From Bdellovibrionales bacterium (GTDB lineage: Bacteria; Bdellovibrionota; Bdellovibrionia; Bdellovibrionales; UBA1609): a DNA stretch of 64,000 nucleotides. Position 1 is the first letter of the stretch. Every line of letters starts with the position of its first letter. The notes below the pieces were generated by a model that saw only the letters and a list, made by a program, of their open reading frames with translations, searched no databases and had not been told where the DNA came from. Where the stretch lies: positions 31,303-95,302 of the forward strand of contig JAHDFM010000006.1 of NCBI GenBank assembly GCA_020628165.1. Reading direction: 5' to 3'. Below are positions 1 to 64,000 of this stretch, one piece after another. The position numbers and the translations under genes are program-made.

Positions 1-1
1 T

Positions 2-226
2 TTTGGTGGCGACTTGGGAGATGCAAGAACTCATAAAGGCAATGAACTACCGATGTTCTCTATCGGTAGTGCCGGTGGTAGAATCCAAACAAACACAGTT
101 AAAAATATGTCTAATAAAAAGCTTTCTAGTTTACACAAATCTTTGTTGCAAGCACTTGGAAGTAAAATTGAAACATTTGGTGACAGTGGGACTGGTGGCG
201 TGCAAGTGTCAGATGTGGCTGCGTAA
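2..226 (+). CDS. C-terminal fragment of a DUF1552-family protein (5' end outside window)
   Basis: Frame open from the window edge to TAA at 224-226. The tail ...NELPMFSIGSAGGRI...LLQALGSKIETFGDSGTG resembles the tail of the full-length paralog at 31533-33008 (...MLVSGNMGGLKPGKH...ALKALGVNINTQGEISG). Confidence 0.55.
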   Translation, partial: FGGDLGDARTHKGNELPMFSIGSAGGRIQTNTVKNMSNKKLSSLHKSLLQALGSKIETFGDSGTGGVQVSDVAA

Positions 227-344
227 GCTTAAAGTCATATTTTAACATCTTGTTTTGTTCTTCTACATAAGGTCAAAAAACGGACTTATTTTATAGAGAT
301 TATTCTTGGAGAAAGTCTTTAATTATTGCTATCCTTAAGGCGCT

Positions 345-1769
345 ATGAAAGATTTCTCAGATGCCACCTATACAGCCATAATCAGTGACCTTCATTTGTG
401 CGAAGGCGAGCCTGTTAATAAAAAACATCCACTCTGGAAGAAGTACAAAACGGAGGAGTTTTTCTTTGATGAAGAATTTGCTGATTTTTTAATAGCTATA
501 GAGAAAGAAGCGGGCGATGACAAAGTAGAACTTATAATGAATGGTGATATTTTTGATTTTGATAGTGTTACTGCGATTCCAACTCATCCTATTTTTCGTG
601 TGTCCTGGTTAGAGAAAAGAAGAGGTCTTAACCCACAACAAGCCAAATCAACTTACAAGATGAATCATATTTTGAGTTTTCATAAAAAGTGGGTGCAAGC
701 TTTGAGGGAATTCATTATGCGTGGCCATCGAGTGGTTGTGATCATTGGCAACCATGATTTGGAGCTTCATTTTCCCGATGTAAAACGTGCCTTTCTCAAC
801 CACTTAGCTTTGCCTAAAGAATTTAATGATAATCTGCGATTTAACGATTGGTTCTATATTAGCAACAAAGATACTCTCATTGAACACGGTAATCAGTATG
901 ACCCTTACTGTGTGATCGAAGACCCAACGGCTCCATTCATTCGTCGCTTTAATCTCATTGAGGTCAAAGTGCCTTTTGGCAATATGGCCACACGTTATAT
1001 GATTAACGGCATGGGTTTTTTTAACCCACACGACGATCGCAACTATGTGATGTCTGCTGGACAGTATATAAAGTTTTTTCTTAAGTACATGTTGCGAGCA
1101 CAGCCTTTGTTAGTGTTTTCATGGCTGTGGGGTTCAGTGATCATTTTGTTTAAGTCATTCATTAATCGATTGCGACCTAAAGTGAAAGATCCATTCAATA
1201 TTGAAGATAACTTTAGCTACATTGCCAAAAAGTCAAATGCCACACCTAGAATGGTGCGCGAGTTGAAAGAATTATTTATAGATCCTGCTGCCAGTAATCC
1301 TATTTTAATTTTAAAAGAACTTTGGTTGGACCGTGCATTTTTAATTTTCATTACCTTGTTTATTTTATTGCAGGTGTTTTTCATTATCGAACAAGCTTAT
1401 GACATCTCATTGTTTTGGATGTTCATTCCCATTTTATTATTCTTCCCATTTTTTATGTTTTATTCAGCCTCTGTGGTTTCTAATGTGAGCTTATTTAAAG
1501 AACCAAGCGAACGTATTTTAAGTGCACAGGGTTTAATCGCCGGTGTCAGTCGCATTGTTTATGGGCACACTCACGATGCTCTTCACCAAATGATTGGCCC
1601 GATTGAGCATCTCAATAGCGGTACTTGGTCTCCTGCATTTTTAGACGTGGAGTGCACTCAAAAAGTGGGTAAAAAAACCTTTGTATGGATTCGCCCAAAT
1701 AAAGAAGGCGGCCGTGATGCTGAATTGCTTTACTTTGCCGATGACGGGATTAAATCTTACGGTTCATAA
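345..1769 (+). CDS. Calcineurin-like metallophosphoesterase with internal hydrophobic segments
   Basis: Motifs SDLHL, NGDIFDF, GNHD and GHTH in order. Three hydrophobic helices lie between GNHD and GHTH. Confidence 0.8.
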   Translation: MKDFSDATYTAIISDLHLCEGEPVNKKHPLWKKYKTEEFFFDEEFADFLIAIEKEAGDDKVELIMNGDIFDFDSVTAIPTHPIFRVSWLEKRRGLNPQQAKSTYKMNHILSFHKKWVQALREFIMRGHRVVVIIGNHDLELHFPDVKRAFLNHLALPKEFNDNLRFNDWFYISNKDTLIEHGNQYDPYCVIEDPTAPFIRRFNLIEVKVPFGNMATRYMINGMGFFNPHDDRNYVMSAGQYIKFFLKYMLRAQPLLVFSWLWGSVIILFKSFINRLRPKVKDPFNIEDNFSYIAKKSNATPRMVRELKELFIDPAASNPILILKELWLDRAFLIFITLFILLQVFFIIEQAYDISLFWMFIPILLFFPFFMFYSASVVSNVSLFKEPSERILSAQGLIAGVSRIVYGHTHDALHQMIGPIEHLNSGTWSPAFLDVECTQKVGKKTFVWIRPNKEGGRDAELLYFADDGIKSYGS

Positions 1770-2072
1770 ATTATAAAAATCTAATTATTTTAATGATTTA
1801 TGAGCCGTTAATGACCCTTTGGAGGGTTTCATTAGATGATGCTCATAAAATTGTAAAGCCTAGATTGTTTTTATGTAAAAATTTGTGAACCTAAACTTTG
1901 TAGTGACTAGAATTCTGGGCTCTATCCCCTTGCTTTTACTAAAAAAGAAATAATTACAGATCAAAATAAACCAACGCAGGGCTTAAATGGCCTTAATTTT
2001 TATTTGAGAATCAAATTATCTGGGTTAGGGTCAAAGATAGCTATTTTTACTAATTGAATAGGAGGCTACACA

Positions 2073-2267
2073 ATGGCTGAAGTTTTAGTCGTAACAAGCA
2101 AAGTTAAAAAGTATATTAAAGAAAAAGGTGGATGTAACACGTCTTCAGAGACTGTAAAAGTTTTGAGTGATGCAGTTGAAAGACTTTGTGAAAAAGGCAT
2201 TCAAAGTGCTAAGTCTGATGGCCGTAAAACGGTTATGGATAGAGATATCATCATCGATCACATCTAA
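2073..2267 (+). CDS. Small histone-fold DNA-binding protein (bacterial histone, Bd0055-like)
   Basis: 64 aa with a helix-loop-long helix-loop-helix pattern. DGRKTVMDRDII matches the archaeal histone L2/alpha3 motif GRKT(I/V)..(E/D)DI. Strong SD AGGAGG lies 7 nt upstream of the ATG. Confidence 0.8.
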   Translation: MAEVLVVTSKVKKYIKEKGGCNTSSETVKVLSDAVERLCEKGIQSAKSDGRKTVMDRDIIIDHI

Positions 2268-2342
2268 TCAAAAAGTGATTGAAAACTCCTCATAACTTCA
2301 ATTCAATAGAAATTAGATATGAGCGAAATTTAAAAATCGAAA

Positions 2343-4361
2343 TCAATCGAGCATGGCTAAAAATTGCTCGATTGATAAGACTTTGACGCCGAGATCCTCG
2401 GCTTTTTTTAATTTTGAGCCAGCAGCTTCTCCTGCAATTAAATAATCTGTATTTTTACTCACGCTCCCTGGTGAGCTACCACCATTCACTTCAATGGTTT
2501 TTTTCAAATCACTGCGTTTGTAATTATCAAAGCTTCCTGTGATAACAAACTTTAGCCCTTTTAACTTTTTAGAGGCATTAGTGACATCACTCTTTGCGAT
2601 CTTAACACCATTTTTAAGCAAGTTCTGAACTTCCTTAACGAAGTCTTTATTGCTCAAACTTGAAGTGATGGAGCTTGCTACTTTGGGTCCAATATCATTG
2701 AGAGCCAACAGGTCTTCTTCGGTGGCTTTTAAAAACGATGGCACGTCTTGATAATAATTGGCTAAGGTTTTAGCCGTTTGCTCACCGACAAAACGAATTC
2801 CAAGGGCATAAATAAAACGGCTAAGCTCTGGCTGTCGGCTGGCATCGATGCTTTTAATAATATTGTTGGCCGATTTTTCACCTTGTCGCTCCAAGGGAAG
2901 AATGTCTTCTTTTTTAAGTGTGTATATATCAGAAAAAGTTTTCACTAACCCTTCGGTCCAAAGTTGTTTGGTGATTTGCTCTCCGAGCTTATCAATGTTC
3001 ATGGCTTTTTTACTGACAAAATGTTTAAGGGACTCCTTCACAACAGCGGGGCAAAAAAGGTTTGGGCAACGATAAACAGCTTCGTCTTCATTTTTTTCAG
3101 CCTTGGTTCCACACACGGGGCATTTTTGGGGAAACTCATAAGCAACAGATGACTTTTTTCTTTTCTTTAAGACAACTTCCACAACCTCTGGAATAACATC
3201 ACCAGCTCTTTGCACCACAACGGTGTCGCCGATGCGCACGTCTTTACGAGCAATTTCACTTTCGTTATGAAGAGTGGCGTTGGTGATGGTCACGCCCCCC
3301 ACAAATACAGGTTCCATAATTGCCACAGGCGTGAGTGCGCCAGTTCGACCCACTTGTAACACAATATCTTTAATGACTGTGGTTTCTTGTTTTGGTTTGT
3401 ACTTGGCAGCCGTTGCCCAGCGCGGGCTTCTGGCGACAAAGCCAAGTTCTTGCTGTAGCTGGAAGGAGTTCACTTTCATGACCATGCCGTCGATTTCAAA
3501 CTCGAGTTGATCGCGCACACTTTCGATGAAGTGGTAGTGTGCCACTGCCTCTTCTGCGTTTTTACATTTTTTAATGATTGCAGATTTTTTAATTTTTTTT
3601 GCAATTAAATTTGGGATTTTTAATTGGTTGACGGCCTCTAAGAATTGATAGTGAGAGTCGGCACCGTGACCGTCAATCACTCCTGGGGCGTAGGCGTAAA
3701 AACGCAATGGGCGGGTGGCAGCCACTCGAGAATCGAGTTGTCTTAACGTTCCAGCGGCGGCATTGCGAGGATTGGAAAAGGTTTCAAGCCCTTGACTCAG
3801 TTGCCCCTCATTGAGTGATTCAAAGTCACTTTTGTGTAAGAGCACTTCCCCGCGCAGTTCAAAAACGTCTGGCACGGCCCCGGCATCAATTTTTAATGGA
3901 ATGGTCTTAATAGTTTTGGTGTTCAGTGTGACATCTTCGCCAGTAGTTCCATCCCCGCGAGTGATGGCTTTGGTGAGCAAGCCTTTTTCATAAACTAATT
4001 CAAGAGCTAAACCATCAAGTTTTGGCTCGCAAATGAACTCTACGTCTTCATCTGAATTTAAAAATTTTTTGATGCGCTCATCAAAGGCTAAGATATCATC
4101 TGGAGAGTAACTGTTTTGCAGTGATAGCATAGGTGTGCGATGTTTAACTTTACTGAACTTATCTAAAGGCGTTGAACCGGCGCGCTGACTTGGCGAAGTT
4201 TCGGTAACAAGCTCAGGGTGCTTGGATTCGAGCTCTAAGAGTTCATTGAAAAGTTGGTCGAACTGGTAATCACTGATGGTTGGTTTATCCAGTGAGTGAT
4301 AGTTGTAATTGTGCTGTTCAATTTCTATGGATAATTTTTTATGCTTTTCTTTGTAGTTCAA
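2343..4361 (-). CDS. ligA: NAD-dependent DNA ligase
   Basis: 672 aa. Adenylation motif EPKLDGLA, Zn-finger CPVCG...CPNLFCPA, and a C-terminal BRCT-like GLKFVITGSF. Confidence 0.97.
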   Translation of the reverse strand: MNYKEKHKKLSIEIEQHNYNYHSLDKPTISDYQFDQLFNELLELESKHPELVTETSPSQRAGSTPLDKFSKVKHRTPMLSLQNSYSPDDILAFDERIKKFLNSDEDVEFICEPKLDGLALELVYEKGLLTKAITRGDGTTGEDVTLNTKTIKTIPLKIDAGAVPDVFELRGEVLLHKSDFESLNEGQLSQGLETFSNPRNAAAGTLRQLDSRVAATRPLRFYAYAPGVIDGHGADSHYQFLEAVNQLKIPNLIAKKIKKSAIIKKCKNAEEAVAHYHFIESVRDQLEFEIDGMVMKVNSFQLQQELGFVARSPRWATAAKYKPKQETTVIKDIVLQVGRTGALTPVAIMEPVFVGGVTITNATLHNESEIARKDVRIGDTVVVQRAGDVIPEVVEVVLKKRKKSSVAYEFPQKCPVCGTKAEKNEDEAVYRCPNLFCPAVVKESLKHFVSKKAMNIDKLGEQITKQLWTEGLVKTFSDIYTLKKEDILPLERQGEKSANNIIKSIDASRQPELSRFIYALGIRFVGEQTAKTLANYYQDVPSFLKATEEDLLALNDIGPKVASSITSSLSNKDFVKEVQNLLKNGVKIAKSDVTNASKKLKGLKFVITGSFDNYKRSDLKKTIEVNGGSSPGSVSKNTDYLIAGEAAGSKLKKAEDLGVKVLSIEQFLAMLD

Positions 4362-4641
4362 CAGCTAGACCTCGGTTTTTTTGTCCGTTTGTGAAAGATT
4401 CAACGAGGGTCTAATATTAAAAAAATGAGCGAAACTCTTAGCGACCCTGAGAATAGTTATATAAAGCCAGTTGAGGATGTTCAATATTGTGAAAAGCTTT
4501 CACGCAGCTAGACATAATCGCTTTTTTGATCTTAAAATGTATGGACAAAATTTAAGCAAAAGTTTATCCCTTTGGGAGTCCTTAGAGAGTCTCTTTGGGC
4601 AGTTTATTTAAACCACATCGATCATTCTTAAAAGGTGAATT

Positions 4642-4911
4642 ATGGACATTGAAAACGTGGCGTCTCTTGCGAGATTGCAACTCTCTGAAGATGAAAAAAT
4701 TAAATTCAAAGAACAAATGGGATCCATTCTTAATTACTTTGAAGATCTTAAAGATGTGAATACTGAAGGAGTGGAGGCTTTAGTGACTCCCACAGACATA
4801 AACAAAGACTATCGAAAAGATGGTTCTGTTTCTTGGGACAAAGCCAGCGATGCACTAGAAATTGCTCCACTTAAAAAAGGCAACTTGTTTCAAGTGCCAC
4901 CGGTTGTATAG
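4642..4911 (+). CDS. gatC: Asp/Glu-tRNA amidotransferase subunit C
   Basis: 89 aa with LARLQLSEDE...F..L, directly upstream of gatA and gatB. Confidence 0.9.
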   Translation: MDIENVASLARLQLSEDEKIKFKEQMGSILNYFEDLKDVNTEGVEALVTPTDINKDYRKDGSVSWDKASDALEIAPLKKGNLFQVPPVV

Positions 4912-4919
4912 GACACCTT

Positions 4920-6389
4920 ATGAAAGATTTAACTCAATTGACCGCTAAAGAAATAAATTCAGGAATTAAAAACAAACAATTCAAAGCTAGCGAAGTAATG
5001 TCGAGCTTTTTAGAGCAGATCGATGCTAAAGACAAAGAGCTCAATGCATTCATAACATTGAATGACAAAGCAATGGACCTTGCCAATGCCGTGGATAATA
5101 AAATAGCAAGTGGCGAAGACATTGGTGCTCTCGGTGGTGTGCCCATTGCGATCAAAGACATGCTTTGTACTGAAGGTTTAAAAACCACTGCTGGCTCAAA
5201 GATGTTAGAAAACTTCATACCACCTTATTCAGCGACAGTTGTTAATAAGCTTGAACAAAGTGGTGCAATCGTTATTGGTAAATGCAATCAAGATGAATTT
5301 GCTATGGGTTCGAGTAATGAGACCTCTTATTATGGAAATTGCAAAAACCCTTGGAACACCGATTATGTACCTGGTGGATCGAGTGGTGGCTCAGCAGTTG
5401 CAGTGGCAGCAAGTATGGCACCAATTTCTATTGGAACTGATACGGGAGGCTCTATCAGGCAGCCAGCCAATTTTTGTGGCGTGGTTGGTGTGAAGCCAAC
5501 TTACGGGCGAGTGAGCCGTTATGGCATCATTGCATTTGCTTCCAGCCTTGATCAGGCGGGCCCTTTTTCTAAAACCATTGAAGATTCTGCGATGGTGCTT
5601 GAATCCATTTGCGGTGAAGATCCATTTGATGCCACAAGTTCAGCAAACACGGATTTATCATTTGTAAGTTCACTCAATAACGACCTTAAAGGTCTAAAAG
5701 TTGGTTTGCCGAAAGAATACTCCGACGGAGAAATAGACGGTGAGGTTGCAGCAGCTGTTGAGACCGCCAAAAAACAATTGGCTGACCTCGGTTGTGAGTT
5801 CGTTGAAGTGAGTTTGCCTTACACCAAATATGCCGTGCCAATTTACTACATCATTGCAACGAGTGAAGCTTCGAGTAACTTAGCTAGATACGATGGTGTG
5901 CGCTTTGGCCACAGAGCTGACTTTAAAGATAAACCGGCAGCTGATCTGTTAGATTTTTACTCCAGAAACAGAGGTGAAGGTTTTGGAACTGAAGTCAAAC
6001 GCAGAATCACGTTGGGGACTTTTACACTTTCCAGTGGTTATTATGATGCTTATTACAATAAAGCTTGCCAAGTGCGCCGCTTGCTCCAACAAAACTTCAC
6101 GGACACTTTCAAGCAGTGTGATGTTTTGTTAAGCCCAGTGACGGCAACTCCTGCATTTAAAATAGGTGAAAGAATCGCAGATCCGATCACTATGTATAAG
6201 AATGATATTTTCACAACATCAACTAACCTTGCTGGCCTTCCTGGCTTAAGTCTACCTGTAGCGTTGCACAGTAATGGTTTACCAGTAGGAGTGCAGTTGA
6301 CAGCGGGAGCCTTTCAAGAGTCACACTTGCTCAACATTGCTCACAAATTAGAACAGTCCATAGGTTTTAAAGGAGAGATCCACTCATGA
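4920..6389 (+). CDS. gatA: Asp/Glu-tRNA amidotransferase subunit A
   Basis: Amidase signature GGSSGGSAVAVAA. 489 aa. Confidence 0.97.
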   Translation: MKDLTQLTAKEINSGIKNKQFKASEVMSSFLEQIDAKDKELNAFITLNDKAMDLANAVDNKIASGEDIGALGGVPIAIKDMLCTEGLKTTAGSKMLENFIPPYSATVVNKLEQSGAIVIGKCNQDEFAMGSSNETSYYGNCKNPWNTDYVPGGSSGGSAVAVAASMAPISIGTDTGGSIRQPANFCGVVGVKPTYGRVSRYGIIAFASSLDQAGPFSKTIEDSAMVLESICGEDPFDATSSANTDLSFVSSLNNDLKGLKVGLPKEYSDGEIDGEVAAAVETAKKQLADLGCEFVEVSLPYTKYAVPIYYIIATSEASSNLARYDGVRFGHRADFKDKPAADLLDFYSRNRGEGFGTEVKRRITLGTFTLSSGYYDAYYNKACQVRRLLQQNFTDTFKQCDVLLSPVTATPAFKIGERIADPITMYKNDIFTTSTNLAGLPGLSLPVALHSNGLPVGVQLTAGAFQESHLLNIAHKLEQSIGFKGEIHS

Positions 6390-7813
6390 TTGGAGATTGG
6401 AAACCAGTAATCGGTTTAGAGATACACGCACAATTAAACACTGAAAGTAAAATGTTTTCAAACGACTCAACGGCCTTTGGGCAAGGTGATAACGCCAATA
6501 TATCACCTGTCTCCTTAGGTTTGCCGGGTGCATTGCCAGTGGTAAATAAAAAAGCCATTGAAAACTCCATCAAAACTGGTCTTGCCTTGAACTGTAAAAT
6601 TAGAGGCACTTCGGTTTTTGCCAGGAAAAATTACTTTTATCCTGATTTACCTAAAGGCTATCAAATATCACAATTTGATAAGCCGTTGTGTGAAGAAGGT
6701 TATGTTGAGTTTCATATTAATGACCAAGTGAAGAGAGTGGGTATTACTCGTGCTCATATGGAAGAAGATGCTGGCAAGTCGACTCACCATGGTGACTACA
6801 GTTTAATTAACTTAAACCGCGCTGGTGTACCGTTACTAGAGATTGTTTCTGAGCCAGAAATTGAAACACCTGCAGAAGCGGCTGAGTATGCAAGAACCGT
6901 CAGACAAATCTTAAGATTTTTAGATGTGTGTGATGGCAACCTTGAAGAGGGATCATTACGTTGTGATTGTAACGTCAGTGTGATGAAAAAAGACGCCACA
7001 GAGTTTGGCACCAAAGTGGAAATAAAAAACATCAACTCATTTCGCTTTGTTGAAAAGGCCATCGATTACGAAATCAAAAGACAGATAGAAGTGATTGAGT
7101 CCGGTGGTGAGATCATGCAGGAAACGAGATTATTTGATTCCACAAAAAACAAAACTTACTCCATGCGTAAGAAAGAACAAGCCCACGACTACAGATACTT
7201 TCCGGACCCAGATTTATTGCCTGTGCAAGTTTCAGATGAATGGGTGAGTGAAATTAAAAGTACACTTCCAGAATTACCACGCGACATGGCTAAGAGGTTC
7301 CAGCAAGATTATGGTTTGCCAGAGTATGATGCCTCTGTATTAACTCAAGAAAAGTCGTTAGCTCAGTATTTTGAACAAGCGGCTAAAGAAAGCAGTAACG
7401 CTAAGGCAGCTTCAAACTGGGTGATGGTGGAGTTACAGCGCGAACTCAATGATAAAAAAATAGATATCGAAAATTCACCCATTTCTGCGAGTCGCTTGGC
7501 GCAGTTGATTCAATTGATCGACAAAAAAGTAATCTCAGGAAAGATTGCCAAAAAAGTTTTTGCCTTCATGTTAGAGGACGATAAGAACCCTGAAGACATC
7601 GTGAAAGAAAAAAACCTTGTGCAAATAACGGACGAGTCAGCCTTAGAAAAAATGGTAGATGAGATCATTGCCAGCAACCCAGGCCAAGTCGAGCAGTATA
7701 AAGCTGGTAAAACAAAGTTGTTTGGATTTTTTGTTGGGCAAGCAATGAAAGCATCCAAAGGACAAGGAAATCCTGAAATCATTAACAAGCTTTTAAAAAG
7801 CAAGTTAGGTTAA
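6386..7813 (+). CDS. gatB: Asp/Glu-tRNA amidotransferase subunit B
   Basis: 475 aa with GLEIHAQL, NLNRAGVPLLEIVSEP and a C-terminal YqeY-like tail. ATGA overlap with gatA. Confidence 0.97.
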   Translation: MIGDWKPVIGLEIHAQLNTESKMFSNDSTAFGQGDNANISPVSLGLPGALPVVNKKAIENSIKTGLALNCKIRGTSVFARKNYFYPDLPKGYQISQFDKPLCEEGYVEFHINDQVKRVGITRAHMEEDAGKSTHHGDYSLINLNRAGVPLLEIVSEPEIETPAEAAEYARTVRQILRFLDVCDGNLEEGSLRCDCNVSVMKKDATEFGTKVEIKNINSFRFVEKAIDYEIKRQIEVIESGGEIMQETRLFDSTKNKTYSMRKKEQAHDYRYFPDPDLLPVQVSDEWVSEIKSTLPELPRDMAKRFQQDYGLPEYDASVLTQEKSLAQYFEQAAKESSNAKAASNWVMVELQRELNDKKIDIENSPISASRLAQLIQLIDKKVISGKIAKKVFAFMLEDDKNPEDIVKEKNLVQITDESALEKMVDEIIASNPGQVEQYKAGKTKLFGFFVGQAMKASKGQGNPEIINKLLKSKLG

Positions 7814-8707
7814 ATGAAAGTTGCGTCTCTTGATTTAGGCTCAAACAGCTTTTTGCTTTTGATAGCTGAGGTCAGTAACGGTAAAATAGTTAAGGTTTAT
7901 CACGACGAGCAAAAAGTCACGCGCTTGGCTCAAGGTGTTCACGTGAGTAGAGAGTTTCATCCTGAGGCCTTGCAAAGAGCTAGAGCGTGTTTTTCCTATT
8001 ACCAAAAAATCATTCAAGAAAATAACGTTGAAAAGATTCAAGCAGTTTCAACTAGCGCTGCAAGAGATGTTAAAAATAAGGAAGAGTTTTTTGCCATTGG
8101 TAATGAGTTTGGCATACCTATAGAAATTATCAGTGGTCCGAAAGAGGCAGAGCTCACTTACCATGGAACTATCGAAGATGATCAAAGCTCAGCTGCGATC
8201 ATAGATGTGGGTGGGGGTTCTACTGAGATCATTGGTAAAGAAGAGGGGGCTGTTAAGGGATGGAGCCTCGATATAGGCAGTGTCCGTTTGGCAGAAATAT
8301 TTAACGCTTTTGATAAAGTAAATGATGAAACTCTAGATAAAATAGATAACTATATAAAAACAGAAATTCTAAAAAACCAAGAAAAGTTACCAAAAATAAC
8401 TGAAGCCATCGCCGTGGCAGGAACGCCAACAACTCTTGCTTGCTTGATTCAAAAAATCCAATTTACAAAAGAAAAAATCCATGGCTTTGAAATCACAAGC
8501 TGTGAATTAACCAAACAACGAGAAAACCTTGCAAATATGACGTTAGAAGAGCGAAAATCACTAACGGGCATTCATCCCAAGCGCGCTGACGTTTTAGTTT
8601 GTGGCACAAGCATATTAAAAAATATATGCGATCACTTCTCATTACAAAAAATCAAAGTCTCCTGCGGAGGAGTCCGCTACGGACTGGCCAAGCAACTTTC
8701 AAAATAA
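7814..8707 (+). CDS. Ppx/GppA-family phosphatase (short form)
   Basis: N-terminal DLGSNSF and IDVGGGSTE ASKHA-fold motifs. Its start abuts the gatB stop (TAAATG). Confidence 0.85.
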   Translation: MKVASLDLGSNSFLLLIAEVSNGKIVKVYHDEQKVTRLAQGVHVSREFHPEALQRARACFSYYQKIIQENNVEKIQAVSTSAARDVKNKEEFFAIGNEFGIPIEIISGPKEAELTYHGTIEDDQSSAAIIDVGGGSTEIIGKEEGAVKGWSLDIGSVRLAEIFNAFDKVNDETLDKIDNYIKTEILKNQEKLPKITEAIAVAGTPTTLACLIQKIQFTKEKIHGFEITSCELTKQRENLANMTLEERKSLTGIHPKRADVLVCGTSILKNICDHFSLQKIKVSCGGVRYGLAKQLSK

Positions 8708-8791
8708 TGTCATCCTGAGCTCCAGAAAAACAGTTCCTCTATAATGCTCAAAAGAAGTGACAAAGTGATTAATTCAGATCATGCTTAAGGT

Positions 8792-9538
8792 ATGAAAATA
8801 TTGACACTATTGATGCTCATCACTTTTTCTTTTTCAGCAAGCTCAGCCTATCTCATTGAAGATCATTTAAAATTATTATCAAGTCGTAAACGTGCAAAGA
8901 AATGGACGTTAAAAGATTTTGTAACAGGTAAGAAAAAAGCACGAACTTTACCAAAAGTGAATGTGACTCCTAAAAATATTAAAGAAAACCCAAAGTCAGA
9001 ACTTTCACTAGGTGTTGAGTACGGAAACTTGGATGTAGATACAGATGGTGTTGAGGACTCGAACCAAGTATTTAGAGGAAGCTTAACTGCTTTTGTTCGT
9101 TTTGTCGGTGTACTGGGTAATTTTTATTTGAATGAAGACCCTTTTGAAAATCACGGTGATTTGTCATTAGCCCTTCGCTTGGCAGGTAACTCACAACAAA
9201 GCACACACTTAATGCTTTTTTATGGGATCAATAGAACAAAAGAACTGGATAGCGGGACTTTAACCAATATTGAAAACCACATTTGGGGAGGGGAGCTCGT
9301 GCTTTACTTTTTGGATGCATTTGCTGGCTCTTATAAGTTAACCAACATGGAAGAAAACAGAGAGGACAATGTTCTTTTGAGACGTTCAGGTCGCCGCCAT
9401 GAAATCAGAGCCTTTTTAGACTTTCAATACATGAGGCTTTTTGGTTCCCACATTTTAGAAATCTTAGAATTTCAAAACACCACATTTGCTCGAAGAGAAT
9501 CCCGCGGTATCATGGGGGGTGTTTCGATCTTTTTTTAA
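8792..9538 (+). CDS. Secreted hypothetical protein, possible outer-membrane beta-barrel
   Basis: Signal peptide MKILTLLMLITFSFSASSA, alternating-polarity strands, C-terminal ...GGVSIFF. Confidence 0.6.
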   Translation: MKILTLLMLITFSFSASSAYLIEDHLKLLSSRKRAKKWTLKDFVTGKKKARTLPKVNVTPKNIKENPKSELSLGVEYGNLDVDTDGVEDSNQVFRGSLTAFVRFVGVLGNFYLNEDPFENHGDLSLALRLAGNSQQSTHLMLFYGINRTKELDSGTLTNIENHIWGGELVLYFLDAFAGSYKLTNMEENREDNVLLRRSGRRHEIRAFLDFQYMRLFGSHILEILEFQNTTFARRESRGIMGGVSIFF

Positions 9539-9629
9539 GTCTCATATTATTTTGTTTTTGATGACTGGCTTAGCTTTTGCAAACGCAATATAGTCTGTAC
9601 TTTAAAAGTTATTGATTTGGGAGCCATTA

Positions 9630-10904
9630 GTGAAAGAGAAAATTTTTCACAGAGTGTATAAAACTTTGTCTATAAGCTTATGTTTTCTAATGGCAATCCC
9701 TATAGGAGAATATTGCTTTGCTACAGATGGAAATAAAGCAAACCAGACAGACAGTAGCTCTGTAGCTTGTGCTATGAGTGTTCCAGAAAACACTAGTCAT
9801 ATAGTTTATTTAGATACCAATTCAGCAACTGAAGATAATGAACTTTTCTACACTTTTTCTGATATGCAAACTATTTTAGGTCAAAGGCCACAAGATTATA
9901 TTTTTCCAGTACGAGATGAAGATAATTTTATAAATTTTAGATTTCCGAACGTTGTTAAAGATAGGTCGGTAAATCATCCTAGGATTATAAACACACCACT
10001 GATAGAAGGTTCTTCTGAATTGGCCTCAGCAATAGATTTATCATGGGATATGAATGTTTCTGTTAATGGTGCCAGTTTATTGTTTGGTGTTTTTTTGCCA
10101 ACAGCTTATTTTGGTCCTCGACATAAGGATACGAATTATGTTTTTAGTTCAAGTTCGGATGTTGAACATGACCTTGATAGCCGCCCTTATGGCATTTTAC
10201 AATCGACCGGTTTAACCTTGCATACTTCTGGGTATAGAGAATTAATGATATCTCGTTATTTAGAGTATGCTAAAAAAAGAGGAAATAAAAATATATTGTA
10301 TCGTGTGCAGCCGAAGACAGATCATTGGTCACTCATGTTTAGGCAGAGTGATAATAATGAACAGAGGTTGACTATTTTTAATAAATATAAACAGTACCTA
10401 ACTAAAAAACTAGAGGAACAAAATGAAAGTGCAGTTTATTTGAGTGACTTAGTTAATTTGCGAGATCCAACATTGGCTAACTTTGAAAAGCTTGAAGAGC
10501 TTGCTTCTCGATTATCTTTAAGCTCAAGTGTCCCTTATTTCTTTTTAACTCCTGACCCGAGCTGGGCCCACTTTGTAACAACAAATAATAAACATATGAT
10601 ATACGCTTATCAAGTAGACTACTCACAGTTTTCACATACATTTAGAAAAAGAATTTATATAGGTGTAGATAGCAAAGAAGATACTCGTGGTGGCTTAGGA
10701 AGTTTTGAGTTTGTTTTTCCGAGAAGTTCAAAAAGTGATTTTGACGAATTGATAAAAGGTTTTACATTTATGGGGACTGTTAAAAGGGATTTAGTTAAGT
10801 TTACTGTTGATAGGTCTAAGAGTTATCCAGAGGATAGTATAGGATTAGATGGCTGGTTTGAAGATATCCCTTTTGCGGATTTTCAAATGTTTTTAGATAA
10901 TTGA
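9630..10904 (+). CDS. Secreted hypothetical protein
   Basis: Long ORF. I prefer the GTG at 9630, preceded by GGGAG, over the TTG at 9612. N-terminal hydrophobic signal; no recognisable motif. Confidence 0.6.
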   Translation: MKEKIFHRVYKTLSISLCFLMAIPIGEYCFATDGNKANQTDSSSVACAMSVPENTSHIVYLDTNSATEDNELFYTFSDMQTILGQRPQDYIFPVRDEDNFINFRFPNVVKDRSVNHPRIINTPLIEGSSELASAIDLSWDMNVSVNGASLLFGVFLPTAYFGPRHKDTNYVFSSSSDVEHDLDSRPYGILQSTGLTLHTSGYRELMISRYLEYAKKRGNKNILYRVQPKTDHWSLMFRQSDNNEQRLTIFNKYKQYLTKKLEEQNESAVYLSDLVNLRDPTLANFEKLEELASRLSLSSSVPYFFLTPDPSWAHFVTTNNKHMIYAYQVDYSQFSHTFRKRIYIGVDSKEDTRGGLGSFEFVFPRSSKSDFDELIKGFTFMGTVKRDLVKFTVDRSKSYPEDSIGLDGWFEDIPFADFQMFLDN

Positions 10905-11017
10905 AGTTAGTTTTTCGAATTATAATACTATGAATTAAATATATGACCTCGTTCGAAGCTTTGCTCAGCATATCAATGCTTCACTCTGTATGACGTTTTT
11001 TATTTTATGGTCTAATG

Positions 11018-11473
11018 TTACTCACAATTAAATTTTAAATTGTTCATTTTAAAAATTAATTTATCCCCAACTTTTATCTTGTTGTTTGTAAACCAGCCTT
11101 GATTCACTTCAAGTGCATACTGACTTGGTTTGGCACTTGGGTATGATTTTAATATGTTTTTATCTTTGGTGGATGGTTGCATATCTTGAATATCAACAAT
11201 CACACATCCTTTATTGATGTATGCAATGCTTAAAGGAATGTATGTGTTTTTCATCCAGAAGTTTAAAGTTTGTTCGCTTTCAAAAACAAAAAGCATGCCA
11301 GTGTTTTTTTCCAGCGTTTCTCTAAACATTAATCCTTTATTTTTTTCTTGAGGTGTTATTGCAATTTCAACACCAAGTTCAATGTTGTTTATAACAACCG
11401 TGTTTTTGGGCATGTTTTTTTGCTTGCAACTGAATAAAAAAAGAACAGTGAGGGATAGACTTAAGTACTTCAT
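11018..11473 (-). CDS. DUF192-family lipoprotein
   Basis: GLMFR...GMLFVF...FWMKNT..PL..A...YALE pattern typical of DUF192. Lipobox LFSC after the MKYLSLSL start (an internal ATG of the listed ORF). Confidence 0.8.
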   Translation of the reverse strand: MKYLSLSLTVLFLFSCKQKNMPKNTVVINNIELGVEIAITPQEKNKGLMFRETLEKNTGMLFVFESEQTLNFWMKNTYIPLSIAYINKGCVIVDIQDMQPSTKDKNILKSYPSAKPSQYALEVNQGWFTNNKIKVGDKLIFKMNNLKFNCE

Positions 11474-11655
11474 AATATTTAATTTAATTAAATATATCAG
11501 AAAAGTGTACAAAACTAAGGTCTAGAAGATGAGTCCTGTAAAGAAAATATATAAGCCAATGGACTTGCTTTTACACATATCTGTACTCATCAATAATTCG
11601 TTATGATCTAATTGTTAATGAATGACTTCATAAGCGAACGCAAAGGATTGCAGTT

Positions 11656-13146
11656 ATGATTAGAATATTCTTAGGGTTATTACTTTCAATGTTTTTGGGA
11701 ATGAGTGTCGTCTCTTGTTCTTTTTTTGGATCAGGTTCAGAAGAAACGACGGAAGAGGTTACTGAAGCCGACGAAGATTTTGGCGAAGATGAAGATTACG
11801 ACCCTCTAACAGATGAAGATGAAGATGTTGCGAGTTTAGATTCTGAAAGCGATGAAAAACTTTTTGATGATGGTGACACCGCTGATTTTGATACGGAAGA
11901 AGGCTTTGATGATGATTTTGAAGAAGAAGCCATAGCTGATGCTGGTGATGATATAGAAGAAGTAACAGACGACGAGTTGCTAGATGATTCTGACCCAATT
12001 GACACAGCTAACAATGCATCTGAAGATGTTGAGTTTGAAGATGACACTGATACTTTAGATACAGCTGCATCAACAATTTCGGAAGAAGAGGTCGTTGCTT
12101 CAACAGACGATATTATTGAAGAAGAAAATAATTCACTTGTAGACACAGCTGATTATTCAACAGCAGACTCTTCGTTCAGTGATGGAGCCACAAAATCTTG
12201 GGTGCCGGTCAGAAAAATGCGTGCAGAGCCATTTAATAAAAATGGTGTTCTTGCCAATGCTATTTATATAGTTAGGCAAGGGGATACACTTGGCAGCATC
12301 AGTAGCAAAATCTACGGTAATGATAGAACCAGTGATCTTTTAAAAGTGAATACAACTTTAGGAAATGGTGTCAAAGTTGGAGATAAGGTTTACTACAATT
12401 CTCCACAACGACCAACGGACAGCTCAACGTTACTCACTTACTATGAAGATCTGAATTTAAGCCCGCAGTCTTATACGATACAACCGGGTGAAAATATTAG
12501 AACCGTTTCGAAAAATTTATTAGGTCACAGTTCAAGTTGGAAAGAAGTTTGGGCGACAAACCCAGAAATACAATCTAAATGGACTGTGAGCGAAAGTTAC
12601 AACTTAAGATATTGGTCTGATGGTGGACCAGAAGTTGGCCAGCAAATCGCACAAAACGACTTCACGCCACCACCACAAGAAAATTTCGATCCGCCGCCAC
12701 CACCGCCGCCAGTTGAGGACACTTTCGATGCTCCTCCGCCACCACCACCGATTGATACGGCTGCAGTCCCACCTCCTCCGCCGATTGAGCAGAAATTTGA
12801 TGAGCAATTGCCGCCACCGCCACCTCCCATTGAAGAGCCGGCACCGCCTCCACCACCTCCTGTGGCCAACGTAGCACCGCCGCCGCCTCCACCACCAACG
12901 GTGAATGCGCCGCCACCGCCACCACCTCTTCCAAAAAAGGTTGCCAAGAAAAAAGATTTTAAAAATAAAAAAGGCAAGAACAAGAAGAAGAAAAGGTTAG
13001 CATCGACCGCGGATAAAGATAAAAAGATGATGTTAGGGGCTTCTGCCATTGGATTGTTTGCCCTCGTGTTATTGTTCATCATCTGGCGCAAGAAAAAATC
13101 CAGACGAGCGATCGACTTTAACACCTCGACAACTCAGATTGAATAA
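11656..13146 (+). CDS. Lipoprotein with acidic region, two LysM-like domains, polyproline tracts and a C-terminal TM anchor
   Basis: Lipobox VVSC. D/E-rich aa 27-175. LysM-like YIVRQGDTLGSIS and YTIQPGENIRTVS. Seven P5-P7 tracts (aa 338-425), a K-rich patch, then TM GASAIGLFALVLLFIIW. Confidence 0.85.
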   Translation: MIRIFLGLLLSMFLGMSVVSCSFFGSGSEETTEEVTEADEDFGEDEDYDPLTDEDEDVASLDSESDEKLFDDGDTADFDTEEGFDDDFEEEAIADAGDDIEEVTDDELLDDSDPIDTANNASEDVEFEDDTDTLDTAASTISEEEVVASTDDIIEEENNSLVDTADYSTADSSFSDGATKSWVPVRKMRAEPFNKNGVLANAIYIVRQGDTLGSISSKIYGNDRTSDLLKVNTTLGNGVKVGDKVYYNSPQRPTDSSTLLTYYEDLNLSPQSYTIQPGENIRTVSKNLLGHSSSWKEVWATNPEIQSKWTVSESYNLRYWSDGGPEVGQQIAQNDFTPPPQENFDPPPPPPPVEDTFDAPPPPPPIDTAAVPPPPPIEQKFDEQLPPPPPPIEEPAPPPPPPVANVAPPPPPPPTVNAPPPPPPLPKKVAKKKDFKNKKGKNKKKKRLASTADKDKKMMLGASAIGLFALVLLFIIWRKKKSRRAIDFNTSTTQIE

Positions 13147-13149
13147 AAA

Positions 13150-13183
13150 CAAAAAAACCACTCTCGATGAGTGGTTTTTTTTA
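13150..13183. terminator. Bidirectional rho-independent terminator
   Basis: A-run, stem ccactc/gagtgg, loop tcgat, T-run. Lies between convergent genes. Confidence 0.7.
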
Positions 13184-13211
13184 TTATATTTAAATTATAA
13201 TTGTAGGAGAA

Positions 13212-13580
13212 TTACGAAACTTTACTAAATATAGATTGTAGTAAATCTTTCTTAGTTTCTTTGTTTTCATTTACAAAATAAATCAGATCATCAATGAGTT
13301 GCACGTCAGTTCTGTTGAAAGGTAAAAAGTTAACACCGTAACCAACATCATTTTTCCATACGACCTTTGCTTCTATCTTGCGTTGGCGACCACTGACTTC
13401 CATGTGGAATATAAGCTTATCGTTCCTTATGTAGTTGTCATTTGTGGACTGTAAAAAAGCTCCTGTTAGACTGATGTTCTTTAATAAGCCGTTTTCATCT
13501 CTGCGACCATATGTTTTACGAAACCTTACTGGTAGACTCAGTTGAACCCTTGGTGCGACTTCAGAGTTTGCTATATCCAT
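13212..13580 (-). CDS. Single-domain PilZ-like protein
   Basis: 122 aa. NISLTGAFL matches the (D/N)xSxxG half of the PilZ motif. The N-terminal RxxxR half is not clean. Confidence 0.7.
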   Translation of the reverse strand: MDIANSEVAPRVQLSLPVRFRKTYGRRDENGLLKNISLTGAFLQSTNDNYIRNDKLIFHMEVSGRQRKIEAKVVWKNDVGYGVNFLPFNRTDVQLIDDLIYFVNENKETKKDLLQSIFSKVS

Positions 13581-13980
13581 AATATCTCCCGTTTAAATAC
13601 AGATAAGTAACTGACTTAGCTTTCAAAAAATATATCGGTATTGATCTAGAATTATTAAGGAATTTTAACAAAATCAGAATCTTTAGTGGCTGAGTGAATA
13701 GAAATTTTACAAAAATCACAGAAAAGTGTATTTATTTGAAGCACTGGTTTTCAAGATTCTAGATTTTGGTCTTGCTATTCAAATCAAAATCAAGCAGTAT
13801 AGAAATGCAGCATACGTTTATCTTTGAGACCCAAATTCCGAGAAGATATCATCATTAGCTGCATACTCTGTAAATCATTAAATATCTTATACTGTCGTTA
13901 GTAAGGACTGTTAAAATCCATTTTATTCAAAGGTTTCATTCTTATAAAAATTAAAATTCAAGAAAGAGGAAATAATACAT

Positions 13981-15660
13981 ATGGCGAAAGCTACAGAAGA
14001 AGCAGATGCAAAGTCTGTCAAAAAGAAGAAAAAAGTCACTAAGAAAACCACCAAAAAAGTTACTAAAAAGGCCACAAAAAAAGAGCCTGAAGTTGAAATC
14101 GAAGTGGAAGAGGTAAAAGCTGTTGCAGCTCCAGAAGTCAAAGAAGAAATCAAACAAGAGACAAAATCTGACGATGCCTCTGGCGACAAAGATAAAAAAG
14201 AAGGCAAAAAAACCTACAAAGAAGTAAAATACGAAGGGCGCGGCCATAGAGGAAGTGGTGGTAAAAACGATTATCGTCGCAATAATAAAAACGGCAAGCA
14301 CCGCGGATATAGAAATGGTGGAGGCAATGGTAACTCGGGACGATCTGAAAATTCTGAGCCAGAAGTTGAAATTGACTTGAGCGATATTAACTTAACCGAA
14401 GAAGAACAACAAAGTTTAAACTCTAAAAACTTAAAATCTAAGAACATTCAAGAGATCATCGAACTTGGCGTTAAACTAAAGATAGAAAACGCAGCCGGCA
14501 TGAGACGCCAGGACTTAGTCTTTAATGTTTTGAAACGTGCGGCTATGCTGGGAGACATCTACGGAAGTGGTTGTCTAGAAATATTACCTGATGGTTATGG
14601 TTTTTTAAGGTCTCCAGACTACAATTATTTACCAGGACCAGATGATATATATGTAAGTCCTTCACAAATCAGACGTATGGGTCTGCGCACAGGTGACACA
14701 GTTTCTGGAACAGTGAGGCCTCCTAAAGATAATGAAAGATACTTTGCTTTATTAAAACTAGAGACTTTGAATCACGCTCCTCCAGAAAAGAGCAAAGACA
14801 AAGTTTTGTTTGATAACTTAACTCCACTTTACCCGGAACAAAGACTCAACTTAGAGCACAAGCCTAATGAATACACAACGCGTGTGATCGACCTTATGGC
14901 TCCTCTAGGAAAAGGTCAGCGTGCTTTGATCGTGGCCCCACCAAGAACGGGTAAAACGGTCATTATGCAAAACATTGCTCAAGCTCTTTCCGAAAATCAT
15001 CCTGAGGTGAAATTGATAGTATTGCTTATTGATGAGCGACCAGAAGAAGTCACTGATATGTCTAGAAACGTTGACGGTGAAGTGGTGAGTTCTACATTTG
15101 ATGAACCCCCAACTCGTCACGTGCAAGTGGCTGAGATGGTCATTGAAAAAGCTAAGCGCTTGGTTGAGCAAAAGCACGATGTTGTTATTTTACTCGATTC
15201 TATTACACGCTTGGCTCGCGCTTACAACACAGTGGTTCCACCATCTGGAAAGATCTTATCTGGTGGTGTTGATTCCAATGCCCTACACAAACCAAAACGC
15301 TTTTTTGGTGCCGCTAGAAACATCGAAGAGGGCGGCAGTTTAACTATTATTGCAACGGCTCTTGTGGATACTGGCTCTCGTATGGATGAAGTTATTTTTG
15401 AGGAGTTCAAAGGAACTGGTAACGCTGAAATCCACTTGGATCGCAAACTCATGGAAAAAAGAACATTCCCATGTATGGACATCAATAAATCTGGAACAAG
15501 AAAAGAAGATCTTCTTATCGATAAGGGTGATTTAAATCGCTTGTGGATTTTAAGAAAAGTTCTCGCTCCGATGAATGTGGTCGATAGTATGGAATTCTTG
15601 TTAGATAAATTAAAGAATGCCAAAACCAATGATGAATTTATGTCATCAATGTCTGGGTGA
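13981..15660 (+). CDS. rho: Transcription termination factor Rho with a roughly 145-aa low-complexity N-terminal extension
   Basis: Walker [18 protein letters not shown], and the canonical N-terminal helix bundle starting near aa 147. Residues 1-145 are K/E-rich, then RG/N-rich. Confidence 0.97.
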
Positions 15661-15675
15661 TTTGTTTAGGTCATT

Positions 15676-16743
15676 ATGTTTAAGAAGTTAGAAGAAGTTG
15701 AAAACACCTATGATCATTTGCAAATGAAATTGCAAGACCCAGATATTACTTCTGATCCTAAAAAATACACACAACTCATGAAAGACATCGCTGAAGTGGA
15801 AGATGTTGTTAAAACTTACCGTGAGTACAAACAGTGTGAAAAAGGAATCGAGTCGAGCAAACAAATGCTCGACACTGAAAAAGATGAAGAGATGCGTGCT
15901 CTCGCAAAAGAAGAGCTCGCAGAACTCAATAAACAAGTGGAAGAACTGCAAGATCAATTAAAAATCCTTCTTTTGCCAAAAGACCCTAACGACAATAAAA
16001 ATATCATTTTAGAAATTCGAGCGGGAGCCGGTGGAGATGAAGCCAGTCTTTTTGCTGAAGAGCTATTCCGTGCCTATTCACTTTTTAGTTCTGATAAGAA
16101 CTGGCGAATGCAGTTAATTTCTATTTCGCCAGGGAATGCCGGTGGCTATAAAGAAGTCATAGCCAGTATTTCTGGTCAAAGTGTCTATAGTTTGATGAAA
16201 TATGAAAGTGGCGTTCATCGCGTGCAGCGTGTGCCAAAAACAGAATCGCAAGGTCGAGTGCACACCTCTACAATCACAGTTGCTGTGATTCCAGAAGTTG
16301 AAGATGTCGATATTCAGATCAGTCAGAATGATTTGCGCATTGATACTTATAGATCAAGTGGGAATGGTGGGCAGTCAGTAAACACTACAGATTCTGCAGT
16401 GAGAATCACTCATATTCCGTCAGGTATAGTTGTTACCTGTCAGGATGGAAAGTCTCAGATTTCTAATAAAGAACAAGCCATGAAAGTTCTTTACGCTCGC
16501 CTTCACGCCATTGAAGAAGAAAAGAAAATGAAAGAAGCCTCTGATGATCGCCTTTCACAGATTGGTACTGGTGATCGTTCTGAAAGAATCAGAACTTATA
16601 ACTTCCCGCAATCTCGCATAACTGATCATCGTATAGGTTTCACGACTCATGCTATTAATGACATTATGGGTGGCAAAGTGTCTATTGTTTTAGATCCTTT
16701 AATTTCACATTTTCAAGCGGAAGCTCTGAAAAAACAATCGTAA
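15676..16743 (+). CDS. prfA: Peptide chain release factor 1
   Basis: GGQ motif ([11 protein letters not shown]) and a PxT-type motif ([14 protein letters not shown]). Confidence 0.97.
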
Positions 16744-17598
16744 ATGACCTTTAAAAAACTTTACGATCAACTGTTTAACCAATTAAAAAAAAATCAGATT
16801 GATAACTGCCAACTTGATCTCGACCTCATTTTTTGTGAAGTTCTAGAACTACAACGGCATCAAATCATACTGCAAGACTACGCTCTTCTTTTACCGAGTG
16901 AACAGGTGTTAACGTTACAATCAATGGTTAATAGACGTTCACAAGGTGAGCCTTTGGCTTACATCTTTGGGTACAAACACTTTTATAAAAGTAAATTCAA
17001 AGTGAACTCCAATGTCTTAGTGCCTAGACCAGAAACAGAACTCATCGTTGAAAAAGCGTTGAGTTTATTTTCAGACAAAGAGCCAATGAAATTACTAGAT
17101 ATGGGCACGGGATCCGGATGTTTGGGTTTGAGTTTGTTAAAGGAATGGCCACTAACTCAATTGATTGCTGTTGATAAAAGCAATGAGGCTTTAGCTGTGG
17201 CCCGTGAAAACGCAATCTGTCTTGGCTTAGAAGAGAGATCTACGTTTCATGGTATAGACCTCATTAACTATCAAAACGAATCTTGGCTTGAATATTTTGA
17301 TTGTATCGTGGCAAATCCACCTTATATCGATCAAGTCACCGGCTTTGTTCAAGAGCACGTGAAAAAATATGAACCAAACATGGCCCTTTTTTCAGATGAA
17401 GACGGATTTAAAGATATTAGAATTTGGACAGAACTTGCCCACAAGTTTTTAAAAAAGGGCGGATATTTTTTGATGGAGTTTGGTGATGACCAATGTCAAC
17501 GAGTGGTTAACTTTTATAAACAGACTGATTTTTTTATAGAATATTCAATTCATAATGATTATGCTGGAATTCCAAGATACGTTTGTGCTCAAAAATAG
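16744..17598 (+). CDS. prmC: Release-factor glutamine N5-methyltransferase
   Basis: DMGTGSGC SAM-binding motif and NPPY. Abuts the prfA stop. Confidence 0.93.
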   Translation: MTFKKLYDQLFNQLKKNQIDNCQLDLDLIFCEVLELQRHQIILQDYALLLPSEQVLTLQSMVNRRSQGEPLAYIFGYKHFYKSKFKVNSNVLVPRPETELIVEKALSLFSDKEPMKLLDMGTGSGCLGLSLLKEWPLTQLIAVDKSNEALAVARENAICLGLEERSTFHGIDLINYQNESWLEYFDCIVANPPYIDQVTGFVQEHVKKYEPNMALFSDEDGFKDIRIWTELAHKFLKKGGYFLMEFGDDQCQRVVNFYKQTDFFIEYSIHNDYAGIPRYVCAQK

Positions 17599-17606
17599 GA
17601 GATCTC

Positions 17607-18860
17607 ATGGATAAAATGAAAATTATAGGTGGAAAAAAACTAAACGGTGAGGTCAGTGCCGGAGGTGCTAAAAACGCCGCTCTACCTATTTTATTTTCAA
17701 CATTGTTAGCTGATGGGGAGCACGTGTTCACCAATGTTCCAGACCTTCGCGATATTAAATCAGCTATGCTTCTGTTAGATTCTTTTGGGTGTGAAACTCA
17801 CTTTGCTAACAACACTTTAAAGGTGAAAGTGAACAAAATTAAAACCATTGAAGCTCATTACGATTTGGTTCGTAAAATGCGAGCGAGTATTTTATGCCTT
17901 GGTCCACTTCTAGCTCGTCATAAAAAAGCTAAGGTGAGTTTGCCGGGAGGATGTGCCATCGGTAGTCGCCCGATCAATTACCACTTAGATGCACTGACTT
18001 TATTAAAAACCGAGCATCGTATTGAGTCGGGATATGTTGTGGCAGAAACTACAGGGCTAGTAGGTGACCGCGTGATTTTTGATATGCCATCAGTTGGTGC
18101 TACAGAAAATATTATGATGGCGGCCTCTCTCGCGAAAGGTGTGACTATTATTGAAAATGCAGCTAAAGAGCCTGAGATAGTTGATCTGGCTGATTACTTG
18201 ATAAAAATGGGTGCTAATATAGAGGGAGCGGGCACAAGTATTATTAAAATCACCGGTGTGGATTCGTTGTCTCCAGCTGAACACAGCATTATCCCCGATA
18301 GAATTGAAGCGGGAACTTTATTAATCGCTGGAGCAATCACAGGTGGGTCTGTTAAAGTGAATAATTGTGATCCCACTCACATCGAAGCATTGATTGCTAA
18401 AATGCGTGAATCGGGATTTAACATAGAAGCAGGCGCTGATTTTGTAAGTGTGACCGAGACCAGCAACTGGAAAGCCATAGATGTTACCACAGCTCCTCAT
18501 CCTGCTTTCCCTACGGATTTGCAAGCTCAGTATATGGTTTTAATGACCCAAGCTGAGGGCTCAAGTATTGTAACGGAGACTATTTTTGAAAATCGTTTTA
18601 TGCACGTGCAGGAGCTTCTTCGTATGGGTGCTGAATTATCTCCTAAGACTCGCGTTTGTATTGTTCGCGGTAAAAAAGGCGGCCTTAATGGGGCTCCTGT
18701 GATGGCGACTGACTTAAGGGCGAGCGCTTCTTTAGTGTTGGCAGGTCTTGTCGCTGAAGGTGAAACTGTTGTGAACCGTATTTACCATTTAGACCGCGGT
18801 TATGAGAAATTAGAAGATAAATTATCGAATTTAGGTGCGTCTATACAAAGAATCGAATAA
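17607..18860 (+). CDS. murA: UDP-N-acetylglucosamine 1-carboxyvinyltransferase
   Basis: [16 protein letters not shown] start with AGGAG 5 nt upstream (an internal ATG of the listed ORF). Active-site [12 protein letters not shown]. Confidence 0.96.
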
Positions 18861-18872
18861 AATATAGGTGTC

Positions 18873-21737
18873 ATGGATGATAATAAATGGATTCTTCGCT
18901 CTGAAAAAGGGAAAATAACTGGCCCTTTCACTACTCGTGAAATTTTGCAAAAAATTAAAAGAAACGAGATCAGTGGTGCAGAGAGCATTTCAAAATATCC
19001 AGGCGGTGAGTGGCGACCGATCAGTCACAACTCAGAGTTTTATGATTTTTTGTTATCGCATTTGAGTCAGGCCAAGGTCTTTGACGATGATGAAACCAAC
19101 TGGGACATCACGCCAGATACAAAATCACTTAAATCAAAAAGTAATATTCCTGAGAAGTCTTTGTCGAAAGATGATGTCGAAGAAACTCCTGAGTTTCCAA
19201 AAGACGATGAGCTAATACCTTCAAAAGTTACTCACAAGCAACAAGTTTTTAAAGATAGCGACGGTTTCGATTTTTCAAAAAACATTGTTGATAAAATAAA
19301 AAAAGAAGAAAAACACCGAGAAAGAAAACAGGCGGCATCGAGCCAAAAATCAAAAAAACACAAAAAACCTAAGAAAAAAAAGAAAAGTCTTTTACCACTT
19401 ATTACAATTATAGCTGTTGCAGCTGCCATCATTTATGTTTTAGGCACTGTAAAACTTGAGACACTCGTCGAGAACCATGTGCAGTTGTTAGTGCCCGTAG
19501 AAAATATTCAGATGAAGCCTGAAGATGTAAAAGAAGTGGCCGAACAAGGAATCCGTGACTTCACTAAAGACACTTTTCAAGGATATATGAGTGCGCAAAA
19601 AAAATTCGTGCAAGTGTTAGAAGCCGACAAAACTTATGGTGATATTTTTTCACTTTTATGCTTATCACATTATAATCTTTGGAATTTCACTAGTAAAAAT
19701 GCAACGGCTCTTAAAAAAATCATTTCAGTTGTTAAACTGGTTGAACAATTCGACCCAAGAAGTCTTAATTTTTATAATTGCAATAATTCTTATTTGATAT
19801 TGAGTGGCAACACAGAAAAAGCTTATGAGAATTTAAAAAGCATCATAGATAAAAATGCTGACAGTCAGTCGCAACCCACGTTTTCTTATTATTTATTAAC
19901 TAAATTACTACAAAAAGATCAAAAGTACAGTGAAGCCATTGAGTATGCAGAAAGACTTAATAGTGTTTGGTCAGAGTGGGCTGCTGGTGATTTTTTAAAA
20001 GCCCAGCTTTATTTTGAGTTTGGTGAGCGCGATAAGGCCATACAAAGTTTTAAGAACATTTTGTCGGTGAATCCAAACAACAAAAAAGCTAGAGTTTATA
20101 TTGGCATGATGCGGAATAAATTCTATAAGCAGTTTGAAAAGTCGCAGGAAGAAATCAAGGCTTCATTAAAAATGCGAGGTCGTTTAGATCCCAATATTAT
20201 GGGCTTAGCTAATTATTATTTAGCAGACTCAAGCCTACAAATGGATAAAATGGAGGCTGCTCAAAAATATTCTGAGATGGCTTATAAGTTTTTTCCGACA
20301 GATAAAAAAATAGAAAGTCTTTATGTGAATTTTTTTGGAGAAGAAGGCAAGGTCACTTTGTCAGACATTTCTTATGTACAGCAAGGTGATCAGTTGTTTG
20401 CTAGCAAAGATTACAACGCAGCTCAAGCTTACTATAAAGAGGCTCTAAAAATTAATAACAAAAACACTGAGGCCGCTATAAAAGCTGCAAAGAGTTTGGA
20501 GAAACTCAACTTGGGTGAAGAGTCTGTTGAAATTCTCAAGCGCTCATTAAGCATAAACCCTGAAAGTGTTTATGTTTCAGTTTTACTTGCACGCTTTTAT
20601 ATGAAGCAATTTAAGTATCAAGAGGCGTTTGAAGTTTTAAACACAACCCACAAAAAGGTGAGGGGGCATTACAAAATATATCTAATGTTTGCTGAGGTTG
20701 AGTTAGAGCAACAGCATTTTATAGGCGCTATTAAATATGCCGACAAATCATTAAAAATTTATGGCGAAAACGCACAAGCCTTTGTCATTAAAGGACGGAC
20801 GTATTTGCTTATGAATGAAAATAAAAAAGCTTATTCAGAGTTTTTGCGGGCTATTGATCTTGAACCTAGTAATACTACTGCTAATGCTTATTTCATAAAA
20901 GCCTACTACCGAGTGCTCGGTATGGACGCAGCAGTACGTCGAGCAAAAAAACTCATCGCTCAAGACGAGACTCAATTGGCTTATCACCAAGTTTTAGGAG
21001 AGCTTTATTACGAAGACGAGCAGTTTACCCAAGCCGAGAGAAAATTTAAGCAGATCATAGAGATCGATAATAAATATGTAAAAGCCTATATTTGGCTAGC
21101 AGACACATATAGACAATTGCGCCAGCTGAACGATGCAAAGGTGAATTACTTTAAAGCTGTAAATATTGACTTACAAAATTCTGAGCCACAGTTAAAACTA
21201 GGGTTGCTCTACCTGGAAACTAAGAATTTCAAAAAAGCCATAGATCAGTTTAAAAACATCATGCGTTTGAATGAGAATGTGCCAAAGGTTAAATTCTATT
21301 ATGCCAAATCACTTTTTCATTTAAAGCAATATCAGAAAGCTCTTGAGCTTTTGAAAAAAGAAAAAATTGCCAACCCAAGCAATGTGGAGTCTTACTTGCT
21401 TGCTGGAGAGATTTACGAAATTTTGGGGCAGTATTTACTTTGCAAACGTGAATTTCAACAAGCGCTCAAATATCGTGAGTTTGGGCCGGCTTTTTATATT
21501 CTTGTGTCCAGGTGTCATAGGAAGTCGGGGTCTTTAGATGTAGCGGTGAATATGCTTGAAAAGGCGCGTGGGTTGTCTCCTAATTTGCCAGACATTTACC
21601 GTGAGCTTGGGGCTGTTTATGAAGCGAAATCTGACACTGAAAAAGCGGTTTGGTCTTATGAGCGGTATTTGTTTTTGGCTCCTACGGCGGTGGACTTTAA
21701 TCAGATTTCTAATAAAGTCCGCAATCTTTCTAATTGA
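18873..21737 (+). CDS. GYF_2-like N-terminal domain, TM helix, long TPR-repeat protein
   Basis: N-terminus W.L....G...GPFT..E....I......ISGAE.....GGEWRPI is GYF_2-like. K-rich linker, TM LLPLITIIAVAAAIIYVLG, then about 700 aa of TPR-like repeats. Confidence 0.85.
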   Translation: MDDNKWILRSEKGKITGPFTTREILQKIKRNEISGAESISKYPGGEWRPISHNSEFYDFLLSHLSQAKVFDDDETNWDITPDTKSLKSKSNIPEKSLSKDDVEETPEFPKDDELIPSKVTHKQQVFKDSDGFDFSKNIVDKIKKEEKHRERKQAASSQKSKKHKKPKKKKKSLLPLITIIAVAAAIIYVLGTVKLETLVENHVQLLVPVENIQMKPEDVKEVAEQGIRDFTKDTFQGYMSAQKKFVQVLEADKTYGDIFSLLCLSHYNLWNFTSKNATALKKIISVVKLVEQFDPRSLNFYNCNNSYLILSGNTEKAYENLKSIIDKNADSQSQPTFSYYLLTKLLQKDQKYSEAIEYAERLNSVWSEWAAGDFLKAQLYFEFGERDKAIQSFKNILSVNPNNKKARVYIGMMRNKFYKQFEKSQEEIKASLKMRGRLDPNIMGLANYYLADSSLQMDKMEAAQKYSEMAYKFFPTDKKIESLYVNFFGEEGKVTLSDISYVQQGDQLFASKDYNAAQAYYKEALKINNKNTEAAIKAAKSLEKLNLGEESVEILKRSLSINPESVYVSVLLARFYMKQFKYQEAFEVLNTTHKKVRGHYKIYLMFAEVELEQQHFIGAIKYADKSLKIYGENAQAFVIKGRTYLLMNENKKAYSEFLRAIDLEPSNTTANAYFIKAYYRVLGMDAAVRRAKKLIAQDETQLAYHQVLGELYYEDEQFTQAERKFKQIIEIDNKYVKAYIWLADTYRQLRQLNDAKVNYFKAVNIDLQNSEPQLKLGLLYLETKNFKKAIDQFKNIMRLNENVPKVKFYYAKSLFHLKQYQKALELLKKEKIANPSNVESYLLAGEIYEILGQYLLCKREFQQALKYREFGPAFYILVSRCHRKSGSLDVAVNMLEKARGLSPNLPDIYRELGAVYEAKSDTEKAVWSYERYLFLAPTAVDFNQISNKVRNLSN

Positions 21738-21799
21738 GTCCCTTTCTTTCTTTGTTTGCTTTTGTTCTTTCTGGTGGGAGTTGAGTGCTATCACCCAAA

Positions 21800-21907
21800 G
21801 AATTCAAACCCTTATGTCTCGTACTCAGACAGCCATGGGCAGCACCGCTCACCGATGGCGAGCAGCGCACCCATGGAACTGCGTGCGAGACATAAGGCTT
21901 TGATTTC
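21800..21907. other. 108-nt GC-rich extended hairpin (candidate structured RNA or terminator)
   Basis: The 22-nt outer arms are 20/22 complementary. Inner helices ccatggg/cccatgg and gctc/gagc. The core is far more GC-rich than its surroundings. Confidence 0.45.
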
Positions 21908-22235
21908 TTTTAGTGTTTAGATCCTATTTTTTTGGAAAGAACAAAGGGGGCGCACCTGTGAACAAGTTCTCGGTTGGGTGGGGTGTGATGTGGGTTTGCG
22001 GTGGTGAGTGGTAGTATTGTAGTTTTTATGGGTTTTGGGTTTGAGTTGTTTTGGTTGGATATCTTTCTTGGGGATGATTTTTGGTGTTGGGTTATGGCTT
22101 TTTATGTAATTTTTTTATTTCTTTTTTGTTAGGTTCTTGGTTTCTTATTTTTGGTCTTGTTAGTTCGAGATTGGCTTTCTTTTATTGGTCTCAATTGTTG
22201 CCTTTTTAATTGAGCTAGACTTATTTGCTTGAATC

Positions 22236-22541
22236 ATGCAAACTAGTTGCATGCAAGATTTATTGAGTGCGCCTCCTAAGAAGAAGATTAATTTTAATGA
22301 GATGTTTTGTTATGCCTTCAGGCTAACTATTGGTATGGGGCTTGGGATCATTTTGTCGGTTGCCAGTCAGGAGATCTGGGGTTTTGGTCAGATGTTGAGT
22401 ATTTTTATTGTCTTGTCCTGTGTGTTTTTAGTTTTGCGTATCACTAGGAAGTGGAGCCTAGCCAAGGTTTCCATTTTGGGTGTGAATTTTGTTTTATTTT
22501 TTGTGTTTTTACAAACTTATATCAGTGTGGCTCCGGAATAA
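22236..22541 (+). CDS. Hypothetical small membrane protein (uncertain)
   Basis: 101-aa ORF with three hydrophobic stretches. No SD sequence. Its composition continues the G+T-rich tract upstream. Confidence 0.35.
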   Translation: MQTSCMQDLLSAPPKKKINFNEMFCYAFRLTIGMGLGIILSVASQEIWGFGQMLSIFIVLSCVFLVLRITRKWSLAKVSILGVNFVLFFVFLQTYISVAPE

Positions 22542-22544
22542 AAA

Positions 22545-23864
22545 ATGATTGATTTTAAAAAACTAACTGCAGATACCGTCGACGAAAAGTATGGAGAGGT
22601 TTTTTTCAAAGCCTATAAAAATAATTTAATCCATCGTGGTGATAATGCCGACGATTTAGATGTCATTATGGGTTTAATTGCTGAGCGCAAAAAAGCCATC
22701 AATGATTTTGAAACTTCTAAGGCGGAGCAAAATAAGTTTGGTCAAGAAATAGCTCAGCTTAAAAAAGCAGGGGAAGACGCTGCGTCTGCAATTCAAGGCT
22801 TGCAGGAGATCAAACAAAAAAATAAGTATCTTGAAAAAAAACTGGAAGACATTGAAGTGCAGTTTAACGACAAACTTGCGCGCATTCCTAATATGTGTCA
22901 TCCGGATGTTCCTGTAGGAAAAGATGAAACTGAGAATGTTGAAGTCAAAACTGTCGGTGAAAAAAAGAGTTTTGCTTTTCCGGTTAAAAATCACATTGAG
23001 CTGGGACAAGACTTAGACATCATTGACTTTGAAAGAGCGGCTAAAGTAACTGGAGCTCGTTTTGCTTACTTAAAGGGTGCGGGTGCTGCTCTTGAGAGAG
23101 CTTTGATTCAGTTTATGTTAGACATTCATGTGAGCCAACACGGTTATCGTGAGATCATTCCGCCTTACATCGTTAATAGCAATAGCCTTTATGGCACAAG
23201 TAACTTTCCAAAGTTCAAAGAGGATGTGTTTCATTTAGAAGGCACTGATTATTATTTAATTCCTACATCTGAAGTTTCTGTGACTAATATTTATGGTAAC
23301 GAAATTTTAAAGGAAGAGCAGTTGCCACAAAAGTATGTGGCCTTTTCACCGTGTTTTCGTTCTGAGGCTGGTAGTTACGGAAAAGACACTCAAGGTCTTA
23401 TTCGACAACATCAGTTTCATAAGGTAGAGCTATTAAAGTTCACTCATCCTGATAAATCTTATGAAGAGCATGAGCTCCTTACTAAAAATGCTGAGAAGAT
23501 TTTAGAAGATCTTGAGATTCCTTATAAAAGAATGCTTTTGTGCACTGGGGATATCTCGTTTGGGGCGGCCAAGTGTTTTGATTTAGAGGCTTGGTTACCG
23601 GGGCAAGAGAAGTACCGCGAGATTTCTTCGTGTTCAAACTTTGAAGACTTTCAAAGTAGGCGAGCTAATATTCGTTTTCGACCAAGTGGTGAAAAGGCAA
23701 AGCCTCAGTTTGTTCACACCTTGAATGGGTCAGGGCTTGCTGTGGGCCGAACTTTAATTGCCGTATTAGAAAATTATCAACAAGAAGATGGATCTATTAA
23801 AATTCCAGACGCATTAAAAAACTATATGGGCGGTCGGGAGTTTATTAAAAAGGAAACACCATGA
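22545..23864 (+). CDS. serS: Seryl-tRNA synthetase
   Basis: 439 aa. N-terminal coiled-coil arm and class II core ([33 protein letters not shown]). Confidence 0.97.
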
Positions 23865-24088
23865 GAGCTGTATTAGTATTACTGATGAGTTTATTTTTAA
23901 TATCTTGTGCTGGAATGAGTGAACAAGAGTGCACCACAATGAATTGGTACAAAAAAGGAATCTCTGACGCCAAAGCGGGCTTGCCACCAAGCACCTATGG
24001 TGCTCACAAAGAGACTTGTTTAAGGTTCGGTATTTCCTTTGACAAAGACGCCTATATTGACGGCTATGAGAGCGTAAAGAACAAATAA
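23861..24088 (+). CDS. Small lipoprotein (DUF2799-like)
   Basis: Lipobox LISC, then W..G..D...G pattern. ATGA overlap with the serS stop. Confidence 0.65.
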
Positions 24089-24166
24089 AAATTTTTTGAT
24101 TCTGTTCAATATAACTAAACGTCAATTTAGAATTTAATAATGATCCTTATAAAGATTCAACAGAAT

Positions 24167-24814
24167 TTAATTATTACTTTTAATTTTAACCAGGACTTCA
24201 TTTCGTCTTAAAAAAGGCAAAGTGAAGGGTGGGTCGTAGCCGGCAAATACGGGTGGCGAGATCATTTGATATTTTTGTTGAGTGTTTAACCATTCGAGCA
24301 GCTTTTTCTTATTCGCTTTTCTGGACTCCAGAGAATCAAAAGAGCCTGTGTATCTAACAACTGCATATAGGGTTTCGTCGTTTTGAATGATTTGAACATT
24401 GTTGCTGAGAGGCTGAGGTAAAGTTTCGAGAGTGTACTTTTTGGGCATGCTGAACGACATGGTCCATTCGTTGTTATCATTGCTTTCAAGCACAACTGGA
24501 GCCGTCATTGCGATCTTTTCACTTTTATTTGAGTCTGGTTTGTTCATGACTACAGGTGCCGTCATAGCAATTTTTTCTTTTTGTTTATTCTTACCAAAGA
24601 TATAGCCAGCTAATTCACCAAAAAGTTGCCCATCAATTTCATCATAGTCGCCGCGCATAGTTGCTTGTGCAGAGATATAAGGGTTGTACTTTCTGATTTC
24701 AACATCATTGATTTTTTCAATCACAGTGTAATCAAGTTCTTCAGCTGTGCGAACACCAAACACAGAACAAGATGATGATAATAAACTCACTAAGATTAAT
24801 AGACCTTTTTTCAT
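24167..24814 (-). CDS. SOUL/HEBP-family heme-binding-like lipoprotein
   Basis: Two IAMTAPV motifs, Y.V.......E.R.Y, lipobox LSSSC after the MKKGLLIL start (an internal ATG of the listed ORF). Confidence 0.8.
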   Translation of the reverse strand: MKKGLLILVSLLSSSCSVFGVRTAEELDYTVIEKINDVEIRKYNPYISAQATMRGDYDEIDGQLFGELAGYIFGKNKQKEKIAMTAPVVMNKPDSNKSEKIAMTAPVVLESNDNNEWTMSFSMPKKYTLETLPQPLSNNVQIIQNDETLYAVVRYTGSFDSLESRKANKKKLLEWLNTQQKYQMISPPVFAGYDPPFTLPFLRRNEVLVKIKSNN

Positions 24815-24937
24815 GATGAATCCTTTTTTATATTCTAAACTGACGTCATAGAAGTTCAAGCTTCATTTCTAATGATCATAAAATAGTAAAAACTAGAAGG
24901 AAAAATATATTTCTTAAAAGACACAAAGCGTATGTGC

Positions 24938-25879
24938 TTATCTGTAAGGTCTGTTATTGGGGGTTAAAGACTTGTAGTCTTTCTCGGTCATTAGTTTTAC
25001 CCGCACTCCTTCATTTAGAAGTAAACTGACCAATCCGTTTCTACCAAATAAATGAAGTTGGCCAACTGAGATAAAGGCATCACCTTGAACACATAAATTT
25101 TTGATTGTTGGTAGCCAATGTTTGTTTCGATAAATCATGTCATCACTATCTGATCCATGAAAGTAATCCTCAATCGAGATTTGGCCTTTCTTGTATTGTT
25201 CTATGCTTTGTTTGAAACTGTCTAAATAATTTTTAAGTTTTTCGCCATCATTTTTCAGCCAATAAGAACTTGGCATTATAAAGCTGTCATCTCCAAATTC
25301 TTTTAGCTCTTTTTGTCTTGCAACTTGGCGGATATGATCATCTTCAAGATAAGTGACGGTTTTATTAAGTGCCGTGCTCGTAGTATGAAGTTCTAAGTCT
25401 AACTGGGTTATTGACTTTGTCTGAATTAGGTACAATGTTGGTATAAATTCTAAGAATTTTTCTTTTATATCTTTCGGGCAAGTTTTTAGTTCAAAACCAA
25501 TGTTGGCAAGAATTTGCAGCTCTGTTTTGTCTAGGACTTGAGAACAAGGCGCAACGTTTTCATTGTTCGCTTTGCCAACTCTGCCAGTTTTAAGAAAATC
25601 TGCAAACATAACTTTTCTTTCATTGTATTTAACTGGATTTTCATAAGTCTGATAATGTTCATAGGCATGAAAACGTGTTTGGTCATGTAGTGAGGTTATC
25701 CAAGGTTCTAAATCTGTAGGCGCTACTTCTATATGAATAGTACCAAGGAGATAACTTAGCTTCCCGTTACAGTTAAGGGAATAAATGAAAGAGCCATGGT
25801 GAAATATATTATCTGAACCAGACGATGCATACATTGGTAATGCACAAATTAAAGATATTAAGAACAATAGGTATTTCAT
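24938..25879 (-). CDS. TraB/GumN-family protein
   Basis: LLGTIH near the N-terminus and VGQLHLFGRNGLVSLL near the C-terminus. Signal peptide after the MKYLLFL start. Confidence 0.7.
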   Translation of the reverse strand: MKYLLFLISLICALPMYASSGSDNIFHHGSFIYSLNCNGKLSYLLGTIHIEVAPTDLEPWITSLHDQTRFHAYEHYQTYENPVKYNERKVMFADFLKTGRVGKANNENVAPCSQVLDKTELQILANIGFELKTCPKDIKEKFLEFIPTLYLIQTKSITQLDLELHTTSTALNKTVTYLEDDHIRQVARQKELKEFGDDSFIMPSSYWLKNDGEKLKNYLDSFKQSIEQYKKGQISIEDYFHGSDSDDMIYRNKHWLPTIKNLCVQGDAFISVGQLHLFGRNGLVSLLLNEGVRVKLMTEKDYKSLTPNNRPYR

Positions 25880-26359
25880 TACATAAATTATTTGCAACTT
25901 GTAGGCCAGAATCTATTGAAAAACACATCCTTATTAACAGAGTTTTATCGATAAGACTTTAACAATTGACAAAAAATGGCACTATTTATCGATCTAAATC
26001 TTAGTAAAAATAAGTAGTTAAATTAAATAATAAGCAGGGTTAAGCCGCAGGTCATGAAGCTCGGAAGAGTGATGGAAATCATTGGATTCGCCTCTCCCAA
26101 ATGACTCCTTTTTTTATTTTGGGAACTAAATTTTAGAAAGGATTTTACATTAGAACTCACTATCCCAAAATTTACCCTTTTACATAAAATTTATTAAATG
26201 TGTTTTGATCCAAACTCAAATCATTTTCTTATTCTGTTAAAGATTTAGACCTTTCAAAACAAATAATGAGAATAGGAGTAAAAGACACTAAGCAAAAAAT
26301 TAATAAATTCTATTTGTATCAGGATTGATTCTACAAAAGATTAGGAAATACAACCTTAG

Positions 26360-26449
26360 TGGCGGAGAGCGGGGGATTCGAACCCCCGAAACCCGTGAAG
26401 GTTTGCCAGTTTTCAAGACTGGTGCATTCAACCGCTCTGCCAGCTCTCC
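26360..26449 (-). tRNA. tRNA-Ser (anticodon UGA)
   Basis: Hand-folded cloverleaf: acceptor GGAGAGC/GCTCTCC, anticodon loop CTTGAAA, long variable arm, TTCGAAT T-loop, encoded CCA. Confidence 0.9.
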
Positions 26450-26739
26450 GTCGACCAATCTATTGGTTTGTTACGCACTAGGCAAGTGAATTGATTTCAA
26501 TCAAATCAACATATTGCGACGAGTAAATAACTAAAAATATATTAAATTTTTAATCTCAACGCTTCTGTGCTTGATACATAAGTAACTGTAATAACTAATT
26601 ATTTTTAAATCACCGAGCTATTTTCATTAAGGGCGCTTCCGATAGTCTTCAGTGATAGTTGAGTTCGCTGCTCATAGAGGATAAATAGCCCAGATGAAAG
26701 CAATAAATATTATTCATTGCCATTGAAGGAGCATCATCT

Positions 26740-27066
26740 TTGGAGCAGAAAAAATCATTAAACCTCATTGTGCCTGCGTTGATATTGTTTACGCTGGTTT
26801 TTGTTTATTATTTTCCCCGTTTTTTAATTGATAGCCTAGGCGAAGCAAATCCATGGACGAGCTATCTCTACCTTTATGGTTTTGGTGGTTACTTTTTTAT
26901 GATTGGTCTTTTACTCATAACTAAAACAGGGTCGTGCAAGTTTGGTCGAGGTAGAGACACTAAGTGGTTCACCATTTTGTGCTCTGGTTTTATTGCGCTT
27001 ATGACTTTGCACGCCGTTTGGATCCATTTGGCCTTAAGTATTCCAGTAAAAAGTGGGGTGAACTAA
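26740..27066 (+). CDS. Small membrane protein coupled to the SSS transporter
   Basis: TTG start with GAAGGAG upstream, three hydrophobic helices. Its stop abuts the transporter ATG. Confidence 0.6.
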   Translation: MEQKKSLNLIVPALILFTLVFVYYFPRFLIDSLGEANPWTSYLYLYGFGGYFFMIGLLLITKTGSCKFGRGRDTKWFTILCSGFIALMTLHAVWIHLALSIPVKSGVN

Positions 27067-28998
27067 ATGAAAGATTTAAGCAGTTTAAAAGATCTTGGTT
27101 TAGAAACAAGTGACACGATCATTATTGGTGTTGTTGTTTTAGCTTTCATTTTAACCGTACGAGCTTTCGGAAGTTACTTCGCGAGATTTAATAACAACAT
27201 CAATGATTTCTTTTTCAGTGGTCAAAGATTTTCATGGTGGTTGCCTGCTGCTAGTATGGTGGCTACGGGCATTGGTTCTTATAGTTTTTTAAAATACTCT
27301 GAGCAGGGCTACAATACCGGCATGAGTAGCACCATGACATACATGAACGATTGGTTTGCCGTTCCGTTTTTTGTTTTTGGTTGGTTGCCGATCATTTATT
27401 TTTCGCGCATCAAATCTGTCCCTGAATATTTTGAACGTCGTTTTAACACCTTTGCAAGATACATCGCTTTAGTGATTCTTCTTGCTTATATGTTCTTTTA
27501 TATTGGATACAACTTCTTTACATTGGGTTTGGTTTTCGATGAGCTTTTTGGCATTAGCCAGATGTACTCTATTCCGATCATTGGAATTTTCATTGGTGCT
27601 TATGTGACCTTCGGTGGTCAAACAGCCGTGATCTTCACCGATTTATTTCAGGGGATCATGCTTTATGTGGCAGGCTTTATTGCTGTGTTTGCAGGTATCT
27701 ATGCCCTTGGTGGATTTACTGAGTGGTGGGGTTGGTTGCCAGAAAGTCACCGACTTCCATTTGTACATTTAACAGACAATCCAAAGTTTAATACCGCTGG
27801 TTTATTCTGGGGAGAAGCTCTCGCAGGAAGTATCGCCTTTGGTTTTATGAACCAAGGATTCTTAATGCGTTACTTAAGTATCAAAAGTGTAGATGAAGGC
27901 AGAAAGGCTGCGTTCTTTAACGTGCTTGTAACATTGCCAGTGTCAGCGATCATTGTTGGTGCCGTTGGTTGGATCGCAAAATCATTGATTATGAAACAAG
28001 CCGCAGAAGGCGGAATCTCAGGTTATGAGTCATTTCAAATCACAGATACTTTCGTAACTTTTTTAATCGTGTGCTGGACAACAGTGAAACAAAATCCATG
28101 GGTTTTTGGTTTTGTTTTATCAGCACTTTTAGCTGCACTGATGTCAACAACAGACACTTTGATCAACGCCTGCGCTGCTGTCGGAATTTACGATCTATAT
28201 AAACCCCTCGTTAAAAAAGACGCCGACGATGCCCATTACTTAAAAGCAGCAAGATGGGTGTCAGTAGTGACAACAATCATTGGTATGTTGTTGGTCGTCT
28301 GGTTCGTTAACCAAGACGGCAGTTTGATGTCGATTCACTATAAAGGAATCATGATCATCATCCCAGCCATTGTAACCACCATTTTCTTAGGCGCTTTCTG
28401 GCGTAACTTCACTGCCTTAGCAGCCTGTGTGTCCATGATCGTGGGCAGTGTAGTAACAGTGATGAGTGTTTGGTCCCCAGAGTGGATCGATGGTTTAGCC
28501 GCATTTGTATCTGGCCCACAAAATGGAAAATATTATTATATGCGCGCCTTATTTGGAATGCTACTAACAGGCACAGTGGGTGTTGCCGTCACGTTAGTGC
28601 AACATTGGTTTTTTCCAAAATCAGTTAAAGATAATCTAGAGCGCTCAAATGGTTTAACCATAGACACCCTAGATAAAGCCATGGAAAATTACAAAGACGG
28701 TATACCAAACCACGAAATTGGTGAAAAAGTTTACGAGCTCAACATACAAATCGATGATAGCTTAGAAAAAAACTACGTCTCCATGAACGCCGCCAATTTA
28801 GAAACCCTGAAGGCAAAAGATGAAGACCTAGTTTATATAGCAGACAGCAGATGGTATCTAGGAGGCTTAAGATCTAACCACGTAAAAGTAAAACTAGACA
28901 ACACCCTAGAAAACCAAACAATAAAAATGTCAAAAGCAACTCACACAGAGGCTTATTTATTGGAAGGTAAAAAACTAAACATAGAAAAAATCTTCTAA
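27067..28998 (+). CDS. Sodium:solute symporter (SSS) family transporter with an extra C-terminal soluble domain
   Basis: 643 aa with about 13 hydrophobic helices and SSS-like motifs (GGQTAVIFTDLFQG). The last 110 aa or so are hydrophilic. Confidence 0.9.
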   Translation: MKDLSSLKDLGLETSDTIIIGVVVLAFILTVRAFGSYFARFNNNINDFFFSGQRFSWWLPAASMVATGIGSYSFLKYSEQGYNTGMSSTMTYMNDWFAVPFFVFGWLPIIYFSRIKSVPEYFERRFNTFARYIALVILLAYMFFYIGYNFFTLGLVFDELFGISQMYSIPIIGIFIGAYVTFGGQTAVIFTDLFQGIMLYVAGFIAVFAGIYALGGFTEWWGWLPESHRLPFVHLTDNPKFNTAGLFWGEALAGSIAFGFMNQGFLMRYLSIKSVDEGRKAAFFNVLVTLPVSAIIVGAVGWIAKSLIMKQAAEGGISGYESFQITDTFVTFLIVCWTTVKQNPWVFGFVLSALLAALMSTTDTLINACAAVGIYDLYKPLVKKDADDAHYLKAARWVSVVTTIIGMLLVVWFVNQDGSLMSIHYKGIMIIIPAIVTTIFLGAFWRNFTALAACVSMIVGSVVTVMSVWSPEWIDGLAAFVSGPQNGKYYYMRALFGMLLTGTVGVAVTLVQHWFFPKSVKDNLERSNGLTIDTLDKAMENYKDGIPNHEIGEKVYELNIQIDDSLEKNYVSMNAANLETLKAKDEDLVYIADSRWYLGGLRSNHVKVKLDNTLENQTIKMSKATHTEAYLLEGKKLNIEKIF

Positions 28999-29077
28999 AA
29001 AAAGAATCCAACACGCCCAGCACAACCCGCCTGTTTTAAGCGACTAAAAAGAGTTAAAAATTAAAAAACAGGCTTAT

Positions 29078-29170
29078 TTCTATCTCTGCGAAGAAACATT
29101 CATCCATTCCCGCTTCCGGCGGAGCAACGGCTCTAAGGGAATGGATGAATGTTTCTTCGTAGAGATAGAA
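29078..29170. repeat. Inverted repeat with 34-nt arms and a 25-nt loop
   Basis: Arms at 29078-29111 and 29137-29170 are complementary at 33/34 positions; the single exception would be a G:U pair in RNA. Lies between convergent genes. Confidence 0.85.
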
Positions 29171-29195
29171 TGCAATCTCACAAAAATAAATGAAC

Positions 29196-29771
29196 TCACA
29201 AGATAGTCCGCTTCAAAACAGGAATGTGCCCCGTTTCGCCGACACTCTTAACAACAATTTTCCCCTGACTGCTCACTTTAACAATAGATAAACTGCACTC
29301 AAAGATCTCAAAATTCGACCAGGCTTCAATGGGAACTCCAAGGCACTTACAAATAAAGTAGCGAATGATATTGCCGTGACAGATAAGAACTTCATGTTTT
29401 TCTGTCTCTTTTTTGTTAGGCGCGAAGAAAACATTAAAAGCTTGATCCATGCGTTCCTTGTCCATTTTGATTTGCACCTTGTCCAATTTTTTTTGTTTAA
29501 TAAGAGGAGCAGGAACATAGGGAAGCCCTTCTTTTAAAAGGTGATGACTCTTGAGTTGTAAGTTAGAAAACTTTTCAATGACAGAAAGGGCAGTTTCTTT
29601 GGCTCTTAACAGTGAGCTTGAGTGAATTTTATCAACGGGGTAGTCAGTTAAACGTTTAGCGATGCAGTTGGCTTGATAGTGCCCTAAGCGCGTGAGAGAG
29701 CCGTAGGTGTCACTGTCTTTGTCCATGTCATACTGACCATGTCTAACAAGATAAATATATTTTAGAGCCAC
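29196..29771 (-). CDS. Histidine phosphatase (SixA/PGAM) family protein
   Basis: LVRHGQ catalytic motif and a downstream CHGN. Confidence 0.85.
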   Translation of the reverse strand: MALKYIYLVRHGQYDMDKDSDTYGSLTRLGHYQANCIAKRLTDYPVDKIHSSSLLRAKETALSVIEKFSNLQLKSHHLLKEGLPYVPAPLIKQKKLDKVQIKMDKERMDQAFNVFFAPNKKETEKHEVLICHGNIIRYFICKCLGVPIEAWSNFEIFECSLSIVKVSSQGKIVVKSVGETGHIPVLKRTIL

Positions 29772-29960
29772 GTTGCATTCACCGGTTTCTTTCCTTTACT
29801 TATGTTACTGATCGGAAAAATACCTAGAGTTGTAGAGAACTTACAGCACAATCTAGACATAGGTCTGCGCATCCGTTGTAGAAAATCTAATCAAATAGAC
29901 AGTGACAAAATCATGCAATAAAATTAAAGAGTTATTTTAATTAGAACAATAGGCGATACA

Positions 29961-31487
29961 TTGCACACTCTAGGTACCACAGCACTTAAAATAATAATTA
30001 CGTTCACTTTTTTTATTCCTGTTTTGTCTCAATCTGAGCCATGGTTGTCTAACCGATTTGCCCAAAACTGTGCTGGTTGCCACGCCCCTGGACGTTTAAA
30101 TTTGCCGCCCAAAAGAAGACGCTGCACACTATCTTGTCAAGGGTGTCATGTGAACCCCAATGGTGGTGGGATGCGTAGTGATTACGGCAAGTGGACACAA
30201 CAGCGTTGGTTAAAAACATTTCATGTTAAAGGTTATAAGTTTAGCAAAAACGCTCCTGCTCCCGACTTTGCTCAAGATTACATGAGAAAAAGTAAAAATT
30301 TAAAATACTCAAAACGCAGTAAAAAACTTCGCAAGAAAAATAAAAAAAGAAGAAAGAAAACAGCTAAGAAAAATTTAATTCCAAAAATGTACACAACCAC
30401 GTCGTTGGATCACAAAGAAGAGCATTACGATCACTTTTCAAATTCTGACTGGCGCAAGATCAACGCCACTTCAATGAAACAATTTTTAACCAGAGTTCCT
30501 GCAGGAGACCCGTGGAGAACTGAAAGAGCGGAGCTAGTTACTGCGGGTACGGACCTGAGATATTTTTTTGGTTCAGTAACAGACAACAATGATGACAACC
30601 CTGAAACACAGTCGACGGATTTAAATTTATTAATGGCCGCTGACATTGGAGTGCGCTTGAAGCCTGTGAAAGAGCACTTTTCATTGGTTCTTGAAGGCCG
30701 ATTTTTAGGCTACCCAGGACAAAATACGGGGCTTTTGGAGCCGTTCAACAACGGTGCGGCAATTAGGTCTGCTTATGTGTTTTCAGACAACTTACCTTAC
30801 AACACTTGGTTCATGGCAGGGAAGTACCGACCCAACTTTGGGTACTACACTGCCGACCATGATTCTTTGATAGCAGATCTATCAGGAATGAATCAGTTTT
30901 CAACTTACAATGCGGTAGGTTTTGGTGGATCACCGAATGTTCCGTTCTTTGATATGCATTATATATTTAAAAAAGAATCAACAAGAGGAGATACCTTACA
31001 AACGGGTGGTTCCTCCGTGAATTTCGCTGAAGAAAAAGGTTTTAACGTCAATGTTGGTGGTCGCGCGATCACTCTTGGTTTGAGTGGTAAGTTATCATAC
31101 TGGGCTACAAAATTAGATTCTGGTGAAACACGAACGATGATTTCTGCCATCGGTGGAGCTAAGTGGAAGCGTCTTGTTGGTAATTTAGAGTTCTTAAGAT
31201 GGGCTGTAGAAGCCCCGTTAGAAACAGCAGGCAATGTCACAACTGTTGATTTAAAATATAGAGCATGGCGAGAAAACTATTTATCGTTAGTCTACTCGAG
31301 TGCCAACACCGGTGACAAAGGGCACCCTGGTAGTGCTTACGAATACACATTAGGTGTAAAAAGCTATTTACTTTCCGGCGTAAAGATGGAGCTCATGTAC
31401 AAAAACAGAATCTCCGACACCACCAGTAACACTGTCGATGACGAAGACATGACAACCTACTACCTACAACTACACACCTACTTCTAA
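29961..31487 (+). CDS. Predicted outer-membrane beta-barrel with an N-terminal 2xCXXCH module
   Basis: TTG start and signal peptide. CAGCH and CQGCH motifs within aa 37-63. K/R-rich insert. C-terminal beta-strand-like periodicity ending ...YYLQLHTYF. Confidence 0.7.
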   Translation: MHTLGTTALKIIITFTFFIPVLSQSEPWLSNRFAQNCAGCHAPGRLNLPPKRRRCTLSCQGCHVNPNGGGMRSDYGKWTQQRWLKTFHVKGYKFSKNAPAPDFAQDYMRKSKNLKYSKRSKKLRKKNKKRRKKTAKKNLIPKMYTTTSLDHKEEHYDHFSNSDWRKINATSMKQFLTRVPAGDPWRTERAELVTAGTDLRYFFGSVTDNNDDNPETQSTDLNLLMAADIGVRLKPVKEHFSLVLEGRFLGYPGQNTGLLEPFNNGAAIRSAYVFSDNLPYNTWFMAGKYRPNFGYYTADHDSLIADLSGMNQFSTYNAVGFGGSPNVPFFDMHYIFKKESTRGDTLQTGGSSVNFAEEKGFNVNVGGRAITLGLSGKLSYWATKLDSGETRTMISAIGGAKWKRLVGNLEFLRWAVEAPLETAGNVTTVDLKYRAWRENYLSLVYSSANTGDKGHPGSAYEYTLGVKSYLLSGVKMELMYKNRISDTTSNTVDDEDMTTYYLQLHTYF

Positions 31488-31532
31488 AAAAGTGGTCCGT
31501 ACTTTTTTGCGAAACGGTGTGTTAGTTTTTGG

Positions 31533-33008
31533 TTATGAGAAGAGCTCGTCAATGCGGCCACTAATTTCACCTTGAGTGTTTATATTTACACCCAAAGCTT
31601 TGAGAGCTGAAATAAATACCTTTGTTGGGTGTTGTTTGTTGGCGTTAAAGTGTTTTCCAGGCTTTAAACCGCCCATATTTCCCGAAACTAACATAATCAT
31701 ATTTTCAGCAGAGTGAGCATAGTGGGTTTCGTTGGCACTTTGATAAAATTTATCTGAATAATAATTTCGTCCTTTGCCAGCTTCACAAAAGTACACACCG
31801 ACAGTTTGATCATAAAGAGATCCGGTACCAATGTTAGTGTCTTTAAGTTTTTTAATTAAACTGGCATACATATTAATCTGCCAAGCATGGGCTTTGTGCA
31901 ATGCCTCGATGTTTTTTTGTGATGATGAACACGCGGACCCACAACCATGAGTTAGGTTATGAAAATCTGTGTAAACACCAGTGATGGGGCCTGCATTTAA
32001 CCATGGGTGGTTATATGTTGCGACTAAGTTCACCACATTATTAATTCCACAGGACATAGCCATGTAGGCGAGATCAACTGCGACTTTAGCGCGCTCGATT
32101 TCATTGGAATAATTTTCATTCCCGCGAACTTGCTGGCCTCTTTCATTGCGCCACTTATTTATGTCTAAAATATTCCCTCTTGCTTGGTCAGGGCCAGGGT
32201 CTTTCATTTTATAACAGCTTACAATTTCTTTTTGATCGATATTGCTCAACTGAGTTTCTAAGTCTCGCAGTGAAGAGATGTGTCGATCCATTTTAACTTG
32301 GTCTGAACGACCAAGTTTTTTCTTAAATTGATTAAGGTCGTCTTTGACTAAGTCTAAAACTGTACCTCTTTTTTTAAATTCAAATAAGCGACGTTGTTCT
32401 TGAGCTTGATCACTTGAGCTAACATTGCTAACTAAGTCTAGATAAAGTTTGTGAAGGTCAGTTTTGGGCATGAGCTTCACTTTTTTCTTTATACTGACTG
32501 TAGATGTTCCACCAGTATAACCTGAAGCTTGCACACCAATTGTTAGTGGTGTTTTACCACCTGTGCTGTTGGCAAAAATCACATCGGGAGAGTCATAAGA
32601 TTTTATTGCATCAGTTTTAACCTTGCGGCTTCCACTGAGTTGGATGGTATGACAGTTTCCGTGGATGTTAGAAACCCCACCGGGCTTATCTTTGTAAGGC
32701 ATAAATAAATTGGAGGCTATTTGTACAAGGTTACGCACTCCGTGGTCATTGAGGGGTTGCAATGAAATTGGCAAATTTGTTCCAATCGGGCCTGTTGAAT
32801 AGGGCATGAGTACAGGGTCTTTTTGAGACTTATGCCCTGAGGCCAAAGCAATGCCTGAAAAAACAGTGAAGTAATTTTTGGGAATCGCCGAGCCTTGAGC
32901 AAAAGCTTCCCCATGACTGTTTAACATGAGATCTAATATAGGTAGCTTTATTGCTGTTGAATAAAGTCCTCTTAAAAATGTTCTACGGTCTAAAAAATGT
33001 TTTTTCAT
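31533..33008 (-). CDS. DUF1552-family protein with Tat signal
   Basis: MKKHFLDRRTFLRG twin-arginine signal (an internal ATG of the listed ORF). Its start is 1 nt after the upstream stop. Family-typical C-terminal tail. Confidence 0.85.
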   Translation of the reverse strand: MKKHFLDRRTFLRGLYSTAIKLPILDLMLNSHGEAFAQGSAIPKNYFTVFSGIALASGHKSQKDPVLMPYSTGPIGTNLPISLQPLNDHGVRNLVQIASNLFMPYKDKPGGVSNIHGNCHTIQLSGSRKVKTDAIKSYDSPDVIFANSTGGKTPLTIGVQASGYTGGTSTVSIKKKVKLMPKTDLHKLYLDLVSNVSSSDQAQEQRRLFEFKKRGTVLDLVKDDLNQFKKKLGRSDQVKMDRHISSLRDLETQLSNIDQKEIVSCYKMKDPGPDQARGNILDINKWRNERGQQVRGNENYSNEIERAKVAVDLAYMAMSCGINNVVNLVATYNHPWLNAGPITGVYTDFHNLTHGCGSACSSSQKNIEALHKAHAWQINMYASLIKKLKDTNIGTGSLYDQTVGVYFCEAGKGRNYYSDKFYQSANETHYAHSAENMIMLVSGNMGGLKPGKHFNANKQHPTKVFISALKALGVNINTQGEISGRIDELFS

Positions 33009-33009
33009 A

Positions 33010-34692
33010 TTACTTCCAAACAATTTGTTTAAATTCGTTAGACATAATAATGTCGCGAATTAAATTTTTGTAACTCCCATGAAGAGTAAAACTTCGTTGC
33101 AATGATTTTAAATAAACGGGGTTCACTTCTTTAGTATCAAAGCCAAAAGCAAATAAACTGGCTTTTTCAACGAGGCAATTTTGCACAATAGTTCTTTCGT
33201 TATAAAGAGCGTTACTAAAACCAATAAGACCTGTGAACTTGCCAATGTTGTAAATCTCGCCTTCACCATCTATTTGGCAGGACTTATCTAAGTGTTCGAC
33301 AGTGCGGTATTGTCCTAGGTGGTTGAAGTTTTCTAATCCGAGACCAATGCCATCCATTTTTATGTGGCAGCTTGCGCAGGCAGGGTTCGTCATTAAAGCA
33401 AGATGACTGTCTTTCTTACATTTGCCACCGTTAGTTGGTGGCGGAAGTTCATCGAGGTCTACATTTGCAGGAGGCTGTCCAATTTTATCACAAAGAAGTC
33501 CTTTGATAAGGTTATAGCCTCGTTTACTTGGGCTAGAATCTCCAATCTTAGGAAAAGCTGACAAAAATGTAGCGTGAGAAAAAATTCCCATGCGTGGTTG
33601 ATTGGTGGTTTTGTAATTGATTTTATAAAAATCTTTCGACCCCTGTGTTGGAAAGCCATAATGTGCGGCAAGGGCATCATTCACATAGGTATAATCTAAT
33701 TTTAACAGATCGATCCAACTTTTGTTTTGATCTATGATGTGTTCTTTTAAAACCTTCTGAGTTTCCTGAATGGCATTCACTGCAATGACCGGGGGCAATT
33801 GCGATTGATAGTAACCAAACCACATAGAATGAAAATTTAATAGCTGGCGAGTGGCCTCAGGCTTATCAAACAGGCGTTCAATTTCAAAAGCAAGCGTAGA
33901 TGAATCCTGCAAGCTATTGGTGAGCGCTTTGTCGATGAGCTGACTGTCTGCTGGTGCTCCTGTGATTAAATAAGACATTTTGTTAGCAAACTCAATATCA
34001 CTTAAGGTGTATACAGTTCCGCTTACACTGCCTGATCCGTACTCTGTATATACAAACCTTGGAGACTGAAAGGTGAACATTAAAATAGAGTCCACAGCAG
34101 TATCAAAATTTCCAGATTCTTTTGAAAGCTCTATGGCCTTTAAGTTGAGTTGGTTGGTGGTTGAACTTGCTGGACGAGTTGTAAAGGCTTTATCAAACAC
34201 GTTGCTAGTGATTTTTGATAAACAATTTAAGTCAGTTGCGCTTTGGGGGTTACAGACAAAGACTTCTTTTTTAGCTTGATCTGATTTAAATATCTCTTCA
34301 CTCAACCGACGAGCAAAAAACTCAAGGTTATTAATTAGGTTTTCAGAAATAATTTGATCTTTGATAGTATTATTAAAAGGAGAGAGTGTTTCTTCACCTA
34401 AAAAGGACTCTACATTAATGTCGATTTTGAATCCAACTTTGATTTTGTTGTAAAGCTCATTATTAGTAAGCTTTCTGAAGCTAGTTGCTGGCATGACCCC
34501 TTCAGGTGCATTTTTAAAAGCAGGACTGTCGCCTCCGCCAAAGCTTCCATCTGAGCCGTCACCAAATCCACCGGTGTCACCATTGGTTGCGAAGTCTCCG
34601 TTAGCAATAAAACTAGGGGCACAGTTATTATAGGTTCCTATAATAAGAAATAATAGTAAGAAGTGTGTAATGTGTTTTTTCATCGCTAACAT
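33010..34692 (-). CDS. DUF1588/DUF1592-type protein with a single CXXCH motif
   Basis: 560 aa with a signal peptide and NPACASCHIKMDGIGLGLENF. The pairing with a downstream DUF1552 gene is the usual arrangement for these families. Confidence 0.8.
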   Translation of the reverse strand: MLAMKKHITHFLLLFLIIGTYNNCAPSFIANGDFATNGDTGGFGDGSDGSFGGGDSPAFKNAPEGVMPATSFRKLTNNELYNKIKVGFKIDINVESFLGEETLSPFNNTIKDQIISENLINNLEFFARRLSEEIFKSDQAKKEVFVCNPQSATDLNCLSKITSNVFDKAFTTRPASSTTNQLNLKAIELSKESGNFDTAVDSILMFTFQSPRFVYTEYGSGSVSGTVYTLSDIEFANKMSYLITGAPADSQLIDKALTNSLQDSSTLAFEIERLFDKPEATRQLLNFHSMWFGYYQSQLPPVIAVNAIQETQKVLKEHIIDQNKSWIDLLKLDYTYVNDALAAHYGFPTQGSKDFYKINYKTTNQPRMGIFSHATFLSAFPKIGDSSPSKRGYNLIKGLLCDKIGQPPANVDLDELPPPTNGGKCKKDSHLALMTNPACASCHIKMDGIGLGLENFNHLGQYRTVEHLDKSCQIDGEGEIYNIGKFTGLIGFSNALYNERTIVQNCLVEKASLFAFGFDTKEVNPVYLKSLQRSFTLHGSYKNLIRDIIMSNEFKQIVWK

Positions 34693-34905
34693 GTCTATAA
34701 ATTACTTTACATTAAGTTATCGTATAACCATGGAAAAACATTAATATTTCTCAAATTGAGATGACTTGAATTTATAAAAAAATGACACTTCCAAAATTTT
34801 GTAAACTATATATTCACTTTGCTCTTCGAACTCACGAAAGAGTGTTTCAATTTGATATACAAAAAAGTAAAGTCATGTTTAAAATAAATAACTGGGGAGT
34901 AGAAC

Positions 34906-35577
34906 ATGAAGTTTTTCTTTTACACATTTTTAATTATTTGTTCATCTTATGCTGTTGGCACATTTGCTAATACTACTTTAATTGAGGGCACAAAAGGCGA
35001 TGAAAGTAAAAAAGAATCGCTTATACAATCACGAAAAATTATAGAACAACAAAATGCACAGATTAAAAATCAACAGAGAGTATCGATAATAAACTCAGCA
35101 AATGAATCCTTAAAAACATCTTTCCAAGACGAAAACACCACTCAAACTGAACAAAATAAAGATAAATTTTTAAACAACAGTTGTGTTCAAGATGCCTGTG
35201 AGTTTATATCAGGCTCATGGTGTGCCGACGAATCAAGACAATTGAATCTTGCCATCGAATGCAACAAAGTCAAAGCTAAAGGCTGTCTGCGCTCAGTTTG
35301 TCAAAAGCTAGGTCCTTTTGATTGTGACGAAAACAAGGAAATTGTTGGTGTGCTTTCATTGTGTCAAAAAAACATTCAACCGAGTTGTTTAAATCTTGTA
35401 TGTGATAGTTCAGGTCCTTTTGCATGCGACCAGTTCAAAGAATTACAAAAGGTGGCAAAAACCTGTGAAAACACAAGTTCAAGCTGTCTTGCGCTATCGT
35501 GTCAAACGAGAGGCCCTTTTGCTTGCAACGAAGCTCGTGATTTTGAGAGCTTAAGCAAAGAATGCAGCATGCAATGA
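34906..35577 (+). CDS. Secreted cysteine-rich repeat protein
   Basis: Signal peptide and SD GGGGAG. Four tandem units of about 33 aa with spacing C-x4-C-x6-C-x12/13-C; three carry GPF(A/D)C. Confidence 0.75.
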   Translation: MKFFFYTFLIICSSYAVGTFANTTLIEGTKGDESKKESLIQSRKIIEQQNAQIKNQQRVSIINSANESLKTSFQDENTTQTEQNKDKFLNNSCVQDACEFISGSWCADESRQLNLAIECNKVKAKGCLRSVCQKLGPFDCDENKEIVGVLSLCQKNIQPSCLNLVCDSSGPFACDQFKELQKVAKTCENTSSSCLALSCQTRGPFACNEARDFESLSKECSMQ

Positions 35578-35709
35578 GTCTAATTTTTTCACCTTAATGC
35601 TAATTTTTGAAATACAAACCATAAATATTTAAGTTTCGCCTATAATAACTATTCTTAATAGACGTTGTTCTCAGTTTCAGATATTCAAACTTAATTGGGG
35701 GGATGTTCA

Positions 35710-37230
35710 ATGAACTGGAATGATGAATTTAACCGTTTTGTTGGTCACTATTCAAAATACCAAGACTTATCTGGCAGAGATCAGCCAGCTGAGAATTTCA
35801 TTAAGTTTATAGACGCAGATATTGGTCGAAAAGTGGACTTCAACCGTATAGCTGTTCATCACATGGTTATTCCTGCATATAGTCGCTCATCGTCCCCACA
35901 TGCAGAAAGTCATGAAGAAGAATTTGTTTTAGTTCTGCAAGGTCAAATAGATTTGTGGCTCAATGGATTTATTTACCCTTTAAAAGAGGGACACGCCGTT
36001 GGTTTTCCGGCAGGAACAGGTATTTCACATACATTCATCAATAACTCTGACCAAGATGTTCAACTTATTGTTGCAGGTGAAAAAACCAAGGATGAGAATT
36101 TATGTTATTTTCCAATCAATCTGGAGTTCAAAGAGACTTGTGGTATTTGGTGGGAAAATGCTCCTCGACACCAACTAGGTTTTCATGATGGTAAACCTAA
36201 AAAAGTTAAAAATGATGAACTTGGAAAAGATAAACCAGGCTGTGTTGTTTATTGCCCTGAAGTTAGAATAGGTGAATCATTTCATTACCCAAGTGACAAC
36301 GAAACCTTTGGTGAGGGTTTTAGAATCACTGACAAGGTTGGTTTAAAGGCTCTTGGCGTAAATTACGAGCACTTGCCACCGGGCCGAAGGAGTGCCTTCC
36401 CTCATGCTCATACCCATGAAGAGGAGTTTGTATTTGTCATTAAGGGTAAGCCAACTCTTTGGATGAATGGATATACGAAGACTCTTGAGGAAGGGTGCTT
36501 TGCTGCATTTCCATCAAATACCGGTATTTCTCACGCAATTATTAATGAGACTGAAGAGCCGGTAGAGTATTTGTGCATAGGGGAAACTGCAGACTTTCCT
36601 GACGAAAAAATTATATACCCATTCAATCCATTGAGAAATAAAGAGTGCGATCGCAAGGGTTGGTTTTGGAAAGATGCCCCCAAAGTGGAATTTGGAAAAC
36701 ATAACGGTCAATCAAAAATACCTTTTCAAGGGCATCTCAAACTAAGGTTAGTAACCAAGGAAAATGTAGACGAAGTTCATCAAATCTGTAAGGACTTTCC
36801 TCAGTACTTTATTAAAGTTGAAGGCTGTGAACCAACAAAGGAAATGACTTTCAAAGAAATTGTTGAAAAACCTAAAGAGCAAAGCCAACAATACTTTAAA
36901 GAGTTTTTGATTATTGAAGCTGAAGGTCAAGCAGTTGGTGTTGTTGATCTTCATGTAAATCATCCTGAACAAGAAACATGTTATATTGGTTTGCTGCTTT
37001 TAAAAGAGAGTTTACAAAGAAAAAGGTTAGGAACTCGAGCTTATAAATTTATTGAAAATTATATTAAAACAGCTTTGTCGTGTGAGAAAATAAAGTTGGG
37101 TGTGTCAGAAGAAAACGATGTTTCAATTTTTTGGCAAAAGTTTGGATTTAAGCCAAGTGGTAAAACATATAACTGGCATGGTGAGAAAAAAACTGCAAAG
37201 GTCATGGAGTTTCAAAAATCACTCAATTAA
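35710..37230 (+). CDS. Bicupin-GNAT fusion protein
   Basis: Two cupin cores (HAESHEEEFVLVLQG, HAHTHEEEFVFVIKG) followed by a GNAT-like tail (QRKRLGTRAY). ATG preceded by GGGGGGA. Confidence 0.8.
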   Translation: MNWNDEFNRFVGHYSKYQDLSGRDQPAENFIKFIDADIGRKVDFNRIAVHHMVIPAYSRSSSPHAESHEEEFVLVLQGQIDLWLNGFIYPLKEGHAVGFPAGTGISHTFINNSDQDVQLIVAGEKTKDENLCYFPINLEFKETCGIWWENAPRHQLGFHDGKPKKVKNDELGKDKPGCVVYCPEVRIGESFHYPSDNETFGEGFRITDKVGLKALGVNYEHLPPGRRSAFPHAHTHEEEFVFVIKGKPTLWMNGYTKTLEEGCFAAFPSNTGISHAIINETEEPVEYLCIGETADFPDEKIIYPFNPLRNKECDRKGWFWKDAPKVEFGKHNGQSKIPFQGHLKLRLVTKENVDEVHQICKDFPQYFIKVEGCEPTKEMTFKEIVEKPKEQSQQYFKEFLIIEAEGQAVGVVDLHVNHPEQETCYIGLLLLKESLQRKRLGTRAYKFIENYIKTALSCEKIKLGVSEENDVSIFWQKFGFKPSGKTYNWHGEKKTAKVMEFQKSLN

Positions 37231-37315
37231 AAAAAATCTCTAAAAAAAGTTTGTCGCGTAAAATTAATTAAATTAGATTTTTGCTTTTGAAATTATTTGA
37301 GCCATTTAGAATAAA

Positions 37316-37391
37316 TGGCTCAGGTGGAGGGACTCGAACCCCCGACAAGGTGATTAACAGTCACCTGCTCTACCAACTGAGCTACACCTGA
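37316..37391 (-). tRNA. tRNA-Asn (anticodon GUU)
   Basis: Hand fold: acceptor TCAGGTG/CACCTGA, D-arm GCTCAGTTGGTAGAGC, anticodon loop CTGTTAA, encoded CCA. Confidence 0.9.
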
Positions 37392-37465
37392 ACGGATTTA
37401 TATAATTAGATATTTACGCAATTATTGTCAAATGAATGTTTTACCAAACAAGTGTTCAGCCGAAT

Positions 37466-37957
37466 TTAATTTATAATTTTTTTGAGGTCTTTAAGGGCTT
37501 GAGCAAGCTGTGGCGATTCAAAATAACGCTCTTTCCATTTATAGATACTAAGACCTTGGCCCTTCATAAAGGTGGCCTGTTTGCCACTGATAAATTGAAT
37601 GCCTAAGAGATTACTATAGACAGAGCCAATCGGGCGCTCATCAGTAAAATGCACAGTAAGTCGGCAGTACTCGCTGAACCATTTTTCAACGGCGATGGTG
37701 TTGAGCTTTCTTTCCTGAACGCCAACTTTAGCGTACCAGTCTTTGTCTTTTTGAAAGAGAGTGATGCTATCGTTAACTAGTAATTTTTCAGCGCGCGTGT
37801 CGCACCAAGTTAAAAAGCTTTTGTTTTGGCCAGGTAACCCAAATAAGTGATTTATAGATTGTGGTAGCCCGTCATTTTTTAAGCAATACATAGCGTAAGC
37901 ACAAAGGCAGGTACCAAGAATAAGGAAGTTGAGTTTTACAATGAGGTTTACGTTCAA
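37466..37957 (-). CDS. Hypothetical signal-anchored protein
   Basis: The listed ORF runs into tRNA-Arg. The TTG at 37957, with GGAG 5 nt upstream, avoids the overlap and keeps the hydrophobic N-terminus. Confidence 0.5.
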   Translation of the reverse strand: MNVNLIVKLNFLILGTCLCAYAMYCLKNDGLPQSINHLFGLPGQNKSFLTWCDTRAEKLLVNDSITLFQKDKDWYAKVGVQERKLNTIAVEKWFSEYCRLTVHFTDERPIGSVYSNLLGIQFISGKQATFMKGQGLSIYKWKERYFESPQLAQALKDLKKIIN

Positions 37958-37977
37958 AACATCTCCAAAGTAAAAAA

Positions 37978-38054
37978 TGGCACGCCCGGAAGGAGTCGAA
38001 CCTCCGACCACTTGATTCGTAGTCAAGTACTCTATCCAGCTGAGCTACGGGCGC
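37978..38054 (-). tRNA. tRNA-Arg (anticodon ACG)
   Basis: Hand fold: GCGCCCG acceptor, GCTCAGCTGGATAGAGT D-arm, anticodon loop CTACGAA, TTCGACT T-loop, encoded CCA. Confidence 0.9.
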
Positions 38055-38173
38055 ACACTTGAGGCCTGTTTTAGACTTAATTCTATGATAAATCAACTAT
38101 TCACAACTTAAATGGACAAATTTTCTCCACTTCAGTAGTATCTGGAAACAATTTTTTAAAAAGGCTCATAATT

Positions 38174-38761
38174 ATGCAGTTGCAAGATGTTTGGAAAAGT
38201 AACTTTGAAGAAGCTAAAGACCTCCTCGTTCAGTGTTTTGAGAGTGAGCCTTTTGTGAAATCACTTGAAGAGCTCACAGCTCTAGGTATCGAGTGTTACA
38301 AAAACCAAGGAAAATTAATGGCTTGTGGTAATGGCGGCAGCCACTGTGATGCCATGCACTTGTGTGAGGAGCTGACGGGCAAGTACCGTAAGGACCGCAA
38401 ACCACTTGGCGCCATCGCTTTGGGTGATGCCAGCCATGTTACTTGTGTGAGCAATGACTATGGATACGAGTATGTATTTTCTAGACAGGTTGAGGCATTG
38501 GGTAAAAAAGAAGATCTTTTTGTTGGTATTTCCACTAGTGGCTATTCACAAAATGTGATTCTAGCAGCCGAAAAAGCTAAAGCACTCGGTATGAAAACGG
38601 TGGCTTTGACTGGAAAATCTGGCGGCACTTTAAAAGATATAGTCGATTTAGCAATCATAGTGCCTTCACAGGTGACCGATAGAATCCAAGAAGTGCACAT
38701 TAAGATCATTCACACACTCATCCAAAGTATCGAACGTCATTTTTTTCCTGAAAATTATTAA
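38174..38761 (+). CDS. gmhA: Phosphoheptose isomerase (SIS domain)
   Basis: CGNGGSHCDAMHLCEELTG, ISTSGYSQNV and DRIQEVHIKIIH closely follow the GmhA pattern. Confidence 0.9.
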   Translation: MQLQDVWKSNFEEAKDLLVQCFESEPFVKSLEELTALGIECYKNQGKLMACGNGGSHCDAMHLCEELTGKYRKDRKPLGAIALGDASHVTCVSNDYGYEYVFSRQVEALGKKEDLFVGISTSGYSQNVILAAEKAKALGMKTVALTGKSGGTLKDIVDLAIIVPSQVTDRIQEVHIKIIHTLIQSIERHFFPENY

Positions 38762-38837
38762 CAAATATTGCCGCCGTCATAAATTTGTGGCAGATTTTGC
38801 TTTAGTTATATAAATTCAGCTTTAAATAACTCTACGC

Positions 38838-38929
38838 GGAGAAGTGGGTGAGTGGCTGAAACCAGCAGATTGCTAATTTGTCGTACGATTAAGGTCGTAC
38901 CGAGAGTTCGAATCTCTCCTTCTCCGCCA
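38838..38929 (+). tRNA. tRNA-Ser (anticodon GCU)
   Basis: Hand fold: acceptor GGAGAAG/CTTCTCC, anticodon loop TTGCTAA, long variable arm, TTCGAAT T-loop, encoded CCA. Confidence 0.85.
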
Positions 38930-38971
38930 TTCAGTTTCAGATCCTCTCTTCCGCCACAAAATGATTTAATG

Positions 38972-39037
38972 AATAAAACCTATGACAGATAAGAAAGGCA
39001 AATTAGAAATGATTTGATCGTGGTTGCCATTGGGAGC
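38972..39037. repeat. 66-nt intergenic repeat, copy A
   Basis: 56/66 identical, without gaps, to 41265-41330. Lies just 3' of the minus-strand gene ending at 39069. Confidence 0.8.
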
Positions 39038-39068
39038 CCTGAATCAATGTGGAACACATTTTATACTA

Positions 39069-41063
39069 TTATTTTTTAGACTGTCTGATCATGATCATGT
39101 CTTTAAGGTTGTTGTATAAATGGTGACTAGGAACCCAGATATCAAATTTACCATCATCAGTGACTTCGAGCCATTTCGATTTTTGTAAAGTTTGATTGTA
39201 GTTGGAATACTTGCCCCAGCTGTTTCTAAGTTTATATTCACACTGCTTTAGTTGAGAGTCGTACCTCATGTCGCTAAGTAGGTAAGTGTGCCCGCCACAT
39301 TGATTGTGTAGTTTAGAACCGTACTTGTTGTACCTAAAGTTTGTATCATAGTTATTTATCATATAAAGGGTGTCGGAGTAATTTCTATCTAAATCAACGA
39401 TATATTGTTTAGTCACTTCATGTATTAAACCTTGGTTACATACAGATATACCAACGCCCATGAACTGACGGCTATTAATGTTTTCTTGAATTCCATTAAT
39501 CATATCATGGTAATTGTAGTCATCTTTAAAGTTACGATCAAAAAGTTCGCTTACGTATCCATTGCGTGGATATATGATCTTATTACCTGCAGGGAAGTAA
39601 TCAAAATTCTCTAAATCAAATTTCAGTGCATCAAGTTTAAATTCTTCACCACGTAAGTAAGCTGCGTTTCCACACGTCATCATCGACGTATTTCTTAAGA
39701 GTACTTTTTGAAGTAATTCAACATTAATCTTTTCACGAACTTGTTTGATCGCAGCAACAGGGTCGTTTTCTATCATTTCAAAAACTTCAGTATCTCTTCT
39801 ATTTTCCGTAAATGAACTAATGGCTCCAAATAAACCAGAGAATGTTTTTAGTAGATCAATCATTTCTTCTTTTGGAGTGTCACCATTATAGTTGTCTGGG
39901 TCTTTCAATAAGCGAATCAAATCAAAAGTTTGATAATACTGTTTTGTTTTAGTTGGATTAGTTGCACCCATTTCCCATGAGGATTGTGGGCAGGCACCAA
40001 AGCCGAGTGCGGATTTAATAGATAAGTCTGTGTGACCACCATCAAAATCATTTATCTTTTCATCTTTACCTTCATTTTGAAAAGTGTATAAAGCTGAAAT
40101 AAAATAGGCTGAAGTGTCTCCTTGCCAAGTTTTCCTCATAGTATTGAGGTCGTTTTCAGGTATGTTAAATTGACCGCTGGTCCAATACCAAGGGTTTGCA
40201 TAGTTGGATTCAAAACGGACAACTTGTCTATAAATATCCAACATCTCTGCAGCTAAATTAGCATAACAAGTTCCACCAATTTGATCTCGAACTTCGCGGT
40301 GCTCTAAAATTGTATTAACAATAGATTGTCTTGAAAGTATAGGCATGTTTCCTGGACTTAAACTGGGCTTGGTGCAATCTTGTTCGTCATCAAAAATGGG
40401 AGCTGGGACATTTAAATTAAAAGTTTTTATATAGTTCCCCTCATTGATGCCTTTAACAAAATCAATGGGAATGGGCTGAGAATATCTATTATAAAAATTA
40501 GTTGGGATCTCAAAATTAGAATTGAGTGTTAGACTTTTTTTCATGAGTTCCAATTCATAAGGGAGATCTAAACTTCTAATATTCTGAATCAATTTTTGTT
40601 TATCAGGTTCTATTAATAATAAGTATCTATAGGCATAAGAAATTCTGAATTTATATGAGGCATAGGAAAAGATATTATCTTCATTGGAGTTAAGAAAAGG
40701 TTTAACGTCGAATTTCCAATCTTGAGCGTATCGACTCCATGTTTTACCAACAGTATTCGCATCAAAAAGGTCAGAAGCGATAGAATACCAAACAACATAG
40801 CGTATCAGAGCACGCATAATTATTTTTTTGTCATTTGGAAAGTTTGCATCATCAAAAGATGTTAACGCATACTTGATGCCTTCTTTATCATAATTATTAA
40901 TGGCCTTGTATATATTGTAATTTAAATTTTCATCAGGTTTTTTTAAATAAGTACTGTGTAATAAAAAACCTTTGATTGAATGATAAATACTTTGATCAAT
41001 AGGCTCAGCAGAAACTGAAAAATTTGAAAAAGTGAGGACTAATAGTAGTATTAATTTTTTCAT
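39069..41063 (-). CDS. Secreted papain-like (C1-like) cysteine peptidase with a large N-terminal region
   Basis: DQIGGTCYANLAA (Gln/Cys), CGGHTYLL (His) and RNSWG (Asn-Ser-Trp) in papain order. Signal peptide after the MKKLILLL start. Confidence 0.65.
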   Translation of the reverse strand: MKKLILLLVLTFSNFSVSAEPIDQSIYHSIKGFLLHSTYLKKPDENLNYNIYKAINNYDKEGIKYALTSFDDANFPNDKKIIMRALIRYVVWYSIASDLFDANTVGKTWSRYAQDWKFDVKPFLNSNEDNIFSYASYKFRISYAYRYLLLIEPDKQKLIQNIRSLDLPYELELMKKSLTLNSNFEIPTNFYNRYSQPIPIDFVKGINEGNYIKTFNLNVPAPIFDDEQDCTKPSLSPGNMPILSRQSIVNTILEHREVRDQIGGTCYANLAAEMLDIYRQVVRFESNYANPWYWTSGQFNIPENDLNTMRKTWQGDTSAYFISALYTFQNEGKDEKINDFDGGHTDLSIKSALGFGACPQSSWEMGATNPTKTKQYYQTFDLIRLLKDPDNYNGDTPKEEMIDLLKTFSGLFGAISSFTENRRDTEVFEMIENDPVAAIKQVREKINVELLQKVLLRNTSMMTCGNAAYLRGEEFKLDALKFDLENFDYFPAGNKIIYPRNGYVSELFDRNFKDDYNYHDMINGIQENINSRQFMGVGISVCNQGLIHEVTKQYIVDLDRNYSDTLYMINNYDTNFRYNKYGSKLHNQCGGHTYLLSDMRYDSQLKQCEYKLRNSWGKYSNYNQTLQKSKWLEVTDDGKFDIWVPSHHLYNNLKDMIMIRQSKK

Positions 41064-41264
41064 ATCTGAATGTAAAAGCAAAGTTAGCGCCAATTTTCAA
41101 CAGATAAATTAAGTAAAATTATCTGTAAGTAGCTGAGAACACTTGAAAAGCTAGATTGTTAAAAAGTTAGATTTTGACTTAAGTGTGTCTGCTAAAAAAT
41201 TGATCTTCAGCTGTATACTTTCTATACATTTAGTGGACTTCGCTTTTTCCCATGAGGTGTAATA

Positions 41265-41330
41265 AATAGAACCTATGACAAAAAAGCAAGCCAAATTAGA
41301 ACTGATTTGATCTGACTTGCCATTGGGAGC
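41265..41330. repeat. 66-nt intergenic repeat, copy B
   Basis: 56/66 identical to 38972-39037. Lies just 3' of the minus-strand gene ending at 41347. Confidence 0.8.
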
Positions 41331-41346
41331 TTGGATCCTTCAGTGA

Positions 41347-42405
41347 TCATTTGAGAGTATAAAAGTAATCAACACCCATATAGATTCTTTCTAAAAACTG
41401 GCTGTCTAATTTAGGAGATAGGCCAACTTTATTAATATCAGTAGTGTAACTTCTAGCTGCATGTTGTATCCATATTCTTGCGTTGTCTTCTCTGAGCAAG
41501 TTATCCATTTCTTTGTATGATTCAACAGTTCTTTCATGATCAAAATTAAAATATGGAACAGGAAATTTAGCTTTACGTTCTGGGTAGGTAAACTTCATGA
41601 AGTTACTGACAGATGCATAGAGATCACCAGAAAGATAACGAACTCCTGCATTTAAATTTAATCGGAGGATTTGATGCCCAGGAGTGTGACCAGGAGATTT
41701 TATGAGCATGGCACTGCCGTCTCCAAAAACATCAGCATTATCTTCAGTCACTATCTGAACCTGATTAGGTAATGTCGTTAAGATGTCCATGTCGTAATGA
41801 TAGTCTTTTGCTGGGGTAGGGCTATTGTATGCATCGAGCTCTTCTTTTTGGATAAGAATTTGTGCGTTTGGAAACAGCTCCATATTGCCAGCATGATCGT
41901 AATGCAAATGTGATAAGGCAATATAATTAACATCTTCTGGCTTTACGCCCAAATCATCTAATTGGCGAATTAAACCATACTCAGTGACATAAAAACGGAA
42001 CAAGAAGCGAGTCAAATATCCGATAAAACCATCTTTTTCTTTACCCTTACCTTTGGGGCCATATTCATCAATGATAGAGTCAGGGTTTCCGGCTTCCCAC
42101 AATAAGTACTTGCCATTATTTCTTACGAGCAGGCATGGGTTGGTTTTGTATATACTATTTGATCCAGTGGGAAGCTTGTAATTTAAACTGAGTAACACTC
42201 TAACTATGTCCATTGGGATATCGGTCCACAATTTAGTGTGTAAATATTTGGACTTATTACGAATGGTTCCGCAATTTAGAACATGGACAGTTTTATCATA
42301 GGAATTCAGTGATTCTAATTTGTCCATTTCTTCAACAGACATGCCATAAACTGGCAGAAAAAAAACGAATATTAAAGGTAAAATTACTGCTTTAACTAAA
42401 CTCAT
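41347..42405 (-). CDS. Secreted MBL-fold metallo-hydrolase (lactonase-like)
   Basis: SHLHYDHAGN (HxHxDH) and a downstream PGHTPGH. Signal peptide present. Confidence 0.85.
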   Translation of the reverse strand: MSLVKAVILPLIFVFFLPVYGMSVEEMDKLESLNSYDKTVHVLNCGTIRNKSKYLHTKLWTDIPMDIVRVLLSLNYKLPTGSNSIYKTNPCLLVRNNGKYLLWEAGNPDSIIDEYGPKGKGKEKDGFIGYLTRFLFRFYVTEYGLIRQLDDLGVKPEDVNYIALSHLHYDHAGNMELFPNAQILIQKEELDAYNSPTPAKDYHYDMDILTTLPNQVQIVTEDNADVFGDGSAMLIKSPGHTPGHQILRLNLNAGVRYLSGDLYASVSNFMKFTYPERKAKFPVPYFNFDHERTVESYKEMDNLLREDNARIWIQHAARSYTTDINKVGLSPKLDSQFLERIYMGVDYFYTLK

Positions 42406-42602
42406 GCGTCTGTTCTCCTATATTTTATAAAGAAGAGCAATTACAATGCCATATAATTAGCGGTAGCATGGCTTATTTCAAAGCTTATAAATGGCGACAT
42501 GGTCAGATATAGGCTTCTGTAAATAGTTTTTTAAATATGCAAAAGTTGAACTTTAGGGTTTTAAATTGCAAAGTGATAGAGGTCACTTTGCAACAAAGTG
42601 AT

Positions 42603-42983
42603 TTAAATTTTTGAATGCAATCCAAACATATTCCCGTCGGGATCTATCGCCAAAGAAATAAAGCCATGAGGGCCAATTGAAAATTTACTTTGCTTGATCT
42701 GACCACCATTTTCGGTGACTCGCTTTTCTTCAGTGGCACAGTCATCGCATGAGAAGTAAATGAGGGTACTGTTTTGCCCAACAGGAGCTCCTTCCATTCT
42801 GACCAATGCACCAGTGGCTCCGTAAGTTTCCATGCTGCCTTCAAAGCATAGCATCTCAACGTGCATTTCAGGGTTTGGGTTTTCTAATTTCTCAAGCTTT
42901 GTGTTGAGTACTGATTCGTAAAAAGTTTGTGCCTTATTTAAATCAGACACATAGATTTCAAACCATCCAACTGGATTTGTCAT
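42603..42983 (-). CDS. VOC/glyoxalase-family protein
   Basis: The MTNPVGWFEIYVSDLNKAQTFYE start is typical of the family (an internal ATG of the listed ORF). Confidence 0.85.
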   Translation of the reverse strand: MTNPVGWFEIYVSDLNKAQTFYESVLNTKLEKLENPNPEMHVEMLCFEGSMETYGATGALVRMEGAPVGQNSTLIYFSCDDCATEEKRVTENGGQIKQSKFSIGPHGFISLAIDPDGNMFGLHSKI

Positions 42984-43110
42984 ATTCACTCCTTTGTTTG
43001 TGCATTTATTTTTGCGCAACAGACAATATATTCAAGTTTTATTTTGATTTTATTAGGACGGAGATAATATAACTTTTTAGATGCACTCATTTTAAAAAAG
43101 TAGGTGATTT

Positions 43111-43962
43111 ATGAGTATCAAGTTAAGTCATTTCCCAACTCCCTTTTCAGATTTAAAAAACAAAACAGGCAAACACAAAGATTGGTTTGGTCTAGAGTTC
43201 TTTCAAATATTTTGCGAACAGATTAATGCAAATAATAAGTTGTTTGATAATAAAAAAATATTAAGTGCTTACAAGAAAGATTATAAAAAATGTGAGCTCA
43301 AAGAGCGTTTGAATCTTCTGGCGGAGCTTTTAAACAATCACCTCGATATGAGTTACAAAAAAAAAGTAAAAACATTTGAATCTGTTTTGGGAAAGCCCCT
43401 GCCTTTTGAAGAAGGTATGTTCACCCACTGTTTTTTTCTTTACCCAGTTTCTCAATTTATTGAAAACTACGGTCACCAAGATTTAGAGACCAGCTTAAAG
43501 TTTATAGAAAAACTGACCATGCGATTTACCGGGGAGTGGGCCATTCGGCCACTGGCCAATCAAAACCCTAAAAAAGTACTGATCCAAATGAAGGAGTGGT
43601 CAAAGCATAAAAACTTTCATGTGAGAAGGTTGTCTTCTGAAGGTTTACGCGCACGACTACCATGGGGAAAAAAGATCACTTGGATTGATGAAACCCCAGA
43701 AAAAAGCCTTCCTATCTATACTAAATTACGCAATGACAAAGTGTTATATGTTAGAAGGTCGGTCGCAAACTCAATGGGCGATGTGATTAAAATTAACGAT
43801 GACCTCGCTTATGCTACGTTTGAAAACTGGCTCAGCAAACGACTTACTAAAAATAACCTTTGGGTCATTAAGCATGCTATTCGTACACCAGTTAAAAAAG
43901 GTGACAAAAAGTATGTTGCTTTGAAAAACAAAGTTACAAAACTTGAAAAAGGACTTAGCTAA
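43111..43962 (+). CDS. DNA alkylation repair (AlkC/AlkD-like HEAT-repeat) protein
   Basis: HVRRLSSEGLRARLPWG and YVRRSVANSMGD motifs. Confidence 0.7.
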   Translation: MSIKLSHFPTPFSDLKNKTGKHKDWFGLEFFQIFCEQINANNKLFDNKKILSAYKKDYKKCELKERLNLLAELLNNHLDMSYKKKVKTFESVLGKPLPFEEGMFTHCFFLYPVSQFIENYGHQDLETSLKFIEKLTMRFTGEWAIRPLANQNPKKVLIQMKEWSKHKNFHVRRLSSEGLRARLPWGKKITWIDETPEKSLPIYTKLRNDKVLYVRRSVANSMGDVIKINDDLAYATFENWLSKRLTKNNLWVIKHAIRTPVKKGDKKYVALKNKVTKLEKGLS

Positions 43963-44355
43963 CTATTGAAACAAAACTTTAACAGCTGTTCTTAGCGCTA
44001 GTCCTATAATGGGTATTAAACTAAAAAACATTCCTGGAAAACGGAGCTTCACTTTATTTTGTAAGACAGCTACAGCGTGAATGTGGCGAGCCACGATAAA
44101 CACTCCAGCAAAAATAAATAGAGTGGTCTGTCCAAGCCCTTGCAGCTCAGCCATGAGTAAAATAATTAAGAATAGCGGCGTATATTCCATAAAGTTGCCG
44201 TGAGCTCGTACACGGTACAAAAGCTCGTCATTGCCATCAAGCCCAAGTGAGACTCTTTTGGATCTACGATAACGAATCACTCGCAAGGTTAAAAACATAA
44301 AAAGGGGGAGCAACAATGTTAGTGTTAAAGTTGTAACCGGAAGATGAAAACTCAT
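43963..44355 (-). CDS. MAPEG-family membrane protein (YecN-like)
   Basis: 130 aa, four hydrophobic helices, RAHGNFMEYTP motif. Confidence 0.8.
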   Translation of the reverse strand: MSFHLPVTTLTLTLLLPLFMFLTLRVIRYRRSKRVSLGLDGNDELLYRVRAHGNFMEYTPLFLIILLMAELQGLGQTTLFIFAGVFIVARHIHAVAVLQNKVKLRFPGMFFSLIPIIGLALRTAVKVLFQ

Positions 44356-44372
44356 GGTGATGTCCTTGTTTC

Positions 44373-45188
44373 TTACAAATAGTCAGTGAAGCCGGCATTA
44401 AGATTCACCTTAAGGCTTGGTGTGATTAACTTGGGCTCATTGAGGCCTGCATCTTTTGTGGTCCTAAATTTTATAAAGTCTTCTTTCGTGGTTGTTTGAT
44501 TGATAGCTTTATTACTAGTTTTTTGTTCTAAAACAGTGCTTGAATATTTTAAAGCACGCCCCTCAGGTGGGTAATCATGTCCAGTGCAGGTTAAGTAGTC
44601 CTCTGGAAAGTCATAGATCTTTTGAATGGAGTTATATAACTCTTCAGCACTTCCTCCAGGGAAGTCACAGCGACCGCAGCCAATGTCAGGCATAAAGAGG
44701 GCATCACCAACAAAGAGGTACTTGCCAATACTAAATGTTGTACAAGCGGGTGTGTGACCTGGAGTGAAGAGTACTGTTACTTGAATGACATCATCAAGGC
44801 TAAGTATCTGACCATCAGAAAGCAGCAGATCAAATTGTCTTCCATCAGCTCCCAGTTGATCAGCTAAGTTTAAATTTTGAGCTAATAACTTTTGAACCTC
44901 CGCAATGTTCTTATTTATCGCAATGGAAGCTTCTGGAAATTTTTCTTTTAAAACCTGACTGGCAGAAAGATGATCAGCATGCACGTGAGTTTCAAGGATA
45001 TATTTTACATTGAGTTGATTTGACTTAAGATAAGCAATGACATCATTGATGCTATTGTTCTCCGTGGAGTTTGTCTCGGCATTGTAGTCTAACACAGGGT
45101 CGATCACTAGGGCTGCGTTGGTTATTTCATTGCTGATAACGTAGGTAAAAGTAGATGTTTGTGGGTCGAAAAACTCTTTTAATTGCAT
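44373..45188 (-). CDS. MBL-fold hydrolase (glyoxalase II / persulfide dioxygenase-like)
   Basis: ETHVHADH motif, TPGHTP, GDALF. Confidence 0.85.
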   Translation of the reverse strand: MQLKEFFDPQTSTFTYVISNEITNAALVIDPVLDYNAETNSTENNSINDVIAYLKSNQLNVKYILETHVHADHLSASQVLKEKFPEASIAINKNIAEVQKLLAQNLNLADQLGADGRQFDLLLSDGQILSLDDVIQVTVLFTPGHTPACTTFSIGKYLFVGDALFMPDIGCGRCDFPGGSAEELYNSIQKIYDFPEDYLTCTGHDYPPEGRALKYSSTVLEQKTSNKAINQTTTKEDFIKFRTTKDAGLNEPKLITPSLKVNLNAGFTDYL

Positions 45189-45422
45189 ATTGTCCTTCTT
45201 CTGTTTTACTTCTCAATCACATACTTTTGCCAACTGTTCAAACCATTGCATGAATCTAAATAAAAATAATTTAAGTTAACATTGTTTTATCTAGTCGAGT
45301 GTCAAGTTTAACCAGATCAAAGTCTACCAAAAAAAACAAATTAGTTAAAATAATCAAGAACTTAAATTAAATTGAAAAGACAGTGTTAAAACAATGACTT
45401 TATATTCTACTAGGAGAGTTCA

Positions 45423-45893
45423 ATGAGTAAGTTGTTTATAGTTATAGTGGCGTTCACATTCACCAATGTTTCATTTGCGTTTATGGGCAAAGGCAAGGGC
45501 AAAGGAGAATGCGCACAGAAGTATTCTTGTAAAGATAAAAAAGATGAAGAGAAAATATCTTGCTGGACAGAGCGTTTGGCTTGCAACAAAGGCAAACATC
45601 AAGAAAAACTGGCTAAACTAAAAACCAAAGTGGGCAATAAAAACTTTGCTAAACTTAAAGAGAAAAAAATAAGTCGACTTAATAAAAGAGTTGAAAAGTC
45701 AGAAGAGAAACTCAAAAAAGTTCAAAGTAAGTTGGCTGAAATGAAAGACGGTATGGCAAAGATGTCAGGCGATCAAGGTTTAAAAGACGCAATGGCTAAA
45801 AAAATCAAAATGAAAGAAGCCAGAGTAAATCATATCAACGAGCGTATTAAAATGTTGAATGATTATAAATCACAAATAGAAGCACTAAATTAA
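45423..45893 (+). CDS. Secreted lysine-rich coiled-coil protein
   Basis: SD AGGAG and a signal peptide. Four Cys near the N-terminus, then a K/E-rich heptad-like sequence. Confidence 0.6.
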   Translation: MSKLFIVIVAFTFTNVSFAFMGKGKGKGECAQKYSCKDKKDEEKISCWTERLACNKGKHQEKLAKLKTKVGNKNFAKLKEKKISRLNKRVEKSEEKLKKVQSKLAEMKDGMAKMSGDQGLKDAMAKKIKMKEARVNHINERIKMLNDYKSQIEALN

Positions 45894-45943
45894 TCAAAAA
45901 TAAATAAAAATTGGGGTTCATCAACGTGCTTTTTAAAAGTATC

Positions 45944-45986
45944 GGCGGTGAGCCTCGCAATAGTCGACTTATAGCGAGGCTCCGCC
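45944..45986. terminator. GC-rich hairpin between convergent genes
   Basis: ggcggtgagcctcgc / gcgaggctccgcc arms (one bulge) around a loop containing GTCGAC. Confidence 0.6.
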
Positions 45987-46048
45987 TGTTTGAAATTATA
46001 AACTGTGAAGAGCCACTACTAAACAGATTATTTTTCATTGTGGGGGGT

Positions 46049-47353
46049 CTATGCATCTGGGGCTTTTTCCTCGATGATCTCAAGTTCTTGCCCGAGTCCT
46101 TCTGGTAAATTCTTATGGCTTTTGGCACCGAGTTTTTCAAGACGTCGCGCTTGTGTGAGCACTCGGCTTTCAAGGCGAGTCATGCCGGCGTGGTATTCAT
46201 TTTGTGCTTTGTCTAGAAACTTACCAACATTTGTATAAGCATCTACAAAATCACAGATTCTTTTGTGCAGCTCAGTCCCCGCTTTGGAAATGAGTTTGGC
46301 ATTTTCAGAAAGAACTTGTTCGTTCCATCCGTAGCGAATGACTTTTAACAAGCCAATGAGTGTGGGGGGCGTTGCTATCAGGATCTTTTTATCTAAAGCA
46401 TAATCAATAAGGTCTGCTTGAGTTTCTAAAGCGGCATACAAAAAACTCTCATTAGGTAGAAACATCACTGTAAAGTCAGCAGAGTCTTGCAAATTTTGCG
46501 CATAAGCTTTACTTGAAAGTTGCTTGATGTGGTTTTTCACATGCTGACCGTGACGTAACATTTGAGCTTCTTTATCTTTCTCGTTGTTACTTTCTAAAGA
46601 TTGCAAGAAGGCATCAATGGGTGTTTTTGCATCAACGTAGATGTATTTATTGCCAGGCATCTTTACGCTCATATCAGGGATGTACCGTTTACCATCAGAT
46701 GTTGTCGTTGACTCTTGAAAACTGACATCGGCAAACTCGGACATGCCAGCAAGCTCTATACAGTTTTTTAATTGCACTTCCCCCCAGCGGCCACGCACAT
46801 GGGGTTTTTTGAGGGCATTTTTTAAAGCTGCTGTTTCTTTAGTGAGATTAACGTTGATCTCGTTGATTTTCTTAAGCTCAGACTCTACCAGTGAGTAAGA
46901 CTTTTCGCGGTTAATTTCAAGATGCCTGACTTGGTCTTTGTATTCTTTTAATGTGTCTTTAAGTGGGGAGACGATTTCATTAAAGGATTGGAAGTTTTTT
47001 TCAAGGTGTGATTGGTTTTTAAGGCTTTCTTTTTCAATGGAGTTTCTAGCCATCTGTAAAAAGCTCTCGTTGTTTTGAGTCAGAGCATCGGCTGCAAGAC
47101 CTTTAAAGATGTCTGAAAAACTATCTTTAAGGTTTTGGGCATTTTGTTCTTGGTCACTGATATTTTTTTGTAAGAGCTCGTTTTCTGTTTTTATGCGTAT
47201 GAGTTCATTAATTAATTGTTGGTTTTCTTGATGAAGATGGTTTTTTTGATCTGTTAGGTTCTTAAATTTAAAAAACTTAAGGATGTATAAAATAACAACA
47301 GCCAACAAGGTGAAAATAGTAAAATAAAATAAAAATTGAAAACTGATCTGCAT
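46049..47353 (-). CDS. rmuC: DNA recombination protein RmuC
   Basis: N-terminal TM, long coiled coil, then the RmuC core RGRWGEVQL...PDMSV...YVDAK...FLP. Confidence 0.9.
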   Translation of the reverse strand: MQISFQFLFYFTIFTLLAVVILYILKFFKFKNLTDQKNHLHQENQQLINELIRIKTENELLQKNISDQEQNAQNLKDSFSDIFKGLAADALTQNNESFLQMARNSIEKESLKNQSHLEKNFQSFNEIVSPLKDTLKEYKDQVRHLEINREKSYSLVESELKKINEINVNLTKETAALKNALKKPHVRGRWGEVQLKNCIELAGMSEFADVSFQESTTTSDGKRYIPDMSVKMPGNKYIYVDAKTPIDAFLQSLESNNEKDKEAQMLRHGQHVKNHIKQLSSKAYAQNLQDSADFTVMFLPNESFLYAALETQADLIDYALDKKILIATPPTLIGLLKVIRYGWNEQVLSENAKLISKAGTELHKRICDFVDAYTNVGKFLDKAQNEYHAGMTRLESRVLTQARRLEKLGAKSHKNLPEGLGQELEIIEEKAPDA

Positions 47354-47449
47354 AGGTAAAAAGTTCTAGCACTAAAAAAAACTTTTTCAAAAGAAAAAAA
47401 CAAAAACTCGACCTGTAAGTCATTAATATTTTTTAAGAAATTTTTAAAA

Positions 47450-47502
47450 TGTGGATAAAATTGTGACTAACTTGTGATTAAAATGTGAGTAACTGTGGAG
47501 AA
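47450..47502 (+). promoter_or_regulatory. Array of five direct DnaA-box-like 9-mers
   Basis: TGTGGATAA (perfect complement of TTATCCACA), TGTGACTAA, TGTGATTAA, TGTGAGTAA, TGTGGAGAA. They start at 47450, 47462, 47473, 47484 and 47494. Confidence 0.6.
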
Positions 47503-47742
47503 AAAAAGTCTTATTTAACCAATGAATATGGAACTGAATTTTTTGTAAATTGTTGTTAAGAGTCAAATCGATCTAAAAATTTGTTTACGTGAATTTAATA
47601 ATTATAAATCAAATACTTTTTAAAATGAACTAGTTATAAATGCTTCTATTATTCAGATGTTTTACATAAATGGAAAAATTATAACTTTAAGACTTTTGAT
47701 GTCTTAAATATACCAACCTCATCGATTATTTTGAGACTTTCA

Positions 47743-48132
47743 TTAACGACACTTAAATTTAACTTCTGTGGAATAAGGGTCACCCAAGTACTTATCGGCG
47801 GCTTTATTAATTTTGCCAGCCTCAGGAGCATCTCCTAGGAAAACGGAGGCCGCTTCTTTGATTTTTCTCGATTGTTTGTAGATCTCTTCGTCGATGTCGC
47901 CTTGATACTTTTTACCTTCACTTGTTATTTTTGGAACCTTATCAAATTGCTTGCAGTAGCTTGTGGCTTGAGCGATGGCGTCTCTAACACCTTCTTCCTG
48001 GGATTTTGACTTAATAATAACAGAATGTTCGCCTCCAAAACCTCCGGGCCTGACATCCCTATGGTGCGCGCACGACGATAAAGTGAAAGCTGTTACCAAA
48101 AATAAAGATAGGTTAAAAAGCAGTTTCTGCAC
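47743..48132 (-). CDS. Hypothetical lipoprotein
   Basis: Lipobox LSSC. 129 aa. Confidence 0.65.
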   Translation of the reverse strand: MQKLLFNLSLFLVTAFTLSSCAHHRDVRPGGFGGEHSVIIKSKSQEEGVRDAIAQATSYCKQFDKVPKITSEGKKYQGDIDEEIYKQSRKIKEAASVFLGDAPEAGKINKAADKYLGDPYSTEVKFKCR

Positions 48133-48356
48133 TTTGTAGCTCCTTAGGTCATGTTTAATTTATAAAGCGACTGATTGGTAATATACAAGAAAGAATTTTG
48201 AACTCAACCATTAGGTAAATAATAGGATATAAATTATGTGGGTTTTGGAGTTGATGACTCACCTTAATTATTAGTGTGTGAATATACGCACACGCTAAAG
48301 TATTGCTTTAGAGGGTACTGAAGGTGTTAGATACCATCTCTAAAGGCTCAGTATTT

Positions 48357-49439
48357 TTATTCATTAGCTGCAGGTAAAATTCCGACGCTATGGCAAAAAA
48401 TATCTTCGTTTTGAGCTTCACCGAGAAGATCCATTTTCAATTCAAACTCTTCGAGTTTTATTTCATGAATTTCTGGTTCTTCTAATTCTGCAACTGCATT
48501 AATGGCGCTAATGTGATAATTATCATAATGGACAGTTAAATTAGTAATTCGTTGGCTAAAAAGACCGTTACGAGAGACTTGATATATAAAAATAGGTTGT
48601 CCAACAAAGGCAAAACTGTCTAAAACTCCTGACATCATGCCAATATGATGAGATGCTATGTTTTCTTCACTGAGATTACTAAATACTTTTATGGGTTCTG
48701 TGATCACTTGATCGGCCTCAGAGTTATAATCAGGCTGAAACAACTCCCAGTGTGTTGTGAAATCAACAACTTGATTTTTGTCGATAAGTTCATTAATTAG
48801 ATGCCATTCTGCTGGAAGTGCATCACCCATTATGAATATCTCATAGTGTTCTAAATGAGCCCTGATAACATTAACGAGTGCTTTTTGAGTGAACTCTCTG
48901 TATGTGCCATTACGCTCTTTGCGAACCCAAATAAAAGCGATTTGTTTCTCTGTTTGACGTCTTTTTATGATTTCTTTTTTAAATTGTCGTCCTGCTGGCG
49001 ATAAGTTTGGTCCCTTTAAAAAGATGCTGTTTCTAAATTCATCTTTGTAAGTGTCAGGTGCATTTTCTATATTTTTGACAAGTTCTTGAGTTGAAAGTGC
49101 AAGGTTTAATTTGAATGGGTTTGTGAGCAATAAAAAGTCTCCAGACAATAGCGGCACGGTCGCATATACAAGATTGTAGAAGCAGTCATCTTTGCAACGT
49201 GTGTTTAATGAGGCAACGATGATACGATGACCTAATCGTCTGACCTGAAAAAATGAAATAGCAACTTCACTAAAGTTTAAGAAGTTTAATTCAGTGGTTA
49301 TTTTTTTTATTTGTTTGCGAATTTGAGAGGGTCTTTTTTCAGAGTTTTCTAAATCTTGATACAGAAGGTTTAACTCATTTAGGATTTTTTGTTTGCGTTG
49401 TTCTCGCTCGCTTAGAGTAGTGGGAATATTAATGTGCAC
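48357..49439 (-). CDS. Hypothetical cytoplasmic protein (weak GT-B/heptosyltransferase-like C-terminus)
   Basis: GTG start 6 nt after the upstream small-ORF stop. IFIMGD and HHIGMMSGVLDSFAFVGQPIFIY are loosely reminiscent of the GT9 C-terminal motif. Confidence 0.6.
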   Translation of the reverse strand: MHINIPTTLSEREQRKQKILNELNLLYQDLENSEKRPSQIRKQIKKITTELNFLNFSEVAISFFQVRRLGHRIIVASLNTRCKDDCFYNLVYATVPLLSGDFLLLTNPFKLNLALSTQELVKNIENAPDTYKDEFRNSIFLKGPNLSPAGRQFKKEIIKRRQTEKQIAFIWVRKERNGTYREFTQKALVNVIRAHLEHYEIFIMGDALPAEWHLINELIDKNQVVDFTTHWELFQPDYNSEADQVITEPIKVFSNLSEENIASHHIGMMSGVLDSFAFVGQPIFIYQVSRNGLFSQRITNLTVHYDNYHISAINAVAELEEPEIHEIKLEEFELKMDLLGEAQNEDIFCHSVGILPAANE

Positions 49440-49445
49440 ATAGCT

Positions 49446-49631
49446 TTATTGGCTAGCCAACAAGGCACCAAGCAAATGAAACAGTTCACCTATAGAGTAT
49501 TTGTGTTGGTTCAGAACATAAATGTTCTGGCTGTCATTTACGGTGTTTTCAGGCACGTCTTCTGCTGCTTGTGCTCCAGCTAATAAAGTATGCAGTAAAA
49601 AGAAGGTGAGTAATAAAATACGGACTGTCAT
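49446..49631 (-). CDS. Small secreted protein (61 aa)
   Basis: Internal ATG gives the signal peptide MTVRILLLTFFLLHTLLAGAQA. Tightly coupled to the downstream gene. Confidence 0.45.
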   Translation of the reverse strand: MTVRILLLTFFLLHTLLAGAQAAEDVPENTVNDSQNIYVLNQHKYSIGELFHLLGALLASQ

Positions 49632-49961
49632 ATCAGATGACTTTTGCAATAACGAGGCCGCCGTAGTCGCAATAAAATACGAGCTTATATACAGTTTACA
49701 CAGAGTTATGCACATTCTAGTCGGTTATAATATTTAACCTTATTGATAGTCTCAGCTTTGATAGCTAAGTGTCTAAATTTCAATAGCTATTTTCGATAAG
49801 ATGTTTTTTGTAAACGACATGCACACTTTATGAAAAATCTATAGGGCCGATTAAAATTATCTTTATTGGATTTGAGAGCATGTAAATAATTGTAGTGCGA
49901 ATTTTTTGGGAAGTAGTTGTCTGCAAAGGAAGGAAGTAAATAAATATTATTTATGCACAGC

Positions 49962-49991
49962 ATTGTAAATATTCGGTGGAATATTTACAAT
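49962..49991. promoter_or_regulatory. Perfect 13-bp inverted repeat (candidate operator)
   Basis: attgtaaatattc-ggtg-gaatatttacaat. A third half-site, aatatttaca, lies at 50095-50104. Confidence 0.5.
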
Positions 49992-50179
49992 TGAAAGTTG
50001 TGAAAGCAGGCGACTGTTTTGTTGAGGGAGTGTTAACATTAGTTGGAATATGCGAACGTTTTTAAGAGGCGCGGCAAAAAATGTAACTGATTAAAATATT
50101 TACACTATTTATACCTCCTAAATCATTGTATGAGCTTTGGAAAGGGAACAGTTTTTGTATACTAATTTCGAGAGGAGTG

Positions 50180-50680
50180 ATGATGAAAATCTGGTTGTGT
50201 GCAATTTTAGTGTTGGTCGGAGCTATAGACGCTCTCAGTGCGAGCGAACTGCCCAAGCACCCCCTGACATTTAAACACTGGAAACGAGTTCAAATTCACA
50301 ATTCACAAAGCGACGTCGTCAGTAAGTCCTCAGTTATTCAGAAAATCTACAAAAAACTCAACGATCAACATTTACCTAAAGATGTGCACGATGACTTGGC
50401 TAGATCACTCAAAGGCCATGAAAAAGAACAAAAAACAAACCTCGAAAGACTGCAGTTTTCAAAAGAACTCACTTTTGCAGATTACTTTGATGTTTATCTG
50501 AAGCAATTTTCTGGGAACAAAGAAGCCTTGCAATTCATAGCACAAAGGCTTTCAAAAACATCGGTTGCTTACCTTTTAGAGAAATCAATGGACGAAGAGG
50601 TGGCCAAACCCGAGCAGGCTGAAGCGGCCGTTAAAATCTCTGAAAATACCAGTGAAGATGTCGAACAAAGCCCTAAGTAA
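50180..50680 (+). CDS. Secreted hypothetical protein
   Basis: GAGGAG SD then ATGATG (internal start of the listed ORF). Signal peptide MMKIWLCAILVLVGAIDALSA. Confidence 0.65.
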   Translation: MMKIWLCAILVLVGAIDALSASELPKHPLTFKHWKRVQIHNSQSDVVSKSSVIQKIYKKLNDQHLPKDVHDDLARSLKGHEKEQKTNLERLQFSKELTFADYFDVYLKQFSGNKEALQFIAQRLSKTSVAYLLEKSMDEEVAKPEQAEAAVKISENTSEDVEQSPK

Positions 50681-50836
50681 TTAATTTCAAAGGCTTTATT
50701 TGCTATACCTAGCCAATCCTAAAAGTCTACAACTTTAAGAAAATTTCATTTAACCCATATCTACAAAAGCATTGTCATATTATGAGCTTAGAGAGCTGTT
50801 TGATTTTCACTGGGGAAATAAACATCTTTTTTTAGG

Positions 50837-50871
50837 TCCTCACCTTGACTCACCTGTGTACGGCCCCATAT
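50837..50871 (+). promoter_or_regulatory. Sigma-32 (RpoH)-type heat-shock promoter of groESL
   Basis: tcctcaCCTTGAC-14 nt-CCCCATAT, compared with the consensus CCCTTGAA-N13-15-CCCCATNT. About 60 nt upstream of groES. Confidence 0.7.
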
Positions 50872-50933
50872 TAGACACGTTTTATATGTAATATTTTATA
50901 TTTAACAATCATTTATCTATCGGAGGTAAAAAA

Positions 50934-51236
50934 ATGGCTAATGCAGAGCTAAACGTGCGCCCTCTCCACGACAGAATTCTTGTAAAAAGAATGACAGAAG
51001 AGGAAAAAACAGCTGGTGGTATCATTATCCCAGATTCAGCTAAGGAAAAACCACAACGAGGAAAAGTTGTTGCTACTGGTAAAGGCCGAGTGACTGAAGA
51101 TGGTAAGGTTTTACCTCTTGAAGTGAAGTCAGGTGACTCTATTCTTTTCGGCAAGTACTCAGGCACAGAGCTTAAGCTTGAAGGCGAAGAGTTTTTAATG
51201 ATGCGCGAAGAAGATGTTTTAGGTGTTTTAAATTAA
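50934..51236 (+). CDS. groES: Co-chaperonin GroES
   Basis: 100 aa with [11 protein letters not shown]...[13 protein letters not shown]. Confidence 0.97.
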
Positions 51237-51240
51237 TTAA

Positions 51241-52905
<1,665 letters not shown>

Positions 52906-52940
52906 AAACATTCCCATCCAAAAAAAATAATTCACCAAAA

Positions 52941-52972
52941 AACCCTGAGTTCAAAAAACTCAGGGTTTTTTA
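52941..52972 (+). terminator. Rho-independent terminator of groESL
   Basis: 11-bp stem aaccctgagtt/aactcagggtt, loop caaaa, T-run. Confidence 0.85.
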
Positions 52973-52985
52973 TTACGCACCCCAC

Positions 52986-53030
52986 AAAGGTGGTCCGCAC
53001 TTTTTTGCGAAACGACGCGTTGTCGTTGGT
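52986..53030. repeat. About 45-nt intergenic module, copy B (copy A at about 31488-31532)
   Basis: Shared core gtggtccgYacttttttgcgaaacg..g.gtt...ttgg. Confidence 0.6.
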
Positions 53031-53153
53031 ATATATTCAAAAATTCGAAACAGTTTGCTGTGCATTAAAAAGTGTTTCCACTTGCGAACTGGGGCATTTC
53101 TCCATAAATCTTGTTTAAACAAAAATAGCAAAGACACTACAAGGGAGATAAGT

Positions 53154-54296
53154 ATGCTTCGTTTATTGATAATATTGTTAACATTAACTTCATTTGAGGT
53201 GGCCAATGCTGTGACCCACTTGATGAAAAATCAATATAAAAACAGATGGACACGTGACCTTCAATTTAATGACTTTCATCGCAATTCAGTTGTATGGAAT
53301 GATAGAAAAGAAGTTGAGTTGCAAATTTTTACTGAAACTGCAGAAGATGAATATACTCCGAACAACTCTGGCTCAGTCGAGGATGATGATAGGCTGAGAT
53401 TAGATGGGATCTACTATCATAAATTTAATGATCAATTTAGCTTAGAGTCTGAAGTACTTTATAACTCAACAGATACTGATGTTAAAAACTCAACAGACAG
53501 TTCAGAATTTGCCTATCTAACTATAAATAATAATTTGGGTTATAGGTTGAGCGATTCAATTGGTTTCTCATTCAACCTTGCTTACTTAGGTCTTTCTTTT
53601 ACTAGCAAATCAACAAGTAAATCTGAAAGTGAGTACGATTATTTAATTCTTGGACCTGGTGCCACAATTAAACTGAATGATACGTTTTATGCTGGAGCGA
53701 GCATTGAGCATTTTGAAGCCAAAAGAAAAGTAAAAGTAAACTCTGTTAGTATCAATTTGGACAATGAAAAATTCAGACAAACTCAGTTGTCTTTTAACGG
53801 TGGTATGCTCATTGGCACTGAAGATGACATGAACGGGTTTGTTGAAGTTAGAAAGTCATATATGTTTAGCAGTGATAACACTTACCTGAATTTGTCTGTA
53901 AATGGCTTATTGAATTTTTCTAAATCAATTCAAGGTTATACACTTTTATCATACAATAGAAATTTGACGAGCAGTAAAGATGAGGATTCATTTAGATTAG
54001 GAGTAACAAATGACAAACGTTTCTCACAGCTTGTAGGAATGGATTGGGAATTTAATAACTTTTATTTGAATCCTGAACTTAGCTACACAGTAGTGTCTAG
54101 TGCTGATAATCAAATCGATAGTGAGGGAAGTGCTGGTGTAGGGTTAAGATTCGGTTATCGTTATCAAGACATGGCTGACGCATACATTGGCTTCAACATT
54201 GATCAAGATAGTACTGAATATAAAGACAGCTCTTCTATTGATGAGTATAACCTCGATACACAAACTATCTATATAGGTGGAAAGTATCAGTTTTAA
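53154..54296 (+). CDS. Predicted outer-membrane beta-barrel protein
   Basis: GGAG SD then the MLRLLIILLTLTSFEVANA signal (an internal ATG of the listed ORF). Ends ...IYIGGKYQF. Confidence 0.7.
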   Translation: MLRLLIILLTLTSFEVANAVTHLMKNQYKNRWTRDLQFNDFHRNSVVWNDRKEVELQIFTETAEDEYTPNNSGSVEDDDRLRLDGIYYHKFNDQFSLESEVLYNSTDTDVKNSTDSSEFAYLTINNNLGYRLSDSIGFSFNLAYLGLSFTSKSTSKSESEYDYLILGPGATIKLNDTFYAGASIEHFEAKRKVKVNSVSINLDNEKFRQTQLSFNGGMLIGTEDDMNGFVEVRKSYMFSSDNTYLNLSVNGLLNFSKSIQGYTLLSYNRNLTSSKDEDSFRLGVTNDKRFSQLVGMDWEFNNFYLNPELSYTVVSSADNQIDSEGSAGVGLRFGYRYQDMADAYIGFNIDQDSTEYKDSSSIDEYNLDTQTIYIGGKYQF

Positions 54297-54313
54297 TTTC
54301 TAATTGAGTTAAC

Positions 54314-54349
54314 AAGAAGCCTCAGTTTATTCTAGAGGCTTCTTTTTTA
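54314..54349 (+). terminator. Rho-independent terminator
   Basis: aagaagcctc / gaggcttctt stem followed by a T-run. Confidence 0.8.
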
Positions 54350-54567
54350 TTAAATTCAATAATCGTATATTGTTAGCGGCAATCTCTTAGTAGTCAGAAA
54401 AAAGCTTAGATAAAAATATATCTATATTGACCACCCTAAAAATCTAGATCTCAATATTCGCAAATAATAATTAAACCCCTAAAATCATTAATTAATACGC
54501 CCACAAAGAGTGGAATAGAACTTGCTATGTTCTATTTATATTAACTCAAGTCGAACGTGGAGCGTTT

Positions 54568-55344
54568 ATGGGCAAAGTCTTTGTACTTATTACATTCTTG
54601 TTTACCGTATTTACAAATGCCTATGCGAACTCTTATTTGGACGAGGAGTCAGCGCCAGTCGAATACGAAAATCCTTATTACCAAGACGAGTATGGTGATG
54701 ACGAAAGCTCAGATCAACGCGATATCAGAGTCAGAAATAACTTAGATGACTCCAGATACGATGATGGCTATGAAGACGATCCTTATTACGATTATGAAGA
54801 TGGAGATACCATCACTCGTAAATACAAACCAAAAGCAAGAATAGACTTTAAAAATAAAAAGAAAAACAATAAGAAAAAATCAACTACAGCTGCCAAGAGT
54901 CGTGTTAATAACATACAAAGTGGCGAGGTTCCCAATTACGATCGTGACTTCAACGATGATAGAGATCGTTATAACGATAATAGGGACAGAGACTTTAAGA
55001 AAACGTCTTTAATTAAAAACAAGAAGCCAAGAACCAAGAAAAAGTACCGAGCTAGGAACACTGGGCAGTCAGATATGACTTTCGGAAACTCTACCACTCA
55101 GCCAACAAAGGCAGAAAGCTTTTCTAAAACTGAAAGTCGATTCAAACCAACAAGTCTATCTAAAGTAGCTACTGTTGTTGATAAGACTGAGTCAGACGTG
55201 GATTGTGAACAACTAAAACGTTACTACGAAAAGACTGAAGGAAAAGGCGAAGAATCCGCGAACGCTGATAAGAACGTTGAATTTGCCCAAATATTCCCGC
55301 TCATGATTTTACGAAGCGCCTGTGAAAAAAAATTAAATCTTTAA
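54568..55344 (+). CDS. Secreted low-complexity (D/E/Y-rich then K/R/N-rich) protein
   Basis: Signal peptide, then YQDEYGDDESSD, DDPYYDYEDGD, DRDRYNDNRDRD. Two Cys near the C-terminus. Confidence 0.6.
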   Translation: MGKVFVLITFLFTVFTNAYANSYLDEESAPVEYENPYYQDEYGDDESSDQRDIRVRNNLDDSRYDDGYEDDPYYDYEDGDTITRKYKPKARIDFKNKKKNNKKKSTTAAKSRVNNIQSGEVPNYDRDFNDDRDRYNDNRDRDFKKTSLIKNKKPRTKKKYRARNTGQSDMTFGNSTTQPTKAESFSKTESRFKPTSLSKVATVVDKTESDVDCEQLKRYYEKTEGKGEESANADKNVEFAQIFPLMILRSACEKKLNL

Positions 55345-56903
55345 AAGTAGTAATCAATACCTAAATTAACTGAGACAGTTCGCTCACCTAGGCTAGATGC
55401 GGTGATCTCTCTAGCAAAAGACGTTGAAAAGTTGTCATACTTTAAGATCCCTTTAAAATAAAAGTTCTCTTGCCATTTTTTTAACCCGTAAACCCTGAAT
55501 TGTGTGACCGAATTATCACTCGATGAACCACTTGGGCCCGGACGTTCTTTTAATTTTGGTTTTAAAAACAAGAACAATGAAGCTCCGACGAGTATGTCAT
55601 TGCCAGTGATTGGAGTGATCACATCTCCGCCTACTTTAATGCCAGAGTATCTCAGTGTTGAGAACTTGCTTGGGTTGGCGTTTTCAACAGAGGAGGTGAA
55701 GCGAGAGTAACCAGCAAGAAGTTCAAATTTAGTGCCGTAAACCCCTCCTAAACGGAAGTTAAAACCGCCAAGAAGCTCATAGGCTGATTGATTAAGGGAA
55801 AGGTTAGCTTGGTTATCAGGGTCGCCGATGCTTGTGATTCCTTGGTGTATAAGAGCGTGAGCAGACCATTGGTTATTGATCCAGACCTCGCCGTCAAGAG
55901 TAATGCTAGGAATAATGTTATCTTCAGAAAAAGCACTGCCACTGTCTTTTTTCATAAGGCCGATGCCACCGCTGATACCAACTTTACCAAATGTAGGTGG
56001 TGGGACTGGTTTCCAGCGCTCACCGACGGTACTTCCACTCATGGAGTGTTCGTTGGCCGGTTTTGCGCCAGGAATATAGTTTTGCATAGCTTTGGTAGAC
56101 GTGATTTTGTTGGAAAAGCTTGCTAAGTGAGAACCAACGATCTTAGCATTTTTCTGAATGCTGCCTTTTTCTTTTTCAACAACAATCTCAGCAAAGGTCA
56201 AACTATCATCCACTTTTTTAACGCGTAATTTTCCAAGTATGGTTTTTTCACTGTTAATAAGGAAGTTAAACTTTGGGTGTCGTTTAATTTTTATGATCGC
56301 AGCCACGGTGAGATCTTGTCCGTTGAGAATGCCATCAGACTTAGAAAGGTTTAAAGTGACCAAGTTGTCTTTGCGACTCAGGATCATTCCATCATAAGGA
56401 ATTTGTTGGAACAGTTTATCCAGCAAACTTTTCATCGGAGCTCGTAAATCGCTGAAGTTGGTTTCTTGAATGTTAAGTGATTCTTCTTTGGCAAACAGAA
56501 GTCCATCTTTTGCTAGGAAAAGAGCAAGAGTCATGGCAATGGAGTTTTCTGTTTTATTCACTCGCCCAACAATGAACGCATCTGAACTTACATTTTTAGA
56601 ATAACCTAAAAGTATGTTTGGATCTTTTTCAAGGTCACTTAAAAAAGGAGTGCGACCAATGAGTTCAATCTTTTCATGCCTCCACTTTGGATTGTTCTCA
56701 ACTTGTTCGGTGACAAACTCGTTAAAAGATTTTGCGTAAATGCCTTTGGTGTTATCAGTGAAAGGTAAAACAGTGATTGCTTTTATAGTTACTAGTTTAT
56801 CGACAGGGCTTTGATAATAATTGTCTAAGTGAAAGTTGGATTGAGCCAAACTGTTTTGGCAGAAAAACAAAACAAAGATTAGAACAAATAAATTTAAATT
56901 CAT
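55341..56903 (-). CDS. Predicted outer-membrane protein with a C-terminal beta-barrel
   Basis: Signal peptide MNLNLFVLIFVLFFCQNSLAQ (an internal ATG of the listed ORF). Ends ...VNLGIDYYF. Confidence 0.7.
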   Translation of the reverse strand: MNLNLFVLIFVLFFCQNSLAQSNFHLDNYYQSPVDKLVTIKAITVLPFTDNTKGIYAKSFNEFVTEQVENNPKWRHEKIELIGRTPFLSDLEKDPNILLGYSKNVSSDAFIVGRVNKTENSIAMTLALFLAKDGLLFAKEESLNIQETNFSDLRAPMKSLLDKLFQQIPYDGMILSRKDNLVTLNLSKSDGILNGQDLTVAAIIKIKRHPKFNFLINSEKTILGKLRVKKVDDSLTFAEIVVEKEKGSIQKNAKIVGSHLASFSNKITSTKAMQNYIPGAKPANEHSMSGSTVGERWKPVPPPTFGKVGISGGIGLMKKDSGSAFSEDNIIPSITLDGEVWINNQWSAHALIHQGITSIGDPDNQANLSLNQSAYELLGGFNFRLGGVYGTKFELLAGYSRFTSSVENANPSKFSTLRYSGIKVGGDVITPITGNDILVGASLFLFLKPKLKERPGPSGSSSDNSVTQFRVYGLKKWQENFYFKGILKYDNFSTSFAREITASSLGERTVSVNLGIDYYF

Positions 56904-57156
56904 AAGTATATTTTGATAGTTACGCTTTGTTCGGTCAATATCTCCGAAAGCAAGGAACAATCAGTTGTATTTGGATTCAACTATTAGTCTTAGGCCGAGT
57001 GGTTGGCTTAAATATAGAGTAGATGAATTACAACTAACACGACTTAAGTAAGTGAAAAAAAATATAAAACTTAACTCTAAAAACTCACAAAAAAACAAAC
57101 TTTAATAATTTCAAATAAGAGAGCACTAAAAAATATTGAATTTTGCTTAGAAGAAA

Positions 57157-57813
57157 CTAATTAGCTTTTTTATTATTTAAATAACGTTTTACAAAAAAGT
57201 AACCAACAGCAAGAATGACAATTCCAATAATGATAGCCATGTGCATTTTTTTAATAATGGCCATGCTTTCATCCCACTTATCACCAATGAACCAGCCAAC
57301 GTAGATCCAAACGGGAACACTGATCAAAGCTGCAAACCCATCGAGCAATATAAAGGTGCTTGGTTTGACGCCCATGGCACCCGCTGTGAGGTAAGTGGGT
57401 GCCCTCAACCCAGGTAAAAAGCGAGCAACAAAACAAATAAATTTAGAGTTGTTGAGAACTTTTTCTTTGGCGAGTTTTTTTCGTTTTTCGGTCATGATCT
57501 TGCGGATGATTGGTAAATTAAAAGCATTATCGCCAAGTTTTCGCCCTAAGAAAAACAACAAGCCATCACCTGCTAAAACGCCCACCATACAAACAACAAA
57601 TGCACCCCAGATTGAGATTTTGCCCAAAGCAGCTAAAATACCGGAGGCAATGATGGTGATGTCTTCGGGAATAGGCAATCCCATGCCACAAGCGAATAAA
57701 ACTCCACAAATAATGGCGTACGCGCTGGCACCACTAAAGCTCGCTAAGCAGCCAATAAGAGCTGATTTGCTAGATACACAGGCTAGAATGGTTTGAAAAG
57801 GTGACGCGCTCAT
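57157..57813 (-). CDS. DedA/VTT-family membrane protein
   Basis: LPIPEDITIIASG, FFLGRKLG, RFLPGLR motifs. Confidence 0.9.
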   Translation of the reverse strand: MSASPFQTILACVSSKSALIGCLASFSGASAYAIICGVLFACGMGLPIPEDITIIASGILAALGKISIWGAFVVCMVGVLAGDGLLFFLGRKLGDNAFNLPIIRKIMTEKRKKLAKEKVLNNSKFICFVARFLPGLRAPTYLTAGAMGVKPSTFILLDGFAALISVPVWIYVGWFIGDKWDESMAIIKKMHMAIIIGIVILAVGYFFVKRYLNNKKAN

Positions 57814-57871
57814 ATGGATTAATATGTAATTTTATTTGGGTTTATTTTAAATTGACCCTATACTAATAGCC

Positions 57872-58255
57872 ATGGCGATTAAACTGATTATTGCTGATGA
57901 CGCACCATTTATACTGCAAGTGACACGCTCTCTTTTAGAAGGTGAGTCCGTTGATATTGTTGCTGAAGCCAGTGATGGTGATGAGGTGGTGAAGTTAGCG
58001 CTCGAGCACAAGCCAGATGCCATATTTATGGACATGGTTATGCCGAATAAGAACGGCGTGGATGCCACTCGCGAAATTCTCTTGCAATTGCCAGAAACCA
58101 AGATCATAGCTTTTTCCACTCTTGATGAAGATTTGATGAAAGACAAGGCACTCGCCGCAGGGTGTGTGGCTTACATTACTAAGCCCTTTAATCGCAACGA
58201 TTTAGTGAATAGCCTTAAAGAAGCCTTCGCCGATTCGCCAGAGGCACAGTTATGA
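57872..58255 (+). CDS. Single-domain CheY-like response regulator
   Basis: ADDAP, DMVMPNKNG, FSTLD, TKPF: the full receiver residue set. Confidence 0.9.
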   Translation: MAIKLIIADDAPFILQVTRSLLEGESVDIVAEASDGDEVVKLALEHKPDAIFMDMVMPNKNGVDATREILLQLPETKIIAFSTLDEDLMKDKALAAGCVAYITKPFNRNDLVNSLKEAFADSPEAQL

Positions 58256-58476
58256 AAGAATTTATTTTTATAGCAAGAGTGATGATACTGACTGTTTTAA
58301 TTGTCGTTGTTTTGCAATTGAAGTGGGGCGAAGACACTTTAGAAACACGAGCGAGTTCTTTTGTAACAAACTCATCAACAGTAAAGATGATTAGAGAGTC
58401 TTCGCAAAAAATTGCAAGAATCATTAAAAAAAGTTTTGCCGAAAAACCAGAACCGGCTAAAGAGAATAATCAATAA
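58252..58476 (+). CDS. Small membrane protein
   Basis: ATGA overlap with the receiver gene. One TM helix. Confidence 0.5.
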   Translation: MKEFIFIARVMILTVLIVVVLQLKWGEDTLETRASSFVTNSSTVKMIRESSQKIARIIKKSFAEKPEPAKENNQ

Positions 58477-58499
58477 TCAATAATCAATAATCAATAATC
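58465..58499. repeat. Tandem heptamer (AATAATC) x5
   Basis: Five perfect units, counted directly. They span the stop codon of the 58252-58476 ORF and precede the hairpin aagtgg/ccactt. Confidence 0.95.
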
Positions 58500-58540
58500 A
58501 AGTGGCCAAGAAACCACTTGTTACTTTTATTGTAATAAAA

Positions 58541-58702
58541 TTATTTTTTAGTATCGCCGGTTGAACTCTTAACAGTAGTAGTGCTTGTTGGCGTTGAGTT
58601 ACCAGTTCTTTCTATACTGTTATTTTCAGCACAGTTCCCGCCACCAGCGATAGCAGTATTAGCAAAGAAAGCAATCATTATGATTAATGCTAAATGTTTC
58701 AT
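58541..58702 (-). CDS. Small secreted Thr/Ser-rich peptide (53 aa)
   Basis: An internal ATG with GGAGG 6 nt upstream gives MKHLALIIMIAFFANTAIAGGGNC... Confidence 0.5.
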   Translation of the reverse strand: MKHLALIIMIAFFANTAIAGGGNCAENNSIERTGNSTPTSTTTVKSSTGDTKK

Positions 58703-59535
58703 AAGGTCCTCCCTAATTTGATTCACTTTACATACATAGACATAGCGAGAAGCGTGCCAAATTGAGTGTCTCATTTTGAGATACTGATCATATAATTTCA
58801 ATAACTTACAATAACAGGGGTGTAGTCTGTTGTTGAACCCTTTTAGAAAAATAAGACAAAATTGCGCTTGTATAGAGTGTTTACAGTACCCTATTAGTTC
58901 ATATTGATTTTTAGAATTCAATCATACGATGGCAACAATTATTAAATATTAAGGAATTAAAAATTTAAGTAAATCAGAGTTGTAAATTTAATCTATTATT
59001 TTCTGAGAATTTAACTACTGAAGTACTTATAAAGACTTATTTCTAGGGTCAGCTTTTGATTATAATTGCTTAGTAGTGTTCCGTTCATTTAAACTTGTGT
59101 CTCGTTGGAGCTCTAAAGAAGTAAAGTAGCATTTAAAGATTCGAACGCCTAATAACTATGAGAAACTAAAGGCTTATCTTTTTATTTGAGATTGTTAATT
59201 ATAAGAAAATGGATAAAAGCTTTTAGAGTTAAGGAGTAATTGATGATTATAATTTTATATCTATTTTATAAAGTGTCTAAACATTAACTTTAACCCATCT
59301 GTTTTAACAGTTTAAATTATGTATCAATCTAAGATTATTATAAATGAAATTGGGTTTATGATCATTATATTAGGCAATTAGTTAATGTAAGATTATTAGT
59401 GTAAGAAAATGATACGTGTAAAAAACCAACACAAATGTTTCCATCTTGTCTCAAAAATAAAATATTTTTACAAAAACACGACTAAGTTACTGATCTTACA
59501 TTAAGTTTATGAATGGTCTTTAAATTGCTTAAAAC

Positions 59536-59556
59536 TTATTATTATTATTATTATTA
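59536..59556. repeat. Trinucleotide microsatellite (TTA) x7
   Basis: Seven units, counted directly. Ends about 8-10 nt upstream of the SD and about 22 nt upstream of the ATG at 59580. Confidence 0.95.
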
Positions 59557-59579
59557 TTTCCATCAAGGAGAAATTATAA

Positions 59580-60707
59580 ATGAAACTTAATAAAACTAAA
59601 AATATAATGATTGCGATCACTGGTTTATTACTTGTTGTCTCTTTCCAAAACTGTGGCAATAGTTTTGAAACAACCTCAGATCAAAACGAATCAATGACAG
59701 AATCATTTGCATTAGGTAGTGCAGAATTAGGAACTAACATTGAAAGCTCAACAAATGATGAAGATCGTGTTTCAGAAAAGTTATCTACTAATTTATACAG
59801 ACAATCTGCTTTAGAAGCGATTTACAGTTATACTCACCCTAATAAAGGTCCTGGAGCACTTTTGGTTGTGAGAAAAGGTCAAGCATTAAATGGCTCATTG
59901 GGCCCAGGCAAATATCTTGATCAATTTCGCGTTTCTTCTGACGATAGGTTTTTGTTTGTTTCAGCTTGTTCAAATCAAGCTCAGCCGAGATGTTATGTAT
60001 TTGTAGAAGCCCGACGCTTTAGACGCAATCAAGTTGTGAATTTTTCAGTTAGGGGAATTGCAACATCTCCTACAGGTGTTACATCGTTTGGTAACCACAC
60101 AAATAAAAAAACATACGCCTTTAACTATAGCTGTGCACAAGTTAACTCAAACTATTATTGTCCAGAAACTAATAATAGCGGACAAGTTGTACCACAGTTA
60201 GGTCATCATTTCCGTGCTGATGGTTTGTTTTTCATGTATTTAGGCTCAAATGGAAGTGGTCATAATTGTCGTTTAGCTAGAGATAAATTTGATCCTGCTA
60301 AAGAAATTCCACGCCCTTCAGATGTTGAGAGGCTTAGGTATCATGTCCCATGTAATAATTTATCTTATGATGTTGTTGGGACTGCTGGACTAGATAATAC
60401 CAGTTCTAGCTCTGTAGATAGTCCTACGACAATTCCAACAATTATTGGTGAAGGAGTTAAAAACTTAAGGTTCAAAAGATATGGACAATCGGGTGAAGTT
60501 TTTTGGGAAAATCCAGCTAATATTAAGTGGGTTCTTGTTGATTGTAGAGTTAATGGTGAAAAGTTCGCAAAATCTTTTGGTAATGGTGAAACTAGCTTTT
60601 ATATACCCAATTTAAAGTCTAATTTGGGCGGCTGGTGTGATGTAGCGACAGCTTACCAAGATGGAAGAAGAACAGAGGAGAAAAAAGTTTTAATTCCTGT
60701 CAGATAA
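59580..60707 (+). CDS. Hypothetical lipoprotein
   Basis: Lipobox FQNC and SD GGAG. 375 aa with several Cys pairs. Confidence 0.7.
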   Translation: MKLNKTKNIMIAITGLLLVVSFQNCGNSFETTSDQNESMTESFALGSAELGTNIESSTNDEDRVSEKLSTNLYRQSALEAIYSYTHPNKGPGALLVVRKGQALNGSLGPGKYLDQFRVSSDDRFLFVSACSNQAQPRCYVFVEARRFRRNQVVNFSVRGIATSPTGVTSFGNHTNKKTYAFNYSCAQVNSNYYCPETNNSGQVVPQLGHHFRADGLFFMYLGSNGSGHNCRLARDKFDPAKEIPRPSDVERLRYHVPCNNLSYDVVGTAGLDNTSSSSVDSPTTIPTIIGEGVKNLRFKRYGQSGEVFWENPANIKWVLVDCRVNGEKFAKSFGNGETSFYIPNLKSNLGGWCDVATAYQDGRRTEEKKVLIPVR

Positions 60708-60725
60708 TTTAAATGAAGTTTTATT

Positions 60726-60764
60726 TAGAGGTGAGCACTAATGAATATAGCTGCTTCACCTCTA
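60726..60764. terminator. Hairpin between convergent genes
   Basis: 9-bp stem tagaggtga/tcacctcta with a 21-nt loop. Confidence 0.45.
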
Positions 60765-60809
60765 ACGTCGTTAAGAGAGGTTACTATTAATATAGTTTCC
60801 ATAAAAAAT

Positions 60810-61094
60810 TTAAGATGGAATCTCAATAACCAAGCCAGCAATGACATGATTTTGACAAGCAAGTCGTTCGCTCGGAAGAAATCCGCGATCATCAGCCATC
60901 TCTTGTTCAATAGATTCACGTGATTCTAAAATCTCGTAGTTTTTAACAAAAACCCGGCAAGTTCCACAAGTACCAAACCCACCACATGAGTGGTTAATGT
61001 CGACTTTTTTTTTGATTAAAAAATCAAGCAGGCTGGTACTTTCTTGATCGATGGGTAAGTCTTTGTTGTTAACTGATATCGTTGAGCTTTTCAT
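60810..61094 (-). CDS. 2Fe-2S ferredoxin
   Basis: HSCGGFGTCGTCRV plus a downstream LACQ. Confidence 0.85.
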   Translation of the reverse strand: MKSSTISVNNKDLPIDQESTSLLDFLIKKKVDINHSCGGFGTCGTCRVFVKNYEILESRESIEQEMADDRGFLPSERLACQNHVIAGLVIEIPS

Positions 61095-61216
61095 GGTCTT
61101 TAGAATATTTCACTATTTCAGCTTTTAAACAAACGCTGAGCATAAAAAATGTTCTTTTTAATAACATCCTCAGTAAAGACTAGAGTTTTTAGGGAGATTT
61201 TACTAATCTTAAAATT

Positions 61217-61834
61217 ATGAGATTTATAGCTTTTGACTTAGAAACAACGGGGACCCTAGCGGGTGTGGATAGGATTGTAGAGATCGGAGCTGTGCGCTTT
61301 GAGCAGGGGCAGGTTGAAGGTGTTTACTCCACTCTTGTTGACCCCAAAATACCAATGCCTGAAGGTGCTTCTCGCGTGAACGGTATCACTGATGAGATGT
61401 TAGCAGGCAAACCAATCATCGAGGACTTGTTGCCGTCATTTGCAGACTTTTGTGGGTCAGATATTATCGTCGCTCACAATGCCAACTTTGACTATCAGTT
61501 TTTATTAGCCGCTGTGAAAAAGCATGAGTCTCCTGCCCCAAAAGGTGTGGTGATTGATACTTTGGCTCTAGCAAGAAAAATTATTCCTGGCTTACCTAAT
61601 TACAGGTTGGGAACTTTAGTGCAACATCTGGATATTCCAGCGGGGGAGTTTCATAGAGCCGAAGAGGATGCTTCTTATTGTGGTCAGTTATTTTTAAAAC
61701 TAATCAATAAAGTTTATGGTGGACATGAGCAACCTCCAGTTGAAAACTTGATTGCACTGACTGGAAAGCCAAGGTTAGATTTTCCACAAATCATTCCCCA
61801 GCCGAAGCAATTAGATTTATTTGCAGGCTTATAA
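61217..61834 (+). CDS. DEDDh 3'-5' exonuclease (DnaQ/epsilon-like)
   Basis: FDLETTG, AHNANFDYQFL, HRAEEDA. Confidence 0.9.
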   Translation: MRFIAFDLETTGTLAGVDRIVEIGAVRFEQGQVEGVYSTLVDPKIPMPEGASRVNGITDEMLAGKPIIEDLLPSFADFCGSDIIVAHNANFDYQFLLAAVKKHESPAPKGVVIDTLALARKIIPGLPNYRLGTLVQHLDIPAGEFHRAEEDASYCGQLFLKLINKVYGGHEQPPVENLIALTGKPRLDFPQIIPQPKQLDLFAGL

Positions 61835-61968
61835 GTTTTAAACTGTAAACAGTGCTTCATAAAATGTTATTTCATTTTTAAATCATTTTGTTCATTACAC
61901 TATGAGTAAAGCTGTAGCTATGAAAATATCAAAATAGGCTCATTTATTTAAAGTTTGAATCACTCAGA

Positions 61969-63576
61969 TTAATAAATCGCATTGTGAGCAATTGGCATTC
62001 TGCGACCTTGTCCAAAAGCGTGAGACGAAACTCGTAAAATTGGTGGCGCTTGCCAACGTTTGAACTCACTGCGATTGAGCATTTTTAAAACTCGTTTTTC
62101 GGTGGCAGTGCGTGCTGGTTTTTTGTCGACGACCAACTTATTAACAATTTTGTCGAGAGTTTCATAAGATGGCAGGCTATCGCTGTCTTTTTGATTAGGG
62201 CGAAGTTCAGCCGTTGGCGGGCGTGTGATGATTTGCCTTGGAATGAGTTCTTCATCTTTGTTGTAGTGTTCACAAAGTTTTACAACTTGTTGTTTAGTTA
62301 AGTCACCAATGGGTGAGATGCCCCCGCAAAGATCTCCGTAAAGAGTGCTGTAGCCAACGGCGAGTTCACTTTTATTGGACGTATTTATGAGCAAGCTATT
62401 TTTAAAGTTTGAAAAAGCCATAAGTATGTCACCCCTCAGGCGAGCTTGCATATTCTCGTGAACTAAGCCAAATGAAAGTTTGCCGAACTCTAACTCAAAG
62501 TCTTTCACTAAACTTTTATAACTGTTATTAAAGTTAACTTGATGAAAGGGTGTCCCTAAGTTACTAGCAAGTTTTTTTGCTAAGTTAAAACTGAGTTTTG
62601 AGCTATAGGGTCCTGGCAAAGCAATGCTAGTGACATTCTCAGCTCCGAGAGCATCAGCGGCTAAGCAGGCCACAAGTGCTGAATCAATACCTCCACTCAA
62701 ACCAAAGTGAGCCTTACTCATGCCTATTTTTTTACAAAAATCTTTTAACCCTAACACCAAAGCTTGCCTAAGTTCTTCGTATTCACTTGTTCTTTTAGTT
62801 CTCATCGGTTTTACTTGGTCGACCTCTATGTAGGAGAGGGCTTCTTTGAAATCTGGAAGTTGAGCGATGAGTTCTCCTTTTTTATTGAGGGCAAAGCTAC
62901 CACCATCAAAGATAATCTCATCCTGACCACCGACCTGGTTGACGTAAACGATTGGACTTTTAGTTTTAGCTATGCACTTGCGCGCAATTTTAAGACGAAG
63001 ACTGCTTTTTTTGAGACTGAACGGGGAGGCATTTAGAGCTAAAGTTATGTCGACCTTGCCTTTGAATTTGAGCAACGGGTTTTCTACATGTTGAAATGGG
63101 TTAAGCTCTTTCCAGGCCCATAAGTCTTCGCAGATGGCGATAAATATTTTTTTGTTACCAATTTTTAGAATATTTTTATTGAGATCTCCAGCTTCAAAGT
63201 GTCGTTCTTCATCAAAGACGTCATAAGTTGGTAACAGTTGCTTAGCGAAAGATTTTATAATTTTTTGATTGTGCACAACGATGGCTGAATTTAAATATCT
63301 TTTGCCTTTTCCCTTATTGTGGGTGATGGCTCCAAAGATAATATGTATCTTTGAGGGAAGTCTTTTTACGAGCTGATTTAAAACTTTTGTTTGTTCTTTA
63401 ACGACACTGTCACGTTCGAGGAGGTCAGCCGGAGTATAACCAAAAAGAGCGCATTCTGGGAAAAGAATAACATCACAATTGTTACTGACTGCTTCTTTTG
63501 AAAACTTTAAGATGTTAGCAGCATTGGTTTTAAAGTCACCTAGGTGGGTATTCAGTTGAGCCATAGCAATTTTCAT
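61969..63576 (-). CDS. nadE: Glutamine-dependent NAD+ synthetase
   Basis: N-terminal CN-hydrolase domain (FPECALFGY, ICEDLW) and C-terminal GLSGGIDSAL. Confidence 0.95.
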   Translation of the reverse strand: MKIAMAQLNTHLGDFKTNAANILKFSKEAVSNNCDVILFPECALFGYTPADLLERDSVVKEQTKVLNQLVKRLPSKIHIIFGAITHNKGKGKRYLNSAIVVHNQKIIKSFAKQLLPTYDVFDEERHFEAGDLNKNILKIGNKKIFIAICEDLWAWKELNPFQHVENPLLKFKGKVDITLALNASPFSLKKSSLRLKIARKCIAKTKSPIVYVNQVGGQDEIIFDGGSFALNKKGELIAQLPDFKEALSYIEVDQVKPMRTKRTSEYEELRQALVLGLKDFCKKIGMSKAHFGLSGGIDSALVACLAADALGAENVTSIALPGPYSSKLSFNLAKKLASNLGTPFHQVNFNNSYKSLVKDFELEFGKLSFGLVHENMQARLRGDILMAFSNFKNSLLINTSNKSELAVGYSTLYGDLCGGISPIGDLTKQQVVKLCEHYNKDEELIPRQIITRPPTAELRPNQKDSDSLPSYETLDKIVNKLVVDKKPARTATEKRVLKMLNRSEFKRWQAPPILRVSSHAFGQGRRMPIAHNAIY

Positions 63577-63744
63577 AATCTAAACCTTGGACTAAAATTA
63601 TAGAGTTTATATACATTTTTTTTGTTAAAAAATCATTTTAATTATTAGCAGAATGTGAGGCTTAGGTAGAGGCTTTTTATGAATGTTTTTAGATATTTAA
63701 TTTTTTAGTTTACTTGCTGATCCATGAAAATCTAAAATATCTAT

Positions 63745-64000
63745 ATGAAATTGCTATTGATCATTTTATTGCTTCCTGTTCACATACTAATGGCATCAAC
63801 TTTAACAGATCAGATCATTCCCGATGTAAAGCCACGGCCAAAAGATAATTTGACTGAAAAAGAGAAGAAAAAGCTCCTCCCTCTCTATGATTTGGGAGTG
63901 GCTTCGATCAGTTCTATTAATCCAGACTATCCAGGGTCCTCTGAATACCAATTCACTCCGATCATTGTCCCTGTATTTACCTACAGAGGGAAACACTTCC
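63745..64000 (+). CDS. MipA/OmpV-like outer-membrane protein, N-terminal fragment (continues past the window)
   Basis: ATG at 63745, signal peptide MKLLLIILLLPVHILMA, then LGVASISSINPDYPGSSEY...PVFTYRGKHF, which fits the MipA pattern. Not in the ORF track because no stop falls inside the window. Confidence 0.55.
   Translation, partial: MKLLLIILLLPVHILMASTLTDQIIPDVKPRPKDNLTEKEKKKLLPLYDLGVASISSINPDYPGSSEYQFTPIIVPVFTYRGKHF

Follow-up and report, generated by a model that had tools for sequence, protein, structure and literature searches.

A conserved array of DnaA-box-like sites with constant spacing to the downstream rmuC promoter in Bdellovibrionales, a candidate DnaA-responsive element

Organization of the rmuC locus

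The window, i.e., the whole 64-kb stretch of DNA analyzed here (64,000 nucleotides of a Bdellovibrionales bacterium, positions 31,303 to 95,302 of contig JAHDFM010000006.1), carries the rmuC gene on its minus strand, and the closest relatives of the encoded protein are all found in metagenome-assembled genomes of Bdellovibrionales. The window further contains a series of housekeeping genes, comprising ligA, gatA, gatB, ppx, rho, prfA, prmC, serS, gmhA, groES, groEL and nadE, as well as an EPSP-synthase-family gene and four tRNAs, and these 64 kb are devoid of genes for dnaA, dnaN, rep and par as well as for an integrase. A SIS-domain protein encoded at 38174-38761 was considered as a candidate for DiaA and rejected, as it is assigned to GmhA by the NCBIfam cut-off. 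The sole receiver protein of the window (57872-58255), encoded 10 kb from rmuC, consists of a receiver domain only and has no output domain. The region upstream of rmuC, in which the array described below is located, is delimited by the following features:

46049-47353, minus strand: rmuC coding sequence, 434 aa (Pfam RmuC, 4e-86; NCBIfam RmuC)
47503-47742, no strand: AT-rich non-coding stretch of 78% A+T, separating the array from the stop codon of the co-directional gene upstream of it
47743-48132, minus strand: gene upstream of the array, 129 aa, co-directional with rmuC and without a family match in profile searches

The original prediction had placed about 240 nt of AT-rich non-coding DNA beyond the array, and this description holds, with an A+T content in the top 0.3% of 240-nt windows and neither a long ORF nor an Rfam match in 47503-47742. 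This stretch is not conserved in relatives and probably lies outside the element.

Five DnaA-box-like 9-mers in one orientation

Positions 47450-47502, corresponding to 97-149 nt upstream of the rmuC ATG, hold five 9-mers that share one orientation and follow each other with start-to-start distances of 12, 11, 11 and 10 bp. On the plus strand the order is TGTGGATAA aat TGTGACTAA ct TGTGATTAA aa TGTGAGTAA c TGTGGAGAA, and in the direction of rmuC the same region reads TTCTCCACA g TTACTCACA tt TTAATCACA ag TTAGTCACA att TTATCCACA, with the perfect box proximal to the gene. When the start site is taken to lie 7 nt past the -10 element, the centres of boxes 1 to 5 are at about -98, -110, -121, -132 and -142 from this predicted start site, respectively. 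The individual sites are:

47450-47458, minus strand: box 1, promoter-proximal, TTATCCACA (plus strand TGTGGATAA), a perfect DnaA box of the high-affinity type
47462-47470, minus strand: box 2, TTAGTCACA (plus strand TGTGACTAA), one mismatch, 3-bp spacer to box 1
47473-47481, minus strand: box 3, TTAATCACA (plus strand TGTGATTAA), 2-bp spacer
47484-47492, minus strand: box 4, TTACTCACA (plus strand TGTGAGTAA), 2-bp spacer
47494-47502, minus strand: box 5, distal, TTCTCCACA (plus strand TGTGGAGAA), 1-bp spacer

This arrangement is identical to that described in the original prediction, according to which the plus strand of the first 9-mer is the exact complement of the DnaA box and each of the other four differs at one position. 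Box 1 is indeed the sole exact TTATCCACA in the entire window, and the mismatches to TTATNCACA are located at position 4 only in boxes 2-4 and at position 3 only in box 5.

The motif as such is not enriched in the window, which contains 14 copies of TGTGNNTAA against 12.8 expected, and 19 copies of TTATCCACA with at most one mismatch against 18 expected. However, the array accommodates four of these 14 TGTGNNTAA copies in no more than 43 bp, all on one strand. When an array was defined for a shuffle test as four CACA units placed 10-12 bp apart, a periodic CACA-N6-8 array of four units was obtained in none of 300 dinucleotide-preserving shuffles, and the array of the window has five such units. 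In a total of 227 kb, made up of the window and the fetched loci, periodic arrays occur upstream of rmuC only, apart from one three-unit chance match within a coding region. It had been foreseen in the original prediction that equally dense clusters elsewhere would point to a composition artefact; such an artefact is rejected by the shuffles and by the restriction of the array to rmuC within the 227 kb, despite the lack of enrichment of the motif.

Conservation of the array and its linkage to rmuC

Collection of rmuC loci from genome and metagenome collections and by exact-protein look-up revealed the presence of the array in seven distinct sequences, namely the window, L001, L002, L003, L011, L024 and L025, with two further loci (L012 and L023) counted together with L011, to which they are identical over ~260-300 nt upstream of rmuC. 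These sequences represent three deep lineages, formed by the window, by L002 and by the group of the remaining five. The RmuC protein of the window is 65-68% identical to all others and that of L002 68-71%, and the rest share 80-94% identity among themselves. In the relatives, the series consists of four boxes and reads TTAT(G/A)AACA, 1 bp, (C/A)AAC(T/C)CACA, 2 bp, TTA(C/G)(T/G)CACA, 3 bp, TTATCCACA, with L002 having the variants TTATACACA as the distal box and TTTTCCACA as the gene-proximal box. Hence, the counterpart of box 1 is an exact TTATCCACA in six of the seven sequences (the window, L001, L003, L011, L024 and L025), and the strong box is gene-proximal in all array-bearing lineages. 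Box 2 corresponds to TTA(C/G)(T/G)CACA, separated in all relatives by the same 3-bp spacer, box 4 to (C/A)AAC(T/C)CACA, and box 5 to TTAT(G/A)AACA or TTATACACA, likewise with a 1-bp spacer. In most relatives the distal box has retained TTAT, whereas its CACA has decayed to AACA, which argues that the DnaA-type 9-mer, and not CACA alone, is under selection.

The array of the window thus contains one 11-bp unit more than that of its relatives. Because the relatives have four boxes, box 3 is probably an 11-bp unit duplicated in tandem in the lineage of the window, and the units TTAATCACAAG and TTAGTCACAAT in the region of boxes 2 and 3 are identical at 9 of 11 positions. This resemblance to a recent tandem duplication would suit a short tandem repeat devoid of function or a cluster formed by chance. 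Such an explanation is refuted by conservation, as the array persists between lineages whose RmuC proteins are 65-71% identical, a divergence at which neutral intergenic DNA can no longer be aligned, and it is also at odds with the absence of a four-unit array from all 300 shuffles, leaving it with a vanishingly small probability.

Furthermore, the array remains linked to rmuC while its upstream neighbour varies in identity and strand. This neighbour is divergent in L001 and L011, whereas in L002 it is co-directional and ends 16 nt before the array; L024 has a small co-directional ORF at this place, and the window has the 129-aa gene. L002 alone contains a hairpin with a T-run, which represents the terminator of its upstream gene. 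No array is present at the rmuC genes of more distant Bdellovibrionales with 50-60% identity (L004, L007, L013, L014, L026-L032 and L034), and the association of the array with rmuC is therefore specific to the clade. A second lineage of Bdellovibrionales, represented by L005 and L006, contains a perfect TGTGGATAA ~90 nt upstream of rmuC that is oppositely oriented and followed 22 bp downstream by another TGTGG, while the chance expectation for a perfect 9-mer is ~0.0015 per 200-bp region on both strands. This box could represent a second gain, and an instance that is built so differently argues that the DnaA box as such matters at rmuC.

The rmuC promoter and the spacer between array and promoter

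Alignment of the array-bearing sequences delineates a conserved promoter and a spacer with the following features:

47363-47405, minus strand: conserved sigma70-type rmuC promoter, composed of a T-tract, a -35 element, a 16-nt spacer and an extended -10 element
47363-47371, minus strand: extended -10 element TGCTAGAAC
47385-47390, minus strand: -35 element TTGAAA
47391-47449, minus strand: spacer of 59 nt from box 1 to the -35 element
47416-47428, minus strand: conserved block TATTAATGACTTA within the spacer, matching the IHF core WATCAANNNNTTR with one mismatch, following an A-tract and centred at about -66

The arrangement TTGnnn-N16-TG(C/T)TA(C/G)AAC is found in all seven array-bearing sequences. 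The end of the -10 element is separated from the rmuC ATG by 9 nt in the window and by 6 nt in the relatives, which predicts an rmuC mRNA with no leader or almost none. The same promoter logic, TTGCAA-N17-TAnGnT-N6-ATG, is observed in the other clade of Bdellovibrionales, and the prediction of leaderless rmuC transcripts throughout the order constitutes a small additional point.

Box 1 and the -35 element are separated by 59, 59, 59, 59, 58, 57 and 58 nt in the seven sequences. This spacer is thus conserved in length, whereas its sequence is only ~57% identical. The block at 47416-47428 is kept in six of the seven sequences and missing from L002, with relatives reading AATTAATTACTTA and having the same mismatch to the IHF core. 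As matches to this core occur in the window at chance frequency (149 observed, 150 expected), the weight of the block comes from its conservation only, and it may serve as a DNA-bending site, possibly an IHF-like one.

Several other means of control were examined in this region and rejected. For the stretch from the array to the ATG, a riboswitch or another structured leader RNA is opposed by the lack of an Rfam match at E<=1 and by the lack of a conserved RNA fold in the spacer, with fold z-scores of 0.02, 1.61, -1.03, 0.78 and 0.24 for five orthologues. A distal promoter-like site upstream of the array (47566-47538) is not conserved in relatives. LexA control was dismissed, since 47354-47742 contains no site resembling the LexA-type motif TTACN3GTAA, nor a CTGT-N8-ACAG recognizable by eye. 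Similarly, a CRP-like site is not supported, because the TGTGA units are direct and not inverted repeats, and a sigma54 promoter with an upstream enhancer was rejected, as the conserved block is without TGGCAC-N5-TTGC.

Evaluation of the array as a replication origin

The combination of AT-rich DNA, a strong TGTGGATAA and weak boxes in the same orientation has the polarity of the DUE-R1-R5M side of E. coli oriC. An origin-like locus, with the AT-rich tract next to box 1 serving as the unwinding element, was accordingly among the readings of the original prediction, which at the same time expressed doubt about a chromosomal oriC. Among the hallmarks of oriC, a cluster of DnaA boxes is present, and the others (a skew switch, a DUE or DnaA-trio, and linkage to dnaA and dnaN) are not found. 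The left and right flanks of the array have a mean GC skew of +0.073 and +0.077, respectively, nearly every 2-kb segment within the 64 kb has a positive skew, and the cumulative skew climbs steadily across the entire stretch. With rmuC oriented forward, L001 and L002 have a negative skew to either side of the array, as does the window when oriented in the same way, so that rmuC lies inside one replichore in all three. Thus, the skew analysis suggested along with the original prediction, carried out on the window, L001 and L002, gave no sign change at the array.

Gene content leads to the same result, as the window is without dnaA, dnaN, rep, par and integrase genes and the neighbours are housekeeping genes, in line with the doubt mentioned above. 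By contrast, the oriC of B. bacteriovorus has been mapped experimentally to the dnaA-dnaN region (PMC5124646). With respect to unwinding, the 29-nt tract at 47421-47449 does consist of 27 A/T residues as predicted. However, the window contains 20 separate tracts as rich as this one, and it is therefore ordinary intergenic DNA; moreover, the DNA beside box 1 in L002 and L003 is ordinary sequence that is not AT-rich, so that the proposed DUE-like role is not sustained. No DnaA-trio run (NAN triplets) abuts either end of the array, the sole run being the homopolymeric promoter tract 43-62 bp away. A chromosomal origin is hence rejected on the basis of skew, gene content and missing conserved DUE/DnaA-trios, and it is exceedingly improbable that the site is an origin of any kind, be it of the chromosome or of an integrated element. 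A mobile element or iterons are likewise rejected, given that rep, par and integrase genes are lacking nearby and that the units measure 11 bp and not 17-22 bp.

The array as a candidate DnaA-responsive element of the rmuC promoter

Among the readings put forward in the original prediction, the origin with its unwinding element did not stand, whereas a DnaA-controlled rmuC promoter is supported by conservation and by the 57-59 nt distance. This reading is preferred because the array travels with rmuC at a fixed distance from the promoter: a perfect box is located 59 nt upstream of the -35/-10 elements in the window, and both the boxes and their position are conserved in the seven sequences. 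We consider it fairly probable that the array serves the rmuC promoter as an upstream element that senses ATP-DnaA. Footprints of B. bacteriovorus DnaA led to the box consensus NN(A/T)TCCACA (PMC5124646), and hence DnaA in this order reads canonical boxes. The origin of this species, BdoriC, is also bound by DnaA proteins from other organisms (PMC5124646). The conserved DnaA contact positions include the T at position 4 (PMC5124646), and because this T is missing from boxes 2-4, these are weak DnaA sites at best. DnaA is also a transcription factor that shares with LexA the regulation of uvrB and recN, two repair genes, and control through weak boxes whose occupancy depends on ATP-DnaA is known (PMC8203912).

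In the proposed mechanism, box 1 would hold DnaA at most times, and the weaker boxes 2-5 would be filled cooperatively only when ATP-DnaA is abundant, giving rise to a head-to-tail DnaA oligomer that would span -94 to -146, much as the low-affinity sites in E. coli oriC are loaded from R4 or R1. As the array lies ~60 bp upstream of the -35 element, simple occlusion cannot work, and either a bend or a long-range contact is needed. The fixed spacer of 57-59 nt, perhaps with a protein-induced bend at about -66, would phase the oligomer with respect to RNA polymerase, and the oligomer could then alter either the recruitment of RNA polymerase or promoter opening at rmuC. In this way, transcription of rmuC, encoding a recombination-control nuclease, would be tied to the replication status. 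Activation is slightly favoured over repression, because no box overlaps the core promoter and because a nuclease for replication-linked inverted-repeat structures would be wanted during replication. RmuC was reportedly thought by Slupska and colleagues in 2000 to act on such structures.

Alternatively, the repeats could constitute the operator of another protein that binds direct repeats, e.g., an OmpR/PhoB/ArcA-type response regulator with a winged helix, in which case the likeness to DnaA boxes would be coincidental. Direct repeats at 10-12 bp, an A-N-N-CACA core and a fixed distance to the promoter suit any protein that binds one face of the helix, the observed spacing of 12, 11, 11 and 10 bp agrees with such operators, and position 4 of boxes 2-4 fits a DnaA box poorly. 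Nevertheless, an exact TTATCCACA in six of the seven sequences, together with a distal box that keeps TTAT while losing CACA, is not a pattern expected for an unrelated factor, the spacers of 1, 2, 2 and 3 bp mirror those of the E. coli oriC array, and a second lineage (L005/L006) has a perfect box in another orientation. The window also contains no gene for a DNA-binding response regulator, which is weak evidence because linkage is not obligatory. Taken together, an operator of this kind appears unlikely.

A different role would be that the array binds DnaA mainly to control DnaA itself, as a reservoir or a modulator of its nucleotide state comparable to datA or DARS. datA and DARS2 combine DnaA boxes with IHF, and the core of DARS consists of the oppositely oriented boxes I and II. 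The presence of a five-box cluster beside a candidate IHF-like site would fit such a role, the IHF-like block having one mismatch, being found in six of the seven sequences and belonging to a motif that occurs at chance frequency. Additionally, DnaA-box clusters outside oriC affect the timing of initiation in B. subtilis (PMC3245932). However, five sites make a small reservoir, all boxes are head-to-tail and do not have the opposite orientation of the DARS core, and a titration site needs neither a fixed distance to the rmuC promoter nor movement together with rmuC. Because of this fixed distance, a datA/DARS-like role is unnecessary, and as the main function it is very unlikely, although both roles could coexist. 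More speculatively, the strong box, the graded weak boxes, the bend site and the conserved T-rich tract with the promoter could together form a transplanted half of an origin, in which a bent-back ATP-DnaA oligomer would help to melt the AT-rich promoter DNA or to keep it open, so that the promoter would be fired by the mechanism of origin unwinding. Alternatively, this module could at the same time control the DnaA cycle of the clade in the manner of datA/DARS; we regard such a reading as quite improbable.

Returning to the ATP-DnaA-sensing element, if DnaA binds to the array, then rmuC would be a DnaA target in this clade of Bdellovibrionales. E. coli rmuC is on the list of LexA-regulated genes (PMC11228462), and control of a recombination gene would in that case have been rewired from damage sensing, as implied by this LexA/SOS list, to replication sensing. 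The array presents the geometry of a strong box with a weak array known from oriC in a compact and naturally isolated form outside an origin, and offers a convenient test piece for relating spacing and box strength to the cooperative loading of ATP-DnaA. None of the current views is overturned by it. Conserved and functional in appearance, it is best filed as a putative regulatory array of DnaA boxes with an unusually origin-like geometry, which would have a new target gene and belongs to an order that has received little study.

Comparison with known systems

Operators of OmpR, PhoB and ArcA, some of which comprise 3-5 units, also consist of direct repeats ~11 bp apart that precede a promoter. 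Here, however, the repeated unit is a DnaA box whose strength is graded along the array, and a cognate regulator gene is not found nearby. With datA, DARS1 and DARS2 of E. coli, the array shares a cluster of DnaA boxes outside oriC and, in the case of datA and DARS2 with their IHF sites, an adjoining conserved block that is IHF-like. It differs from the DARS core and from datA in the orientation and spacing of the boxes, and is fixed to a promoter.

Another known system is that of the DnaA-regulated promoters, such as those of E. coli dnaA, nrdAB, uvrB, recN and polA, of B. subtilis sda along with the box clusters of this organism, and of Caulobacter gcrA and ftsZ, where DnaA boxes are likewise situated near the promoter of a replication or repair gene. 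In a literature search, neither rmuC nor Bdellovibrionales were found among the DnaA targets described. Unlike these promoters with one or two boxes that overlap the core, the rmuC boxes form an ordered array of the origin type that lies wholly upstream, from -94 to -146.

In geometry, the array resembles the right half of E. coli oriC, which reads in a RefSeq genome TTGTTCTTT gg ATAACTACC gg TTGATCCAA gc TTCCTGACA gag TTATCCACA, and which corresponds to the sites C3-2-C2-2-I3-2-C1-3-R4, with names and boundaries as reported by Rozgaja et al. 2011. In both cases, four weaker 9-mers of the same orientation are located 5' of one perfect TTATCCACA and the polarity is the same, with spacers of 2, 2, 2 and 3 bp in E. 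coli against 1, 2, 2 and 3 bp here, and with starts 11, 11, 11 and 12 bp apart in E. coli against 10, 11, 11 and 12 bp here in the direction of rmuC. The likeness to the low-affinity arrays of oriC nucleated by a strong box, as proposed in the original prediction, is thus borne out by the match with C3-C2-I3-C1-R4. In E. coli oriC, each gap contains four low-affinity sites 2 bp apart that are filled cooperatively by DnaA-ATP from the flanking strong box (PMC6727663). Differing from oriC, the rmuC array is tied to a promoter and has no skew switch, mirror-image second array, central box of the R2 type or DUE, and its weak boxes are much nearer to the consensus than the C and I sites of E. coli. 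A 3-bp spacer beside the strong box is common to the E. coli oriC array, the array of the window and those of all its relatives.

Translation start and gene neighbourhood of rmuC

The distance between the -10-like hexamer and the start codon was compared in the window (47351-47371) and just 5' of rmuC at other Bdellovibrionales loci (L001-L003, L011, L024, L025, L004-L006 and L030-L032), and in two separate clades the ATG lies exactly 6 nt past the end of the hexamer, with a distance of 9 nt in the window. At all these loci, including the window, a Shine-Dalgarno sequence is absent before rmuC. Because of this short distance and the lack of a Shine-Dalgarno sequence, rmuC appears to be translated from a predicted leaderless mRNA over much of Bdellovibrionales; the rmuC gene of L034, from a Bdellovibrio sp. 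MAG, instead carries a GGGGAG Shine-Dalgarno sequence.

In many Bdellovibrionales (L026-L032), a small ORF followed by groES-groEL is divergent from rmuC. In the window (region compared, 46049-52905), groES-groEL (50934-52905) is located about 3.5 kb from rmuC, separated from it by three extra unannotated ORFs, and no CIRCE element with up to 3 mismatches was found anywhere in the window.

Other boxes and repeats

49694-49714 and 49951-49959, + strand: TTATGCACA box, present twice and matching TTATNCACA exactly
47584-47620 and 47661-47697: 37-nt direct repeat, copies 76% identical and 77 bp apart
L005 about 2840-2875 and L006 about 3770-3805, opposite to the window array: perfect TGTGGATAA with a second TGTGG

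The number of TTATGCACA boxes in the window is what chance predicts. GTTTACACA stands ahead of the first box, 3 bp away from it, and this box is upstream of a small ORF (about 49446-49633, - strand) with a signal-peptide-like start. The 37-nt direct repeat, situated in non-coding DNA of very high A+T content upstream of the array, was not seen in relatives.

About 90 nt 5' of rmuC, L005 and L006, both from higher-GC genomes, share the perfect TGTGGATAA site with the second TGTGG 22 bp downstream; this site is not present in their relatives L030-L032.

The SIS-domain protein encoded at 38174-38761 was considered as the DnaA-associating DiaA and rejected, since it scores above the NCBIfam cut-off of GmhA (sedoheptulose-7-phosphate isomerase) but does not reach that of DiaA.

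Elements in the spacer from array to rmuC promoter

L002 3930-3965: canonical hairpin and T-run, CTAGCCG-N7-CGGCTAG then TTTTATTTTTTTT
47416-47428, - strand: IHF-like block TATTAATGACTTA

The hairpin in L002 apparently serves as terminator for the upstream gene, which is co-directional, and RNA polymerase arriving from that gene would therefore pass over the array. The TATTAATGACTTA block is retained in six of the seven orthologous spacers and, as judged by sequence, resembles the IHF core site with one mismatch.
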